Notes: generated by a model not told the origin, from the letters alone. DNA of 64,000 nt from an uncultured delta proteobacterium (GCA_963699755.1 CAVOVB010000001.1:1856001-1920000), one strand, 5' to 3'; shown: positions 1 through 64,000, numbered from the stretch's first letter. Numbers and translations: made by a program.

Positions 1-2953
1 GCCTTGCGGCCCCGTCGACGATCGCTTCGGTGAGGTCCGCCGGAGTTTGGAGCGTTCCGTCGTCCTGTGATTTCTTGTGGGCGAGGGTCAGGTACAGCAG
101 CATGACGACACCCGTTTCCGCGTCGAGGCCAGCCAAGGCGATCATGCCGACCCAGACCGCAACGCTCATGTTGTAGTCGAGGAAGAACAGAAGCCAGACC
201 GCTCCGATGAGGGAAAATGGCACGGCGAGCATGACCATCGCAGTCTCCGCCCAGGACTTGGTGTTCCAATAGAGAAGCATCATCACCAAGAACAGCGTCA
301 CGGGCACGACCAACTTGAGCTTTTCCTTGGCGCGTTCGAGGTACTTGAACTGACCGGCCCAGCCCAACCACACACCCGCAGGCAGTGTGACCTCGTCGGC
401 GATGACACGCTTTGCGTCCTCGACGTACTGCGCGATCGGTCGGTCGGTGTCCACGAAGACGAAGCCCACGAGCTTGCCGTCTTCACTGCGAACCATCGGA
501 GGTCCCATCACGAACTTCAGGTCCACGACTTGGCTGATCGGCACCTGCGCGCCCGTCTGCGTGCTGATGAGAATCTCTCCGAGTAGCGATGGATCATCAC
601 GGAACTCGCGCGCATAGCGAACGGTGATGGGATAGCGTTCCCGTCCTTCTACGGTCTCCGAGACGGTCATGCCGCCGACGGCCGTCATGATGACCTCGTT
701 GACGTCGGCCACGCGGAGCCCGTAGCGCGCGGCCTTTTCGCGATCGACTTCGAAATCAATGAAAAACCCACCTGCGGATCGCTCCGCAAACGCGCTCCGC
801 GTCCCCGGAATCTTGGACACGGCCTGCTCGATCTGCACCGCGGTGTGCTCGATCGTCTCGAGGTCATTTCCAAACACTTGGATGCCCAAGGGGCTTCGAA
901 TGCCGGTCGCTAGCATTTCGGTGCGCGTTTGCACCGGCATCCAAAAGATGTTGGGCATACCCGGGTAGCGCACGGTTTCGTCCATCTCCTGGATTAGGCC
1001 CTTCCAAGTGAGGCCGGCTCTCCATTCGTCTCGCGGCTTGAGCACGATGGTCGTTTCCAACATGCCGAGCGGCGCGGGATCCGTGGCGGTTTCCGCTCGC
1101 CCCGCCTTGCCGAACACCGAGACCACCTCGGGGAAAGACTTGAGCTGGCGGTCCATGGCCTGGAGCACGTTCGAGGCCTCCGTCACGGACATCCCCGGAG
1201 GCGCCGTTGGCATGTAGAGAATCGTGCCCTCGTTCAGCGGAGGCATGAACTCGCTTTGCAGCTTGAAGAAGGCGGGAACCGTCAGTCCCATGGCGACGAG
1301 CGCAAAGACGACCACAGCCCGCCGGTGCGCCACGACGAACCGAACGACTGGCGCATACGAGGCGATCAGCCAACGGTTGAGGGGGTTCTCTTCTTCGCGG
1401 CGAATTTTTCCCCGGATCAGGAGTACAGCCAGCGCCGGGATAAGGGTGATCGAAAGGATCGCGGCAAACCCCATCGAGTAGGTCTTCGTGAAGGCCAGCG
1501 GCTTGAACAGACGCCCCTCCGCGCTTTCCAGGGTGAACACCGGCAAGAACGAGACCGTGATCACCAGAAGCGAGAAGAAGATCGACGGGCCGACCTCTTG
1601 CATCGCAGCCACGATCGTTTGCTGTCTCGACCCCGGCTGTCCCTCGGCATCCCAAACCTCCAACTTCTTGTGGATGTTCTCGATGACGATAATCGATGCA
1701 TCGACCATGGCGCCGATCGCGACAGCGATTCCGCCCAGCGACATGATATTCGCCGTCAGGTTTTGATAGTACATCGGGATGAAGGAGAGCATCACTGCAA
1801 GCGGTAGCGTGATGATGGGAACGAGCGCGCTTCGCGCGTGAAGCAGAAACAAGAAGATGATCACGCTGACCACGATCATCTCTTCGATCAACGTGCTTCG
1901 GAGCGTGCCGATGGCTCTCTTGATGAGGTCGGAGCGGTCGTAGGTGATGACCAGCTCGGTGCCATCGGGAAGGCCGGCCCTCACATCTTCGATCTTCTGC
2001 TTGACCGCGTCGATCACCGACAGCGCGTTTTCGCCGTAGCGCATGATGACGATGCCACCGACCACCTCGCCCTCGCCATCGAGCTCGGCGATTCCCCGAC
2101 GCATCGAAGGGCCGATGCTGACGACCGCCAGTTGATCGAGCAAGACCGGCGTACCGCCTTCGCCGAGCTTGACCGGGATCTTTCGCAGATCGTCTTCGCT
2201 ATGGATGTACCCGCGCCCCCGGATCATCTGTTCATGACCCGCAATCTCGATCGTGCGCCCTCCGGCGTCTTCGTTGGACTCGCGTACCGCCCGCACGACA
2301 TCCGCGATGCCCACGTCGTAGGCACGAAGCTTCACGGGGTCGACCTGCACCTGATATTCCTTGACGAAGCCGCCGACGGACGCCACTTCCGCGACCCCAG
2401 GCACGCTCTCGAGCGCGTACCGCAGATTCCAGTCCTGGAACGAGCGCAGCTCTTGCAGGTCGTGCTTACCGCTCCTGTCCACCAAGGCGTACTGGAACAC
2501 CCAGCCCACGCCGGTCGCATCCGGGCCTAGGGTGGGGCGCACGCCGTCCGGCAGGTCGGCGAGCGCGGAGTTGAGGTATTCCAGGACTCGGCTTCGCGCC
2601 CAGTACATGTCGGTCCCGTCTTCGAAGATCACCGAAACGAACGAGAGCCCGAAGAAAGACTGGCCTCGCACGAACTTGACCTTCGGCGCTGCCAGCAGAA
2701 AGGTCGAAATCGGGTAAGTGATCTGATCTTCGACCAAGTCGGGGCTTCGGCCCTGCCACTCCGTGAAGATGATGACCTGCGTGTCCGAGAGATCTGGAAT
2801 CGCGTCGAGCGGTGCGTTCCGGAGCGAGTAGTAGCCCCAAACACCCGCCACGATTGCGAACAAGAGCGTCATGAAAGGCTGACGCGCACTCGCCTCGATG
2901 AGGCGGGCAATCAGAGTAGGCTTCGGGCTCGCCTCGTCTTCAGTGAGCGCCAT
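1..2953 (-). CDS. cusA: CusA/CzcA-family heavy-metal RND efflux permease (Cu+/Ag+ type); 3' end runs off the window
   Basis: Missing from the ORF track because there is no stop in the window. Manual translation from ATG 2953 gives MALTEDEASPKPTLIARLIEASARQPF...PLDAIPDLSDTQVIIFTEWQGRSPDLVEDQITYP, EFMPPLNEGTILYMP, TDPAPLGMLETTI, TRTEMLATG and AVWVGMIALAGLDAETGVVMLLYL. It overlaps the end of the adaptor gene. Confidence 0.95.
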   Translation of the reverse strand, partial: MALTEDEASPKPTLIARLIEASARQPFMTLLFAIVAGVWGYYSLRNAPLDAIPDLSDTQVIIFTEWQGRSPDLVEDQITYPISTFLLAAPKVKFVRGQSFFGLSFVSVIFEDGTDMYWARSRVLEYLNSALADLPDGVRPTLGPDATGVGWVFQYALVDRSGKHDLQELRSFQDWNLRYALESVPGVAEVASVGGFVKEYQVQVDPVKLRAYDVGIADVVRAVRESNEDAGGRTIEIAGHEQMIRGRGYIHSEDDLRKIPVKLGEGGTPVLLDQLAVVSIGPSMRRGIAELDGEGEVVGGIVIMRYGENALSVIDAVKQKIEDVRAGLPDGTELVITYDRSDLIKRAIGTLRSTLIEEMIVVSVIIFLFLLHARSALVPIITLPLAVMLSFIPMYYQNLTANIMSLGGIAVAIGAMVDASIIVIENIHKKLEVWDAEGQPGSRQQTIVAAMQEVGPSIFFSLLVITVSFLPVFTLESAEGRLFKPLAFTKTYSMGFAAILSITLIPALAVLLIRGKIRREEENPLNRWLIASYAPVVRFVVAHRRAVVVFALVAMGLTVPAFFKLQSEFMPPLNEGTILYMPTAPPGMSVTEASNVLQAMDRQLKSFPEVVSVFGKAGRAETATDPAPLGMLETTIVLKPRDEWRAGLTWKGLIQEMDETVRYPGMPNIFWMPVQTRTEMLATGIRSPLGIQVFGNDLETIEHTAVQIEQAVSKIPGTRSAFAERSAGGFFIDFEVDREKAARYGLRVADVNEVIMTAVGGMTVSETVEGRERYPITVRYAREFRDDPSLLGEILISTQTGAQVPISQVVDLKFVMGPPMVRSEDGKLVGFVFVDTDRPIAQYVEDAKRVIADEVTLPAGVWLGWAGQFKYLERAKEKLKLVVPVTLFLVMMLLYWNTKSWAETAMVMLAVPFSLIGAVWLLFFLDYNMSVAVWVGMIALAGLDAETGVVMLLYLTLAHKKSQDDGTLQTPADLTEAIVDGAAR

Positions 2954-4208
2954 GCCCGCCTCCCCAATACCCGGTGGCGGATCGAATGCGGCTCTCGGCC
3001 GCGATGAGAAAATTCCCGGAAGTCACGACGACATCGCCCGGTTCGAGGCCGTGCGTCACTTCGACGTAATCGCCTGCCCGTACGCCGACTTCGATCTCTT
3101 GCGGACGAAGCCTTCCTTCGCCGAGGTCGACGAATACCAGGCGGCGGGGCCCCGTGTAGATCACCGCCGAACTGGGAATCACGAGTCGTTCCCCGAGGTC
3201 TACAGCGAGCTCGACATCAGCGTACATGTCGGGCTTGAGCGTCAAGCCTGGGTTGTCGAGCGCCACACGCACACGACCCGTCCGTGTGACTGCGTCCAGC
3301 GTTGGGTAGATGTAGTCCACCGTGCCCTCAAAGCTCTGCCCGGGCACATAGGGAAGTTGCACGGACACCGGTTGATTTTTCTTCACCTGGGCCAGATCGG
3401 ATTCATACACTTCCGCATCGACCCAGAGACGGCTCAGGTCGGCGATTCGGTAGACGCGTGTGCCGACCTCGATGCGCCCGCCCTCCACCACATCTTTGTG
3501 GATGACGTATCCGGTGGCTGGAGCCACCACAGGAACGTTCTCCCAGGCCTCGCCCCGCCGTGCGAGCTCGCGAATCTGTGCTTGGCTCATGCCGAGCAGA
3601 CGAAGCCGTTGTTCGGAGGCGCGCGTCAGCTCCGAGCTCGTGACCGAACGAGCCTCACGGTCCCGTTTCAACGTGGTCAGGTATTCGCGTTCGGCCGCGT
3701 AGAGCTCGGGGCTGTAGAGTGTAAACAGGACTTGCCCTCGCTTGACACGTTGCCCGGTCTCCTCGACATGGAGCCGGTGCACCCAGCCACTCATGCGAAG
3801 GTTCACGTCCGAGAGACGTGTCTCGTCGACCTTGACTTGGCCCACGGCACGAATCTGACGCGAGACGTTTCGCCGCTCCACGGCTGCCGTCCTGACCCCA
3901 ATCTGCTGCCGGCGCACTTCGTCGACCACGATGATCCCACTCTTCAAGTCCTCCTGCTTCACCGGCGTGAGGTCCATGCCGCATATCGGACACTTCCCTG
4001 GCGACGGCTGCTGCACAGAAGGGTGCATGGGACAGGTGTAATACGCGACGCCCTCTTCGTGCGCGTGATGATCGACCTCTTCCTGGCTTGCCTCCGGCTG
4101 CCCGGTGTCCCGGCTGAACATCCAAATCGCGGCGCCAGCCATTCCGAGAAGCAGCAGGCCGAGGAGCGCCCAGTAGCGTCGCTTTCCAGTAGGTTCACGG
4201 AAGCTCAT
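2940..4208 (-). CDS. cusB: RND efflux periplasmic adaptor (CusB-like) with N-terminal heavy-metal-binding domain
   Basis: N-terminal TM segment, YYTCPMHP...GKCPICGMDL motif, LYSPEL, LKPDMYADV and VVTSGNFLIAAES. Lies between tolC and cusA. Confidence 0.93.
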   Translation of the reverse strand: MSFREPTGKRRYWALLGLLLLGMAGAAIWMFSRDTGQPEASQEEVDHHAHEEGVAYYTCPMHPSVQQPSPGKCPICGMDLTPVKQEDLKSGIIVVDEVRRQQIGVRTAAVERRNVSRQIRAVGQVKVDETRLSDVNLRMSGWVHRLHVEETGQRVKRGQVLFTLYSPELYAAEREYLTTLKRDREARSVTSSELTRASEQRLRLLGMSQAQIRELARRGEAWENVPVVAPATGYVIHKDVVEGGRIEVGTRVYRIADLSRLWVDAEVYESDLAQVKKNQPVSVQLPYVPGQSFEGTVDYIYPTLDAVTRTGRVRVALDNPGLTLKPDMYADVELAVDLGERLVIPSSAVIYTGPRRLVFVDLGEGRLRPQEIEVGVRAGDYVEVTHGLEPGDVVVTSGNFLIAAESRIRSATGYWGGGHGAH

Positions 4209-5583
4209 TCGGCCCTCCTTGATTTCCCAGGCCCGGTAAGATTCCGCGTGCCCGATCGAGCTCTGCAGCCCGCTGCCCGAGGCTGGCCAAAACCTGCTCG
4301 TATTCGATCTCGAGTGTTCGAAGCGAACGTTCGGCGTCGATCAGCGCCTGAAAGCTATTCCGTCCGGTGTCGTAACCGAACCCGGCTGCGTCGATTTGCG
4401 CCCGCGCCGCCGGGATCAGTCGCGTCTCATACAACCGAACCACATGCTCCGCTTCGAGCACGCGCTGGCGTGCTTGATCGACCTCGACCCGCACCTCGTC
4501 TCGCTTCACAGAGAGCTCGGCGGAGGCCTGCTCGGCACGGGCCTGCGCTTCGTCGACGGCGCCCTTCCGCGACCTGATCTGCAGTGGCAGGTTCAGCGAA
4601 ACCCCGGTCATCCATTGATGCTCCGTTCGGGCCCACATCGAGTTGTATTCTCCCATGAGTCCTATTGCGGGTGAGTAGTTGCGTTTGGCGAGCCCGACCG
4701 CGGAGTCCGCAGCCCGCAACTGAGATTGCGCGGCATGAAGCTCGGGCCGATGCTCCAGCGCGTCTCGCTGCAATTCTTCCGTCTGAGGCACTTCGATCGA
4801 GGGTGGTGTCGTCCTTCGAGGCGGCGCAGGGAGCTCCAGCTCGGGGCGCTGATGGAGCAGGCCGTTGATCTGCGCCATAATCACCCTCCGCTCCGATTCG
4901 AGCATGACGCGTTGATGGATGATGTGCGCCAGCTCCACCTCGGCTTGCAGGACATCTTGCTGAGAAGCGCGTCCTGATTCGTATTGCACCATCGCGCTTG
5001 CTTTGATGTCCTCGATCAGCTCACGATGCTCGTCGTTGAGCGTGAGCACACGCGTCACTCGGTGGTAGTCGTCGAACAGGGACGAAGCCATCAGGGCAAG
5101 CGTCAGCCGCACCGCTTCGTAGCCGCCGCGCATCGCCTCGGCCTCTGCGAGCGCAACCTCTCCGGCAAACCTGAACTTACCGGGCGTGGGGAAGCGTTGC
5201 TCGAGCCGAACGACTTGGCCAAACCGCACCACGTCCGAGCGTATGCTCAGTGGCGCAAGCGAATAGCTCGCCATGGTATCTTCGAGGGAGCGTGCCTGGG
5301 GGTGTTCCGCCAGCGTGGCCCGCCAAGCCTGCCTCGCCGCTTCCAAGTTGGGGTTTCGCGCGAGGACGGCGCGAACGAGCGCCTCCCGTTCTAGCGCGGT
5401 GTCGCTGCGGAACGATGATTGCTCCTCGAGCTCCTCCCCGTCGGCACCGTTTCGTGGCTTTGCTGCGTCGAGCGCGCTTTTTTGCGCATGGTACTCACCG
5501 CGCTGGCCGTGCGCGCAGCCACTGAGGCCCATACTCCATACGAGCCAAGGCACCACGGCCGCGGCCATTGGTATTCGATTCAT
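4195..5583 (-). CDS. TolC/CusC-family outer-membrane efflux lipoprotein
   Basis: Start set at ATG 5583 (MNRIP..., SD AGAGGAG). Lipobox LSGC and OEP-type helices (VLARNPNL, YESGRASQQDVLQAE, YDTGRNSFQALIDAE). Overlaps the cusB start. Confidence 0.9.
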   Translation of the reverse strand: MNRIPMAAAVVPWLVWSMGLSGCAHGQRGEYHAQKSALDAAKPRNGADGEELEEQSSFRSDTALEREALVRAVLARNPNLEAARQAWRATLAEHPQARSLEDTMASYSLAPLSIRSDVVRFGQVVRLEQRFPTPGKFRFAGEVALAEAEAMRGGYEAVRLTLALMASSLFDDYHRVTRVLTLNDEHRELIEDIKASAMVQYESGRASQQDVLQAEVELAHIIHQRVMLESERRVIMAQINGLLHQRPELELPAPPRRTTPPSIEVPQTEELQRDALEHRPELHAAQSQLRAADSAVGLAKRNYSPAIGLMGEYNSMWARTEHQWMTGVSLNLPLQIRSRKGAVDEAQARAEQASAELSVKRDEVRVEVDQARQRVLEAEHVVRLYETRLIPAARAQIDAAGFGYDTGRNSFQALIDAERSLRTLEIEYEQVLASLGQRAAELDRARGILPGLGNQGGPNELP

Positions 5584-5595
5584 TGCTCCATTGCT

Positions 5596-5679
5596 CCTCT
5601 GCACATACCCAGGGCCTGCTTTGAACACAGACCCGCCTCGAACGGCGATGAACGCCGCTCAGCCCAAGACGCGCAGAGG
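5596..5679 (-). promoter_or_regulatory. Imperfect mRNA stem that partly sequesters the tolC Shine-Dalgarno
   Basis: On the minus strand, CCTCTGCGCGTCTTGGGC (just after the leader stop) can pair with GCCCTGGGTATGTGCAGAGG, which contains the AGAGG part of the SD. Confidence 0.55.
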
Positions 5680-5681
5680 GC

Positions 5682-6077
5682 TCAAATCAGATAGGAGCAG
5701 TTCCAAACAAACAGAGGTGGGCCGTGTACTCCAGGAGAGCCGCGCGCCAGCGGAATCCACCCCGCGTCGGTGGGGGGTGCATCGCCGGGCTCGTCCATCT
5801 GGACGGCCGAGGAAATCAAAAGGGGCGCATCCACGCCGGCCTTGTCGCTTCCGGTCGCGACCGGCGGATGCTCGCTCTTCGAGATCAGCGCGCCGCAGCA
5901 ATCGTCGACAGGCTCGAGCTGGACGGGAGGCCCCTCGTGTTCGCCGTGGCAGCAGCAGGTCCTCACGATGAGGCCTTCCATGGCGCACAGATGCAGCGCC
6001 GCCCCAGCCACCCCGGTGGTGGCCACGAACATGAGCGTCAAAAGGGCTGTGGCTGCTCGCAGCATTCGGACGCCCAT
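5682..6077 (-). CDS. Small exported Cys/His-rich leader protein (HYC_CC_PP / DUF2946-like)
   Basis: Signal-like N-terminus (MGVRMLRAATALLTLMFVATTGVAG), then HLC, CCCH, DDCC and a C-terminal HGPPLFVWNCSYLI. Co-oriented directly upstream of the efflux operon. Confidence 0.75.
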   Translation of the reverse strand: MGVRMLRAATALLTLMFVATTGVAGAALHLCAMEGLIVRTCCCHGEHEGPPVQLEPVDDCCGALISKSEHPPVATGSDKAGVDAPLLISSAVQMDEPGDAPPTDAGWIPLARGSPGVHGPPLFVWNCSYLI

Positions 6078-6143
6078 TCTAGCACAGCGCCCGCCAGGTG
6101 CGGTCGCGTCGTTTTTGCCCCATAGCGGGGAGGGTAGGAAGCC

Positions 6144-8387
6144 ATGCCTATCTCGAACGAACTGTACACCTGTCCCATGCATCCGGAGGTCCGACAAGAT
6201 CACAGCGGGTCCTGCCCGACCTGCGGAATGGCGCTCGAACCCGTCGCGCCACCGCCACCACGAGCGCAGGTCGAGTGGACCTGCCCGATGCACCCGGAGA
6301 TCGTGAGGGTCGAGCCGGGAAGCTGCCCGATTTGCGGGATGGCGCTCGAGCCACGCGACGTCTCGGCAGATGACGATGCTGCGAACCCGGAGCTCGTCGA
6401 TATGACGCGCCGCTTTTGGGTGGCGGCCGCGTTCGCCATTCCGGTGGCTGTCATTGCGATGGGCGACCTGCTTCCCGGAGAGCCGATCTCACAGATCCTT
6501 ACCCCGAGGGCGCGGACTCTGTTGGAGCTTGCACTCGCAACACCCGTTTGCCTCTGGGCAGCCTGGCCTTTTTATGTTCGCTTCGCACAGTCGTTGAAAA
6601 ACAAGAGCCTGAACATGTTCACGCTGATCGGCTTGGGTGTGAGCGTTGCATATGGCTACAGCGTCGTCGCGGCGCTCGCGCCCCAAATCTTTCCCAAGTC
6701 GTTTCGAAACGAGGGTGGAGAAGTCGCGGTGTACTTCGAGGCGGCTGCGGTAATCGTCACGCTGATCTTGTTGGGGCAAGTTTTGGAGCTTCGCGCGCGT
6801 GGTCAGACGGGGGCCGCAATCAAGAAGCTCCTCGGCCTCGCGGCAAAAACGGCGCGACGCATTCGCGAGGACGGAAGTGACGAGGACGTACCGTTGGAGC
6901 ACGTTCATGCTGGGGATCGCTTGCGTGTGCGCCCTGGTGAGAAAGTGCCAGTCGACGGGGTCGTTCTTGAAGGGGCAAGCTCCATCGACGAGTCGATGGT
7001 GACTGGCGAGCCGATTCCCATCGAGAAGCACGAGGGAGATCAGGTCATTGGAGCAACGATCAATGGTACCGGAATGCTCATCATACGGGCCGAAAAGGTT
7101 GGCTCGGATACGCTTTTGTCCCGGATCGTCGCGATGGTCGCCGAAGCGCAACGAAGCCGGGCTCCGATTCAGAAGCTTGCGGACGTGGTGTCCGGCTACT
7201 TCGTGCCGATCGTAATCAGTGTAGCCATCGTGACGTTCGCGATTTGGGGGCTGGTCGGCCCGGAGCCACGCATGGCGCATGGTTTGATCAACGCGGTTGC
7301 CGTCCTCATCATCGCGTGCCCTTGTGCGCTCGGCCTGGCGACCCCGATGTCGATCATGGTCGCCATGGGCAAAGGGGCGAGTGTCGGCGTTCTCTTCAAG
7401 GATGCCGAAGCGATCGAAGTCTTGCGCAAAGTAGACACCCTCGTCGTGGACAAGACGGGAACGCTCACGGCGGGCCGACCCGCGCTGGTGATCGTGGAGA
7501 CGGCCCCTGGGTTCGACGCGACCGAGCTGCTCAGCGCTGCATCCGGTCTCGAGCGTGCAAGCGAGCATCCCTTGGCGGAAGCGATCGTGGCCGGTGCTCT
7601 AGAACGAGGTGTTTCCATACCGCATGCGGAATCGTTCGAGTCGATCACGGGTCAGGGCGTGCTCGGCCGTGTTGCGGCCCGTGACGTGGCGCTTGGGAAT
7701 CTCAAGCTGCTCGAAGGACTCGGCCTATCCGCGGGTGCGCAGGCTCGCCGGGCAGACGAGTTACGCGGCCAAGGGCAAACCGTCATGTTCGTCGTGGTCG
7801 ATGGAGCGGTCGTCGGGATTCTCGGCGTGGCCGACCCCATCAAAGACAATACGCCAGACGCCATTGCCGCCTTGCATGCGGAGGGGGTGCGCGTCGTGAT
7901 GCTCACTGGCGACAACCGCAAGACCGCCGACGCAGTCGCCGCGAAGCTGTCGATCGACGAGGTGATCGCCGAGGTGCTGCCCGATCAAAAGGCAGAGGTC
8001 ATCAAGCGCCTGCAGGACGGCGGAAGCGTCGTGGCGATGGCGGGCGACGGGATCAACGACGCCCCGGCGCTAGCGCAGGCGCATGTCGGAATCGCCATGG
8101 GCACCGGCACCGACGTGGCGATGGAGAGCGCCGGCGTAACTCTGGTCAAAGGCGACCTGCGCGGAATCGTTCGTGCCCGAAAGCTCAGTCGGGCGACGAT
8201 GGCCAACATCAAACAGAACCTGTTCTTTGCCTTCGTCTACAACAGCTTGGGGGTGCCAATTGCTGCTGGCGTGGCCTATCCGGTGTTCGGCCTCCTTCTC
8301 AGCCCGATGATCGCGGCGGGAGCGATGAGCTTCAGCTCCGTGTCCGTGATCGCGAACTCGTTGCGTCTGCGCCGCTTGCAGATCTAA
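6144..8387 (+). CDS. copA: Cu(I)-exporting P1B-type ATPase
   Basis: Two TCPMHP...CPxCGMAL domains, [25 protein letters not shown] in TM7 and MSFSS in TM8. Confidence 0.96.
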
Positions 8388-8500
8388 CGTACGGCTCGAC
8401 CTCGCTCGTTACGCGAAGGTGATCACACTGGCATGCGCGAGCCTCGCAGCGCGATCACGTCGTTGTGGGAGCTCGGTGGAACCCGGCGCAGCGCCGCGTC

Positions 8501-8825
8501 CTACCAGTGAATCCCGTGCATGATGTGTGCGAAGGCCACTGCTTCGGGCCCCGGCGGTCGGTGATCGCCTTCCTCGCCCTTCTTTGGCGAATCCGGGAAT
8601 CGAACGGCTGAAGGCATCGAGGGCGGCCTTGCTCGCGACGTAGGCGCTGAACCGTGGCGCATTGGCTTGAACACCGATGCTAGAGATGGTGACGATTTGG
8701 CCGCCTTTGCGCTCACGCATGGTCGGCAAGAGGCCCAAGATGAGCTTGAGCGAGCCGAAGTAGTTGAGCTCCATCGTTCGCTCGAAGTCGTGATAGCGGT
8801 CGTACGAATGGGACACCCCCCGACG
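8501..8825 (-). pseudogene. Remnant of a fatty acyl-CoA reductase-like SDR (C-terminal pieces only)
   Basis: Reads SYDRYHDFERTMELNYFG...FSAYVASKAALDAFSR, then jumps in another frame to FPDS...FAHIMHGIHW*. The N-terminal TGxxxGIG and an internal segment are missing compared with the paralog at 33068. Confidence 0.75.
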
Positions 8826-8887
8826 GCAACACGGGACGCGATAAAAAACATGGCTTTGCGGCGCTATTGAAGGTAGGGAACGGTCAG

Positions 8888-9499
8888 ATGCACCCTAGGC
8901 TCGAAGCCTACATCAGCCGCGCGCTGCCGCATATCGATGAGGTTGTTGACGAGCGGAAGCGCGCGCTACGAGAAGTCTCCGCGTTCGTTGCGGCCAAGCA
9001 TCGGGCAGGGCAAGTCGCCGAGCTGACGTTCGTCTGTACGCACAACTCCCGGCGGAGCCAGATGGGGCAACTTTGGGCCGCGGCGGCCGCCGCGCACTTT
9101 GGAATAGAGCATGTGCGCACGTACTCGGGTGGCAACGAAGCAACGGCGTTCAACCCGCGCGCAGCGGCCGCGATGCAGCGCGCGGGTTTCATCATCGAGA
9201 ACCCGGGAGGCGACAATCCGTGCTACCAGGTGACGTTCGACGAAGAGGGTCCGGTCATCGAATGCTTCTCGAAGATCTATGATGACCCTGTCAATCCCGC
9301 GACCGGCTTCGCGGCCATCATGACCTGCTCCGATGCGGACGAGGCCTGTCCCGTGATCAAGGGCGCGGCCCTTCGCGCGCCGATTCGTTACGATGACCCC
9401 AAAGTCGCCGACGGAACGCCGGACGAGGCGTTGGCCTATGATGCGCGTTGCCTGCAGATCGCGACGGAGATGCTCTACGTATTCGCGCGGGTCGCCTAG
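8888..9499 (+). CDS. Low-molecular-weight phosphatase / ArsC-like arsenate reductase family protein
   Basis: P-loop FVCTHNSRRSQ, MTCSDADEACP and YDDPK motifs; close to acr3. Confidence 0.85.
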   Translation: MHPRLEAYISRALPHIDEVVDERKRALREVSAFVAAKHRAGQVAELTFVCTHNSRRSQMGQLWAAAAAAHFGIEHVRTYSGGNEATAFNPRAAAAMQRAGFIIENPGGDNPCYQVTFDEEGPVIECFSKIYDDPVNPATGFAAIMTCSDADEACPVIKGAALRAPIRYDDPKVADGTPDEALAYDARCLQIATEMLYVFARVA

Positions 9500-10371
9500 C
9501 GGACGATGACGGAGCTGGGTTCGGGCGGGGCAGCCAGCACGTCTCGGTTCGACTTTGGCTGCCGTCCGTCGGCCTCGGAGATCCCATACTCCCGTGCAAG
9601 CTCCGCGACGATGAGAACGCGGCCCGAGCGCTCCATCCGCCTCTCGTCGCAATGCAGTGCCTCGATGACGCGGCCGATCAGATTGGGACTCTCCGCGTTG
9701 GCGAGAAACTTTCCATACGGGCCCTTCATGGCATCGGGATGCTGAAAGAGCGGCTCGTTCCGCTCGGTTCGAACGAAACCCAGCCACAGGCTCATGGCGG
9801 CCACGTCGTGATCGCGAAAGTCGACGGCCATGTCCATCGCCATCTTGTCGACTCCTGCTTTGCCCGCACCGTAAGCGGGGCCATGCATGTAGCAGCGCCC
9901 ACCGTAGCTCGAGGTGAACACGACGAGGCCACCTCCGGTTCGAAGCAGGATCGGCGCAGCAAAATAGCTGGCGACGTAGTGTGAGCGTTGCCCCACGTCG
10001 AGAATGCGCAAAAGGTCGAGGGACTTCTCCCAAAACGGACCGGGCTTGGCGAGCTCCCTCGGCACCGCGGTCGCGTTGTTGACCAGGATGTCGAGGCGCC
10101 CCTGCTCGTCGCCGACGCGTGCGAACAACTGGCGAACCTGCTCGTCGTCGGAGTGGTCGCAAGTGACGGCGATGCCTCGGCCGCCAGCCTCGGTGACCGC
10201 CGAAGCCGTGGCCTGCACCGTCCCGCCCAGCGGATGCTCCTTGCCGCTTTTCTGGCTCCGTCCGCTGACGTACACCGTGACACCTGAAGCACCGAGGGCG
10301 ATGGCAATTCCCTTCCCGACGCCGCGGCTTGCACCGGTGATGACGGCGACTCTCTCGTGGCTCCCGTTCAT
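9496..10371 (-). CDS. SDR oxidoreductase (DHRS1-like)
   Basis: TGASRGVGKG, LVNNA and YGAGK motifs. Confidence 0.9.
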   Translation of the reverse strand: MNGSHERVAVITGASRGVGKGIAIALGASGVTVYVSGRSQKSGKEHPLGGTVQATASAVTEAGGRGIAVTCDHSDDEQVRQLFARVGDEQGRLDILVNNATAVPRELAKPGPFWEKSLDLLRILDVGQRSHYVASYFAAPILLRTGGGLVVFTSSYGGRCYMHGPAYGAGKAGVDKMAMDMAVDFRDHDVAAMSLWLGFVRTERNEPLFQHPDAMKGPYGKFLANAESPNLIGRVIEALHCDERRMERSGRVLIVAELAREYGISEADGRQPKSNRDVLAAPPEPSSVIVR

Positions 10372-10375
10372 GGCG

Positions 10376-11437
10376 CTATGCTTCTAGCACGGCGGGGGGA
10401 GCGAAGTATCTCTTCCGAATCCCGAGGGCGACGCTGACCAGGGCGATCATGACCGGCACCTCGACCAAGGGGCCGATGACCGCCGCAAAGGCGGCTCCGT
10501 GATGAATGCCAAAGGTCGCGACGGCAACCGCGATCGCGAGCTCGAAGTTGTTCGAGGCAGCCGTGAAAGACAGCGTCGTCGCCACCGGGTAGTCGGCCCC
10601 TGCAGCCTTCGAGAGCCAGAACGAGATGAAGAACATGGCCACGAAGTAGATGAGAAGCGGTATGGCGATGCGAACCACGTCGAACGGTAGGGCGACGATC
10701 GTGTCTCCCTTGAGCGAGAACATGACGACGATCGTGAAGAGAAGGGCGACTAGCGTGATCGGACCGATGCGCGGCGCAAAGGACTCGTCGTACCAGTCGC
10801 GTCCCTTCGCCTTGATGAGCCCTGTTCGTGTCAGGAAGCCAGCAGCGAAGGGGATGCCGAGATAGATCGCGACGCTCTTGGCGATTTCGGTGATCGTGAT
10901 GTCGACGACCACTCCTTCGAGGCCCAGCTGTGCCGGCAGCCAGGTGACGAAGAACCATGCATAGACCGAGAAGAACAGAATCTGAAAGATCGAATTGAAA
11001 GCGACCAATCCTGCTGCGAATTCGCGGTCTCCGAGCGCGAGATCATTCCAGACGATGACCATGGCGATGCAGCGTGCCAGCCCGATGATGATCAGCCCGA
11101 CCATGTACTCCGGCTTGTCGGGCAACAATGTGACCGCCAAGGCAAACATGAGCACTGGGCCGATGACCCAGTTCTGAATCAGCGACAGCGTCAGGACCTT
11201 CTTGTTGGTGAAGACGCGCCCCATCTCCTCGTACCGGACTTTCGCGAGGGGCGGGTACATCATTAGAATCAAGCCCACCGCGATTGGGATGGACGTCGTA
11301 CCGATGCTCATGGCGTTCAGCGCATCGGCAAATCCCGGTACGAGGTAGCCCAGGCCAATGCCGAGCGCCATGGCGACGAAGATCCACAGCGTCAGGTAAC
11401 GGTCGAGAAATGAAAGGCGGCGCTGCTGGCTGGTCAT
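10376..11437 (-). CDS. acr3: Acr3 arsenite efflux transporter
   Basis: [44 protein letters not shown] and GPLVEVPV. Confidence 0.96.
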
Positions 11438-11490
11438 CGTGTTGCGCTTTGCGTGGCAGGTGGCGGGAGCCTTCCATATACTCCGCGGCA

Positions 11491-12246
11491 ATGAAAGCCG
11501 AACGGCATGAGCGCCAACCCAGCCATTATCTGATTCAGGGCCGCAACGTGACGATGCCATGTGTCGTTCGGGATGCATGCTCTGCGACGGCGACTTGGCT
11601 CGTCAGCGCGCAGGCGGCCCAGGCGCTGCTCCCCGGGCCCGAGCTCGAGATCGCCCAAGTGCTCCCAGGGCGCGGGCTGCTCAGCATCGCGTGCATCGAC
11701 TACCGCGACAATGACCTAGGCGACTACAATGAGGTTTCGATTGCGTTCTTCGTTCGCAAGCGTGGTGATCGCAAGGGCGTTCCGTTCATGGGCGCGGGAA
11801 TCGACATGATTCGGGGGGTTCTCCCAACGCACATCATTCATCTTCCGGTGAATCAGTCCTTCACCTGCGAGGCCGGGCAAACGATTTGGGGGTTTCCCAA
11901 GACGGTCGATGAAATCGATTTCGACACGAGCGGCGACCGCGCCCGATGCGTGTGGAACAAGGACGGGCAAAACGTGCTGAAGATCAGTTTCCCGATCGGC
12001 GGAAATCGCGCCTTTCCTGAGCAGGAGCTTTGCACCTACAGCTACATCGACGGGACGCTGCATCGGACGCCGTTCATATCGAGCGCTGAAAATCTCGGCG
12101 TTCGGCTTGGCGGCGTGAAAATGGCGCTGGGTGCACACCCAATCGCGGACGAGCTGCGTTCGCTCGGTCTTCCGAAGCCAGCACTGATGAGCTTGTGGAT
12201 GGGAAAGATGAGAGGCCGGTTCGAGGCTGCCGAGAGGTGTGCCTGA
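11491..12246 (+). CDS. Acetoacetate decarboxylase (ADC) family protein
   Basis: [27 protein letters not shown] and the Schiff-base-type IWGFPK motif. Confidence 0.8.
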
Positions 12247-12265
12247 GGCACAAAGGGAGAAACGC

Positions 12266-13375
<1,110 letters not shown>

Positions 13376-13376
13376 A

Positions 13377-14060
13377 GTGAGCGACGCATCCGAGATTTTC
13401 GTTCATCAGTTCGAGCTCGGTCCCTGGGACAATTTCATCTATTTCATCGGCGACAAGGCGACTCGGACGTGTGCGGTGGTCGACCCGGCATGGGACGCCG
13501 ATTTCATTCTCGCCGAGGCCACGCGGCTCGACGTCGAGATCAGCAACATTCTCTGCACTCACAGTCACTTCGACCACGTGAATCGCGTGGACGAAATTCT
13601 CGAGAAGCGAGACGTGCCGGTGCACATGCTCGGTGAAGAAATCGACTTCTCAGGGTTTCGCTGCGAGAACCTGCATCGTCACCGTCCGGGCGACATCCTG
13701 CGGATCGGCGACCATCTCGAGGTCACGATGGTGCATACGCCTGGTCACACGCCGGGTTCGACCACGTTTCGCCTTCGGGACGCCATCGTCACCGGCGACA
13801 CACTTTTCATCCAAGGCTGCGGACGCTGCGACTTCGTCGGCGGCGACCCGGAGGTCATGTACCAAACGCTCAAGTGCCTCACCGAAGCACTCCCCAGAGA
13901 CACCCGCATGTACCCGGGCCACAACTATGGCCCCGTCACGGTCTCGACCCTCGACGAAGAGCTCAAAGAAAACCCCTATCTCCAACACCAGACCCTAGAA
14001 GCCTTCGTCTCCCACCGAATGGAAGGCAAAACCCCCGGCACGCAACTGCCGCAGCCATAG
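13377..14060 (+). CDS. Metallo-beta-lactamase-fold hydrolase (glyoxalase II-like)
   Basis: THSHFDH, HTPGHTPG, TGDTLFIQGCGR and PGHNY motifs; starts 1 nt after the frmA stop. Confidence 0.9.
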   Translation: MSDASEIFVHQFELGPWDNFIYFIGDKATRTCAVVDPAWDADFILAEATRLDVEISNILCTHSHFDHVNRVDEILEKRDVPVHMLGEEIDFSGFRCENLHRHRPGDILRIGDHLEVTMVHTPGHTPGSTTFRLRDAIVTGDTLFIQGCGRCDFVGGDPEVMYQTLKCLTEALPRDTRMYPGHNYGPVTVSTLDEELKENPYLQHQTLEAFVSHRMEGKTPGTQLPQP

Positions 14061-14106
14061 GGACATTGCGTTCGAGGGCAGGGTCAGGGCTCAGGGTCGG
14101 TCCCTA
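14058..14106. repeat. Short REP-like intergenic element with inverted ends
   Basis: TAGGGAC...GTCCCTA inverted ends include both convergent TAG stops; internal iterations CAGGG(C)TC. Confidence 0.4.
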
Positions 14107-14656
14107 GCGTGTCCCCTTTTGGCGGGCGCGGGTGAGGCCGGTGGATACGTATTGGATGGTGCTGATGGTGATCGTCGCTAGGATGGCGACGCCGAGGAGC
14201 TGCAGTACGAGCATGGGGGGCTGGCCGCGCCAGGCGTGGCTGATCGTGAACAGGACGAAGAGGATCTGGAGGACGGTGTTGAGCTTGCTTGCGCCGGTGG
14301 GTTCGCCGTGGATGGGCGCGACGGAGAGTTGGTAGACGATTGTTCCTGTGATGATGATGAGGTCGCGACCGATGACGATCGCGGAGAACCAGATCGGCAC
14401 CAGTCCTATCCACGCGAGGGTGACAAATGCGGCGAACATGAGAAGTTTGTCTGCAGCCGGGTCGAGCAGGCCCCCTAGTCGAGTGCGCCAGTCGAAACGT
14501 CGGGCCAAAAATCCATCCAGAGCGTCGGAGAAGCCCGGCGAGCAGGATCAAACCCAAGGCGAGTCCATAGCGCCGCTGCAAGAGGCTCCAGACGATCGGC
14601 GCTACCAAGATGATGCGCACGATGCAAATCATGTTGGGGATGTACTTGAGCTTCAC
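14104..14656 (-). CDS. CDP-alcohol phosphatidyltransferase (one frameshift near 14530)
   Basis: IPNMICIVRI, then the D..DG..AR...T.LGGLLDPAADK signature split across two frames. Confidence 0.85.
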
Positions 14657-14673
14657 GGGGGATCCGGTCGGAG

Positions 14674-15505
14674 CTATTTGGCGGTGAACTTGGAGTATCC
14701 GACGGTGACTCGCTGGTACGTGGACGGGAGCAGCCGCACCATCCAGTCGAAGATCGCGCGTCCGGGCCGACCAGGACTCGTCGTTGGTTGCGTCGCACGC
14801 GCGTCGAGGATGACCCGCGCCGCCTTGTCGGGGCCAGTAATGAATGCTTTCTCGAACTTCTCCGTGGTGTCCACGTCATTGATACCAAGATCCCGGATGC
14901 TGCTGTCGACCCGCGCGGCACGGGCGATTCCGGTCTTGATGCCGCCGGGATGGACGCTCGTCGCGCTGACGCCACAGTCCATCATGTCGAGCTCCTGCCT
15001 CAGCGATTCGGTGAAGCCGCGCACGGCAAATTTCGCGGCGTTGTACGCGCTCTGGCTCGGGATCCCCGCCAGGCCGAACACGCTCGAGATGTTGATCACG
15101 TGACCCTCGCCCGACGCCTTGAGATGCGGCAAAAAGGCCTTGGTGCCGTCGACGACACCCCAGAAGTTGATGTTCATCAACCATTCGAAATCTTCGTAGC
15201 GCATGGCCTCGACGGTGCTTGCCAGTGCGACGCCGGCGTTGTTGAAGATGAGGTTGGCCTTGCCGTGCTCGTCCACCTCCTTGTCGCCCAGGCATAGACC
15301 GCCTCACGATCGGCGACGTCCACCCTCTGAGACGTCACGTGAACGCCGAGCCTTCGCACTTGCTCGACGGTGTCAAGCAATCCTTCCTCGTTCACGTCGG
15401 ATAGCGCGACGTCGCATTTGTGGCGCCCGGCTCCATGGCGAGCGCGCGGCCGATGCCAGAGCCGGCGCCTGTGATGGCGGCCACCTTGTTTTCGAAGCTT
15501 TTCAC
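14674..15505 (-). CDS. SDR oxidoreductase (frameshifted)
   Basis: TGAGSGIGRALA, DVADREAV, FNNAGV and YNAAKFAVRGFTESL lie in three different frames. Confidence 0.85.
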
Positions 15506-15632
15506 GACTAACCCTCTCCCCGGAAGCAGCGACCCTGCCAGACGGGATTCGCGCCGTCGACCACTCGGAATCTCCGGCCAGACGGGCTGCGATTGCTGGC
15601 ATACTGGCACGAGAAGAGGCCCTGGAGGAACC

Positions 15633-15932
15633 TTGCCGAACGCGTACATTTCTGGAACCGGCTTCTACGTGCCTGACGACGTTGTCAGCAACGACGATCT
15701 CTCGAAACGCTACGGGATCGACACCAGCCACGAATGGATCGAGAAGCGCACGGGCATCGCAGCGCGCCGTTTCGCACCCGAGGGGGTCGGCACGTCGGAT
15801 CTAGCGGTTCCCGCCGTCCAGATGGCGCTCGAACGAGCGGGGCTTGCGAAGACCGACATCGGGATGATCGTTTTTGCGACGCTGTCCCCAGACCACGCCT
15901 TTCCGGGGTCGGGGGTCTATCTTCAAACCAAG
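15633..15932 (+). pseudogene. fabH: 5' fragment of 3-oxoacyl-ACP synthase III
   Basis: SD GGAGG and TTG start, then GTGFYVP...DTSHEWIEKRTGI..RR...ATLSPDHAFPGSG. Ends after about 100 codons, before the catalytic Cys. Confidence 0.85.
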
Positions 15933-15933
15933 G

Positions 15934-16095
15934 AACGTGTCGGGAGGCCCTGCGATCTCGCTGCCCCTGGGCCGTAGTGAGGATGGAATGCCTTTGGGCG
16001 TGCAGCTCGCATCGCCGCTCGGTGATGAACGAACGCTTCTCGAGCTGGCACTGGAGATCGAAGCGGCAGCGCCCTGGCCTCGGATTGGCGCCTAG
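15934..16095 (+). pseudogene. 3' fragment of an amidase-signature enzyme
   Basis: NVSGGPAISLPLG...GMPLGVQL....[14 protein letters not shown]...PW is a typical amidase C-terminus. Confidence 0.85.
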
Positions 16096-17145
16096 CGTCC
16101 GAGCAGCTCGGCCAAGACAGCGGGGTCGTCGGTGATGATCGCGGTCGTGCCCTTGTCGAGCTGGGCCTGCATGAATTCGGTGGTATTCACCGTCCAAACG
16201 TTGACCTGTAGGCCGGCATCAAGCGCGGCTTGAACCGTCTCGGCCGTGATGGAGAAGAGCGGATGGATCGCGTCTTGCTCCAGGCGCAACGCCGTTTCGA
16301 CGAGTTCCAGGCCTGGATCGACGAGAGGAGGGCGGAGTAGTATCCGGGGCGCGCCGTCTTGACGAGCTCCGCGACGGTTTCATCGAACGAGGAGAAGATG
16401 GTTCGATTCTCTCCGCCGATGAGCGTGATTTCATCGAGGACAGCCGCAACCAACTGCTCGGGCCCGGTCGTATCGGTTAACAAGTCCTCCGAGCCGAAGA
16501 CCTTTAGCTCGACGTCCATGATTGCGTTCCCGCCGATGGCCGGCGTAGACCTCGGGCAACGTCGGCGGCCGTTCGTCGGTTACGGCGCCTGCGCCATCGA
16601 GCAAGCGACACGCTTGGATTCGTCGAAGGTCATTGCACTGACGCAGCCCTGTGCAATTTGCGGTTCCATTGAGCGTATCGTCGTGCATCACGATCTAGTC
16701 GTCCAAGGTGATCTCCACGTCGAGCGAGACGCCGTCGGCCCCTGCATCGATTGCCGCGACGAACGAAGAAATCGAAGTCCCCGGGAAAGGATGGCCCGCC
16801 CGCGTCGGCCCGGTGCCGCGATGACCGAGGTTGGCGGACGGCGTGGAGAAGCCCATTTGATCTCGCACCAAGTCTGCTGGGCGAGTTCTCGCATACAAAT
16901 TTCCTGTTGGTCCCACTCGGCTTCGCAGGCCGTGCTGTCACAGGCATTCTCGGTCGCGCAGGAGTACCAGGCGCGCGTTTCGTCGGTGCAGTTGACGTTG
17001 ATCGTTTGGTTGACCACACGCTCGCAGTTCGGGAATTCGGAGCACGCCGCGCAGCATGCGGTGGCCACGGGGTCGAAGGGGCAGCCCCCGACGATGAACC
17101 GCAACGGAACGCAAGGAGCAGCAACCCGACCCATTCCGCACGCAC
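16092..17145 (-). CDS. Glycerophosphodiester phosphodiesterase with Cys-rich exported N-terminal domain (multiple frameshifts)
   Basis: GHRG, AGADGV.LDV, MHDDTL, VELK, SSFD, VWTVN and IITDDP appear in successive frames. Confidence 0.8.
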
Positions 17146-17148
17146 ACG

Positions 17149-17609
17149 TCATCCGTACACCTCCACTCGGCACCAGGTTGCGAGGGTAACTGAGGACGGA
17201 GGGATTGTCCCGTGCATTTCGAGATCGGAGACGTGTACGTACCAGGGGGCCCGCGAGTCGTAGTACACGCTGAACTTGGGTTTGACTCCCGATCGCCGTC
17301 GAGCGCGCCAGCGCCTCGACCATGACCTTGCCATTCCTCGTTAGCCAGGGCATCGCCGAGCCACAGTCGGCACAAAAAGCCGTGGACCAATACTTCGCGT
17401 CTGGGCAGCTCGAATCGCCGGACCTTGTCTTCGCCCCGCTCCCAGTGGAACTGACCCACGGGGACGAAGATGTTGGCCACGTGCGAAGAGCCGGTCTTTT
17501 TCCGACATCGGCTGCAGTGGCAGTACTGAAACCCACGAAACGGGCCTTCGATGCGAAAGGCCACAGCTCCGCACACGCACGATCCGCAATCCCCATCCAT
17601 GACAGTCAC
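17149..17609 (-). CDS. GFA (CENP-V/Gfa) family Zn-binding protein (frameshifted)
   Basis: GSCVCGAV, CHCSRCRK, FCADCGS and SRAPWY motifs; GTGA overlap with the upstream gene. The 3' end is uncertain. Confidence 0.8.
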
Positions 17610-18151
17610 TCCTTCAGGGGCAAGAACTTGAGCTTCTGGCCTCCGATACTCGCTTCGGCCATGAGGCCGGCTGTCGGAAGGACTACGATCGCCATGCTGT
17701 CCGCGTACTTGGCCTTGGCCGCGGCTCCTTGGTCGGCCGCTTGGCAGTCGCCGGGCGCTCAGCTCCAGCCTGTTCTTTTTGAAGCGATTGAGCGCCGACT
17801 TGGTCTTGAATAGGATGATTCCTCGGCAAACTTCTGGCCGCCGATTTGCGCGCCGATGGTCCCTTGGGAGAGATGAGCGCGTCCGATGAGCTGCCCCCTG
17901 CGTAGACCTCACCGCGCCCCCCGGCGCCCCCCGACGATGAACCCGCCCTTGGCGACCTCGGGGAAGATTGCATAGCCGACGAGATTCTTGAGGCTAGCCT
18001 GGAAGGTTCTGTCTTTTTCGTGGAACCGTTCCATCGCATCCCGGACGTCGGCCGCTAGCTGCGCGTCGCTTTCGCTGTCCGCGGCAACCGGGGTGGCGGC
18101 TGTGAGGAGAACTAGCGAGAGGCCGAGGACGAGGAACGGTGAGGCTGGCAT
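17606..18151 (-). CDS. Exported Ysc84/SYLF lipid-binding domain protein (frameshifted)
   Basis: Signal peptide, GYAIFPEVAKGGFIVGG, GAQIGGQ and GLMAEASIGGQKLKF. Confidence 0.8.
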
Positions 18152-18304
18152 GCGAAGATTTTGGACCAGACGTCGCGCTGGTCAGAAACCGCCAGCCGGA
18201 GTGCCAGGCGGGCCCTACGAAACCGGCTAGGATCCTCCATCCATGAGCGACCTTATACTTTGACTCTTTATTTTCCCCACCCAACTGACTACAAAGTCCC
18301 TCGT

Positions 18305-19324
18305 ATGCGTAAATCTATTTTTTCTTGGGGTGCTGCTCTCCGGCCATCGTTGGCCATCGTCGGCCCGGCGGTTGCCGAAGACCCAAGAGTTCATCATGGA
18401 GGTCGGCACCGTGGCTCCCAAGGGAAGCCCCTGGGCCGAACAGCTTCAACGCTTCAAGGCTGAGGTCCAGGAAAGGACGAACGGTCGGTTGAAAGTGAAG
18501 CTTCGGCTCGGACGAGGCAACGAACGGTCGATGGCGCGCAGGGTTCAGATGGGAAGCATGCAAGCGTTTGCAGGCTCCGTCGGCGGCATGAGCTCGATCG
18601 TTCGAGAGGTCAATGTCATCGAGGCGCCCTACGTTTTCGAGACCTTTGCGAGCGCGGACAAGGCCCTCGGATACGCCCGAGGTCACCGAGCAGGTCAAGA
18701 AGGTCCTTGCAAGCGAGGGTTGATTTTCGGTATATGGGCTGAGAACGGATACCGGTCCTACTTCAGCAACCAGAAGATCCGCAAACCAAGCGACATGGCC
18801 GGGATTCGCTTCCGTTCACAAGAGTCAATGGTGCACGTCGAAACCTACGAGGCCTTCGGCGCGGACTCCGGTTCCCATCGACAACGGCAATACCCTGACT
18901 GAGCGTGCAGACCGGGTCGTGGACGGTTTCGACAACACGCCGCTCTTTGCGATGGCGGCTAGCTGGTATCAGGGCCTCAAGGAAGGCCAGCGCCACATCT
19001 TTCTCAGCCGCCATTGCTACCAGCCCGCGCTCCTCGTTTACTCCAAGAAGTGGTTCGACACCCTTCCAAAGGAAATCCAGGAAGTGATCACGATGCCTCA
19101 CGACCTCACCGTCTGGGGGCGAAACCAGGTCCGAAGGTCTGAAAATCCTGTCTTGCTCAAGAACCTGGAGCGCTATGGGTACGAATCTGACCGATCCCAC
19201 GGCAGGGTAAGAGCTGGCTTAGCCTTCAAAGGCCTGAAGCAGAAGGGCGTCCCGGACCGCATCGCGAAAGAGATGGGGCCCGAGGGGGTTGCACTCTTGA
19301 AGGCTATTCCGTCAGACATTCTGA
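18305..19324 (+). CDS. dctP: TRAP transporter substrate-binding protein DctP (frameshifted)
   Basis: GTVAPKGSPW, WAENGYR, DMAGIRFRSQES and DGFDNTPL. Confidence 0.8.
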
Positions 19325-19333
19325 GCGTCGCCC

Positions 19334-20193
19334 ATGAAACCACACGTTCTTCACGGCAAGAACATCGCCGTTTCGACTCATCCTCTAAAAGCGCGGCAGG
19401 TGCTCGGCAAGTACCGGATTCGCCGCCGAATGGAGCCGGTGCGTTTGCGACGGTGTACGAGGCGTACGACACGATCGAGGGCATCCCCATTGCGCTCAAA
19501 GTTCCGAACCTCGATCAGCTCGACAAGGAATCGCTGAACAGTATCCAACGCGAGGTCCGTCTCACGGCGCGCCTGGACCACGAGAACATCTTGCCGCTCC
19601 GCAACGCCATGATGATCGACGGGCACTTCGTGATTGCAACTCCGCTGGCCAGCAGACACTGACCGACCGCTTGCACTACCGCCTTGGTCCGAAACCGCGC
19701 TTTCGTACACCGAGCAGCTGGTCGATGCCCTCGCGTACGCGCACGAGGTTCGAGTCATTCACTGCGACATCAAGCCTGACAACGTCATCCTCTTTCCGGA
19801 GGGGCACGTTCGCTTGGCTGATTTCGGCATCGCGAAAGTCGCGCTTCGGACGCGAACGATCATGGGCTCCGGGCAGGGCACCGTCGGCTACATCGCGCCC
19901 GAGCAAGCGATGGGCAAGCCGTCGTTTCGTTCGGATGTGTTCTCGATGGGCCTGCTAATCTATCGCATGTTTGCCGGCGAGCTCCCCGCCTGGCCGTTTG
20001 ATTGGCCGCTGCCGGGTGCCGAACGGCTTCGCCGCACCGTCAGCCGGGATTTCATCGGGTTTCTTCGCCGCGCGATCGAGGTCCGGGAACGCAAACGATT
20101 TTCGGGATGGCGTACAGATGCAGAGGGCGCGTTCAAGCGGTCGCGCCCAAGGCCCTTCGAAAGAGCACGCGCAGCAAGAGAGCGTCACTGTGA
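19334..20193 (+). CDS. Hanks-type Ser/Thr protein kinase (frameshifted)
   Basis: GAGAFATVY, ALK, HCDIKPDN, DFG, GTVGYIAPEQ and SDVFSMG. Confidence 0.88.
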
Positions 20194-20996
20194 GCAAAGC
20201 CCACATCTTCGCAGATGTGGACATGGAGCGGGGACAGCGCTTCGAGCTTGGCGGCTGCGAGGCGGTCGTGCGCAGCATTCGGAAACCAGGACGGGAAGGG
20301 CCGAACGAAGACGCTGCGGGCTTGATCTCATTCGGCGAGGAGGCCGCTGTAGCGGTGGTGTCCGATGGCGCCGGTGGCCATCCTCGCGGTGCCGAGGCAG
20401 CGAAGCTTGCGGTGCAAGCGGTCTGTGAATCGGTGGCGGAGCTGGGCGCAGAGATCGCGAATCTGCGCGGGGCGATCATCAATGGCTTCGAATCCGCGGA
20501 CGGTGCGATTTCCGCGCTTGGAACCGGCGCGGCGGCCACCCTCGCGGTCGTCGAAGTGCAGGGACATAAGATGCGCTCCTATCATGCGGGCGATTCGATG
20601 GTGCTGGTGACCGGACAACGCGGACGCATCAAGTGGCAGACGATCCCGCACTCTCCGGTTGGCTATGCCGTCGAGGCGGGGTTGTTGGATGCAGGAGAGG
20701 CACTGCACCACGAAGACCTGCACATCGTGTCCAACCTCTTGGGCACGAAAGACATGCGAATCGAGCTGGGTGCCACACTTACTCTGGCGCGGCGTGATAC
20801 GGTCGTTTTGGCCAGCGACGGGCTCAGCGACAACCTTCACCTCGACGAGATCGTGGAGCAGGTCCGTAAGGGGCCGCTCGTGAGGGCCGTCGACGACTTG
20901 GCTGCCCTCGGGCGTCGACGCATGGAGGCGCCGTCCGACGGGTTTCCCTCGAAGCCTGACGACCTCACGTTCATCGCGATTCGCCGCCGTCGCTGA
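20190..20996 (+). CDS. PP2C-family protein phosphatase
   Basis: NEDA, VSDGAGGH, HAGDS, ASDGLSDN and DDLT motifs; GTGA overlap with the kinase stop. Confidence 0.9.
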   Translation: MSKAHIFADVDMERGQRFELGGCEAVVRSIRKPGREGPNEDAAGLISFGEEAAVAVVSDGAGGHPRGAEAAKLAVQAVCESVAELGAEIANLRGAIINGFESADGAISALGTGAAATLAVVEVQGHKMRSYHAGDSMVLVTGQRGRIKWQTIPHSPVGYAVEAGLLDAGEALHHEDLHIVSNLLGTKDMRIELGATLTLARRDTVVLASDGLSDNLHLDEIVEQVRKGPLVRAVDDLAALGRRRMEAPSDGFPSKPDDLTFIAIRRRR

Positions 20997-21106
20997 CCCC
21001 GTGAAGCGACTTCGTCGCCACGGGGCGACCAATGCCCGTGGACGACGTACAGCATCGACAATGTCGGGTCGCGCTGATGGTGGCACTTGGTGGTATGGTT
21101 CACGCC

Positions 21107-22400
21107 ATGCTGTCTCGGCTTGGTGAGGTTTTCAGCCGATGGGCCGAACGCTGGGTTCCCGACCCATTCGTGCTCGCACTCGCACTGACCATGATTGCGC
21201 TCCTCGGAGGCTTCGCGCTCTCGGGGTCCGTCGCCGGTGCTTCAGGGCTGGTACGGCGGCTTCTCGAGCACGCCGCTGCTCGCCTTTGCCCTGCAGATGT
21301 GCCTCATCTTGGTGACCGGTCAGGCCTTGGCGGCGAGCCCGCCTGTGCAGAGGCTGGTCCGAGCGGTCGCGCGCGTGCCCAAGCGGACGCCGGAGGCCGC
21401 TGGTTTGGTCGCGCTCATCGCCTGCCTGACCGGTCTCATCCAGTGGGGGCTAGGGGCGGTCGTCGCGGCATTCGTGGTTCGGGAGATCGCCTACAGCGCT
21501 GCGCAAGACGAGCGGCCGATGGACATTCCGGTGCTCGGTGCTGCTGCGTACACGGGGCTCGCGGTCTGGCACGGCGGGCTCAGCGGTTCGGCTCCCTTGA
21601 AGGCCGCGGAGTCGGCGCAGTTCACGCAGGCTGCGACGCAGGCGATCCCCGTGAGCGAAACGCTCTTCTCACCGCTGAATCTCGCCGTCAGTGGCGGCTT
21701 GCTGATTTTGTTGCCACTCCTATGCGTCGCGCTCGCGCCCAGGGCCGCATTGGTTCCCGAGGTCCCAGCTCTGCGCGCCGCCGCATCGCAGCGGGGTAAG
21801 CGCTCGGCTCTGGGGCTGATCGTCGGCGGCGCAGCCGTTCTCCTGGTCGGCTACGGCTGGTTCCGAGGAGAGGTGGCGTTCGATCTCAACTCCGTGAATC
21901 TCTTTTTCCTGGCGCTTGCGCTTGCCGCACATGGCTCGATTCGGAGTTTTATTGATTCGGTCTCGGACGGGGCGCGCGGCGCGGGCGCCATCATTGTTCA
22001 GTTCCCTTTGTATTTCGGCATCCTCGGCGTCATGCAGGCGAGCGGAATGATCGAGCGGCTCTCGTCGGCCATGGCTTCCGTCGCATCCCACAGTACCTTT
22101 CCCCTGCTGACCTTCCTCAGCGCGGGCCTGGTGAATTTCTTCGTGCCCTCGGGCGGAGGCCAGTGGGCGCTTCAAAGCGACGTTCTGCTCAGCACGACCG
22201 CCGTCCTCGATCTCGATTCGGGGCGCACGGTCATGGCCTTTGCCTACGGCGACGAGTGGACGAACCTCCTGCAGCCGTTTTGGGCCCTGCCGCTGCTTGC
22301 CATCACCGGCCTCAAGGCTCGCCAGATCGCTGGCTACACCGCCGTCTTGGCGATCGGCATGGGGCTTTACGTCGGCGTCGTTCTTTTGCTGTTCGGCTAG
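21107..22400 (+). CDS. atoE: Short-chain fatty acid transporter, AtoE/TIGR00366 family (frameshift near 21240)
   Basis: [42 protein letters not shown] and [12 protein letters not shown]. Confidence 0.88.
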
Positions 22401-23044
22401 AGACCCGCCGCAACCCTGTACGCCGCTTCGGTGCTTTCCGCAATTTGCTCGAGCGTGGCGCCGTCGCCCAGCTCGACCAACGTCATGCCACCGCCGCCCT
22501 TCTTGTCGATCTCGAACACACCGAGGTCGGTGATGAGCAAGTCGACCACGTGGGTGCCGGTTAGTGGCAGGGTGCAGCGCTTCAAGAGCTTGGGCTTGCC
22601 CTTGGCCGTGTGTTCCATCACCACGACGACGCGAGGAACGCCTGCGACCAAGTCCATGGCTCCACCCATCCCCTTGACCATTTTGCCGGGGATCATCCAG
22701 TTCGCGAGGTCGCCGTTTTCCGCAACCTGCATCGCCCCCAGGATGGAAAGATCGATGTGCCCGCCGCGAATCATGGCAAACGACTCGGCGCTCGAGAAGA
22801 AGCTCGTCGTGGGCAGCTCGGTCACCGTCTGCTTACCGGCGTTGATCAAGTCCGCGTCCTCATCGCCTTCGTAAGGGAACGGGCCCATCCCGAGCATGCC
22901 GTTTTCGCTTTGCAGCTGGACGGTCATCCCGGCTGGAATGTGGTTCGAGACGAGGGTCGGTATGCCGATTCCGAGATTCACATAAAAGCCGTCGCGAAGC
23001 TCTCGCGCGGCACGTGCAGCCATTTGTTCACGGTTCCAAGCCAT
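22397..23044 (-). CDS. scoB: 3-oxoacid CoA-transferase subunit B
   Basis: VNLGIGIPT, the catalytic SENG motif and GMGGAMDLV. Confidence 0.95.
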
Positions 23045-23054
23045 CGTCTTCTCC

Positions 23055-23759
23055 TCAGGCGCGCGGGCGCGTGGTCCGTTGCTCGATGTGCTTCGAGGGG
23101 TTTGGGTAGTGAACGATGCGATCGACGTAGATGCCCGGGGTCATGATCTGATCGGGCTCCAACTCGCCGGCCTCGACGAGATGCTCGACCTCGGCGACGG
23201 TCACTTTGCCCGCCGTGGCCATCATCGGGTTGAAGTTCCGCGCAGTCTTTCGGTAGATTAGATTCCCCTCCGTATCACCCTTCCACGCATGCACGATTGC
23301 CAGGTCGGCGACCAGCCCCCGCTCCATCACGTACGGCTCGCCGTCGAACTCGCGGACCTCTTTGCCCTCGGCGACCGAGGTCCCGACACCGGTCCTGGTG
23401 AAAAACGCCGGAATCCCAGCGCCACCCGCGCGAATTCGCTCGGCCAAGGTGCCTTGTGGGTTGAACTCGACCGTCAGATCGCCATCGAGGAACTGTTTCG
23501 CGAAGAGCTTGTTTTCACCCACATACGACGAGACCATCTTCACGATCTGACGCGTTTCCAACATCACTCCGAGACCGACGCCATCGACGCCAGCGTTGTT
23601 CGAGATCACCGTCAGGCCTTTCACACCGGACTTCGCAACGGCTTCGATCAGTGCCTCGGGTATACCGCACAGGCCGAAACCACCGGACATCAAGGTCATG
23701 TTGTTGCTGAGCAGCCCATCGAGGGCGGAGGTCGCGTCTGGGTACACCTTCTTGGCCAT
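23055..23759 (-). CDS. scoA: 3-oxoacid CoA-transferase subunit A
   Basis: [29 protein letters not shown] and KTARNFNP. Confidence 0.95.
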
Positions 23760-23803
23760 GGCTGGTCTTTACCTCCGGCTTCCGCGGCTGACAATCTCGA
23801 ACC

Positions 23804-24661
23804 CTAGTTGAAGCCCAGCATCTCTCTGGCTTCCGTCGGCGATGCGACCTCTCTGCCAGCATTGCGCGCACACTGGGCCAGCGCTTCGATCAGCTGTCCG
23901 TTGCCCGTCGTTTTGTCACCGTTCGGCAGGTAGAAAGTGTCCTCGACGCCAGTTCGGAGCATGCCTCCGAGCTCGGCGGCCCGTTGGTGCGTTTCCCAGA
24001 TGTCTTCGCGGCCGATGAGCGTCGCTTGCCAGTGGGCGTCGCCGCTCTTGTACTTCATGAGGAGCTCGAGCAGCTCTGGATCACAAGGCATCCCCGATGC
24101 GACACCCATCACGAAGTTGTAATGCATCTCCTTGGCCATCCCGGCCCTGAGATAGAGTCCGACCGAACGCACGATTCCAACGTCGAAGCACTCCATCTCT
24201 GCGGTGGTGTGCGTCTCTTTCATCGCGTCCAGCATCTTTTGGACCTTGTCGACGCTGTTGAGAAACACCATCGGAGGCCAGGCCCAGGTGTTGTCCCTCT
24301 TGAGCTTCAGGTAGTTGAGGCTGCCCGCGTTGCAGGCGGCGATCTCTGGCTTGATTCGATGAAGGCAGGCGATCGGCCCAGAGACATCCTCGTCGATCAC
24401 GCCCGTTGTCTGATTGATGATGATGCCAGGGCAGGCCTGGCGGATCGCATCGCTCGCAGCCGCTGCAACCCCCGGATCCCAGGACGGAAAGTGCCCCATG
24501 CCCGGCTCCTGACGGCGAAAATGGATGTGCACGATCGAGGCGCCCGCGTTGTAAGCATCCCGCGCCGATGTGGCCATTTCTTCGGGAGTGACGGGAACAG
24601 GATGCTGTTTCGGGTTGGTGAGCACGCCGTTCAGCGCACAGGTGATGATCGCCTTGTCCAT
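23804..24661 (-). CDS. Beta-keto acid cleavage enzyme (BKACE/DUF849, Kce family)
   Basis: IITCALNG, PVTPEEM, AGASIVHIHFR and RTGVED. Confidence 0.93.
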   Translation of the reverse strand: MDKAIITCALNGVLTNPKQHPVPVTPEEMATSARDAYNAGASIVHIHFRRQEPGMGHFPSWDPGVAAAASDAIRQACPGIIINQTTGVIDEDVSGPIACLHRIKPEIAACNAGSLNYLKLKRDNTWAWPPMVFLNSVDKVQKMLDAMKETHTTAEMECFDVGIVRSVGLYLRAGMAKEMHYNFVMGVASGMPCDPELLELLMKYKSGDAHWQATLIGREDIWETHQRAAELGGMLRTGVEDTFYLPNGDKTTGNGQLIEALAQCARNAGREVASPTEAREMLGFN

Positions 24662-24706
24662 CTCCGTCCTCCGGCTTCGAGAGATTCAGCGCATTACTAG
24701 TCTAGG

Positions 24707-24722
24707 TTTACGTAAACGTCAA
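24707..24722. promoter_or_regulatory. LiuR-type operator
   Basis: TTTACGTAAACGTCAA differs by one base from the LiuR consensus TTTACGTwwACGTAAA and lies between the divergent regulator and BKACE genes. Confidence 0.8.
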
Positions 24723-24780
24723 GCTGCGCCCAGCGACGTAAGTCATCTGTTGATACAGCAAGCCCGTCGCGCTATGCTCC

Positions 24781-25248
24781 GTGCCGATGGCCTCGGCTTC
24801 GAAGACGACTGCTCGGAACGACACGGTAAAGGCGTTCGTCGAGGCCCACGGGGAGGGTCAGACGCCGGAATTGTTCTCGATTTCGGACCTCGCAGACGAG
24901 TTTGCGATCAGCCATCGTGCGATCCGTTTCTACGAGTCCAAAGGCTTGCTTTCACCAAAGCGGCTGAACGGCGCTCGAATCTACGCGCGTCGCGATCGTG
25001 CGCGCCTGCACATCATCGTTCGCGCGAAGTCGCTCGGCTATACGCTCGAGGAGACCAAGGACTACCTCGACCTCTATGGCCAACAGGGTGAGGGCCGCCT
25101 GAAGCAACTCGAGATTTCGGCGGCTCGAAGCGCAGAGATGATCGCCGAGCTCGAGGACAAGAAGCAGCAGATCGACGAGAAGATTGAAGAGCTGCGGCTC
25201 ATCAACAACGTGTGCCGCCGAAAGATTGCCGAGAAGAAGTCGCGCTGA
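24781..25248 (+). CDS. liuR: MerR-family regulator, LiuR-like
   Basis: ISDLADEFAISHRAIRFYESKGLLSP...IYARRDRARL...GYTLEE, with the matching operator next to it. Confidence 0.8.
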   Translation: MPMASASKTTARNDTVKAFVEAHGEGQTPELFSISDLADEFAISHRAIRFYESKGLLSPKRLNGARIYARRDRARLHIIVRAKSLGYTLEETKDYLDLYGQQGEGRLKQLEISAARSAEMIAELEDKKQQIDEKIEELRLINNVCRRKIAEKKSR

Positions 25249-25251
25249 GCC

Positions 25252-27036
25252 CTAGAACCAGTCCTGTTCCGCCCGGATGTAAGAGTCCTCGTTGGAGCGG
25301 CAGAGCTCTGCGAGCAGTGGGATGCGTGGGACCTCAGTCCGGATCCAATACTGCGCCGCTGCGTCGGTCCCATGTCTGCGCTTCTCGGAAATAGGCGCGG
25401 TACGCGCCGAAGCGGCCATCTTGAGCCATTGCCAGCCGATGACGAGGGTTGCGAACATGTCGAGGTAGTCCCAGCTGTGGCCGAGCATGCCGTCCGCATC
25501 TCCGGCCATGCCGCGCTGGCCGAGCTCCATGGTGATGGCGCCGACCGTGGCGACCGCGTCTTCGAGGGGTGAACAAAGCGCCGGATCGCAGCCCGCTTCC
25601 CGCGCACGAGCAATCGTAAGGCCGATCTCCTCGGCCAACGCCCGCAGCGGGGCACCGCCTTTGGACATGACCTGCCGGCCGAGCAGATCCATGCTTTGGA
25701 TCCCATTGGTTCCTTCATGAATCGTGTTCAGCTTCTGATCACGCATGTAGGCTTCGGGAAGGTATTCGCTCGTGTAGCCGTAGCCGCCGTGGATTTGAAC
25801 AGAGAGCACATTGGATTCGAAGCCTCGCTCGGCGGGAAAGGTCTTCGCAACTGGGGTGAGCAAGTTGAGCAACAGACCAGCGCGCTCCCGGTCCTCTTCC
25901 GATGCGCCATGCGCAGCGACGTCCGCGTAGCGGGAGACGGTGCCTAGCAAGGCCAGGCTGCCCTCGATGATTGCTTTTTGGCGCAACAGCATCCGACGAA
26001 CGTCGGCGTGCTCGACGATCGATACCTGTTCGCCGTCGCGCCGGCCCGGCGTGCGCCCCTGCTTGCGGTCGAGCGCGTACAGTCGCGACTCGTGATATGC
26101 AGCCGAAGCCGTAGCAAAGCCGTTGACGCCCACCATGATGCGGGCCTCGTTCATCATCTGAAACATGCAGCGAAGGCCTTGATTGGGTTCTCCGACGAGC
26201 CAGCCCCTGCAGTCGCCTTCGTCGCCGAACTCCAACGCCAGGCTTGGAAGTCCCCGCCAACCGATCTTGTGAATCATGCCGGCCACCGTCACGTCGTTGG
26301 AGACGAGGCGACCGTCTTCTTCACGAAGCCTCGGGATTGCGAACAAGGAAATCCCCTTGGTCCCCTCGGGCGCGCCTTTGATTCGGGCCAGGGTGAGGTT
26401 GACGACGTTGTCGGTGATGCCGTGATCCGCACCGGAGATGAAGATCTTACTGCCCTTGATCAGGTAGTGACCGTCGTTCGTAGGCGTTGCCGTCGTGTTG
26501 ATGTCGCCGAGGCTGCTTCCGGCCTGTGGCTCGGTGAGGGCCATTGTCCCGGTCCACTCACCTTCATACATGCGCGCCAAGAAGAGCTCTTTGACCTCAT
26601 CGGAACCAAAGGCTTCGATCAAATGCCCCGCCCCCAAGGTCAGACCGATGTAACCGTACGCGCTCAGGTTGGCCGCCATGAGGTACGCGCTCGCCATCCA
26701 GTGGATCAGCATGGGCATCTGCTGACCACCGAGCGATTCGGGGCGGGTCGCGGTGAGCACCCCTAGGTCGATCATCTTTTCGTAGAGCTCGGGAAGTGCG
26801 GGATGGGTACGGATTCGCCCGTCGCGAAACACCGGAGGCTCTTCATCCATCGGCTTGTATGTAGGCAGGAGGTCCTGACGCGAGAATCGCCGGACGCTGT
26901 CGATGTAGAGGTCGAACGTCTCCTTGGAGTGCTGCCGATAGGCTTCGAGCTCGCAGAGCGACTCGGCGTCGAGCACCGAGTAGAGAAGAAAATCGACGAG
27001 ACCATCGTCGATCAGGGGATTGCTTTGTGTTGCCAT
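25252..27036 (-). CDS. Acyl-CoA dehydrogenase (long, about 590-aa type)
   Basis: [34 protein letters not shown] and IHEGTNGIQ. Confidence 0.93.
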
Positions 27037-27129
27037 GTGCTTCGGCTTCCTCAGTTCGGCGAAACCTAGCACCGGAACTGCATACTTCCCGCGTGAATTG
27101 TCTCGACGCATGCGGTATCAACCCCAACT

Positions 27130-28337
27130 ATGGATTTCACGCATTCCGAGCGGGCTCAAAACGTGATGGCGCAGGCGGAGCGTTTCGTCCGCGAGCGCGT
27201 CGTGCCCAACGAGCAGACCTATCTCGACCAGCTCGTCGGCACCGACGATTGGCGAGACTGGAAGATTCCCCCAATCGTCGAAGAGCTAAAAGCCGAAGCA
27301 AAAGAGCTCGGGCTTTGGAACCTCTTCTTGCCCGACGAGGAGTACGGTGCCGGCCTGGACAACCGCGACTACGCGCCCGTCGCCGAGATCACTGGGCGAA
27401 GCTTTCTGGCGCCGGAGGTGTTCAACTGCAGCGCGCCCGATACTGGCAACGCCGAGGTCCTGGTGAAGTACGGTTCTGACGAGCAGAAGAAACGGTGGCT
27501 CGAGCCGCTCCTCGATGGGAAAATCCGTTCCGCCTTTGCCATGACAGAACCGGCAGTCGCATCGAGCGATGCGACCAACATGCAAGCCACTTGCGAGGTC
27601 GTTGGTGACGAAGTCGTGCTCAACGGCCAAAAGTGGTGGACGAGTGGGGCCGGTGATCCCCGCTGCGGCTTTTACATTTTCATGGGCGTCACCGATGCAA
27701 ATGCCAGCCGCCACGAACGTCATTCGATGGTGCTGGTGCCCGCCGACGCCAAGGGTGTGAAGGTTCTGCGAATGTTGCCCGTGTTCGGTCACCTCGATGA
27801 GCCACACGGGCACGCCGAGGTCCTTTTCGACGACGTGCGTCTTCCGGTGAGCGCCATCGTCGCAGGGCCGGGCCGTGGCTTCGAAATCGCCCAAGGCCGC
27901 CTCGGGCCTGGACGCATCCATCACTGCATGCGGGCGATCGGCGCGGCGGAGCGAGCCCTCGAGCGCCTCTGCCAGCGCGCCGTGCTTCGGGTCGCTTCGG
28001 CAAGCCGCTTTCGAACCTCGGCGGCAACCGAGACATCATTGCGAACAGCCGCATGGCGATCGACCAGGCCCGTCTACTGACGATGAAGGCCGCCTGGGCG
28101 CTCGACACGATGGGCACCTTCGGCGCCTTGGTCGACATCTCCGCCATCAAAGTCATCGCGCCCAATGTGCTGCAGTCGGTGGTCGATGCGGCGATTCAGA
28201 TCCATGGCGGTGAGGGTATGTCCGACCTCGAGCTCACGCGCCTGCTGGCGATGGCGCGCGCTCTACGAATTGCCGACGGCCCGGATGAAGTGCACCGCGG
28301 CATGGTCGCGCGGCTCGAGCTCAAGAAGTACGTCTAG
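27130..28337 (+). CDS. Acyl-CoA dehydrogenase (ACAD10/11-like; frameshift near 27995)
   Basis: [37 protein letters not shown] and [11 protein letters not shown]. Confidence 0.9.
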
Positions 28338-28339
28338 GC

Positions 28340-29047
28340 TCAGCGAAAGAGCAAGCCCACGTACGGCGTGACCCACTGCTCGCGCTGAAAGAAAAAGCTA
28401 CCAGGCCCCGTCAGCGAGTATTTGACGCCGAGGTCGATGTAGCTTCCGCTCGCTACCCGGATCGCGAGGCCTATCTTCGCGGTCATGCCGGGAGTGAAGC
28501 GGAAGACTGCGATTCGTGCGCAGTAGTAGTAAATGTTGCCGGTGCAGACCACGTTCGTTTCCGCTACGCGCCACCAGTTCGCATCGAAGCTGATGCCCAG
28601 ATACGGCAGGAGAGGGGTGTTGTTTGGCACCTGAACGCGCACCTCGGGCGCGAGGTAGAGGCGGGTCATCGGCCGACGGTCAAAGCCCGGGTCGATGCCG
28701 GGGATGTTGTAGAAGTTGATCGGCGTCCACATTGCGCCGAGCCCGAGGCCGAAAACCACGTAGCCCATGTCGAAGCCGCCGAAGCCGTTCAGATCCACGC
28801 CCGGTCGGACCACGTCTCTGTCGGCGTTCAACCATATCGGGACCCCAAGGCTGAAAGAGCCCTGATAGCCCCGGTGCGAGGCTCGCTGCTCGACGGATGG
28901 CTGAGGCGGGTACTGTTCAACCGGGCGAGTCGTGTAGGGCGAAGTTTGAGAGGGCTCGTAGGACCAGGCTCCCTGCGCCGATGCCACCGAACCGAAAAGA
29001 AGCAGCGCCAGCGGCCCCAGAAGTGAAAAGAATCGCGTGTCGATCAT
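28340..29047 (-). CDS. Exported protein, probably an outer-membrane beta-barrel
   Basis: Signal peptide ending ASA-Q, Pro/Gln linker, alternating amphipathic strands and C-terminal YVGLLFR. Confidence 0.6.
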   Translation of the reverse strand: MIDTRFFSLLGPLALLLFGSVASAQGAWSYEPSQTSPYTTRPVEQYPPQPSVEQRASHRGYQGSFSLGVPIWLNADRDVVRPGVDLNGFGGFDMGYVVFGLGLGAMWTPINFYNIPGIDPGFDRRPMTRLYLAPEVRVQVPNNTPLLPYLGISFDANWWRVAETNVVCTGNIYYYCARIAVFRFTPGMTAKIGLAIRVASGSYIDLGVKYSLTGPGSFFFQREQWVTPYVGLLFR

Positions 29048-29256
29048 GTTTTGTTCATCCAGCGGGCGAGTTTGCGAACCAGAAATCGTGGGCTGAACCG
29101 CACGCTGAATGCAGTCAGCCAGTTCATCAGGCCCGTTTCTCTTTGGTCCATGCTTAGCTCCTTGGCGCTCGGATTCCTGCATGAGCATCCGCGAGTCCTG
29201 TGACACGTTACCGTGCTCCTCTCAAGACTCGATCCGGAAAAGCAACAGGAACATCC

Positions 29257-30437
29257 ATGGCTGAGTCACGACATCCCGATTGGGAGCCGATCACCGCGTA
29301 CGTCGCCGACATGTCGTATTTCAGCGGCAAGATGGAAGCGTACCTTCGCTACAAGGAGATTCCGTACGAGCGACGGGTCGTCGACATGAAGGTCATGCGC
29401 GACGAGATCCTCCCGGCGACCGGCCTCATGAAGGTGCCGGTGCTCCGCTTGGCCAACGGGCAGTGGCTCAAAGACACGACGCCGATGATCGACTGGCTCG
29501 AGTCGGCGTACCCGGAGTCACCGGTGATTCCCCGGTACCCGTCCTCCGCTTCATGTCGAAGCTGGTCGAAGATTACGCCGACGAATGGTGCTGGCGGGCG
29601 GCGCTCTATTGGCGCTGGCAGCCGGTCGAATCTCGAAAGCTTCTCATGCATCGCATTGGGCACGAGGTGCTCGCCGATTTCCCGGCGCCCAAGTGGCTCG
29701 CCGGCTGGTACTACGGGCGCCGACAGATGGCGACCTACTTGCGAGGGGACGGAGTGAGCCCCGAAACCGCGCCGCAGGTTAAGCGACAGTACCTCGACCT
29801 GCTCGACGCCATGAGCGAGCTTCTCGAGGAACAGCCGTATCTGCTCGGTAGCCATCCGACACTCGTCGACATCGGTTTGTTCGGGCCGATGTTTCGGCAC
29901 TACGCGCAGGACCCTACGCCGAGCCGCGTGATGGAAGAGCGAGCACCTGCGGTTTACGCATGGGTGGGCGGCTGTGGAACGCGCGGGCGCATCGACTTGG
30001 GCGAGAGCCCATCCTCAGCGATTTTTCACAGCCGGGTTGGGAATACTTCCTTCGCGAGATCGCGCAGAGCTACTGGCCTTTCCTCGTGCGGAACGCGCGC
30101 GCTTGGGCAGTCGGGGAAGCACGGGTCGACCACCAAGCGCACGGCGTCACCTATCGCAAGCTCAAGGTCGTTCACTATCGCGTCTATTGCCTCGAAGTTC
30201 TTCAAAACGAGTATCGGCGTCTCAGCGAGCCCAATCGGAAGGCGGTCGACGAATTGCTGCGGCCCTACGGCTCGATCGGAGCTCGTCGACGGGCTCGACT
30301 CGGGGCTCATCGAGGAGCATCAGTTGCCGCTGCGACCCAATCGCGTCCAGCCTTCCAGGCTCATGCGAATGAAGCTGGCGCTCATGGGCACTCCATGGGA
30401 CATGCCGGTCACACCGAAGGAAAGAGAGAAAGCATGA
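29257..30437 (+). CDS. Glutathione S-transferase family protein (frameshifted)
   Basis: SYFSGKMEAYLRYKEIP, KVPV, DTTPMI, EDYADEW and YLLGSHPTLVDIGLFGP. Confidence 0.82.
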
Positions 30438-32147
30438 CGGACAAGGATTCCTTCACTCCGAACTGGTTCGAGGGGGCGCTTCCCAAGCGTTCGTATCGTT
30501 CGGCGTTCAAGTGGGGAGCGCCGGAGGCCTACAAGCACCCGAATCCGCGGCTCTACGCTTTGATGAAGGAGACCTTCGGACTCGATGACGCGTACTTCGA
30601 AAAGCCGCAGAATCTTGGCCTCGACGAGGTGACGGCGGACTCTTCGATTTCGCTCAGCTCCGAGCAGGTCAGCTTCTTTCGCCGCCTGCTGGGCGACGAA
30701 AACGTGAACGACGACGTCTACTCGAGGCTCCGCGTCTCGTACGGTAAAACGATGATCGACGCGCTTCGGCTGCGCGACCACGAGGTCGAAAATCTCCCTG
30801 ATTTGGTGCTTCACCCGCGCGACCGCGACGATGTCGAGCAAATCGTTCGCTACTGCCACGAGCAGGAAATTCCTCTCTATACCTACGCCGCCGGCTCGAG
30901 CGTGACACGTGGCACCGAGTGCGTGCGAGCCGGGGTTTCGATCCATCTCGGCACGCACATGAAACGCGTCCTGTCCCTCAACGTCGTCAATCAAACGGTC
31001 ACGGTGGAGCCTGGTATTCTCGGTCCGGATCTCGAAGCAGCCCTCAACGGTGCCCGTGAGGGTTTCAACGCGCCGCACGCGTATACCTGCGGTCATTTTC
31101 CGCAGTCGTTCGAGTTCTCGTCGGCAGGTGGCTGGGTGGTGACGCGCGGCGCAGGGCAGAACTCCACGTACTACGGCAAGGCGGAAGATCTGGTGCTGAG
31201 TCAGGAGTACATCACGCCCGTTGGCGCCATCGAAACCGTCGACGTCCCTGCATATTCGACCGGACCCAACCTCGATCAGATCATGATCGGAAGCGAAGGA
31301 GCGTACGGGATCTTGGTGGCGGTGACCTTGAAAGTCTTTCGCTATCAGCCCGAGAACACGCGCCGCTTCAGCTTCATCTTTCCGGATTGGAAGAGCGGGA
31401 CGGCCGCGGTGCGCGAGATCATGCAGGGTGAGTTTGGTGTTCCATCCGTCTTCCGATTGTCCGATCCGGAGGAAACCGACGTTGCCTTCAAGCTCTATGG
31501 GGTCGAGGGCACGCCGATCGACACGCTCGTCAGTCTGCGAGGTTTCAAAAAGGGCGAGCGTTGTCTGATGCTCGGAACCGTCGACGGAGACCGCGCCTAC
31601 ACGGCAATGGTCAAACGGCGCCTTCGCCAGGTCTGCAACGCGCATGGCGGGATGTACACCACCGGATTCATCACCAAGAAGTGGGAGCACGGTCGTTTTG
31701 CCGATCCGTACATGCGCGAGGACCTGCAGGACTACGGCATTCTCATCGACACCCTCGAGTGCGCCACCAACTGGGAGGAGCTCCCGAAAGTGCACGAGCA
31801 CGTCCGGGCGTACGTGAAGAGCCGACCGCAGACGGTCTGTATGACGCACATGTCCCACTGCTACCCGCAGGGCGCGAATCTATACTTCATCTTCATCGCG
31901 AAGATGGGTCACCAGGAGTTCCTGGAGTTTCACCGTGGCATCCTCGATGCCGTCCAGGCTTCCGGCGCAACCATGAGCCATCATCATGGCATCGGAAAGA
32001 TGACCGCGCCCTGGCTGGAAGGCCAGATCGGACGTAATGAGCTCGCGGTGTTTCGGGCCCTCAAGCGGCACTTCGATCCCCGAAACGTGCTCAACCCAGG
32101 CGGCACCCTCGCGCTCGATCTGCCGGATGACCAACGCCGCTGCCTGA
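30434..32147 (+). CDS. FAD-binding oxidoreductase, alkylglycerone-phosphate synthase-like
   Basis: GSSVT, GHFPQSFEFSS.GGW, GSEGAYG, HMSHCYPQGANLYF, SHHHGIGK and FDPRNVLNPG. The natural stop seems lost to an indel, so the end is approximate. Confidence 0.85.
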
Positions 32148-32215
32148 GCGCCGCCATTGGAAAATTGTGCCGGCGATCGACAGCACGGGTTACGCAGGAC
32201 CCTCTAAATCCTCCG

Positions 32216-33020
32216 ATGAGCTTACGAAGTGTCGTCGGCAGCTCCCTCGGAACAGTGCTGGTCTTCATGACTGGCATGGGCTGCGCGTCCAAGTCTTGTC
32301 CCCCATGCGACGCGGCAGCCGTGTCTGCCAAGAAGTCCGAGGGCTCGGGCGGTGAGTCGGCCTCTGGGGTGTACTACGCGCTACCCGGCCTGGAGCATGG
32401 ACTACTCCAGTCCCCGGTGAACATCCTTTCCGGCGAGGCCGAAGACGGGCGCCACACTATCCATTTCAGTGTTGGAGATGGTGCAGACCAGGTACAGAAT
32501 CTCGGACACACCGTGCAGCTCGACTTCCGGAGGGGCATCACGACGGAGTTCGATGGCAACAGGTACGAGTTCATGCAGCTTCATTTTCACACGCCCTCCG
32601 AGCATCTCGTCGACGGAATCACCTATCCCATGGAGATGCACTTGGTGCATTCACGTCCCGGTCTTTCGTCCGATGATCCACCCAACTACTTAGTCGTGGC
32701 ACTTCTCTTCCGGATGGGGAAGCCCAATCAATTCATCGAAGAGTTCCTCGATGCAATTCCGACGCAGGAAGGCCGTTCGGCCAAGCTCGACGAGGTGTTT
32801 GTCGAGGACGTGCTTGGTTCGGGCTTGGATGTCGAGAGCATTGACTATTTTCACTACCGTGGCTCGCTGACGACACCTCCGTACACCGAATGCGTCGATT
32901 GGATGGTAGCCAAACAGATCGTCGACGCGGGGCCAGCTCAAATCCAACGGATTCACCTCGTCGAGGGCGACAACGCGCGACACATTCAACGCCTGGGTGG
33001 CCGCGACGATCGACGAGTAG
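32216..33020 (+). CDS. Alpha-class carbonic anhydrase, lipoprotein
   Basis: Lipobox-like MGC, QSPVNI, GHTVQ, QLHFHTPSEH, EMHLVH and YRGSLTTPP. The TAG at 33018 is reached after a 1-nt indel. Confidence 0.9.
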
Positions 33021-33067
33021 CAAATGTTTTTCACCGCAGATCGCATCGACTGCGCTACGCTTCGCCG

Positions 33068-33986
33068 GTGACCGACTCCGAACATAGCGCGCTGCGCGAG
33101 CGGGTTTCCGGCCGTGCCGTCGCGATCACCGGCGCTTCGAGCGGGATTGGCGAAGCGCTGGCCAATCGGTTGGGGGACGCCGGGGCAAAGGTCCTGCTCG
33201 TCGCGCGATCCGCCGACAAGCTCGAAGACATGAAGCAAGAGCATCGAGGGGCGCGGCGGAACGGCATTCGCGTATCCTGGCGACTTATCGAACGCCGAGG
33301 ACACCGAGCGTCTGATCGCTGCCATTCTTGCTGACCACGGCCAAGTCGATATCCTCGTCAACAATGCAGGAATCTCGATTCGCCGAAGTGTCGCCAAGTC
33401 GTACGATCGGGTGCACGACTTCGAGCGGACGCTCGCTCTCAATTTCTTGGGCGCGGTGCGTCTCATCATGGGATTTCTTCCGGGTATGCGCGCACAGAAG
33501 AGCGGGCAGATCCTCAACGTGTCGACGATCGGGGTCCAGGTGAACGTTCCGCGCTACGGCGCTTACATCGCGAGCAAGGCGGCGCTCGACGCGTTCAGTC
33601 GAGTCCTGGCAGTCGAAGCGCTGAAGGACGGGGTCAAGGTCACGACGATCTACATGCCATTGGTCAAGACGCCGATGATGAAATCGACGACGATTTACGA
33701 CTCGTTTCCGATGCGGAGCGCCGTAGAAGCTGCCGACCTAGTGGCGGACGGCATCGTCCATCAGCCGAAACGGGTGGCCACCCCTGTCGGAAATCTATTC
33801 GAATTCGCCTATGGGGTGGCGCCGAACGTCGTCGATCGCATTCTGAACGCCGCATACCAGCTCTACCCTGAGTCGGGTGACAAAAAGGACCAGCGCGAGC
33901 CAGCAAGCGGCGACGCCGCGATGTTTCAGCGCGTGTTCAAGGCCGTTGCGCGTCGGGCGAGACGTCGAGCGTCTGGACGACGGTAA
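33068..33986 (+). CDS. SDR oxidoreductase, fatty acyl-CoA reductase (Acr1)-like (frameshift near 33243)
   Basis: TGASSGIG, NNAGISIRR, HDFERTLALN, YIASKAALDAF and IYMPLVKTPM. Confidence 0.85.
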
Positions 33987-33997
33987 CGGGCTGGGCA

Positions 33998-35324
33998 TCA
34001 CGCTCGGTGACGCGCTCGAGCCGCCGAACGGTCTGTCCTGGAAACAGAGCCCATGATGAGGAGCGTGGCCATCAACATCGTCAGTACGGCTGCTTCACGT
34101 CTGGTCAGGTCACGTTCCCCGATGTGCCTGGAAGATCCGCTGAACAACGTGAAGAACGCTCGCATCACAGCGATCCCGTTGAGCGCCGTCGCGGCGATCA
34201 ATGCAAAGGCAAGTAGCGGGAACTCATCGACCGATCCCTGAACCAAGAGGTCTTCGGCTACGAAACCGAGCGTCAGCGGCAGGCCTACACTTGCAAAACC
34301 CATGAAGAGAAAAGCGACAGCCATGCGCGGCGTTCGGGTGAAACTCCCGCCCGGGACATTGACCGAAAGATTCCCACGCCGGGCTTCGAGAGAGGCGAGC
34401 GTCATTGCGAAGCCGGCGGTTGCCACGCCTATCACTTGCCATGTGAGCAATGCGCCAATCTGGGCAACGGGAGAGCTCGTATCCAGGCCGAAGGCCACGA
34501 GCCCTGTCTGGCTCATTATCAAGAATGCGAGCGCACGCCGCGCGTCCGTTTGTGCAATGCCGAGAGCTGCGGCGACCACCGCAGTGATCGCACCGAGAGA
34601 CGCCACGCCGTGAGCAAGTTGCGACGGGAGCTCCCCTCGGAGCAACTCGAGATGCGCATAGACGCCCAGTTGCGGTGCAAAGAACGCCACAACGAGTCCC
34701 ATGGGTGCGTATTGCACGAACGGGGGGAACCAACTGTGAAGCGGGATCACGGCTTCGCGAATTCCGATGCCGGCGAGGAGAAACACGAGCCCAACCGTGG
34801 ACTCGCCTCGACTGAGCAGCACCGCGCCGATTCCAAGCGCGACGACACTCGGCACATGATAAATGGCGAACAACCTCGCCGTACTTCGAGTTCGTCGCAT
34901 CTCTCGCAACTCGAGCCACACGATGAGCGCCGAAGCGCCCCAGAGGACGGCAAGCCCGATCGGATGGCGAATGACCAGGAAGACCAACGCGATCGCGATG
35001 AGAAGCAAAATCCTCGCGAATGTCTTTGGACGCGTTCCACGAATTGGACTGAGGACGATCGCGGCATAGCCGATCAGGCAGGTAATCAAGGAGAATGCGG
35101 GAGCCCAGGAGTGCGGGTCCTCCATCGCGACCCAGTCGGCGGATCGCTCGAGCATGGGAGCTCCTGAGTACGCGCCAGCTGACGTGGGTGAGCGCAAGCA
35201 AGCCGGTGAGACCCATCGCGTAGCTAGCGCGGTGACGGGCTGTTCGTGACGAGGGCGAGCGCGCGACGAACCAGGCCATGGGGAGGAGAAGAAGGAGTTG
35301 CAGAGCCGCAAATACGAGTGTCAT
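33998..35324 (-). CDS. Proton-conducting membrane subunit (NuoL/M/N-Mrp superfamily), last gene of the DAB operon (frameshifted near 35170)
   Basis: IREAVIPLHSWFP, ARRALAFLIMSQTG and FASVGLPLTLGFVAEDLL; ATGA overlap with dabB. Confidence 0.82.
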
Positions 35325-36688
35325 GACGTGACCTCGTCCCGCTGCTGACGTGACTTCTTGGCCGGTGTTGGTTTCGTGAGATAGTCAACCCAGGCCCGGT
35401 CCAGTCGATCCAGCCACGAGAGCACGGCCAGCGCTCGCCCAATGACGTGGTCCTTGAGAAAAGCGTCGAAGCCCCCGCGCTCTAGAGCGACGCGATAGAG
35501 CCAGGGCTGCAGTGCCGTCGGCACCAGGCGTTCGAGATGTCCGCCGGTTCGGGGGAGCTGCTTTCCCATCGCTTGTTCGAGATGATGGTAGTCGTGAAGG
35601 AGACTCGGCGAACGGAGGATCTGGAGCGTTCGAATGGCGGCATGGCCGACGATATGGGCCACGGCGAGGTGGTAGAAGCCAAGGCCGATCTCCACGTAGA
35701 TCAGCCCAACTTGGGTCATCGACGCGTATGCGAGGGCGCTTTTGATGTCGCTTTGCGTGCGGCCCACGAACGTCGCGTGCAGCGCCGTGAGCGCTCCCAC
35801 GGCGACTACCGAGCCCGCTGCGACCCCGGAGAACTCGAGAATCGATGTGGCGCGAAGCAGGAGATAGGGCCCGAGATGAATGGAGAGCGCCCCATAAAAG
35901 ACGGCGCTCGAAGGAGTGGGACCTTCCATCGCACGGGGCAGCCATCCGGACAGGGGCACTTGGGCCGCTTTGCCCATCGACGCCCAGAGAAGGAGCAAGC
36001 CGACCACGGTCGCCCCGAGCACGGTGTCCGGAACGACGAAGCTCGCCCATGGACCCGTCGGGGAAGGTACGACATCGGAGGTACCGACCATCTGGTGAAG
36101 TGCAACGGCGGCGGAGAGCAAACCGATATCACAGAGCCGATAGGTGACGAAGGCACGGAGGCCGTGCTCGACCGGCGCGCGCCTCTCGTGGAAGAACGCG
36201 ATTAAGAGAGCGGACGTCAGGCCGACGAGCTCCCATCCGATAAAGGCCAAGTCCAGGCTTCCCGCGAGGACCACGAACTCGACCGCAGCGCCAAAAATGG
36301 TCAGCAGCAGGTAGAACCGTGAGAAACCCGGCTCGCGGTGCAAATACCTCCGCGAGAATGCCGCGACGAGGCCGAGCAAAGCAGCCGAGAAGATTGCAAA
36401 CGGGATCGACAGATGATCGGCGACGAGACTCCAATCGAACGAATAGTGTTTGGCAGAGAACCAGCTGCCCAAGTGCACGCGGACTTCCGCGAAATCGCGC
36501 AGCAGAAGCCATCCCGCAGTCAGCGTAGATGAGGCTAGGGAAGCGCTGAACGCCAAACCTACGATCGTGACGGTCGCTCGCTCGCTCCAGGCTCGATCGA
36601 GCCAGGCCCGCAAGCCGAGCACGAAGACGGCGAGCATCGGAAAGCCTACGATGCCAATCACCAAGCCATCGACAAGCGTTTCCATCAT
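35321..36688 (-). CDS. dabB: DabB/MpsA-like NuoL-type membrane subunit
   Basis: GWELVGLTS, YRLCD, GKAAQVP, WLPRAMEGPTPSSA, DIKSALAYASMTQVG and HIVGHA; ATGA overlap with dabA. Confidence 0.88.
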   Translation of the reverse strand: MMETLVDGLVIGIVGFPMLAVFVLGLRAWLDRAWSERATVTIVGLAFSASLASSTLTAGWLLLRDFAEVRVHLGSWFSAKHYSFDWSLVADHLSIPFAIFSAALLGLVAAFSRRYLHREPGFSRFYLLLTIFGAAVEFVVLAGSLDLAFIGWELVGLTSALLIAFFHERRAPVEHGLRAFVTYRLCDIGLLSAAVALHQMVGTSDVVPSPTGPWASFVVPDTVLGATVVGLLLLWASMGKAAQVPLSGWLPRAMEGPTPSSAVFYGALSIHLGPYLLLRATSILEFSGVAAGSVVAVGALTALHATFVGRTQSDIKSALAYASMTQVGLIYVEIGLGFYHLAVAHIVGHAAIRTLQILRSPSLLHDYHHLEQAMGKQLPRTGGHLERLVPTALQPWLYRVALERGGFDAFLKDHVIGRALAVLSWLDRLDRAWVDYLTKPTPAKKSRQQRDEVTS

Positions 36689-39666
36689 GCCGCACCGTAT
36701 TCGAGCAACCCGGCCTTGACGTGGGCCGGGCTCAAATGCCCTCGCCGGCCGGAGTAGAAGTCGACGGAACGGCCGACTACGGCGATGGCGGGATTTTCCG
36801 GAACATACGGCTGAAATCGCCGATTCTCGTAGACCGCCACGGCGTCGCTTCTTGGGTCCCAAGCGACCAGTTGGATCCACTCGTTGTTCACCAAGTTCGC
36901 AAGTGCCGAGTCGCGTTCGAGAATGCGCACCAACTCCTCGGTTTCCGCCTCGACGATCGTGAGTAGCCGAACCGGCTCGTGGATCTCCACCATTTGCCAA
37001 GGGAGACCCGTTCTCAAGTCCGATGCGTGCCCATCCATCACACCGACGAGCCCGACGATGTTGTGGGGAAGCTTGGTCCCGCAACCGTAGCCCGTGGGAT
37101 CGACGAAGCTGAAGTAATATTCCAGGTTGATCCCGGCGCCGACCGGTCCAACCGAGCGAAGGAGCTGAGCCAGAATCGCCCCGGTCGAGTCGCTCTCGGG
37201 ATCATACGACACGAGAAAGGCCCGCCGATCTAGAAACAACCCACGTGTCCGTGCACGGCGGCCCACGATGCAAACGGCGTTGGTTGCATGCCCATACTCG
37301 GGCCTTGGCTGCGCGAGATCGTAGGCGTGCGCCTCGGCGTGTGCCAGCGCTGCCTCGGGATCCAGACCCAGGGGCGCTGACTCGAAACGGCGACAGCGCT
37401 CGTGCGCATCAAGTCGGCAGGCGTCTGCAAACGCGCGCTTCGCGTCCGCCAGCGCCTCCAGCGACTCTGCCGGGACCCGATCTTCTTCGTAGTACGTCAT
37501 CGAGTCGTCGCAGGTGTTGTGATATGCGCCGACGAACCAGGTCGAATCAGGGATGACGAGTCCTCTGCTTCGAAGCCGTTCTCGAACCCGTGGTTCATTG
37601 GCCATCTCAGCGAAGGCACGCGCGTTGGGGCCCCCGCGTCCCCCACCCGTCGCACCGCAGTCGTGTGCCGCTTCGTGAGGGTTGTTGAGACTCGAGGAGC
37701 CATGCCCGACGATCAGGACCAGCGACGACAACTGTCCCGCCATCCCCATCGTCGTAAGTGCTCCGGACACGACATCCGCCATTTCATCGATCGTGTAGCC
37801 CAACGCGAGCCCGTCGGGTCGCTCGCCTGGAGCGCGTTCGAGGCACAAGCGCGTCGGAGGCATGGGTGCTGTCCTGTGCGAGATCCTGTGCGCTAGACGC
37901 TCCGTGGCGCGAGGAAACAGGCTCCTCCCAAGAAGTGGGATGATCGCCAAGAATCCGAACAAGGCAGAGAGGACCCCGCCGCGGGTCAGCATTTTGCTTC
38001 CGAGTCCGATCGAGTGAGTCATTTGTCCTCGTCTGCGACGCTTCTCGGCAAACACGGCAGCTTCGCCCTCGTCGAGGGCGCGTTCCCTGACGTAGTGGCT
38101 TGGGAGAACGGCCACAGGGCATAGCGGCCTCGGACGAATGTCCTCGATGCCCTGATACGCCATCGCGATGCCAAAGAAGCCCGCGTATCCGAAGGTCTCG
38201 ACGTCCGGCCGAATCTCTTCGAGGTGCCTGCGAAGCGACTCCTCGCGATCGTCGATACAGAATACGGCTTGAAAGCGAGGTTGTGCCGCTTGCCTGCGTT
38301 TGAATCGGCAGTGACCCACGATTCCGTCGAGCACCCCGATGCGGTGCCTTCTTTCATACGCGAGGTGCAAGAGCCGGCGCCGTTCGTTCGAATCGAATCC
38401 GCCGACCTCTTCGAGCCAGCGCTTCGCTGCTTCCCGTCCTCCAAGCTCCGCCGGCCCGAGTCCGGCGAGCTGGGCCGTGATGAAGCCTTCGTAGACGAGC
38501 TCGAGATCGAGGTCGCTCTCTCGTTTGGCGTCCGTCCGAAGCGATAGCATCTCAGCGAACGCGTCCGGCCCACCAGCCCGTGTTCGAATGACGAAGCGAG
38601 CGGCGTGCAGGTCGAGGCTGAGCTGCAGCGCGAGGTAGTCGAGGAGTCGGGCGCGGGGAGGGTCGACGGGCGCCGTGTCGGGACGCAGCTCCAGCTGCCG
38701 AATCATGCCCGCCCAACCTGGAAGCGACAACAGGGTCTCTTCGATGTACCCAGCCCATTGCGCGTGGGGGACATCGAGCTCTTCCAGTGCCCAGCGCACC
38801 GTCCGGTCTGCGTCCCATCGCTCGCTTTGCTGGAGTCTCAGCTGCTTTGAAAGCCCTTCCATCCAGCGATCGGAAGGACCCGACCCGATTCCGTAGAGAG
38901 AGCGGAAGACTTCGAGCAAACCCGCATCTCGTCCCGGCATCTCCCAATACGCGATCCCCTGATCGACGAAAGCGGCGCAGACACGAATCAGAAGGGGGTG
39001 GACGAAGTGATCGGTATCAATGCCGCAGACTTCGAGGATCTGGTCGCGCCGCCTGATGCCGGTGCGGGCGCGGGGGGAGGTCGGAGCGACGGCGAGCAGC
39101 TCCCTCCAGATCTGCTCGAGGGCCTGCTCTTCACGCGCCTCTGGCGTGCTGGAGTTCCCGCCGAGGGAGACACGCTCGGCGGACTGAAGGATCGCAGCCC
39201 GGGCCGACTCCGGCACGCGACGGTGGAAGCGAAACAGCGTCCCCGTCTCTTCGAGCATCCAGTTGAGCGCAGGACCCTGTGGGATCTCGAAGAGATTGCT
39301 CAGACGTATGGCCCGCATCTCCCGTCGCGTCGGCCCTCCGGCTATCACAGGGCCTCCTGAGTCCTCGATGGACGCGTTGACTACGTTTTCAATGTCGGCC
39401 GAACGAATTCTCGCCGACTCGATGCACTCGTCGAAGGCTGCTTCGGACTGGTAAGGCTCGGTACCGAAGCGCGCAGCGGCCTCGACGACGGCTTCTTCGA
39501 AGTGAAGGTGCTCAAAGGCATGCAAGGTGTTGTGATGAACGAACATATGCAGCGGAGACTGCTGAGGAAGCAGGTGCGCTGCGTGGTCGAGCAGCTCACC
39601 AAGCGTCGCGTTCGCAGTCGATTTCGAGCTGGACAGGCTGAGAGACTCGCTTGCAACGGAGGTCAT
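36685..39666 (-). CDS. dabA: DabA/MpsB (DUF2309) inorganic-carbon transporter soluble subunit
   Basis: FVHHNTL, FCIDDREES.RR, GHGSSSLNNPHEAAHDCG, AQPRPEYGHA, INLEYYFS and HEPVRL; ATGA overlap with sulP. Confidence 0.93.
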   Translation of the reverse strand: MTSVASESLSLSSSKSTANATLGELLDHAAHLLPQQSPLHMFVHHNTLHAFEHLHFEEAVVEAAARFGTEPYQSEAAFDECIESARIRSADIENVVNASIEDSGGPVIAGGPTRREMRAIRLSNLFEIPQGPALNWMLEETGTLFRFHRRVPESARAAILQSAERVSLGGNSSTPEAREEQALEQIWRELLAVAPTSPRARTGIRRRDQILEVCGIDTDHFVHPLLIRVCAAFVDQGIAYWEMPGRDAGLLEVFRSLYGIGSGPSDRWMEGLSKQLRLQQSERWDADRTVRWALEELDVPHAQWAGYIEETLLSLPGWAGMIRQLELRPDTAPVDPPRARLLDYLALQLSLDLHAARFVIRTRAGGPDAFAEMLSLRTDAKRESDLDLELVYEGFITAQLAGLGPAELGGREAAKRWLEEVGGFDSNERRRLLHLAYERRHRIGVLDGIVGHCRFKRRQAAQPRFQAVFCIDDREESLRRHLEEIRPDVETFGYAGFFGIAMAYQGIEDIRPRPLCPVAVLPSHYVRERALDEGEAAVFAEKRRRRGQMTHSIGLGSKMLTRGGVLSALFGFLAIIPLLGRSLFPRATERLAHRISHRTAPMPPTRLCLERAPGERPDGLALGYTIDEMADVVSGALTTMGMAGQLSSLVLIVGHGSSSLNNPHEAAHDCGATGGGRGGPNARAFAEMANEPRVRERLRSRGLVIPDSTWFVGAYHNTCDDSMTYYEEDRVPAESLEALADAKRAFADACRLDAHERCRRFESAPLGLDPEAALAHAEAHAYDLAQPRPEYGHATNAVCIVGRRARTRGLFLDRRAFLVSYDPESDSTGAILAQLLRSVGPVGAGINLEYYFSFVDPTGYGCGTKLPHNIVGLVGVMDGHASDLRTGLPWQMVEIHEPVRLLTIVEAETEELVRILERDSALANLVNNEWIQLVAWDPRSDAVAVYENRRFQPYVPENPAIAVVGRSVDFYSGRRGHLSPAHVKAGLLEYGAA

Positions 39667-41264
39667 GAAGCGGTCCTTCGACGGGTTGAGTGCGGATGCG
39701 GCGAATGCGGCGTCAGTGCCTCGATCCCCACCACCTCCAATTCCACATTCGGCCACTCGTTGGATAGACCCTCGAGGCGACTCAAGAACGTATGGTCAAC
39801 GATCGCGGCGTCGGTCACATCGATCACCACTTTCCGGCAGGAAGGATCGAGATCCGCGAGGGACTTCCTGACCGAGATGAGGCTCGTGAAAGCCGCTGCA
39901 CCGTGCAGCGTCAAGCGCAATTCGGAGCCTTGCTGACTCTTCTCGACGCGCGCACGGAAGATCTGGCTGAAAGTCGCCCCGCGGACGCGGTGCAAAATGA
40001 CCTTGAGCACGAGGCCGGCTGCGACGCCAATTAGAAGGTCGGTCGCGAGAGTGATGATGAGTGTAGTGACGAAGAGGGCGAGCTGATCCAGACCGATCTG
40101 TTTGACGTGCCACAGCTCACGGGGTGATGCGAGTCGTGCGCCGGTGTAGACCAGCATTGCCGCCAAGGCCGCGAGCGGAATTTCGTGCAGCAAGCCGGGA
40201 GCCAGAGCGACGAATGTCAGCAGAAATGCGCCATGAAAAAAGTTCGCCCATCGGGACTGCGCGCCAGCATCGACGTTCGCTTTGCTTCGAACGATCTCGG
40301 AAATCATCGGAAGCCCGCCGACCAGAGACGAACAGAGGTTCCCCAAAGAAAGAGCCAGGAGATCGCGATTCAGATTCGACGGGCGCTTCTCCGGGTCCAT
40401 CGAGTCGACTGCGAGCACGCTCAAGGTCGACTCGATCGTTCCGACCAGGGCGAACATCACTACGTATTTCAGGGACGCGGCACTGAACACCATCGAAAAA
40501 TCCGGGAATACGAACGCGTCGAGGAGCGAGCCCGGTAGTTGCACCAGGAACTCCGGCCCAACGTGGAACTGGTGCGATAGAAACTGATAGGCGTGCGAGT
40601 GGTCCAAATTGAGCCACAAGCTCAGTGGCACTGCCACCGCGAGGACCAGCACCGGAGCCGGGATGGCTTTTGCCCATCGCGTCCGAATCAGAGGCCATCC
40701 AAAAAGGATGAGTAGCGAGAGAGCACCAAGGATCAGTATCTCGGGATTGGCATGCGCGATGCTCTTCGGAATTTCGGCGAGCAACTCCAATGGTTCCTTG
40801 GCCTCCGGCGCTACGCCCAACAGGGTGTGCACTTGCTTCGAGATGATGATCACACCGATGGCGGCCAACATGCCGTGGACCACAGAGGGAGACATCGCTA
40901 CGCCGATCGAGGCGGCGCCAAGGAGGGCGAACGCAATTTGCACGCCTGCCGCGACCGTCCCGACCGCTAGGGCTCGACGGTAGCCGAGCATCGGATCTCC
41001 TCCCCCAAGCTCTTGTACCGCCCCCAATGCGATGACGATGAGTCCGGCCGCGGGCCCCTTGATCGTCAGGCGTGCGCTACCGAGAAACGTGACGATGACC
41101 CCTCCGATGATCGCGGTCAGAACGCCCGCGATCGGGGGGAATCCACTGGCCATCGCGATCCCCAGGGAGAGGGGAAGGGCGATCAGGAAAACTAAGAAAC
41201 CTGCCTTCAAATCGGCAACTGGGAACGGGCTGCGTGGCCCTTCCTTCGATACAACATTCGACAT
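39663..41264 (-). CDS. SulP/SLC26 anion (probably bicarbonate) transporter with STAS-like C-terminus
   Basis: ALPLSLGIAMASG, GPAAGL, PMISEIVRS and IPLAALAAML. Confidence 0.92.
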   Translation of the reverse strand: MSNVVSKEGPRSPFPVADLKAGFLVFLIALPLSLGIAMASGFPPIAGVLTAIIGGVIVTFLGSARLTIKGPAAGLIVIALGAVQELGGGDPMLGYRRALAVGTVAAGVQIAFALLGAASIGVAMSPSVVHGMLAAIGVIIISKQVHTLLGVAPEAKEPLELLAEIPKSIAHANPEILILGALSLLILFGWPLIRTRWAKAIPAPVLVLAVAVPLSLWLNLDHSHAYQFLSHQFHVGPEFLVQLPGSLLDAFVFPDFSMVFSAASLKYVVMFALVGTIESTLSVLAVDSMDPEKRPSNLNRDLLALSLGNLCSSLVGGLPMISEIVRSKANVDAGAQSRWANFFHGAFLLTFVALAPGLLHEIPLAALAAMLVYTGARLASPRELWHVKQIGLDQLALFVTTLIITLATDLLIGVAAGLVLKVILHRVRGATFSQIFRARVEKSQQGSELRLTLHGAAAFTSLISVRKSLADLDPSCRKVVIDVTDAAIVDHTFLSRLEGLSNEWPNVELEVVGIEALTPHSPHPHSTRRRTAS

Positions 41265-41295
41265 GACAATCCGCCTTCGTGCTCAGAACACAACG

Positions 41296-41355
41296 TTGCC
41301 CCGGAGATCTGGGGCAATCACACACACGGGAGACGAAACCCTCGGGGGCTTCGTC
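41296..41355 (-). promoter_or_regulatory. Two hairpins between the leader ORF stop and sulP
   Basis: On the minus strand: GACGAAGCCC-CCGA-GGGTTTCGTC (41332-41355, overlapping the TGA stop) and TTGCCCC-N8-GGGGCAA (41296-41317). Confidence 0.65.
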
Positions 41356-41737
41356 AGCTGGAAGGCGGACCGCGAGCCGGATTCGACGAAACTAGCGATT
41401 GGCTGTCGAGCGGGGCTGAGGGGCAGCCATAGCTCGCAGGAGATTCGGGAGCCTCGAAAGATGGCGCGGCTAGGGGCTCGGAGCCAAGGTGGTCATCCTC
41501 GAGCGGGTCGATGAGCTCGTCGACGCTTGCGGCGAAGCGCACCACGGCAGAGCCCGGGTGCGCGTGAGATGGGGCTGCCGAGGGCTTCGCCTCGGCGCTC
41601 CGATCTGCCGTGAGATCGCCCTCCGCACGGGGAGAGAAACCCAGCACAGACACCAGAAGGAGCGCGGATAGCGCAATGCGCCGGCCTGGCCGACACCTCG
41701 CAACGCTCCAATCCAGCACCGGTTCCGTGACCATCAC
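41354..41737 (-). CDS. Putative leader/arrest peptide with signal sequence and C-terminal RGPP
   Basis: RRIALSALLLVSVLGFSPRAEG, a low-complexity linker and ...NPARGPPSS*; ends 89 nt before sulP. The start codon is uncertain. Confidence 0.65.
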   Translation of the reverse strand: MMVTEPVLDWSVARCRPGRRIALSALLLVSVLGFSPRAEGDLTADRSAEAKPSAAPSHAHPGSAVVRFAASVDELIDPLEDDHLGSEPLAAPSFEAPESPASYGCPSAPLDSQSLVSSNPARGPPSS

Positions 41738-41863
41738 AGCCTCTCAACCCCCTGGACGGTAGAGTATTCCGTCAAAGTTCGGGGCGTGCAAGAAGGGCGC
41801 GGCGGACAGCCTGGTGCACCCCACGCTGGACGCGGGCGGCCAGGTCCGGGTATATGCCGTTCC

Positions 41864-42865
41864 GTGAACCGAGGTTTCGCGTTTGTCGTACTTCTGGCGG
41901 TCGTCCTCGTGGGGTTGCCAGGTAGCGTCCCGAGCAGTCGCGCCGAAGAGGCCGTCACCTTCCGTATTGCCTCCCTCGCGCCTGCCGGCTCGTCGTGGAT
42001 GAAGGTCCTCAACGCCTGGAAGAAGACTCTCGAAAGCGAGACGGAAGGTCGGTTGAAGCTGCGTTTCTACCCGGGCGGCGCGCAAGGCGATGAGCGTGAC
42101 TTCGTTCGAAAGATGCGCGTGGGGCAGCTCGACGGCGGCGTCGTCACGATGACCGGAATGAGCATGCTTGTGAGGCCAATGGTGATCTTGGTCCTGCCGA
42201 ACTTCCTCGATACCTACGAGAAGCTGGACCGAGTGCGAACCAAGATGGCCGCGGACTTCGAGAAGCTCTTCGACGACGAAGGCTTCATGATGTTGGCCTG
42301 GGGAGACGCGGGAAAGACGCGGCTCTTTTCACAAAAGGCGATCGAAAAGCCCTCGGACATCAAGTCGATGCGACCATGGATGTGGAAAGACGACCTGGTT
42401 TTCATCGAGTTCTACGACGTGATCGGAGCCAATGGCGTTCGACTGGGCGTAAACGAAGTGTACCCCGGGCTTCAGACCAAGATGGTCGACGTGGTGACGT
42501 CTTCCGCGCTCACGGCGGTTGCACTTCAGTGGTACACGCGCGTCAAGTACATGACGGCTCACAACTCGGCGATCATCGCGGGTGGCATGGTGATGCGTAA
42601 AGAGAAGGTCAACGCGCTTCCGGCCGACCTCAAGGCAACGTTCTTGCGGACCTGCGAGCGCGTTGAGGTCTTGCTCAGCAAGACGATTCGCCGCGACGAC
42701 CAGAAGGCCTACGATGTCGTCCTCACCAAGGGGATCACTGCGACCGATACGAGCCAGTACAAGGCCGAGTGGGACGCAGCGGCCAAAAAAGTGCGGGACC
42801 GAATGACGGGGCGCGTCTTTCCAAAGAGCTTGCTTCAGGCGGTCGAAGCGGCCGCGGCCGAATAG
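41864..42865 (+). CDS. dctP: TRAP transporter substrate-binding protein DctP
   Basis: IASLAPAGSSW, FYPGGAQGDE, KMRVGQLDG and VYPGLQT. Confidence 0.88.
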   Translation: MNRGFAFVVLLAVVLVGLPGSVPSSRAEEAVTFRIASLAPAGSSWMKVLNAWKKTLESETEGRLKLRFYPGGAQGDERDFVRKMRVGQLDGGVVTMTGMSMLVRPMVILVLPNFLDTYEKLDRVRTKMAADFEKLFDDEGFMMLAWGDAGKTRLFSQKAIEKPSDIKSMRPWMWKDDLVFIEFYDVIGANGVRLGVNEVYPGLQTKMVDVVTSSALTAVALQWYTRVKYMTAHNSAIIAGGMVMRKEKVNALPADLKATFLRTCERVEVLLSKTIRRDDQKAYDVVLTKGITATDTSQYKAEWDAAAKKVRDRMTGRVFPKSLLQAVEAAAAE

Positions 42866-42875
42866 GTCGGCTGGC

Positions 42876-43622
42876 TCAACCGAGCGCCTCCAAATGCGCG
42901 TCGACCCTGCCTGCAATCGCGTCCCGCACTCGGTCCCGTAGGCTCGCGATGTCCTGCTCGGTGAGACCTTCGGTGGCAATCGGCTCTTCCACGCAAACGC
43001 TGATTTCGTTACCGGCGCGAATGACGAGCGAGCCCTTGTGAAGCACTTCGAAAAGGCCTGTCACCGCGACGGGCACGATGGGCACGCCGAGCTCGATCGC
43101 GATTCGAAACAGGCCGTCGTAAAAGGGGCCCACGTGACCGGTCTTGGTCCGGTGTCCCTCCGGAAAGCCGAGGATCGAATGCCCGGCATCGACTTCGGCA
43201 TGAACCGCCTCGCGGAGCGCGTCGAGTGCGCCTGCTCGATCCTTGGGAACAGGAATGGTTCCGCGCGCCTTCATGAACCAGCCGTAGAAGGGGTAGTCGA
43301 AGTGGCTCTCGAGCTCGATGCCTTGTTTGAAATGCGGTGTAGACGTGTACATCGCGACGTGATCGAGATGGCTGCTGTGATTCTGAATGAAAATGTACGC
43401 GGTGCCGGGGTCGACGTCGGGATGCACGTCGTGGCGCTGCCGGTTGAACGTGAGTGCGAGTTGGAGCTTGCAGTAGAGGCGTTCGAGGGGCTGAACGCGG
43501 TCCGGCTTCACGAACTGGTAGAGGATCGTCAAAAATGACAGGCTCAGCACCAGGAAGCCGCCGGCGAAAACCCAGATGAACAGGCTGACGATTCGATCCC
43601 GAGCTGTCGTGGTCTCCGTCAT
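42876..43622 (-). CDS. Lysophospholipid acyltransferase (PlsC family)
   Basis: NHSSHLD and FPEGHR motifs. Confidence 0.9.
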   Translation of the reverse strand: MTETTTARDRIVSLFIWVFAGGFLVLSLSFLTILYQFVKPDRVQPLERLYCKLQLALTFNRQRHDVHPDVDPGTAYIFIQNHSSHLDHVAMYTSTPHFKQGIELESHFDYPFYGWFMKARGTIPVPKDRAGALDALREAVHAEVDAGHSILGFPEGHRTKTGHVGPFYDGLFRIAIELGVPIVPVAVTGLFEVLHKGSLVIRAGNEISVCVEEPIATEGLTEQDIASLRDRVRDAIAGRVDAHLEALG

Positions 43623-44512
43623 GCGATGAGCTGGATTGCCGAAGGAAGGACATCGATCGCAAGGGGCGTCAGGTGGTAGAGGTCGCCGTCGATCAGCACG
43701 GCTTGAAACGCGGGGTTCACGAATTCCACCCGGTCGACTTGCCGCGTCCAGACCTGATCGAGATCGGTGTGCGTTCCCGAAAAGATGCGGGCGAACGCGC
43801 TCACGAGGGCAGCTCTGCGGAGCGGCCCGGCCCGAACGACGTCGAGCAGGCCGTCGGCGACTCGAGCTTCCGGCGCCATCCGCATCGAACCACCCGTGTA
43901 CTGGCTGTTGGAGAACGAGCTGAGGACCGTGCGCGCCTCATCGGTCGCGCCCGCATAGCGAAGCGTGTTCTCTTCGTACCGGAGCCGCACGACGCAAACC
44001 AGGACTGCAGCAACATACCCCGCTGCACCGAGAAATTTGAAGCGCTCGTTGGTGAGCTCGCCGGCGCGCGCGACGAAACCGGTCCCCATCGTATTGATGA
44101 AATGCAGGACGCCGTCTTCGTGCGTCAGGCGGAGCACGTCGATGGGGGTGCTCTTGCCTCGAACGATCGCATCGGTGGCGACTTGAAGGTCGGCGATACC
44201 GAAGTCGCGCAAAAAGGAGTTGCCCGTTCCGAGCGGAAGCATGGCCAGCGCGCATTCGCCAGCAACGCCGGAGGCCATGAGTCCGTTGACGACCTCGGCG
44301 GCAGTTCCATCACCGCCGACCGAAAGAAAACGCCGACAACCGTTACTGGCTGCGCGCCTTGCGAGCTCAGTCGCGTGCTTCGGCTCCTCGGTAAACGCGA
44401 CCTTCAGCGACAGTCCGCGATGCTCCAATGCATCGAGGGCCTCCGGTGCGGCTTTTGCGCACCGTCCGCCAGCCGCCGTTCGGTTGACGATTGCGTAGTA
44501 GGCGTCGCTCAC
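43619..44512 (-). CDS. Diacylglycerol/sphingosine kinase family lipid kinase
   Basis: VGGDGT, PLGTGNSF, NSQYTGG and IDGD. Confidence 0.9.
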   Translation of the reverse strand: MSDAYYAIVNRTAAGGRCAKAAPEALDALEHRGLSLKVAFTEEPKHATELARRAASNGCRRFLSVGGDGTAAEVVNGLMASGVAGECALAMLPLGTGNSFLRDFGIADLQVATDAIVRGKSTPIDVLRLTHEDGVLHFINTMGTGFVARAGELTNERFKFLGAAGYVAAVLVCVVRLRYEENTLRYAGATDEARTVLSSFSNSQYTGGSMRMAPEARVADGLLDVVRAGPLRRAALVSAFARIFSGTHTDLDQVWTRQVDRVEFVNPAFQAVLIDGDLYHLTPLAIDVLPSAIQLIA

Positions 44513-45655
44513 GGTGCGTCAGAGCTTGCTGCAGGTACCGGTTTCACGCGCAGGACTTTGCCATCACCGCTCCCGCCGTCGTTGGTAATGTAGAGTGAGC
44601 CGTCCGGGCCCTGCCGGGGTGTGCGGAGGCGGCCTTGGTCATCGATGGCGCGTTCTTCGCCGGTCACCTCGCCCTCGGCGTCGACGAAGTAGATGTGCAG
44701 GTGCTCGGCCTTCAAAGTGGCTACCGCGAGGGCTCCAGCCCAGTTGCCCCAGGCACTGCCTTCGAGGAACGTCGCCCCCGCCAGCGCGAGGGTGGGCGAG
44801 CCGCTCGACCAGACCGCGGGCACCGCAGCTCGGGAACTTCTCCAGATCGGTCATCGGCACCGACTCGTTGTACCCTGGCACCGGATCCCAGCCGAAGTTG
44901 CCAGCGACGAGCCGATTGATTTCGTCGTCAATCGACGGACCGTGCTCAGCCGACATCCCGATTCCGTCGGATCGAAATGCCATCCCTTGGATGTTGCGAT
45001 GCCCGTTCGAGTACCATCGAAACCCGCCAGCGTTGTCGGGCGCGGCTGCGCCTTCCCGATCGACGCGGAGCACTTTTCCGCCAAGGGAGTCGTCATCTTG
45101 CGGGTTCGTCCCAATTGCCGCATCGCCAGTGCCGATCCACAGAAAACCATCCGGCCCGAAGCGCGGCCGACATCCACTGTGCCGTCCCGTGCTGTAGGGC
45201 ATCCCCGTCACGATGTCCTCGCGCGCAAGCACGGCGCCTCCGTCGGGGGTGCGCAATGTGAGCCGCAGCAATCGAACATCGTTGTCGCCGCCCGCGTTTG
45301 ACGTGGTGCAAACGTAGACGTAGCCGTTGTTGGCGAAGTCCGGGTCGACCTCGAGCCCCATCATGCCGCCTTCGCCCCGCGGCACGACGTCGTCTGGTGC
45401 CACGACGAAGGGCGCGGCGCCGACGCCATCGACGTAGACATGTAGACGGCCGGGCCGCTCGGTCACCAAGACAGTCCCGTTGGGAAGCCAGGCGATGTCC
45501 CAGGGCTTTTCGAGGCCGACGATGAAGTCGTCCACCTCCAAATCGATGTCGGTCGGCCCGCCGGGGCCGCTGCAGCCTCCGGCGCCGCAGCCATCACCGC
45601 CGCAGCTCGTGATCAGGAGGCATAGCGAGAGGAGGAACGACAGCGCAGGTTTCAT
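44509..45655 (-). CDS. PQQ-dependent sugar dehydrogenase family lipoprotein (frameshift near 44825)
   Basis: Lipobox ITSC, GLEKPW, TERPG, GEGGMMG, HSGCR, GHRNIQG and QGPDGSLY. Confidence 0.85.
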
Positions 45656-47582
45656 GGCGCGGTCACCTCGAAGGACGGGCTTTCTGCGTGGAACGTGCGG
45701 AGCTCGTCGCTGCCTTCCTGTTTCTCGCTCCCGTGAAAGATCACACGATGAGTGCCGGGTGTGGCGTCATCCGGAATCTGCCAGTGGATGGTGACCGTAA
45801 ACGCTTCGTTGATCGGCGGAGGAGGCTCCGCGAAAGGATCGAGCGGATCATAGGGCGGGATCGTGCGACTCGACTGGGTCCACGTGCCCTTCGTCGACCC
45901 ATCGCTTTCGGTGGCGACCGTCGTCCATTCCGCTGTCTGCAAGCCGCTGGATCTCGAAGTGTCGGGAGCCTTGGCGGAATGCGTTGTCGGGGTGTCCTGT
46001 CCAAAACGAGACCGACATCGTCGCGCCGGCGCGTACGAGGCATCGGGTCGACTGGCAGATCTCCCCGAAGGCCGCGTCGGCGGGAGGTTCGTCGAAGTCG
46101 TTTCCCAAGGCATTGGACGCGACCAAGTTCCGCAGGTCTCCCGCGTCTAGCGAGCTTGCTCCAGGTGAGCCGTCGGCAAGCGCTTGGGCGAGGCGATCGA
46201 CCTCTTGTTGAAACGCGGGCAGGGTCCACGGGCCGAACAGGGTGTGGCCGCCCTCGTATTGTTGAATGGCATACTCCTCCGGGGTCGTGATGTAACCGGC
46301 ATAGTCGTTCGTGTACCCGGCGATCATGATGTACTTGGCCTCGGCGCCCAGCACGGCTCGGACCGTGTCGCGCAGCCTGCGCCCCGACATGGTGGTCGCC
46401 TCGCTCGGTACGAACACGATTGCGAGCTGCCCGAGTTTTGCGATCCCGACCGGGAGGGGATCTTGCTGCTCTTTCGGATACAGAATCGGTTTCGGCGCAT
46501 GGCAGGCGCGGAGCTCATCGCCGATGGGAGGAGGCGAAACCACCAGCTCGACAAGAGCGTCAATCGAGGAATCGCGCTCGAGCATCCCCTCCATGAACAA
46601 GGGGTGGCCGCCGCCATCTTCGGTCGAGCCGCCCGCGAAGGCATAGCCGTACGCAGGAAAACAGGTCTTCTGCGGCCCGGCTCCGGTGAACGCGTCGTCA
46701 ACTTCCAGCGCTGTGAAATCCACGGTATCAAGTCGATAGTCCAATCCGCCACGAAGCGGCTCCGATGCGGAACCGAGAAGCGCCATCGCGACGTCCAGCT
46801 GTCGCTCTCCGATGATGCGCGCGCTGTCGTAGTCGTCGACACCTGGGCCCGAATTGTCGAGGTTGAGATTGCGTGACATCTCCGCAGTTGCTCTGTGCGA
46901 AAGCCGCAACGAACTGCGGGGTCGTGTCGTTTCGCTCGAGCGCGTCGCTCCATTTCGAAGGACGCAGTCCCTTTGTGATCGGCCGAGACCAGCAGGTTGT
47001 TGTACGTGAGCGACGTAGGGTGAACGGCGAACCAACTCAGCGCGCCGATGATCCCGTCTTCTCCCTCGAGCTTGAGAAGGGTCATCTCCTTGTCGGTGTC
47101 GTCGAGGTAGCGCGCGCGCTCCGCCTCTGGGTTTTGGGCGTAGGCGTTGGCCGAGCGATTGGCGCCAGCTGCTTCGACCTTCCGTTGACCGAGCAGGATT
47201 CGCCCAGGTTGCAGGCTTTCGTGCGCCGACTCGATGGCGTCAGTGATTCCCTGCACGACCGCACGAAGTACGCTTGCGGAATGGATCTCTCGGAACGTAT
47301 TGTTTGCTGGCGGCTCGACATCCGCGTGCGCATCGGACCCCCAACACCGGGCGCTTCCGTCCAGCAAGAGCCCGCAGCTGTGCTCTCCCCAAGCCGCCAA
47401 CTGTGAGAACCGAGGGCCGACGGCTCCGCCCGCGCCTGCCGTCTCCGCCCGAACCGCTGCCACCGGCGCTCCCCCCAGCGCCGCCGCTGCCAGCTGGGCC
47501 ATCCTCCGCCGAGCCGCCGCAACCGGTCGCCAACACAAACGTGAGCACCAGCAGCATCGATATTTTCGTGAGCGACGCGCAT
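45652..47582 (-). CDS. Neutral/alkaline ceramidase-like lipoprotein with a partial RCC1-like N-terminus; frameshifted and missing the ceramidase N-terminal part
   Basis: Lipobox ATGC and Gly linker, HSCGLLLDGSARCWGS, then GANRS, WFAVHPTS, SADHKG, PSEATTMSGRRLR, GYITTPEEY and QQYEGGHTLFGP. Confidence 0.82.
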
Positions 47583-47605
47583 AAATCCTCCCCTTGTGAA
47601 ACAAC

Positions 47606-47620
47606 GCAAGTCGCGTGCCA
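47606..47620 (-). promoter_or_regulatory. Sigma-54 (-24/-12) promoter
   Basis: Minus-strand TGGCAC-GCGAC-TTGC with canonical spacing, just upstream of the GGAGG SD and ATG 47582. Confidence 0.8.
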
Positions 47621-47623
47621 TCG

Positions 47624-47640
47624 GTAAACGCTCCGTTTAC
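47624..47640. promoter_or_regulatory. 7-3-7 palindrome, operator-like
   Basis: GTAAACG-CTC-CGTTTAC sits 3 nt from the -24 box. Confidence 0.55.
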
Positions 47641-47895
47641 ATGGGAATGGGCCGCGCAGGGCCCGCAATTGCTGCGTCTGGATGCATCCGCTGACGCAGC
47701 GTCGCCCCGGCGTCTTGCCCGGCTCTTCACCTTCACGCTGGACGGTCTTCTTCTCCTCGCGGATGGAATCGGCCGTGCAACCGAGCCAATAGATCCAAGG
47801 CGGGAGCGGAACATCGACTGCTGCTGAGCGTACGGGACGGGAACGCCCGGTATTCCTGGTCTAAGCCCGGTGAGTACGCTACCCCGCTACCAGCC

Positions 47896-49041
47896 ATGAC
47901 TGCAGCCATTCCCACTCGCATCGTGCCGAGCGTCGGGCCCGCCGATCGGACCCCTCGCCAAGTGGCCCAGGAATTCCACAAGCTTCTCGATTCAGGCGCG
48001 AAGCTACGTCCAGCAGGAGAAGCGAAAGACGACCCGAACGGGCTCCTGTCTTCTGGGTACACGCCCAAGTATGAGATCTCACTTTTCGACACTCGGTTCT
48101 TTCTGACGAACGTTCGGCAGAATCCCGCACTGCGTTTCTTCGTGGCCTACGTCGTGCAGCGTCACCCGAGGACAGGCCGAGAGGAGATCTTTCCCCGCAT
48201 CTTCTACAAAGACTTGTCTCTGATCTGGCGCGCCGCCTCGCATGTGATCGCGACCGATGGTGATTTCTGGATCGGCAAAGGCGACGTCAAGGTACTGGCT
48301 CGCGGCGGTTATGAAATCACGGAGTGCGTCGAGTCGACCACAGATCTGCCTTTTGAGATGCAAACCGCGCTCGAAACGCTCAACCGCAGGACGCGACACG
48401 CGCTAAACGACGAGGAAGCGCTCTACCTTCTGCTCCGGAGCGCGCCGAGCTCGCGGACAAGGCCGTATCGAGATTTTGCCGAGCCACGACGCAAGGCCGC
48501 GGCCAATCGCCGGAACCTCATCAACGGCGGCCGCAGCATCGCTCGGTTCACGCGGAAGAACGACCCAACCTCGCTCGAGATCGTCGCTGGCTTCGAGCCG
48601 GACTTCGCAAAAGGCATCTTGGAGATCAGCGAGCTGAGGAGTGCGATGTACGGCGGGAACCTTCAGAGGTTTCGCATCCTCTCGCGCAACCGAAAGGTGC
48701 AGTACCTGTTTGTGGCAGCCCCCAAGCACGTGTGGATCATTCCCCCTCAGGCCACGACGACCGAGCTCTCGTCGTTCGGGGTTCGCACCATCGATGTCGT
48801 TGCGGACGAAGACTTGTTCGTGCCGGGCTTCGAGTATCACTACTTCGACGAAGACGCCGATGCCTCGGAGCACTTCAGTCAAATCCCAGAGGGGTTTGCC
48901 GGGGAATTGTGTGAGCATGACAACGATCGCGCGGATGCGTCGGCCTGGCTCGACCCGATTCCCGTGATCCGGGAGTTTCGTCGCAAGGTGCTGGGATCGA
49001 ATCGCAAAAGGGGGTTGTCGGTCAACGCCTTCCAAGGGTAG
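47896..49041 (+). CDS. Hypothetical soluble protein
   Basis: Intact 381-aa ORF with protein-like composition and no motif I recognise. Confidence 0.7.
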   Translation: MTAAIPTRIVPSVGPADRTPRQVAQEFHKLLDSGAKLRPAGEAKDDPNGLLSSGYTPKYEISLFDTRFFLTNVRQNPALRFFVAYVVQRHPRTGREEIFPRIFYKDLSLIWRAASHVIATDGDFWIGKGDVKVLARGGYEITECVESTTDLPFEMQTALETLNRRTRHALNDEEALYLLLRSAPSSRTRPYRDFAEPRRKAAANRRNLINGGRSIARFTRKNDPTSLEIVAGFEPDFAKGILEISELRSAMYGGNLQRFRILSRNRKVQYLFVAAPKHVWIIPPQATTTELSSFGVRTIDVVADEDLFVPGFEYHYFDEDADASEHFSQIPEGFAGELCEHDNDRADASAWLDPIPVIREFRRKVLGSNRKRGLSVNAFQG

Positions 49042-49068
49042 AAGAGCTTGAGAGCCGCCCCCCTGCCG

Positions 49069-50512
49069 ATGTCGCACACCTTCTACGAACGCCTTTCCGC
49101 TTTGGATGCCTCCTTCCTCGGTTTCGAGGAGCAGAACACGCGCTGGCACGAAGCAGCGGTCATGGTCTTCGACGCGGGCCCTCTACGAACCGAGAACGGT
49201 GGGCTCGATTTCGAAAAAATCGTCCACAACTACGAGTGGTGTTTCGACCGGGTTCCCCGCTATCGCCAACGGCTCGTCAAGATTCCGCTCTTCGACCATC
49301 CGATTTGGGTCGACGACGAGAGCTTCAACGTGCGCTATCACGTTCGACAAATCGCGCTCGCCGCGACCCGCCGATGAGCGCGTCCTAAAACGCGTCTGTG
49401 GGTATTTGCTGGAGCTCCCGCTCGATATCGACAAGCCGCCTTGGGAAGTCTGGGTGGTCGACGGCCTCGAGAACGACAGGTTTGCGCTGGTCACGAAAGT
49501 CCATCACTGCATGGCCGACGGCATCTCGGGCGTGAGCATCATCCAGACTCTGCTGGGTCGCCGTCCCTTCGAGCGCGAGGGCCGGCCGAAGCCATGGAAA
49601 CCCCGTCCCGCGCCGCAGCGCACGGAGCTCTTCGCAACCGAGCTCGTTCGCCGCATCCAAGCGCCGTTTGAGCTCCTCGCGCCGCTCAGGCGGCCGAGCG
49701 CCGCATTGCAGGAGGCGCGCGATGTCGTCCAAGGTCTCGTGGAGGCCTCGAAGCTGGGCTGGCGGGCTGCGACCAAGACGCCTTTCAATCCCGACGGCGT
49801 TGGCCCGCATCGCCGTTTCGACTGGACCGAAGTCTCGATGCGCGAGATCAAAGAGGTGAGGTCCGGTCTCGGCGGGACGATCAACGACGTGGTGTTGACC
49901 ACGGCTGCGGGCTCGTTTGGACGGTACCTCCGCGAGCATGCGACCAGCACGGACGACATCGACTTCCGAACGCTGATTCCAGTCAACGTCCGGAAGGACA
50001 CGGAGAAGGGCATCGGCAATCGGGTTGCGATGATCATGGCCCGGCTGCCGGTCGGTGAGCGCGATCCGGCGGCCCGCCTGGAGTGTGTCATTGAGACCAC
50101 ACAGGAGCTCAAGCACAGCAAGCAAGCACTCGGAGTGGCCTGGCTCGAGGGCCTTGCCGATCGAATCGGTGGCCGCTTCTTCGCCCAGCTCAGTCGCTCG
50201 GCCACTCGAAATCGACCGTTCAATGTCGTCGTCACCAACGTCCCTGGCCCGTCCATGCCGCTCTACTTCCTGGGCTCCGAGATGCAGGCAATCTATCCCA
50301 TGATGCCGCTCTTTCCCAATCAGGCGCTCGCGCTCGCCGTGCTCAGCTACGCGGGCAAGGTTTTCTGGGGCTTCAACTCGGATTGGGACGCGCTGCCAGA
50401 CGTTCACAACATCGTTGAGGGCGTCGGCGAGCAATTTCGCGAGCTTCACACCGCCGCGCAGCTACGAGCCTGCAGCAGCCAGAAATCGACCGCAATCCCC
50501 ACCCGGAGTTGA
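49069..50512 (+). CDS. Wax ester synthase / diacylglycerol O-acyltransferase (frameshift near 49365)
   Basis: RLSALDASFL, HHCMADG, GTINDVVL and VTNVPGP. Confidence 0.92.
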
Positions 50513-50513
50513 G

Positions 50514-51008
50514 ATGAGTGAATCAGGTACCGGTCTCCCGCTGAGCCTACGCAAGCAAGACATCTTTTTCGTCCTCTGCTTTTCGTTCTTTGCGTTTTCG
50601 TCGTTCTTCTCGGACTCCTGGCATGCGCTCGGACTGCTCGAAGGGGACGGATTCTGGCCTGCCGCAAACCGCTGGTACGGCGAACTCGCGCAGGACCATT
50701 TCTTCGAGGGCGATCACCAATTCGTCCGGGTCAACACCGGCATCTCCGGCATGATCTTCGGGCCGTTCTATCTCGTGCTCGTCTACGCGTTCATCAAGGG
50801 GAAGAACTGGATCCGGCCGATGGCGCTCGTCTACGTTGGCGCGATGTTGCACGGCTGCACCGAGTTCCTGATCTACGAATACTGGATAGGACCTCCCCCG
50901 GGCAAGCCGTTGATCTTTTGGGCGTTCAACGGGCCTTACTGGGTCGTTCCATTCCTGCTGGGCATTCGCATGTGGAAGCCCAATCCGTTCGGGGCTGCTT
51001 CAGCCTGA
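50514..51008 (+). CDS. EXPERA/EBP-domain membrane protein
   Basis: About four TM helices, WYGELAQD and FNGPYWVVP; starts right after the WS/DGAT stop. Confidence 0.6.
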   Translation: MSESGTGLPLSLRKQDIFFVLCFSFFAFSSFFSDSWHALGLLEGDGFWPAANRWYGELAQDHFFEGDHQFVRVNTGISGMIFGPFYLVLVYAFIKGKNWIRPMALVYVGAMLHGCTEFLIYEYWIGPPPGKPLIFWAFNGPYWVVPFLLGIRMWKPNPFGAASA

Positions 51009-51032
51009 CGGTCGTTCGCTTGGCGTGGGCGC

Positions 51033-52772
51033 TCAGGCGCAACGGGCGCTGCTGCTACTCTGCTGCGGGCGCTTCGCTTTCGCGCTTGGTTTCACCTTGG
51101 CGCGTGGATCCCATCGCCGGAATTGCGCGCGAGGGTTTCGCTTGTCCGGCCGGGCCACCGCTCGCTCGAAACGCTGCGCCTCGCTGGCCGAGATGTCTAC
51201 GGTCGAGCTCTTCGGGGAGACCCGAATCGCGCCCACGACTTCGCTCGACACGTCGCCTCGCCGGCAGACCATCGCTAGGAGCTTTCTCGTGTCAGCGCCC
51301 GCCTGTCCGCCCCAGCTGACTTGATAGGTGATGAAATCGCCTTGTGGTCGCTGCCGCGATTGCCCCTTCGGACCCACCTTGCGAGGGCTGCGCTCGTGGC
51401 GTGCGGGCTTGGCATCGTCTCGGACGCGCTTTGGGGTTCCTTGGCTGCGCTCCGTTTCTCGTTTCAGGAGGCAGGCCACGAGCTCCGCGGGCGAATGCTC
51501 GGCGAGCAGGCGTTCGGCTAGATCCTTCGCCCGGCCGTCCGGCTCATTGGACTGATTCGCGAGGTCGCGAAGAAAGCTTTCGCCAGTGCGCTCGTCGGCG
51601 GCCGCGAAAATCTCCTCTGGTGTCGGAATGGGGACCAGACGCGCATCCACGCGCGCGGCCCGCAGCGTGCTCTGGACTCGGCGCTCGGCGTGCGCGGCCG
51701 CAAACAGCACGTTGGTGCCGCGCCGTCCGGCTCGCCCGGTGCGTCCGCTCCGGTGGGTGAATACGTCGGCGTTGTCGGGGAGGTCGACTTGAATCACCCG
51801 GCCGATGTCTTGCACGTCGAGGCCGCGCGCCGCGACGTCTGTGGCGACGAGGTAACGAACGGCGCCGTTTCGAAACTGAGTGAATGTCGCGGTTCGCTCG
51901 CGCTGGGTCATTTCGCCATTGAGCGCACGCGCCGCGAGGCCGGCCGCGCAAAGCTCATCGGCAAGTCGAACCGTTTCCGTTCGGGTTCGCACGAAGAGAA
52001 GGGTCTTGTCATCCGGGTAGCGGAGCAAGACGTTGATCGCCGCATGGAATCGATCAGCTTGGCGGACGTGCATCACGAGGTGCTCGATGTCGGCGTTCGC
52101 CTTGCCGAGCGCCGTACCTTGTACCGAGACGGCGTCTTGCTGGAGCCGGTCCGCGAGTCTCACCACTTCGCGTGGAAACGTCGCCGACACCAGGTGGGTG
52201 CGACGGGCCTCGGGCGCGAAGCCGAGGATGCCGTCGAGCTCCTCCTCGAAGTTCATATCGAGCATCTCATCGGCTTCGTCGAGCGCGATGGTCTTGAGCT
52301 GATCGAGCTTCAGGGCGCCGGCCTTCAGATGATCGAGAAGACGACCAGGAGTGCCAATGACGACCTGGGGAAGGGTGGACAGCTGATATCGCTCCTGCAT
52401 CACGCTGGTGCCACCGGTCACCACGAGGACACGGGCCCCGAGCGGTTCGTAGAGCCAGCGAAGCTCACGCCCGAGCTGGCCCGCGAGCTCGCGAGTCGGG
52501 GCGACGAGCAGAGTCACCGGGGCGGCCGCAATGGACTTGCGGGACTTCTTCGGCTTGGCCGTGGCAGCGGCGATCGCGACGGAGGGCGCCAGGAGCAGCC
52601 CCAGGGCCACCGTTTTTCCGGATCCCGTTTGGGAGGAAATTCGCAAATCGCGACCCTCCAACCCGGGGTCCAAAATGGCCTGCTGTATGGCGGTGAAGCT
52701 CTCAAAACCGGCGTTGCGCAAGGCGGCGCCGAGGCCCGCGGGGGCCTGCTCTAGGGAAAGTAACTCAGACAT
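51033..52772 (-). CDS. DEAD-box RNA helicase with DbpA-like C-terminal domain
   Basis: SQTGSGKT, PTRELA, TPGR, DEAD, SAT, ARGLD and HRSGRTGR. Confidence 0.95.
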   Translation of the reverse strand: MSELLSLEQAPAGLGAALRNAGFESFTAIQQAILDPGLEGRDLRISSQTGSGKTVALGLLLAPSVAIAAATAKPKKSRKSIAAAPVTLLVAPTRELAGQLGRELRWLYEPLGARVLVVTGGTSVMQERYQLSTLPQVVIGTPGRLLDHLKAGALKLDQLKTIALDEADEMLDMNFEEELDGILGFAPEARRTHLVSATFPREVVRLADRLQQDAVSVQGTALGKANADIEHLVMHVRQADRFHAAINVLLRYPDDKTLLFVRTRTETVRLADELCAAGLAARALNGEMTQRERTATFTQFRNGAVRYLVATDVAARGLDVQDIGRVIQVDLPDNADVFTHRSGRTGRAGRRGTNVLFAAAHAERRVQSTLRAARVDARLVPIPTPEEIFAAADERTGESFLRDLANQSNEPDGRAKDLAERLLAEHSPAELVACLLKRETERSQGTPKRVRDDAKPARHERSPRKVGPKGQSRQRPQGDFITYQVSWGGQAGADTRKLLAMVCRRGDVSSEVVGAIRVSPKSSTVDISASEAQRFERAVARPDKRNPRAQFRRWDPRAKVKPSAKAKRPQQSSSSARCA

Positions 52773-52873
52773 GAAGCGGCTTTTGTAGCACAGACTCCCC
52801 AAAGCACACGGCGAGGCCGCAGGGGCGCTGCTAGCGCGAGAAGCCACCGAGTTTTTCTTAGCCAATCTGGACG

Positions 52874-54964
52874 ATGAGATACGATGGCCTGGTGGCTTTG
52901 GAACGTTGGTGGGGCGCTGCGTCGATCCTTCTCGCTCTTCTCACGGTTTTGGTTTTCATCCCGGGGCTCAGCGATGAGTTCACCTGGGATGACAACGGCC
53001 TGATCCGTACGAACGAGAACATTCAGAGTCCCGAGCGCTATCGCGAAGCTCTGACCAGTCACTTCTGGAACGTTTCGAGCGACGCCACGCAAGCCAACGA
53101 GACCTACAATCACCTCTACAGGCCGATCGTCACGTTCGCGTACATCGCTCAGTTCCGCCTGTTCGGTCTGCACGCCGCCGGGTATCGTGCGGTCAGTCTG
53201 ACGCTTCACTTACTTTGCTGCGTCCTCGCGTTTTTCTGGCTGCGGCGACGCATCCCGCCCGGCGAAGAGGCCCATCGCTTGCTTGCCGTTGGCCTCGGCG
53301 CCGCCGTTTTCGCGCTTCATCCAAGCCGCGCCGAGGCGGTTTCGTGGATATCGGGAAGCACCGAGCTCTGGATGTGCGCGCTGGTCCTCTTGGCCGCCCT
53401 CGCGTTTGACTCGCGCCGCAGTTGGCTCGCCGGGATTCTGCTCGCCCTGGCGCTGTTCGCAAAGGAATCGGCGATCGTCGGGGCACCCTTGCTCTTGGCC
53501 GATCGATTCTTGCTGCAGGGACGTCGCGAGCGCTCGGCATCGATCGCACTCATCGCGCCTGTGGTCGTCGCGCTGCTCGCCCGCGTTTGGATCATCGACG
53601 TCGCGCTTCCAAGCGGGCCGACCCGCGGCGCGCTACCGAGGGCTCTGGCGTCGTTTGGTTTGTACGCGCAGCAGATCTTCTCGCCTTGGAATCCGACTGC
53701 CTTCCCTGGAATGCGTCTCTACGAATGCGAGGGCGGCGAGGTCCTGCCGGCCGTGTGGTGGATCGGGGGGACCGTAGTCCTCGCTGTGGTGATCCTGCTT
53801 GGCGTCGTCGCGTACCGCAGGCATGCATGGCGCCCGGTGTTCGCCGACGCACTATGGGTGGTCGTTCCGCTGCTGCCGGTGGCGAACCTGATCGACCTCG
53901 GCAGCCGAAATCTCACGGCGGACCGTTTTCTCTACCTTCCGATGCTCGGGGTCGCGTCGCTTTTCGCTCGCGGGCTCCTGATGATGTTCCGGAAGCGCGC
54001 AACGCTCGGGAAGACGGTCGCTATCGTTGCTTCTGTGGTGGTCTTGGGTTTTGCAGTCGTGACGTCACTTCATTCGCGAGTCTTCGCCTCGTCGTCTTCG
54101 CTTTGGGAATACGAGGTGACGCGGAACCCGGACAACCCGTTCGCCCTGCATGCCGTTGGCACTGCGCGAACCCGCGCCGGCCTCCAAAAAAGCGGATTCG
54201 AGTACCTCGAGCAAGCGCAAGCGCTGGCGGCCCGCAGCTGTGTACGCGACGATCAGCTGCGGGCTACCAAAGATCTCGCCTGGGCCCTTGCGTTTCGGAC
54301 GAGCCCGGATGAACAAGGCACCTTGCTCGCACTGCAGAGCGCGTATGCTCAGATGGCCCGCGATGGTGCGTTCGCGTATCGCGGAAGCCCGCCCTGGCTG
54401 ATGCAGCTCACACCGCAGGAATCCGGCGACTTTCTAAATGACGACTTTCAATATGCCCTTCCGTGCGCCACTGTAGAAGCGCGCCTCGGCAACATCGACG
54501 CCGCCATGCAGATCCTGCAGGACCAGGCCATTGGCTCCGTTTCGCTGCACCCCCTGTCCGAGAACCTTCGGCTCCGATTGGTCGCGGCGCAGGGGCGTAT
54601 CGCGCAGTCGCTGCGCGAGTTGGCTCAGGACCCATCCGTCGCGGACGCCGGCAAGCTAGGCGCCGTGCTCGAAACGCTGCGCGAAACGCTTTCGCGGACG
54701 AGTCTCCCAAGTGACGCCAAAACGCGGCTGGCCCGATATGCCCTCGGGTTTGGTGAAACGCCCAACGACCTTGCCGCACTGCCTCCCGAGCTCCGAACGG
54801 TCTTGGATGCCCTTCGCGCATACGAATCCAACGCCCCCGTCGACCTCGCAACGCTCGAGCAGCAGAGCGCCAACTCCGGAGAACTTCCACGCTTCATCGA
54901 GCTTGCAAAAGCCAAGGAAGGCGTCCGGAGCTTCGACGACCAGCTTCGCAGCTTCGACCAATAG
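52874..54964 (+). CDS. TMTC-like GT-C membrane glycosyltransferase with helical/TPR-like C-terminus
   Basis: FTWDD, YRP, LHPSRAEAVSWISG, KESA and ADRFLYLP. Confidence 0.75.
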   Translation: MRYDGLVALERWWGAASILLALLTVLVFIPGLSDEFTWDDNGLIRTNENIQSPERYREALTSHFWNVSSDATQANETYNHLYRPIVTFAYIAQFRLFGLHAAGYRAVSLTLHLLCCVLAFFWLRRRIPPGEEAHRLLAVGLGAAVFALHPSRAEAVSWISGSTELWMCALVLLAALAFDSRRSWLAGILLALALFAKESAIVGAPLLLADRFLLQGRRERSASIALIAPVVVALLARVWIIDVALPSGPTRGALPRALASFGLYAQQIFSPWNPTAFPGMRLYECEGGEVLPAVWWIGGTVVLAVVILLGVVAYRRHAWRPVFADALWVVVPLLPVANLIDLGSRNLTADRFLYLPMLGVASLFARGLLMMFRKRATLGKTVAIVASVVVLGFAVVTSLHSRVFASSSSLWEYEVTRNPDNPFALHAVGTARTRAGLQKSGFEYLEQAQALAARSCVRDDQLRATKDLAWALAFRTSPDEQGTLLALQSAYAQMARDGAFAYRGSPPWLMQLTPQESGDFLNDDFQYALPCATVEARLGNIDAAMQILQDQAIGSVSLHPLSENLRLRLVAAQGRIAQSLRELAQDPSVADAGKLGAVLETLRETLSRTSLPSDAKTRLARYALGFGETPNDLAALPPELRTVLDALRAYESNAPVDLATLEQQSANSGELPRFIELAKAKEGVRSFDDQLRSFDQ

Positions 54965-54971
54965 CGCCGGC

Positions 54972-55022
54972 AAAACCCGAGGGCCGCGAGATCCGCGTCA
55001 GGGAAGGCCCTCGATGTTTTTC
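54972..55022 (+). terminator. Possible intrinsic terminator between convergent genes
   Basis: AAAAC-C-CGAGGGCC...GGCCCTCG-ATGTTTTT; the loop is long. Confidence 0.45.
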
Positions 55023-55031
55023 TGTCGCCCG

Positions 55032-55919
55032 TCAGGAAGCCGCTGCGAGCCGACTTAGGCCCCCTTCGACGGGGGCATCGAAGTGCACATCGAGCTGTGG
55101 GAACGCGATGACGACGCCTTCTCGCTTCAGCGCCAACCAGATCTCCTCGTTGAGCTGGGACAGCCGACGGCGGGCGAGCCAGGGATCGTCCATCCAGATC
55201 GCGACCTCGAAGTCCACCGAGCTGTTGCCGAAGCGCAGCATGAGTACCTGTGGTTCGTATCGGGGGACGCCTGTGCTGTTGCGCTTCGCAACTCCTTCGA
55301 GGGTCTCGCGAACGAGCCGCATATCGGAGCCATAGGTCACCCCAACCTCAGTACGGACTCGATAGGCAGCATCGTCGAGTGTGAAGTTCCTGACCAGGGA
55401 TTGCACGAGCATCGAGTTCGGCACGATCACGTCTTCTCCGTCCCGGGATCTGGCGATGGTCGCGCGGATTCCCAGGCGCAGTACCCGGACGATCCGACCG
55501 TCGACCTCGAGCACATCCCCCGGCGTAATCGCCCGTTCCACTAGAAGAATGATGCCCGAAACGAAGTTCTGCGCGATGTTCTGCATCGCAAAGCCGATAC
55601 CGACCGCGAAGATGGCGCCTGCGGCAAACAAGGTGCTCAGGTCGAAGCCAACCAGGCGAAGGGCAATGCCGAACCCGACGAACAGGGCCACGTAGTGCAG
55701 GAGCTTGTTGGTGACGTCGATGACACCCTCGTCGACGACACCTCGCCGGGTCATTCCGCGCCGGACCCCGCGCTGAGCCAGAGAGGAGATCCCGAAAGTC
55801 AGTCCGATGACCAAGCCCGCGACTAGCAGCGTGCCCAATTTGACATGCCTGCCCCCGATCTCAAAAAGCTCGGTACTCAGTAGCGAGCTCAGATTTTCGA
55901 TGATCTGCTTCAAACTCAT
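55032..55919 (-). CDS. MscS-family mechanosensitive channel
   Basis: GIGFAMQNIAQNFVSG, VPNS, VGVTYGSD and IAFPQLDVH. Confidence 0.93.
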   Translation of the reverse strand: MSLKQIIENLSSLLSTELFEIGGRHVKLGTLLVAGLVIGLTFGISSLAQRGVRRGMTRRGVVDEGVIDVTNKLLHYVALFVGFGIALRLVGFDLSTLFAAGAIFAVGIGFAMQNIAQNFVSGIILLVERAITPGDVLEVDGRIVRVLRLGIRATIARSRDGEDVIVPNSMLVQSLVRNFTLDDAAYRVRTEVGVTYGSDMRLVRETLEGVAKRNSTGVPRYEPQVLMLRFGNSSVDFEVAIWMDDPWLARRRLSQLNEEIWLALKREGVVIAFPQLDVHFDAPVEGGLSRLAAAS

Positions 55920-56088
55920 GTGCCCTCCAATTCAAACGAGCGCTTGGAGCGCCCCCGGTTTCTCGTCCGTCACCAAAAACCAATCAGACCCTGAACGTCA
56001 CTGCGCTCAGCAACCTGCTGGGCGAGTCCAAGATGCCTCGCATTCTCCAGCAGGTCACGCTAATCTCTCTTCAGCCGAGGAGGCATCA

Positions 56089-56523
56089 ATGGTTGCAGAC
56101 GAGACTCTGGCGTACGCCATCGCGAGTTGGGTTCGTTTCAACGAGGAGGTCCCGGATGTTCTGCTGAGTGCCCTTTCCGGAGCGTTTGCATTGGTGGCTG
56201 CTTCGGACGGCGAGCTCGCGAGGTCCGAGGTCGACGGGTTCGTCGAGATGCTCCGGGGTAAGACAGATGTATTTTCCGGTCTGGACTTCGAGGCGCTCGA
56301 AAGCACCTTTCGGGACCTGAGCGACTCCTTGATCGCAAACCCTGACGACGGCCGCCAACGCGCCCTCGATTGCATCGCTCGCGTGGCCGGCGACGAGGTC
56401 AAAAGCGAGCTGGTCCGAGGCGCGGCAGCCATCGCTGTCGCTGCGGACGGTCGGGTACGGGCCGCCGAGGAAACCACCTTGCGAGAGATCTCCACGGCCC
56501 TGGGTCTAACGGACGCCGACTGA
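56089..56523 (+). CDS. TerB-family protein
   Basis: LVAASDGELARSE and VAADGRVRAAEE...ALGL; SD GAGGAGG. Confidence 0.8.
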   Translation: MVADETLAYAIASWVRFNEEVPDVLLSALSGAFALVAASDGELARSEVDGFVEMLRGKTDVFSGLDFEALESTFRDLSDSLIANPDDGRQRALDCIARVAGDEVKSELVRGAAAIAVAADGRVRAAEETTLREISTALGLTDAD

Positions 56524-56549
56524 CGTTTGCCGCCATTGCCCATCACGCG

Positions 56550-57770
56550 CTACCCCCCGCCAGCCGCGGGGGGATCTTGTTCCGGCTCAGCCCCATGGTT
56601 GGCTTCATGACCGTCGTCACCAAGCCAGCCCTTGGAACGAAAAAACAACACGAGCCCGATCGCGGTGAGCCCCATCGCGCCGAGGGCGAAGAGATAGCCG
56701 TAGCGCCATCGGAGCTCCGGCATGTTCCAGCGTGAAAGGTCACCGTCGAAGTTCATTCCATAGAGCCCCGCGATGAAGCCAAGCGGCATGAAGATCGTCG
56801 CGATGATGGTCAAGACCTTCATGACCTCGTTCATTCGCATGCTCACGTTGGACAGATGCATGTCCATGAGGCTCGAGGCGAGCTCTCGGTTCGTGTCGAG
56901 AGCCTCCATCAGCTGGACGGTGTGATCGTGACAGTCTCGGAGGAAGATGTGCGTATCGCCTTGGGGATCGCTGGCGTCTGCCCGGGCCATGGAGGCCAGG
57001 ACCTCTCGGGTTGGGGCGACCGCGCGACGCAGGGCACGCAAATCATGACGAACGGCGTGAATCTCGGCGACGACATTCTCGGTCTGGTTTGCCAGCACTC
57101 GGCTTTCAATTTCTTCCAGCCGGTCGGAATAGCTCTCTACGACCGGGTAGAAGGTCTCGACGATCGCATCGAGCACAGCATAGGCGAGGTAGGCTCCCCC
57201 GCGTTGGCGGATTCTCCCCTTCCCATTCCTGATTCGGTCGCGGAGGGCGTCGAAGCAATCACCCGGCCGCTCTTGAATGGTGATCACGAAGCGATCGCTA
57301 ACGAACATGCTCACTTGCTCGAGATCGAGGTGTGGGCCCAGCGACGGCATGCGAAGCACGATGAAATCGATGTCGCCGTAGTCCTCGAACTTGGGCCTTT
57401 GATGGAGGTTCACCACGTCTTCCAACGCGAGCGCATGAAGGCCAAACATCTCGCCGAGCTGAGACAAGGTGTCAGGGTCGCCGAGGCCATCGATGTTGAT
57501 CCAACTGACGCTTGTGCGCCTGTCGTGAAGCGATTTCAGATCGGAAACGTGCTCAATCGGGCGCTCCTCGACCCGATCTGCGTCGTAGGAGATGGCGCGA
57601 ATGACGGCAGGCGGCGCGCCCGGGACGGCGGTGATGCTCCCCGGCGCCAAGCCGAGCGTCTGGGGTCGCCGCCTGCGCAAAGCGGTGCGCTTTCGCTTTC
57701 GATGTACCTTCTTGGCGATGGGGGTCTCCTTGCGTTCCGCGGGGTCATCTGACGTCGCCATCTTTGCCAT
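56550..57770 (-). CDS. corA: CorA Mg2+/Co2+ transporter
   Basis: LHALALEDV, QRPK, MNEVMKVLT, YGMNF and MPEL. Confidence 0.95.
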   Translation of the reverse strand: MAKMATSDDPAERKETPIAKKVHRKRKRTALRRRRPQTLGLAPGSITAVPGAPPAVIRAISYDADRVEERPIEHVSDLKSLHDRRTSVSWINIDGLGDPDTLSQLGEMFGLHALALEDVVNLHQRPKFEDYGDIDFIVLRMPSLGPHLDLEQVSMFVSDRFVITIQERPGDCFDALRDRIRNGKGRIRQRGGAYLAYAVLDAIVETFYPVVESYSDRLEEIESRVLANQTENVVAEIHAVRHDLRALRRAVAPTREVLASMARADASDPQGDTHIFLRDCHDHTVQLMEALDTNRELASSLMDMHLSNVSMRMNEVMKVLTIIATIFMPLGFIAGLYGMNFDGDLSRWNMPELRWRYGYLFALGAMGLTAIGLVLFFRSKGWLGDDGHEANHGAEPEQDPPAAGGG

Positions 57771-57862
57771 GTCAAGCTCGTCTCATTGCTTTCGCCCCTC
57801 GCTCTGGAAGGAATCATCTGCTACTCCCCGCTCGGGGTCTGTCTATACTTGCGCCGAATCGG

Positions 57863-60800
57863 ATGCCGATGACCAATTCCAGCGATCGTCTGTGGCTCAT
57901 GCTGACGCTGGTCGGTTGCTGCTGGGCCTCCTCTGCCGACGCCCAAGCACCTGCTGCAAAGGGGGTGGGCGGGGATGCTGGGGTCCCGACTGTTTCGCTC
58001 GAAGTCCAGGACGCCAAGGCTCCAAGTATCCGGGAGCTACGGGACCAGACGAAGCAGATCCGACAACTCATGGTTGGGCGCTTGGATATCGCGGTCGACC
58101 CGCAGACGCTCTTCATGGTCGACCTCGGCGCTCCGAAGGCCAATCCAGATCTCGAGCTGCTTCTACGAGAGCTCGAGCAAGACGCCAAGCAAGGTGGGCG
58201 TCCATCCGGCCGCAAGCGCCTTCGCCAAACGCCGGGCTCAGAGGACGCGTTGGAAAAGGCGCATCGTGAGCTGGTACAAGCACAGGCGTCGTTTCTCGCT
58301 CTGCCGCCTTTGAAGCGTGACGCGATTCTTTCCAGGCACGAAGCCCGACGCCGGGAGGCTTTTGCCCGGGCCATCTCGGCCCAGGCAAAGGCCGAGATGC
58401 TCGCGCAGCTCGAGGAGCAAATCGCGCAGTTGGACGCGTTTCTCGCTGGAGACTTGGACCCTTCGATCGATCCACGACCACTTCTGGAAATCGACCCGGC
58501 CGAGCTAGCCGACCTGGCGGCAGACTCCGAACGGCGCCGCCGGTTTCTAGACCAGAGCTCGAGGGGGCCCATACCCGCCGCCGCCAAAGACGACCTGGAC
58601 GGGCAATTGAACGCTGCGAAGCAGCGGCGCGATATGCTCTGGCTTCGATTTCTCGAGCTCGACGACGCCGAGCGTGGGCGCCTGCTGTCAAAGTATGCGC
58701 AAAGCAGCGTTGAACCGTCCGAAGCGCTGGCCGAGCAGATCAGTGGTGCCGAGCAAGCCGCCAAGGACGCTGCTTCGGAACGTGCGGTCGCGCTCGTCGA
58801 CTCACAGGAGGCCAAGACCGAGTCGCGCCGACTGATCGCAGATCGGCGCGCTCAGCTCTTGAGCGTCAAGGAGGCTCAAGCCCGCTTCAAAGCGGAGCTT
58901 GCGAACAGCCGGGTCAAGGTCGAGGCCACGACCGAATCCGCGCTCGCATGGAACCGGCGAGTTCGAGAGTTGCAAAGCACGATGCCGGCCGGGGAGGCCA
59001 GGGCGAGCGAAGCCGACAACCTCTACCGGGGGCTCACCAAAGATCTCAGCGGCGCGCGCGACGATTTGAGTAGCGCGCTCGATGCCGTGAGATCCGAACC
59101 GAGTGGAGTCGCTCTGCCTCCCAATGCGGATTCCGATCAGCTTCCTGCCGACATCGACGACACTGCTACACGCCAGCTCCGAACCGAGCTGGGCAAGTCT
59201 GCTGTCGAGCTCCAAGCCGAGGAAGCCGAGCTCAGATGGGATCGCGCGAAAGCGCTTCGCGATGCGATCGTGATCATGAATCAAGCTCGCCTTCGCCTCT
59301 TTGAGATGCTCAGCGAGACTCGGCGGGACAGTCTCGAGGGCTTCGGGCCCGACGGCGTCGCCCAGGTCAAGCGCGAGCTCGACCAGATCATCCTCGAGGT
59401 CCGCTTCCACTTGCTCGCTGTGCCGCGGGAGGCAGCCCGTCAGTATCGGCAGCTTCGATCCGCGCCCGGGCCGGTGGTCTTCAGCCTGTTCCAGCTGTTG
59501 TTCCTGGTGCTTGTCTTTCGCTGGTGGCGAAGGCGTGCCGACGACACGCTCGAGCAATCGCGGCGGGCTTGGCTTCAGAAGCGGCCCCAGACTCATTTCA
59601 CCCGTGGGATTTCCACCTTCGTTTGGTACGTGCGTCGAATCCGAAAGTCACTGGAGTGGCTGGCGTTTTTCGCGGTCTTGTCGATCTTGATCGCGAAAGC
59701 GGGCCGACTGCCCGAGACGAAGTATGTCCAGATCGTCATTCTGTGGCTGTTGGCCGGCAGGTTCGTCGTCGAGCTGATCGACGCGACAGCCAGTCGTCAG
59801 GGTTTCTCGAGCGAGTCGTCCGCCAAGCTGCGCTTTCGCTCGCTGCGCCTGGTCGGCGTGAGCGTCGTTGCAGTGGGGTTGATACTTTCGCTAACCGTCG
59901 CCACCGTCGGCAAGGGCGCCATCTATGCTTGGGTCATCAGTTCGTTTGGCTTTCTCGCCATTCCAGTCTTCCTGGTGCTGATCGTCTGGTGGAAGGACAC
60001 CATCTTCGAGCGCGCGAAAGGCCGTGAGACGTCTCGCCTGTTGCAGTGGGTCGCGCGGCACGACCATGGGCTGCTCACCTTTCCAGCTGCAGCGATTGGT
60101 GGCGTGTATCTTCTCATCGAAGGAGTCGCCGGGTTTGTCGTTCGCCGAGTGAGCGACCTCGCGCCACTCCGTCGGGTCTTCGCCTACTTGTTTCGACGTG
60201 GCGTCGAGAAAAACAAGACGGCTACGCCAGCGGAGTACGGCACCGAGCCGATTCCCGCTGAGGTCTACGAGGCCTTGGCACCCCGTCCTCAGACTCCACC
60301 CGAGCTTCTCACTTCGTACATGTCCGAGAGCGTTCATGCGATGCGCGCGCTCGTTCGGTCGGACCGCCACGCCATCGTCGCGGTGGTCGGGGAACGCGGG
60401 CTCGGGAAAACCACGTTCCTCAACCGCGTCACGAACGACCTCGAACCAGGTGGCCTCTGTGCGGTGCAATGCCAACCCGGTGGCTTCGCCGCGCTCTTGG
60501 TCGAGTTTGCGCGTGCCCTCGGCCTGTCGGAGACGGCGACCGAGGAAGACGTCATCGCGTCCTTAGGTGAGCGGGCTCCCAGTGTGATTCGCGTCGATGA
60601 CGCGCAGAGGCTCGTTCGGCCGCTCATCGGTGGCTTGGAAGCGATCGACCAGCTCATCCAGCTCACGCGCCGCGTGAGCCCGCAGACCTCATGGCTGATC
60701 GCCATTGGAATGCCGGCCTGGCAGTACCTTCGGCGAGCGCGCGGAGACCGTGCGGCGTTCGACCAAGTCATCGAGCTCCAACGTTGGGAAGAGAATCAAG

Positions 60801-61297
60801 TCGCGTCGCTCATCGAGCAGCGCAGCGCGGCCGCAGGGGTCGTGGCAAGCTTCGAGCGCTTGGTGGTGCCACGCCAGGTCAGAACCTCCCCCGTTTCTGA
60901 CGAAGAGCGCACCAAGCGGGACTTCTACCGCATTCTCTGGGACTACTCAGACGGCAATCCAGAGGTGGCTCTGCACTTTTGGAGAGAGTCGCTCTATCGG
61001 CGCCCCGACGATGAGACGGTGTACGTTCGGCTCTTCTCGGGGCCGTCGGCGAGTCAACTGGACGATTTGCCCGTGACCTTCTACTTCGTGTTGCGCACAG
61101 TCGTTCAGTTGGAGCTGGCCGTCGAAGAAGATGTGGTGACCTGTACAGACCTGAGCTCGGCGGAAGTTGCAGACGCCCTCCGTGCCGCCCGCGTCCACGG
61201 CTACATCAAGGGGAATGGACATCTTTTCGAGATCGACCTTCAATGGTATCGCGCGATCATCAGTATCCTTCGCAGAAAGCATCTGTTGCTGCTCTGA
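57863..61297 (+). CDS. Large membrane-anchored P-loop NTPase (signal peptide, coiled-coil region, about 6 TM helices, AAA/STAND-like domain)
   Basis: Signal peptide ending ADA-Q, about 530 aa helical region, TM block, Walker A GERGLGKTT, Walker B VIRVDD, SDGNP and a winged-helix-like tail. Confidence 0.8.
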   Translation: MPMTNSSDRLWLMLTLVGCCWASSADAQAPAAKGVGGDAGVPTVSLEVQDAKAPSIRELRDQTKQIRQLMVGRLDIAVDPQTLFMVDLGAPKANPDLELLLRELEQDAKQGGRPSGRKRLRQTPGSEDALEKAHRELVQAQASFLALPPLKRDAILSRHEARRREAFARAISAQAKAEMLAQLEEQIAQLDAFLAGDLDPSIDPRPLLEIDPAELADLAADSERRRRFLDQSSRGPIPAAAKDDLDGQLNAAKQRRDMLWLRFLELDDAERGRLLSKYAQSSVEPSEALAEQISGAEQAAKDAASERAVALVDSQEAKTESRRLIADRRAQLLSVKEAQARFKAELANSRVKVEATTESALAWNRRVRELQSTMPAGEARASEADNLYRGLTKDLSGARDDLSSALDAVRSEPSGVALPPNADSDQLPADIDDTATRQLRTELGKSAVELQAEEAELRWDRAKALRDAIVIMNQARLRLFEMLSETRRDSLEGFGPDGVAQVKRELDQIILEVRFHLLAVPREAARQYRQLRSAPGPVVFSLFQLLFLVLVFRWWRRRADDTLEQSRRAWLQKRPQTHFTRGISTFVWYVRRIRKSLEWLAFFAVLSILIAKAGRLPETKYVQIVILWLLAGRFVVELIDATASRQGFSSESSAKLRFRSLRLVGVSVVAVGLILSLTVATVGKGAIYAWVISSFGFLAIPVFLVLIVWWKDTIFERAKGRETSRLLQWVARHDHGLLTFPAAAIGGVYLLIEGVAGFVVRRVSDLAPLRRVFAYLFRRGVEKNKTATPAEYGTEPIPAEVYEALAPRPQTPPELLTSYMSESVHAMRALVRSDRHAIVAVVGERGLGKTTFLNRVTNDLEPGGLCAVQCQPGGFAALLVEFARALGLSETATEEDVIASLGERAPSVIRVDDAQRLVRPLIGGLEAIDQLIQLTRRVSPQTSWLIAIGMPAWQYLRRARGDRAAFDQVIELQRWEENQVASLIEQRSAAAGVVASFERLVVPRQVRTSPVSDEERTKRDFYRILWDYSDGNPEVALHFWRESLYRRPDDETVYVRLFSGPSASQLDDLPVTFYFVLRTVVQLELAVEEDVVTCTDLSSAEVADALRAARVHGYIKGNGHLFEIDLQWYRAIISILRRKHLLLL

Positions 61298-61307
61298 GGT
61301 ATTCGGC

Positions 61308-62234
61308 ATGAAAATACGCAAACCAATCATCGTCTCTGCCGCGATCCTCGCCCAGTGGTTCGCCCCGGCGTTGGCTCTCGCGCAGGAGCCGAGCGACGAG
61401 GAAGTGATTTCGCACATCAGCCAAGCCATTCGCTGGGGCGGAGTCGTCACATCTATCTTCATCATCATCGGAGTTTGGGTTGGACTTCGTTTTTTCAACA
61501 ACTTCGTCGAAAATCTAGGAGACCAGTTCACAGCTCGCCGAATGCTCTTTCAGAAGGTCGGCACGATCGTCCAGTTCTTCGTCTACATCGGAACCATCGG
61601 CACGGTCATCGCGCTGAGTGTTCACTTCGATGCCAAGGTCCTCACCTTGCTGGGTGGCACCGCGGCCGTCGCCGTGGGCTTCGCCGTTCGGGATCTCGTC
61701 GCTTCGTTCATCGCAGGCATCATGATCATGATCGACCAACCGTTCCAGGTCGGCGACCGGGTCGCGTTTGGTGGCGAGTACGGAGACATCACCGCGATCG
61801 GCCTTCGATCGGTGCGGCTCCAGACATTGAATGACAACACCGTGACCATCCCCAACAACAAGTTCCTGACCGACATGACCTCATGTGGGAACTACGGCGC
61901 CCTCGACATGCAGGTCGTCATGGACTTCTTCATTGGGCTCGACCAAGACGTGACCAAGGCGCGCGAGATCGTGACCGAGGCCGGGCTCACCAGCCGCTAT
62001 GTCCATCTTCCCAAGCCCGTCGTCGTGCTCGTCAACCAGGTCATCCAAGACAACTACGTCGCGGTGCGGCTCCAGCTCAAGGCTTATGTGCTCGATACGC
62101 AATACGAAAAGGCGTTCGAGACCGACGTGAACCTCAGGGTCATGCGTGCGTTCGAGCAGCACCGCATCGCCCCGCCTGCGATCCTCCACCGAACGATCTC
62201 CGCAGGCCCCGGCATGGCGCCGGTGCCGGCCTGA
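61308..62234 (+). CDS. MscS-family channel with N-terminal signal peptide
   Basis: ALA-Q signal, GFAVRDLVASFIAG, PFQVGDRV, IGLRS and IPNN; starts 10 nt after the NTPase stop. Confidence 0.9.
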   Translation: MKIRKPIIVSAAILAQWFAPALALAQEPSDEEVISHISQAIRWGGVVTSIFIIIGVWVGLRFFNNFVENLGDQFTARRMLFQKVGTIVQFFVYIGTIGTVIALSVHFDAKVLTLLGGTAAVAVGFAVRDLVASFIAGIMIMIDQPFQVGDRVAFGGEYGDITAIGLRSVRLQTLNDNTVTIPNNKFLTDMTSCGNYGALDMQVVMDFFIGLDQDVTKAREIVTEAGLTSRYVHLPKPVVVLVNQVIQDNYVAVRLQLKAYVLDTQYEKAFETDVNLRVMRAFEQHRIAPPAILHRTISAGPGMAPVPA

Positions 62235-62251
62235 AGGTCGATTCACCCCCC

Positions 62252-63313
62252 TCAAAAGGCGTGGGTTTCGCCGATGCGGAGCAACCATGCGGCATCGTCT
62301 CCGAGAGCTCCCTCGGATGCCGCTTTCTTGAAGCGCGTGGGCGGTTCGTCCAGAGGCTCGTCGGAGAGCTTGAACGTGCCGTAGTGCATCGCGACGGCGG
62401 CGCGGGCACGAAGATCGATGGCCGCTTGCACCGCTTCTTCGGGATTCATGTGTGAAGCCTTCATCATCTCACTGGGCTCGTAGGCGCCGATCGGCACAGC
62501 GGCCAGGTCGAACGGCCCAAGCGCCTCGGCAATCCGGGCAAATCCGTCGAAGTAGCCGGTGTCCCCCGCGAAGAAGAACTTTCGCTCCGCGCCGACCACG
62601 GCCCAAGACGACCAGAGTGCTTCGCGGTCGTCGCCGATGCCCCGCTTGCTCCAGTGCTGCGCGGGCAGGCAGTAGACGCGCACCCCTTCGTGCTCGACGT
62701 GCTGGCCCCAGTCGAGCTCTTCGACGTTTTCGATTCCGTTCTCGCGAAGGAGCTCACCGTTCTCGAGTGGAACGAAGAAGCGCGTGTTGGGATCCCGCTC
62801 CGACAGCAAGACCAAGCTTGCAAGGTCGAGGTGATCGTAGTGATTGTGCGAGACCATCACGAAGTCGATTGGCGGAAGATCATCGATCGCGACACCTGGC
62901 TCCACGAGTCGTTGCGGCCCCGCGAAGGAGACCGGACTTGCCCGGTCCGACCAGATCGGATCGGTGAGAAACGTCAGGTGACCCATTTGAACGAGTAGCG
63001 TCGCGTGACCAATCCAGGTCACCGTGGGCTCGCTGTGCTTGGCATTCTCGCGCAGCCAGGCGCCATCGTTGGCGACCCGATCGAGCGCACTCGGAATCTC
63101 CGTGAAAGAGCTCGTGATGCGCCGGAGGAAGAAGGGCAGCGTCACCGCAGCGCTTACCTCGGGCATCGGACCGGCAAAGTTCGTGAACCGACCGTCATCC
63201 TCGCGAGGGGCCGGGCCGAGGGCATCCTCGAAGGGGGAGGCAGCGGCGGGAGAGACCAGCGCCATCGCAAGGATTGCGAGTACGCGGCCAAGCTGGTTTC
63301 GGGACGACGCCAT
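62252..63313 (-). CDS. Exported MBL-fold hydrolase (NAPE-PLD/RomA-like)
   Basis: WIGHAT, TDPIWSDRASP, SHNHYDHLD, PAQHWS, GDTGY and HYGTF. Confidence 0.9.
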   Translation of the reverse strand: MASSRNQLGRVLAILAMALVSPAAASPFEDALGPAPREDDGRFTNFAGPMPEVSAAVTLPFFLRRITSSFTEIPSALDRVANDGAWLRENAKHSEPTVTWIGHATLLVQMGHLTFLTDPIWSDRASPVSFAGPQRLVEPGVAIDDLPPIDFVMVSHNHYDHLDLASLVLLSERDPNTRFFVPLENGELLRENGIENVEELDWGQHVEHEGVRVYCLPAQHWSKRGIGDDREALWSSWAVVGAERKFFFAGDTGYFDGFARIAEALGPFDLAAVPIGAYEPSEMMKASHMNPEEAVQAAIDLRARAAVAMHYGTFKLSDEPLDEPPTRFKKAASEGALGDDAAWLLRIGETHAF

Positions 63314-63477
63314 GGCTGGGAGTGGATCTGGGGCTGGGATGGTCGAAACGTAAGGTCTTCAGAAGAAAAGTCAGCACTCGCGCTGTAAACGCCGTGTCCG
63401 AAGTCACCCAACCCGCCCTCAACGAGCGCTCCCGTCTTCCGTTTTTGCATCCAAGCGAAACTCGACCTATGAGCTGA

Positions 63478-63963
63478 ATGGAGATGATGAGCTCGGAGCC
63501 GTCGCCATCGATACGTTTCTCCGGCCCCTGGAATCAGGCCCGCGTTCAGGAGTTCCTCGCTGAGACGCGCATCCCCATGCGGCTCGCCGCGAACACCGAC
63601 TCGGGTTTCCCCATCGTCCTTTCTGTTTGGTTCCTACCCGAAGAGGACGAGCTCCTCGCGGTGGTCCACCAGGACGCGCGGATCGCGAAGCGCTTAAAGG
63701 CGGACGCCCGCTGCGCCTTCGAGATCGCTCCGGATCAGCCACCGTACCGCGGCGTGCGGGGACAAGCCACGGCCAGCCTCGACTCGGACGGAGCCGCTGC
63801 ACTCCTTGAACGGCTCCTCGATCGGTACCTCAGCTCGACCAACTCCAGCCTCGGCCGCTTTCTGCTCGCGCGCGCCGAAGAGGAGCTCATCGTTCGTCTC
63901 CGGCCGAACTGGATGGCTTCCTGGGACTACAGTCGGCGCATGGAGGACGCGCTGCAAAGCTGA
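63478..63963 (+). CDS. Pyridoxamine 5'-phosphate oxidase-like split-barrel protein
   Basis: MRLA...GFP...VWF, PYRGVRGQA and SWDYS. Confidence 0.8.
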   Translation: MEMMSSEPSPSIRFSGPWNQARVQEFLAETRIPMRLAANTDSGFPIVLSVWFLPEEDELLAVVHQDARIAKRLKADARCAFEIAPDQPPYRGVRGQATASLDSDGAAALLERLLDRYLSSTNSSLGRFLLARAEEELIVRLRPNWMASWDYSRRMEDALQS

Positions 63964-64000
63964 AGCAGGCTTCGCCTGGGCCGACCCGTCGGATTCGATG

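Follow-up and report, generated by a model that had tools for sequence, protein, structure and literature searches.

A candidate membrane-targeted RGPP arrest leader with a motif-anchored acidic patch ahead of a sulP-dabA-dabB operon

How might translation of a SulP/DAB inorganic-carbon operon be controlled? The question is raised by a 64,000-nucleotide stretch of DNA (hereafter the window; G000:C1:1856001-1920000, G000 being the assembly that holds it) from an uncultured delta proteobacterium, on whose minus strand sulP, dabA, dabB and a NuoM-like gene lie in that order, joined by ATGA overlaps, downstream of a short open reading frame (Table 1). A first-pass annotation, made from the sequence alone, had read this frame as a leader peptide that arrests its ribosome at an RGPP motif and, together with two hairpins, gates the operon. 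As an overall reading we tentatively propose that a 126-residue, membrane-targeted, RGPP-stalling leader frees the sulP ribosome-binding site, and that the membrane potential, acting on an acidic patch in the nascent chain, pulls the stall loose.

Table 1. Features of the leader region and the operon, in coordinates of the window
Feature	Position	Strand	Remarks	Family model
Putative -35 box TTGCAC	41786..41791	(-)	TTGC at matching spacing in orthologues, by eye	
Putative -10 box AATACT	41763..41768	(-)	17 nt after the -35 box; GGAATACT in 13/14 orthologues	
Leader Shine-Dalgarno-like GAGAGG	41740..41745	(-)	5 nt before ATG 41734; kept loosely in orthologues	
Leader ORF	41354..41734	(-)	126 aa plus TGA; ATG 41734 start; GTG 41737 one codon earlier	
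Hydrophobic H-region	41633..41677	(-)	residues 20-34 after basic N-region; signal peptide or signal anchor	
Acidic patch DELIDPLEDD	41492..41521	(-)	residues 72-81; 44-53 residues from last Pro of RGPP	
RGPP arrest-type motif	41363..41374	(-)	residues 121-124, two residues before the stop	
Anti-Shine-Dalgarno GUCCGCCUUC	41361..41370	(-)	within the Gly-Pro-Pro-Ser codons	
Hairpin 1	41332..41355	(-)	10 bp, 41355-41346 with 41341-41332; starts inside the stop codon; no U-tract after	
Hairpin 2	41296..41317	(-)	7 bp, 41317-41311 with 41302-41296	
Small third hairpin	41279..41291	(-)	5 bp, weakly kept; 85.7% paired, no double change	
sulP ribosome-binding site GAAGGCGGAU	41269..41278	(-)		
sulP	39663..41264	(-)	SulP-family anion transporter, 533 aa	PF00916
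dabA	36685..39666	(-)	ATGA overlap with sulP	PF10070
dabB	35321..36688	(-)	NuoL/MrpA-like subunit; ATGA overlap with dabA	PF00361, PF00662
Fourth gene, NuoM-like	33998..35324	(-)	apparent frameshifts break the frame in the window assembly	PF00361

The leader gene and the loci that carry it

When the leader is compared with its orthologues, its frame is free of stops over the last 125 codons in 14/14 of them, against 0, 1, 0, 2 and 2 of 14 for the other five frames, and third codon positions are the least conserved in 6/6 pairwise comparisons. The leader is therefore a coding sequence, and almost certainly a real gene. The frame of about 127 codons described at first is indeed open (41354-41737, minus strand), ends in NPARGPPSS-stop and contains SHAH and DDH, but the likelier start is its second codon, which gives 126 residues; a start codon lies exactly 126 codons ahead of the stop in 11/16 orthologous loci. 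Upstream of the leader, 13/14 orthologues have GGAATACT, and a TTGC precedes the last six bases of this sequence by about 17 nt, so that the two form a putative conserved promoter-like pair; a sigma-70 consensus scan did not call the leader promoter, its -35 box included. The leader diverges fast, at 17-65% identity to the window leader compared with 70-94% for SulP. No Pfam or NCBIfam family matches it, none of 15 leader members matches PF11162 (DUF2946) at E <= 1, and Rfam returns no riboswitch or T-box in the leader region (best 23 bits, against gathering cut-offs of 60 and 83). A leader profile search of G000 found no third paralogue.

A-R-x-P-P is invariant in the 15 aligned leaders, and the codons for Ala, Gly and the first Pro of the motif vary synonymously, so the constraint on the motif acts on the protein. 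Across 37 leaders the motif reads RGPP in 21, RAPP in 15 and RSPP in one, and it stands two residues from the stop in 31. In the 2501 long ORFs of G000, RGPP occurs six times where 22.5 are expected (0.27), the lowest ratio among 10 tetrapeptides tried; a filter for a hydrophobic segment with R[AGS]PP near the stop gives six matches in the 5.35-Mb assembly, and an A[AGS]PP control filter gives none. The same genome has a second arrest-type leader (G000:C1:329032-329484, minus strand; L151/L176) with a signal, 17 His and RAPP, ahead of a TonB-dependent receptor, and the orthologues of this TonB-receptor leader keep H-G-x-G-S-x-A-H about 48-56 residues from the motif. Published experiments on the RAPP/RGPP class found RGPP to give the strongest and most robust arrest, and 7/7 tested Streptomyces leaders with C-terminal RAPP or RGPP stalled (PMC12992588). 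By analogy with this class, the leader very probably stalls its ribosome at RGPP.

A basic N-region followed by a hydrophobic helix is seen by hydropathy in all aligned orthologues. The proposed Sec-type signal thus stands as a conserved N-terminal hydrophobic segment, judged by hydropathy and a predicted helix only, but it has no conserved cleavage site and may therefore be an uncleaved anchor. A Tat or lipoprotein signal was considered and rejected, as the twin arginine and lipobox cysteine are not conserved. In an AlphaFold2 model of low confidence (15 sequences; pLDDT 59, pTM 0.19) the only helix spans residues 16-31, and no domain able to pull by folding is seen; about 90 residues separate the helix from the motif.

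All 15 same-genus loci, the window and the co-binned L001 included, have a signal, R[GA]PP, two further residues and a stop, at a distance of 87-102 nt from sulP. Orthologous sulP-dabA loci conserve the leader's motif, length and signal as well as the hairpins, in agreement with what the first-pass annotation had expected of such a comparison. A wider search covered 401 Myxococcota genomes and 351 genomes of the phylum of a Planctomycetota locus, with a genome-contig scan (80/215 loci kept) and a metagenome scan (14 loci); among 151 genomes around a Binatia locus only that locus itself was found. Tallied by SulP identity over 143 non-identical loci, each with a near-complete N-terminus and no less than 500 nt of upstream sequence, a leader is present at 38/41 loci at >=62%, 2/37 at 50-61% and 0/65 below 50%, and none of 12 distant sulP paralogues (35-38% identity) has one. 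A quick IQ-TREE phylogeny of sulP from 123 of the 143 loci (match >=400 aa, identity >=43%) contains one clade (SH-aLRT 100) in which 32/32 rows have the leader, spanning several Myxococcota families, Planctomycetota and Pilimelia; the leaders of L047 and L130 fall outside it. The latter is an RGPP leader without an acidic patch, with a NuoM-like gene after sulP, and L131 has a leader of the same type split over two frames. dabA follows sulP in 29/32 leader loci with enough downstream DNA (5/37 were too short). L119 and L122 keep the leader and sulP without dabA, so the stable unit is the leader with sulP. At the Planctomycetota locus L045 (4144-4653), the leader-sulP-dabA unit comes after a beta carbonic anhydrase and a further sulP.

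The SulP of the window scores below the cut-off of the sulP family model and below those of the BicA (111 of 880 bits) and DauA (159 of 614) models, and its DabA has an intact zinc-site pattern (C470-x-D472-x-R474, H655, C670). No RuBisCO match was found in G000, which has two beta-carbonic-anhydrase matches. The NuoM-like gene occupies two frames near 35170, and its end also differs from the L001 copy, which is continuous there; these breaks are probably sequencing errors. At 29960-33986 (plus strand) a single 1124-aa frame reads through a FAD-oxidase-like gene and an alpha carbonic anhydrase into the beginning of a short-chain dehydrogenase, which suggests frameshift errors. The alpha carbonic anhydrase (PF00194, about 32180-33040) is a close neighbour of the DAB operon, in tail-to-tail orientation; at the corresponding place in L001 it was not seen. 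On the other side of the leader, about 130 nt (41735-41863) separate it from a divergent dctP-like gene (PF03480; likelier start GTG near 41864), and this divergent pair is present in L001 too. Contig C7, which carries L001, matches contig C1 over about 298 kb at 83% identity with gene order preserved, and part of a sister species' genome has probably been included in the assembly (9% contamination). In an estuarine RNA run 7% of the words were present; RNA contigs from relatives covered 29/30 bins at low depth, operon and divergent gene alike, with strand, level and ends not distinguishable.

RNA structure around the sulP ribosome-binding site

The 10-bp hairpin at the stop codon and the second hairpin before sulP, both described in the first-pass annotation, are present and conserved in orthologues. 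Over 14 orthologues, hairpin 1 is paired in 100% of cells, with 7/10 pairs that never vary and a double change in 1/10; hairpin 2 is paired in 88.5% of cells and has double changes in 5/7 pairs. The 171-nt region folds with z = -2.53 (3/200 shuffles equally low). In the RNAalifold consensus of the 14 orthologues, UCCGCCU columns at the end of the leader pair with AGGCGGA, which includes the AGGCGG of the sulP site, in a helix stacked on hairpin 1. This consensus structure pairs in 93.7% of 334 cells, a value reached by 0/500 shuffles and compared with 39-58% for slid controls; the anti-Shine-Dalgarno helix has a double change in 0/7 pairs. In most orthologues the anti-Shine-Dalgarno is UCCGCCU, two codons further on than that of the window, where the last codon is AGC and GUCCGCCUUC pairs with GAAGGCGGAU in a shifted register. 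Pro124 is CCT in 13/14 orthologues, Pro123 uses all four codons, and the last codon is GCC in 13/14; the uniformity of Pro124 and of the last codon points to a constraint at the nucleotide level. For comparison, CCT makes up 17/105 of the Pro codons in sulP, dabA and dabB together.

The duplex between the footprint of the stalled ribosome and the sulP site in the window is predicted at -26.8 kcal/mol, better than all 82 control windows, and the predicted cost of opening the site falls from 15.8 to 7.1 kcal/mol when the stalled footprint is blocked. Among 20 close relatives the pairing probability exceeds 0.5 in 15, and 13 show an opening cost reduced by >1 kcal. A previous accessibility calculation was less favourable: its median gain was 1.5 kcal/mol, with gains above 1 kcal in 7/14, and a control ribosome placed 15 codons earlier also shifted the values. 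Outside the genus, opening becomes easier by >1 kcal in 6/17 and harder in none, and the duplex lies in the best tenth of controls in 1/17; support for Shine-Dalgarno masking there is thin. Pro, Ser and Ala codons by their nature complement G-rich sites, which tempers the evidence from anti-Shine-Dalgarno pairing. The idea that a terminating ribosome shuts the sulP site by freeing hairpin 1 was rejected: opening was harder than in the stalled state by >1 kcal in 4/20 relatives and easier in 2/20.

A stall would switch sulP on, because its Shine-Dalgarno is paired with the Pro-Pro and stop codons of the leader. The arrest-leader part of the original proposal is supported by conservation, but the output is better read as Shine-Dalgarno unmasking of the SecM type than as attenuation of transcription. 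In this lineage the output is most likely such unmasking, with the stall as the ON state, and from these comparisons of sequence the leader probably gates sulP translation.

The acidic patch and the release of the stall

Neither SHAH nor the histidine of DDH, which had been singled out in the linker, is kept in orthologues. A single feature of the inner region is conserved, an acidic patch. At a distance of 41-55 residues from the last Pro, 20/20 close relatives have a net charge of -4 to -7, and the charge is <= -4 in 33/37 leaders, among them 13/17 from other lineages; the exceptions are L118 (-3), L124 (-2), L049 (-2) and L130 (+1). For the 17 outside leaders together with that of the window, the mean net charge at 41-55 is -4.56, against -1.15 +/- 0.41 in shuffles (0/5000). 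Since the 41-55 range was first spotted in the genus alignment, the test was repeated on the 17 alone with the interval free to fall anywhere; the scan-corrected best interval is 43-52, with 0/1000 rotations as low, and with one leader per family or phylum (10) it is 44-53 (0/1000). Quartiles of the patch centre lie 47, 48 and 49 residues from the last Pro. Where the centre is <=60 (16/18 leaders), its standard deviation is 2.8 residues measured from the motif and 10.4 from the signal, and its correlation with linker length is -0.02 from the motif and 0.96 from the signal. The patch is anchored to the motif, not to the signal, and so constant a distance speaks indirectly for a pause where the motif lies. 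As 32/34 leaders on the tree belong to one sulP clade, the statistics describe conservation and not independent invention. Outside the genus the charge is kept, and residue spacing and identity are not.

Other leader groups show where such a patch is found. Nine RAPP/RGPP leaders, taken as a control from 29 TonB-receptor loci, are His-rich; 0/9 reach -4 at 41-55, and they have a positioned acid stretch elsewhere, at 59-68 (1/1000 rotations). Among the source-data rows of PMC12992588 that were inspected by eye, 13 SulP leaders with C-terminal RAPP have at least five acids at 41-55 in five cases, three in three and at most two in five. Several K+/H+ and NhaD antiporter leaders in these rows have acids at 41-53, actinomycete cation:proton leaders mostly have none, quinol-oxidase leaders have a second hydrophobic segment or His/Cys, and DUF1559 leaders have CxxC/His. 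In a computed K+/H+ antiporter test 27/300 genomes matched, and no RxPP leader was found in the 25 loci with upstream DNA (two without upstream DNA and one from a genome flagged unpublished were excluded); an antiporter leader class therefore rests on the published rows judged by eye. Seven sulP leaders from Bacteroidota have a hydrophobic N-end and, 45-64 residues from the C-terminus, an acid run whose net charge is -4 to -7, with endings such as CVFRI or CSFLI in place of RxPP. Bacteroidota leaders with a hydrophobic N-end and a strong acid run lie right upstream of sulP at L054, L055, L087, L104, L108, L109, L237 and L238, and their ending, resembling L-x-x-C-x-F-x-I-stop, is a candidate second arrest motif that may act at termination.

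A precedent for a pull at this distance comes from SecYEG force assays, in which, in the accessible text of the two reports, a five-Asp stretch gives a dominant potential-dependent pull at L+n of about 50 (bioRxiv 10.1101/310698; PMC6028853). The portions available of the preprint describe this pull as falling with indole and vanishing in simulations without potential, and Gln and Lys stretches as having no peak at L+n of about 50 (bioRxiv 10.1101/310698). In the accessible text of PMC6028853, however, release is described as raised by basic and by neutral stretches too, an effect that a simple pull by voltage leaves unexplained. The precedent concerns contiguous Asp and the SecM peptide, and its extension to a pull on RGPP arrest is by analogy. 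With that analogy in mind, we consider it reasonably likely that the acidic patch is the release element. It sits where acids would feel the pull of the membrane potential in SecYEG, and this position is what makes an arrest released by voltage or pH a plausible reading. In the list of cues suggested at first, membrane potential and pH gain support from an acidic patch at a fixed distance, but a His-based metal cue loses it; as the cue itself, membrane potential or pH is our provisional choice, drawn from the engineered case.

In the mechanism that we propose, the leader, which is under coding selection and heads sulP-dabA-dabB-nuoM-like, would halt its ribosome as others of its class do, with Pro123 in the P site and Pro124 in the A site. 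From folding and conservation, the stalled ribosome is predicted to cover the codons otherwise paired with GAAGGCGGAU, turning sulP ON, and the ATGA overlaps would pass translation along the operon. The geometry of the chain would place its basic N-end inside, its helix in SecYEG and residues 72-81 in the channel, where an inside-negative potential would draw the carboxylates outward. We hypothesize that at high potential the stall is released, termination follows two codons later, the masking helix re-forms and the operon is OFF, and that the stall lasts longer and the operon turns ON when the potential drops or when acidity outside the cell protonates the patch. The rationale would be that at low outside pH inorganic carbon is mostly CO2, the DAB substrate. 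Neutralophiles swap potential for a pH gradient as the outside pH drops, and carbon then shifts to CO2. In the accessible part of PMC13144422, DAB2 is inactive without membrane potential and its substrate is CO2, and DABs are described as frequent in acid-dwelling autotrophs and many heterotrophs in the portion available of PMC13684180.

The same leader could instead be a general secretion monitor of the SecM/ApdP type, whose stall unmasks sulP and whose release reports Sec, SecDF or chaperone capacity, with the result that synthesis of the four membrane-linked proteins is confined to the vicinity of a translocon that is working or waiting; the patch would then be a spacer, or would contact basic surfaces at the tunnel exit or on SecY. 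Its architecture is that of SecM and ApdP (PMC10987492, in its accessible text; PMC12992588), language-model features place SecM (0.90) among the nearest named clusters, which is no more than a lead, residues of MifM outside the tunnel strengthen arrest via uL23 (PMC6037786), and a few published secD leaders have short acid runs near 45-50 by eye. We think this unlikely, however, given that the downstream genes are not Sec or YidC parts, and that most of the 29 published secD rows seen by eye lack a patch, whereas 33/37 sulP leaders have one at a fixed distance. It strikes us as quite improbable that a ligand or partner, be it Ca, Mg, Zn, Na or a protein, attaches to the patch on the channel or periplasmic side and thereby modulates the pull in the way that Cu acts on CruR and CutF. 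The D-x-x-x-D-P-x-E-D-D of close relatives resembles a cation-binding loop, DUF1559 and TonB leaders have His/Cys elements at a similar distance (by eye), and DabA requires zinc according to the accessible text of PMC13144422; yet charge alone is kept outside the genus, the low-confidence model predicts no folded domain, and among the 37 leaders His is absent in 8, Cys is absent in 7 and CxxC occurs in only 3, not including the window. With a median of 2 His in sulP leaders, compared with 12-17 in TonB leaders, and with His motifs that are not conserved, a metal cue sensed through His loses the support it had been given.

Two further explanations dispense with the sensor or move the output to transcription. 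The leader might be a constitutive pause that sets a fixed level of sulP translation, or a small exported protein with a job of its own, and pausing alone could account for the motif and the anti-Shine-Dalgarno; we regard this as very unlikely, since the mature part diverges fast yet the distance from patch to motif is fixed, and several leaderless sister-clade loci (by eye, among the rows shown) have response-regulator-like genes at the same place upstream of sulP, as if the operon needs control. Control of transcription termination by stalling, through Rho as in CruR or through an intrinsic terminator at hairpin 2, would fit the C-richness of the last 50 codons (C-G = +0.17 per base), which is like the CruR rut site in the accessible text of PMC9426467, and hairpin 2 does pass a loose terminator scan. 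Against this, the tails behind both hairpins are not U-tracts in orthologues, and a search for rho gave no match in G000 (100% complete) or in 13/13 other genomes of its order, while control genomes matched; we accordingly hold termination control to be extremely improbable here. Rho is present in 10/11 leader-bearing genomes outside the order, so this explanation may hold there. The 14 Polyangiales-order genomes searched are 91-100% complete, and rho has possibly been lost across the order.

To return to release by voltage or pH, what pulls on RAPP leaders when the gene they precede is not a Sec gene has been posed as an open question (PMC12992588), to which this leader family offers a testable answer, namely electrophoresis of the acidic patch. 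If it is true, the ribosome itself would let bacteria sense membrane voltage or the pH outside, with no need of a regulator protein; this would be a first control mechanism for SulP/DAB carbon pumps in heterotrophs and would provide a compact genetic voltage reporter. More speculatively, there might be a natural class of nascent-chain voltmeters in which an acid patch in the SecYEG field is the only sensor, linking potential or outside pH to translation of SulP/DAB and other ion-homeostasis genes, and which was reached more than once with different arrest motifs (RGPP/RAPP, and a different C-terminus in Bacteroidota); we regard this wider generalization as doubtful. If the cue is wrong, the family would still be a well-defined candidate arrest-leader family on a carbon-uptake operon.

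Relation to known carbon pumps and arrest leaders

As in DAB/MpsAB pumps, the operon of the window has DabA zinc ligands and a NuoL-like DabB. The spacing in its DabA is that of the zinc site and dyad of DabA2, given as C351/D353/R355/H524/C539 in the accessible text of PMC13144422, with Cys2His and Asp-Arg beside a PF00361 subunit. Unlike these pumps, the operon is headed by sulP and has a fourth, NuoM-like gene, and its genome gave no RuBisCO match.

Among arrest leaders, the closest class is that of RAPP/RGPP peptides (Fujiwara et al., EMBO J 2025, PMC12992588), with which the leader shares small size (126 aa, <300), an N-terminal signal, a C-terminal RGPP/RAPP and a motif conserved as protein ahead of a co-oriented gene. 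The first-pass annotation knew of no description of such a system. The main text of that paper indeed never names SulP or carbon uptake, but at least 15 of its source-data rows are RAPP leaders before SulP, including the Pilimelia leader that is our L049. SulP is absent from the top 30 RAPP groups (PMC12992588); the main text has no mention of SulP, carbonic, bicarbonate or DUF2309, and Appendix Fig. S2 and the RGPP lists may name SulP. No SulP leader was tested there, and the main sections contain no positioned acid patch that we could see. Our literature search found no paper on a leader controlling SulP, DAB or bicarbonate genes or on a natural acid-patch voltage-sensing arrest leader, and term look-ups in the accessible text of PMC9426467, PMC9973294, PMC10987492 and the LudP preprint gave no SulP, carbonic or acid-patch passage of this kind. 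The RAPP/RGPP leader class is thus already known, and what is new is the motif-anchored acid patch.

CruR of Bordetella (PMC9426467) and CutF of Rhodobacter (bioRxiv 10.1101/2025.02.05.636593) are likewise, in the available parts of these reports, exported leaders with Pro-rich arrest motifs and non-Sec targets, and CutF acts by stem-loop unmasking, as we propose here. The leader differs from these DUF2946 proteins in having no DUF2946 match, no conserved CxxC/CxxxC or His, RGPP in place of PPP, and no rho found in its genome. Every sequence feature tested places it in the RAPP/RGPP class, and it falls outside the CruR/CutF group, so far as sequence can assign it. In the engineered LepB-5D-SecM force sensors (Ismail et al. 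2015, as presented in the accessible text of bioRxiv 10.1101/310698 and PMC6028853) an acidic stretch lies about 50 residues from the arrest site in a chain undergoing export, as in the leader; these constructs are artificial, and the leader would be a natural use of the effect. The nearest published idea to voltage sensing by an acid patch, in the literature as accessible to us, is the proposal that Arg-85 of VemP feels the membrane potential in the channel (PMC11470409), with the difference that the Arg of VemP retards release, whereas the acid cluster of the window would aid it.

With SecM, VemP, ApdA and ApdP, as described in the accessible text of PMC10987492 and PMC11470409, the leader shares a signal and an arrest motif; in those systems the stalled ribosome opens a stem that hides the next Shine-Dalgarno, and pulling releases the arrest. 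The window and most close relatives have a stem of this kind overlapping the stalled footprint, a likeness that is weak outside the genus, and the targets in the window are a transporter and a CO2 pump in place of Sec or YidC components. By this analogy, the leader is likely to work as SecM does, on a non-Sec target.
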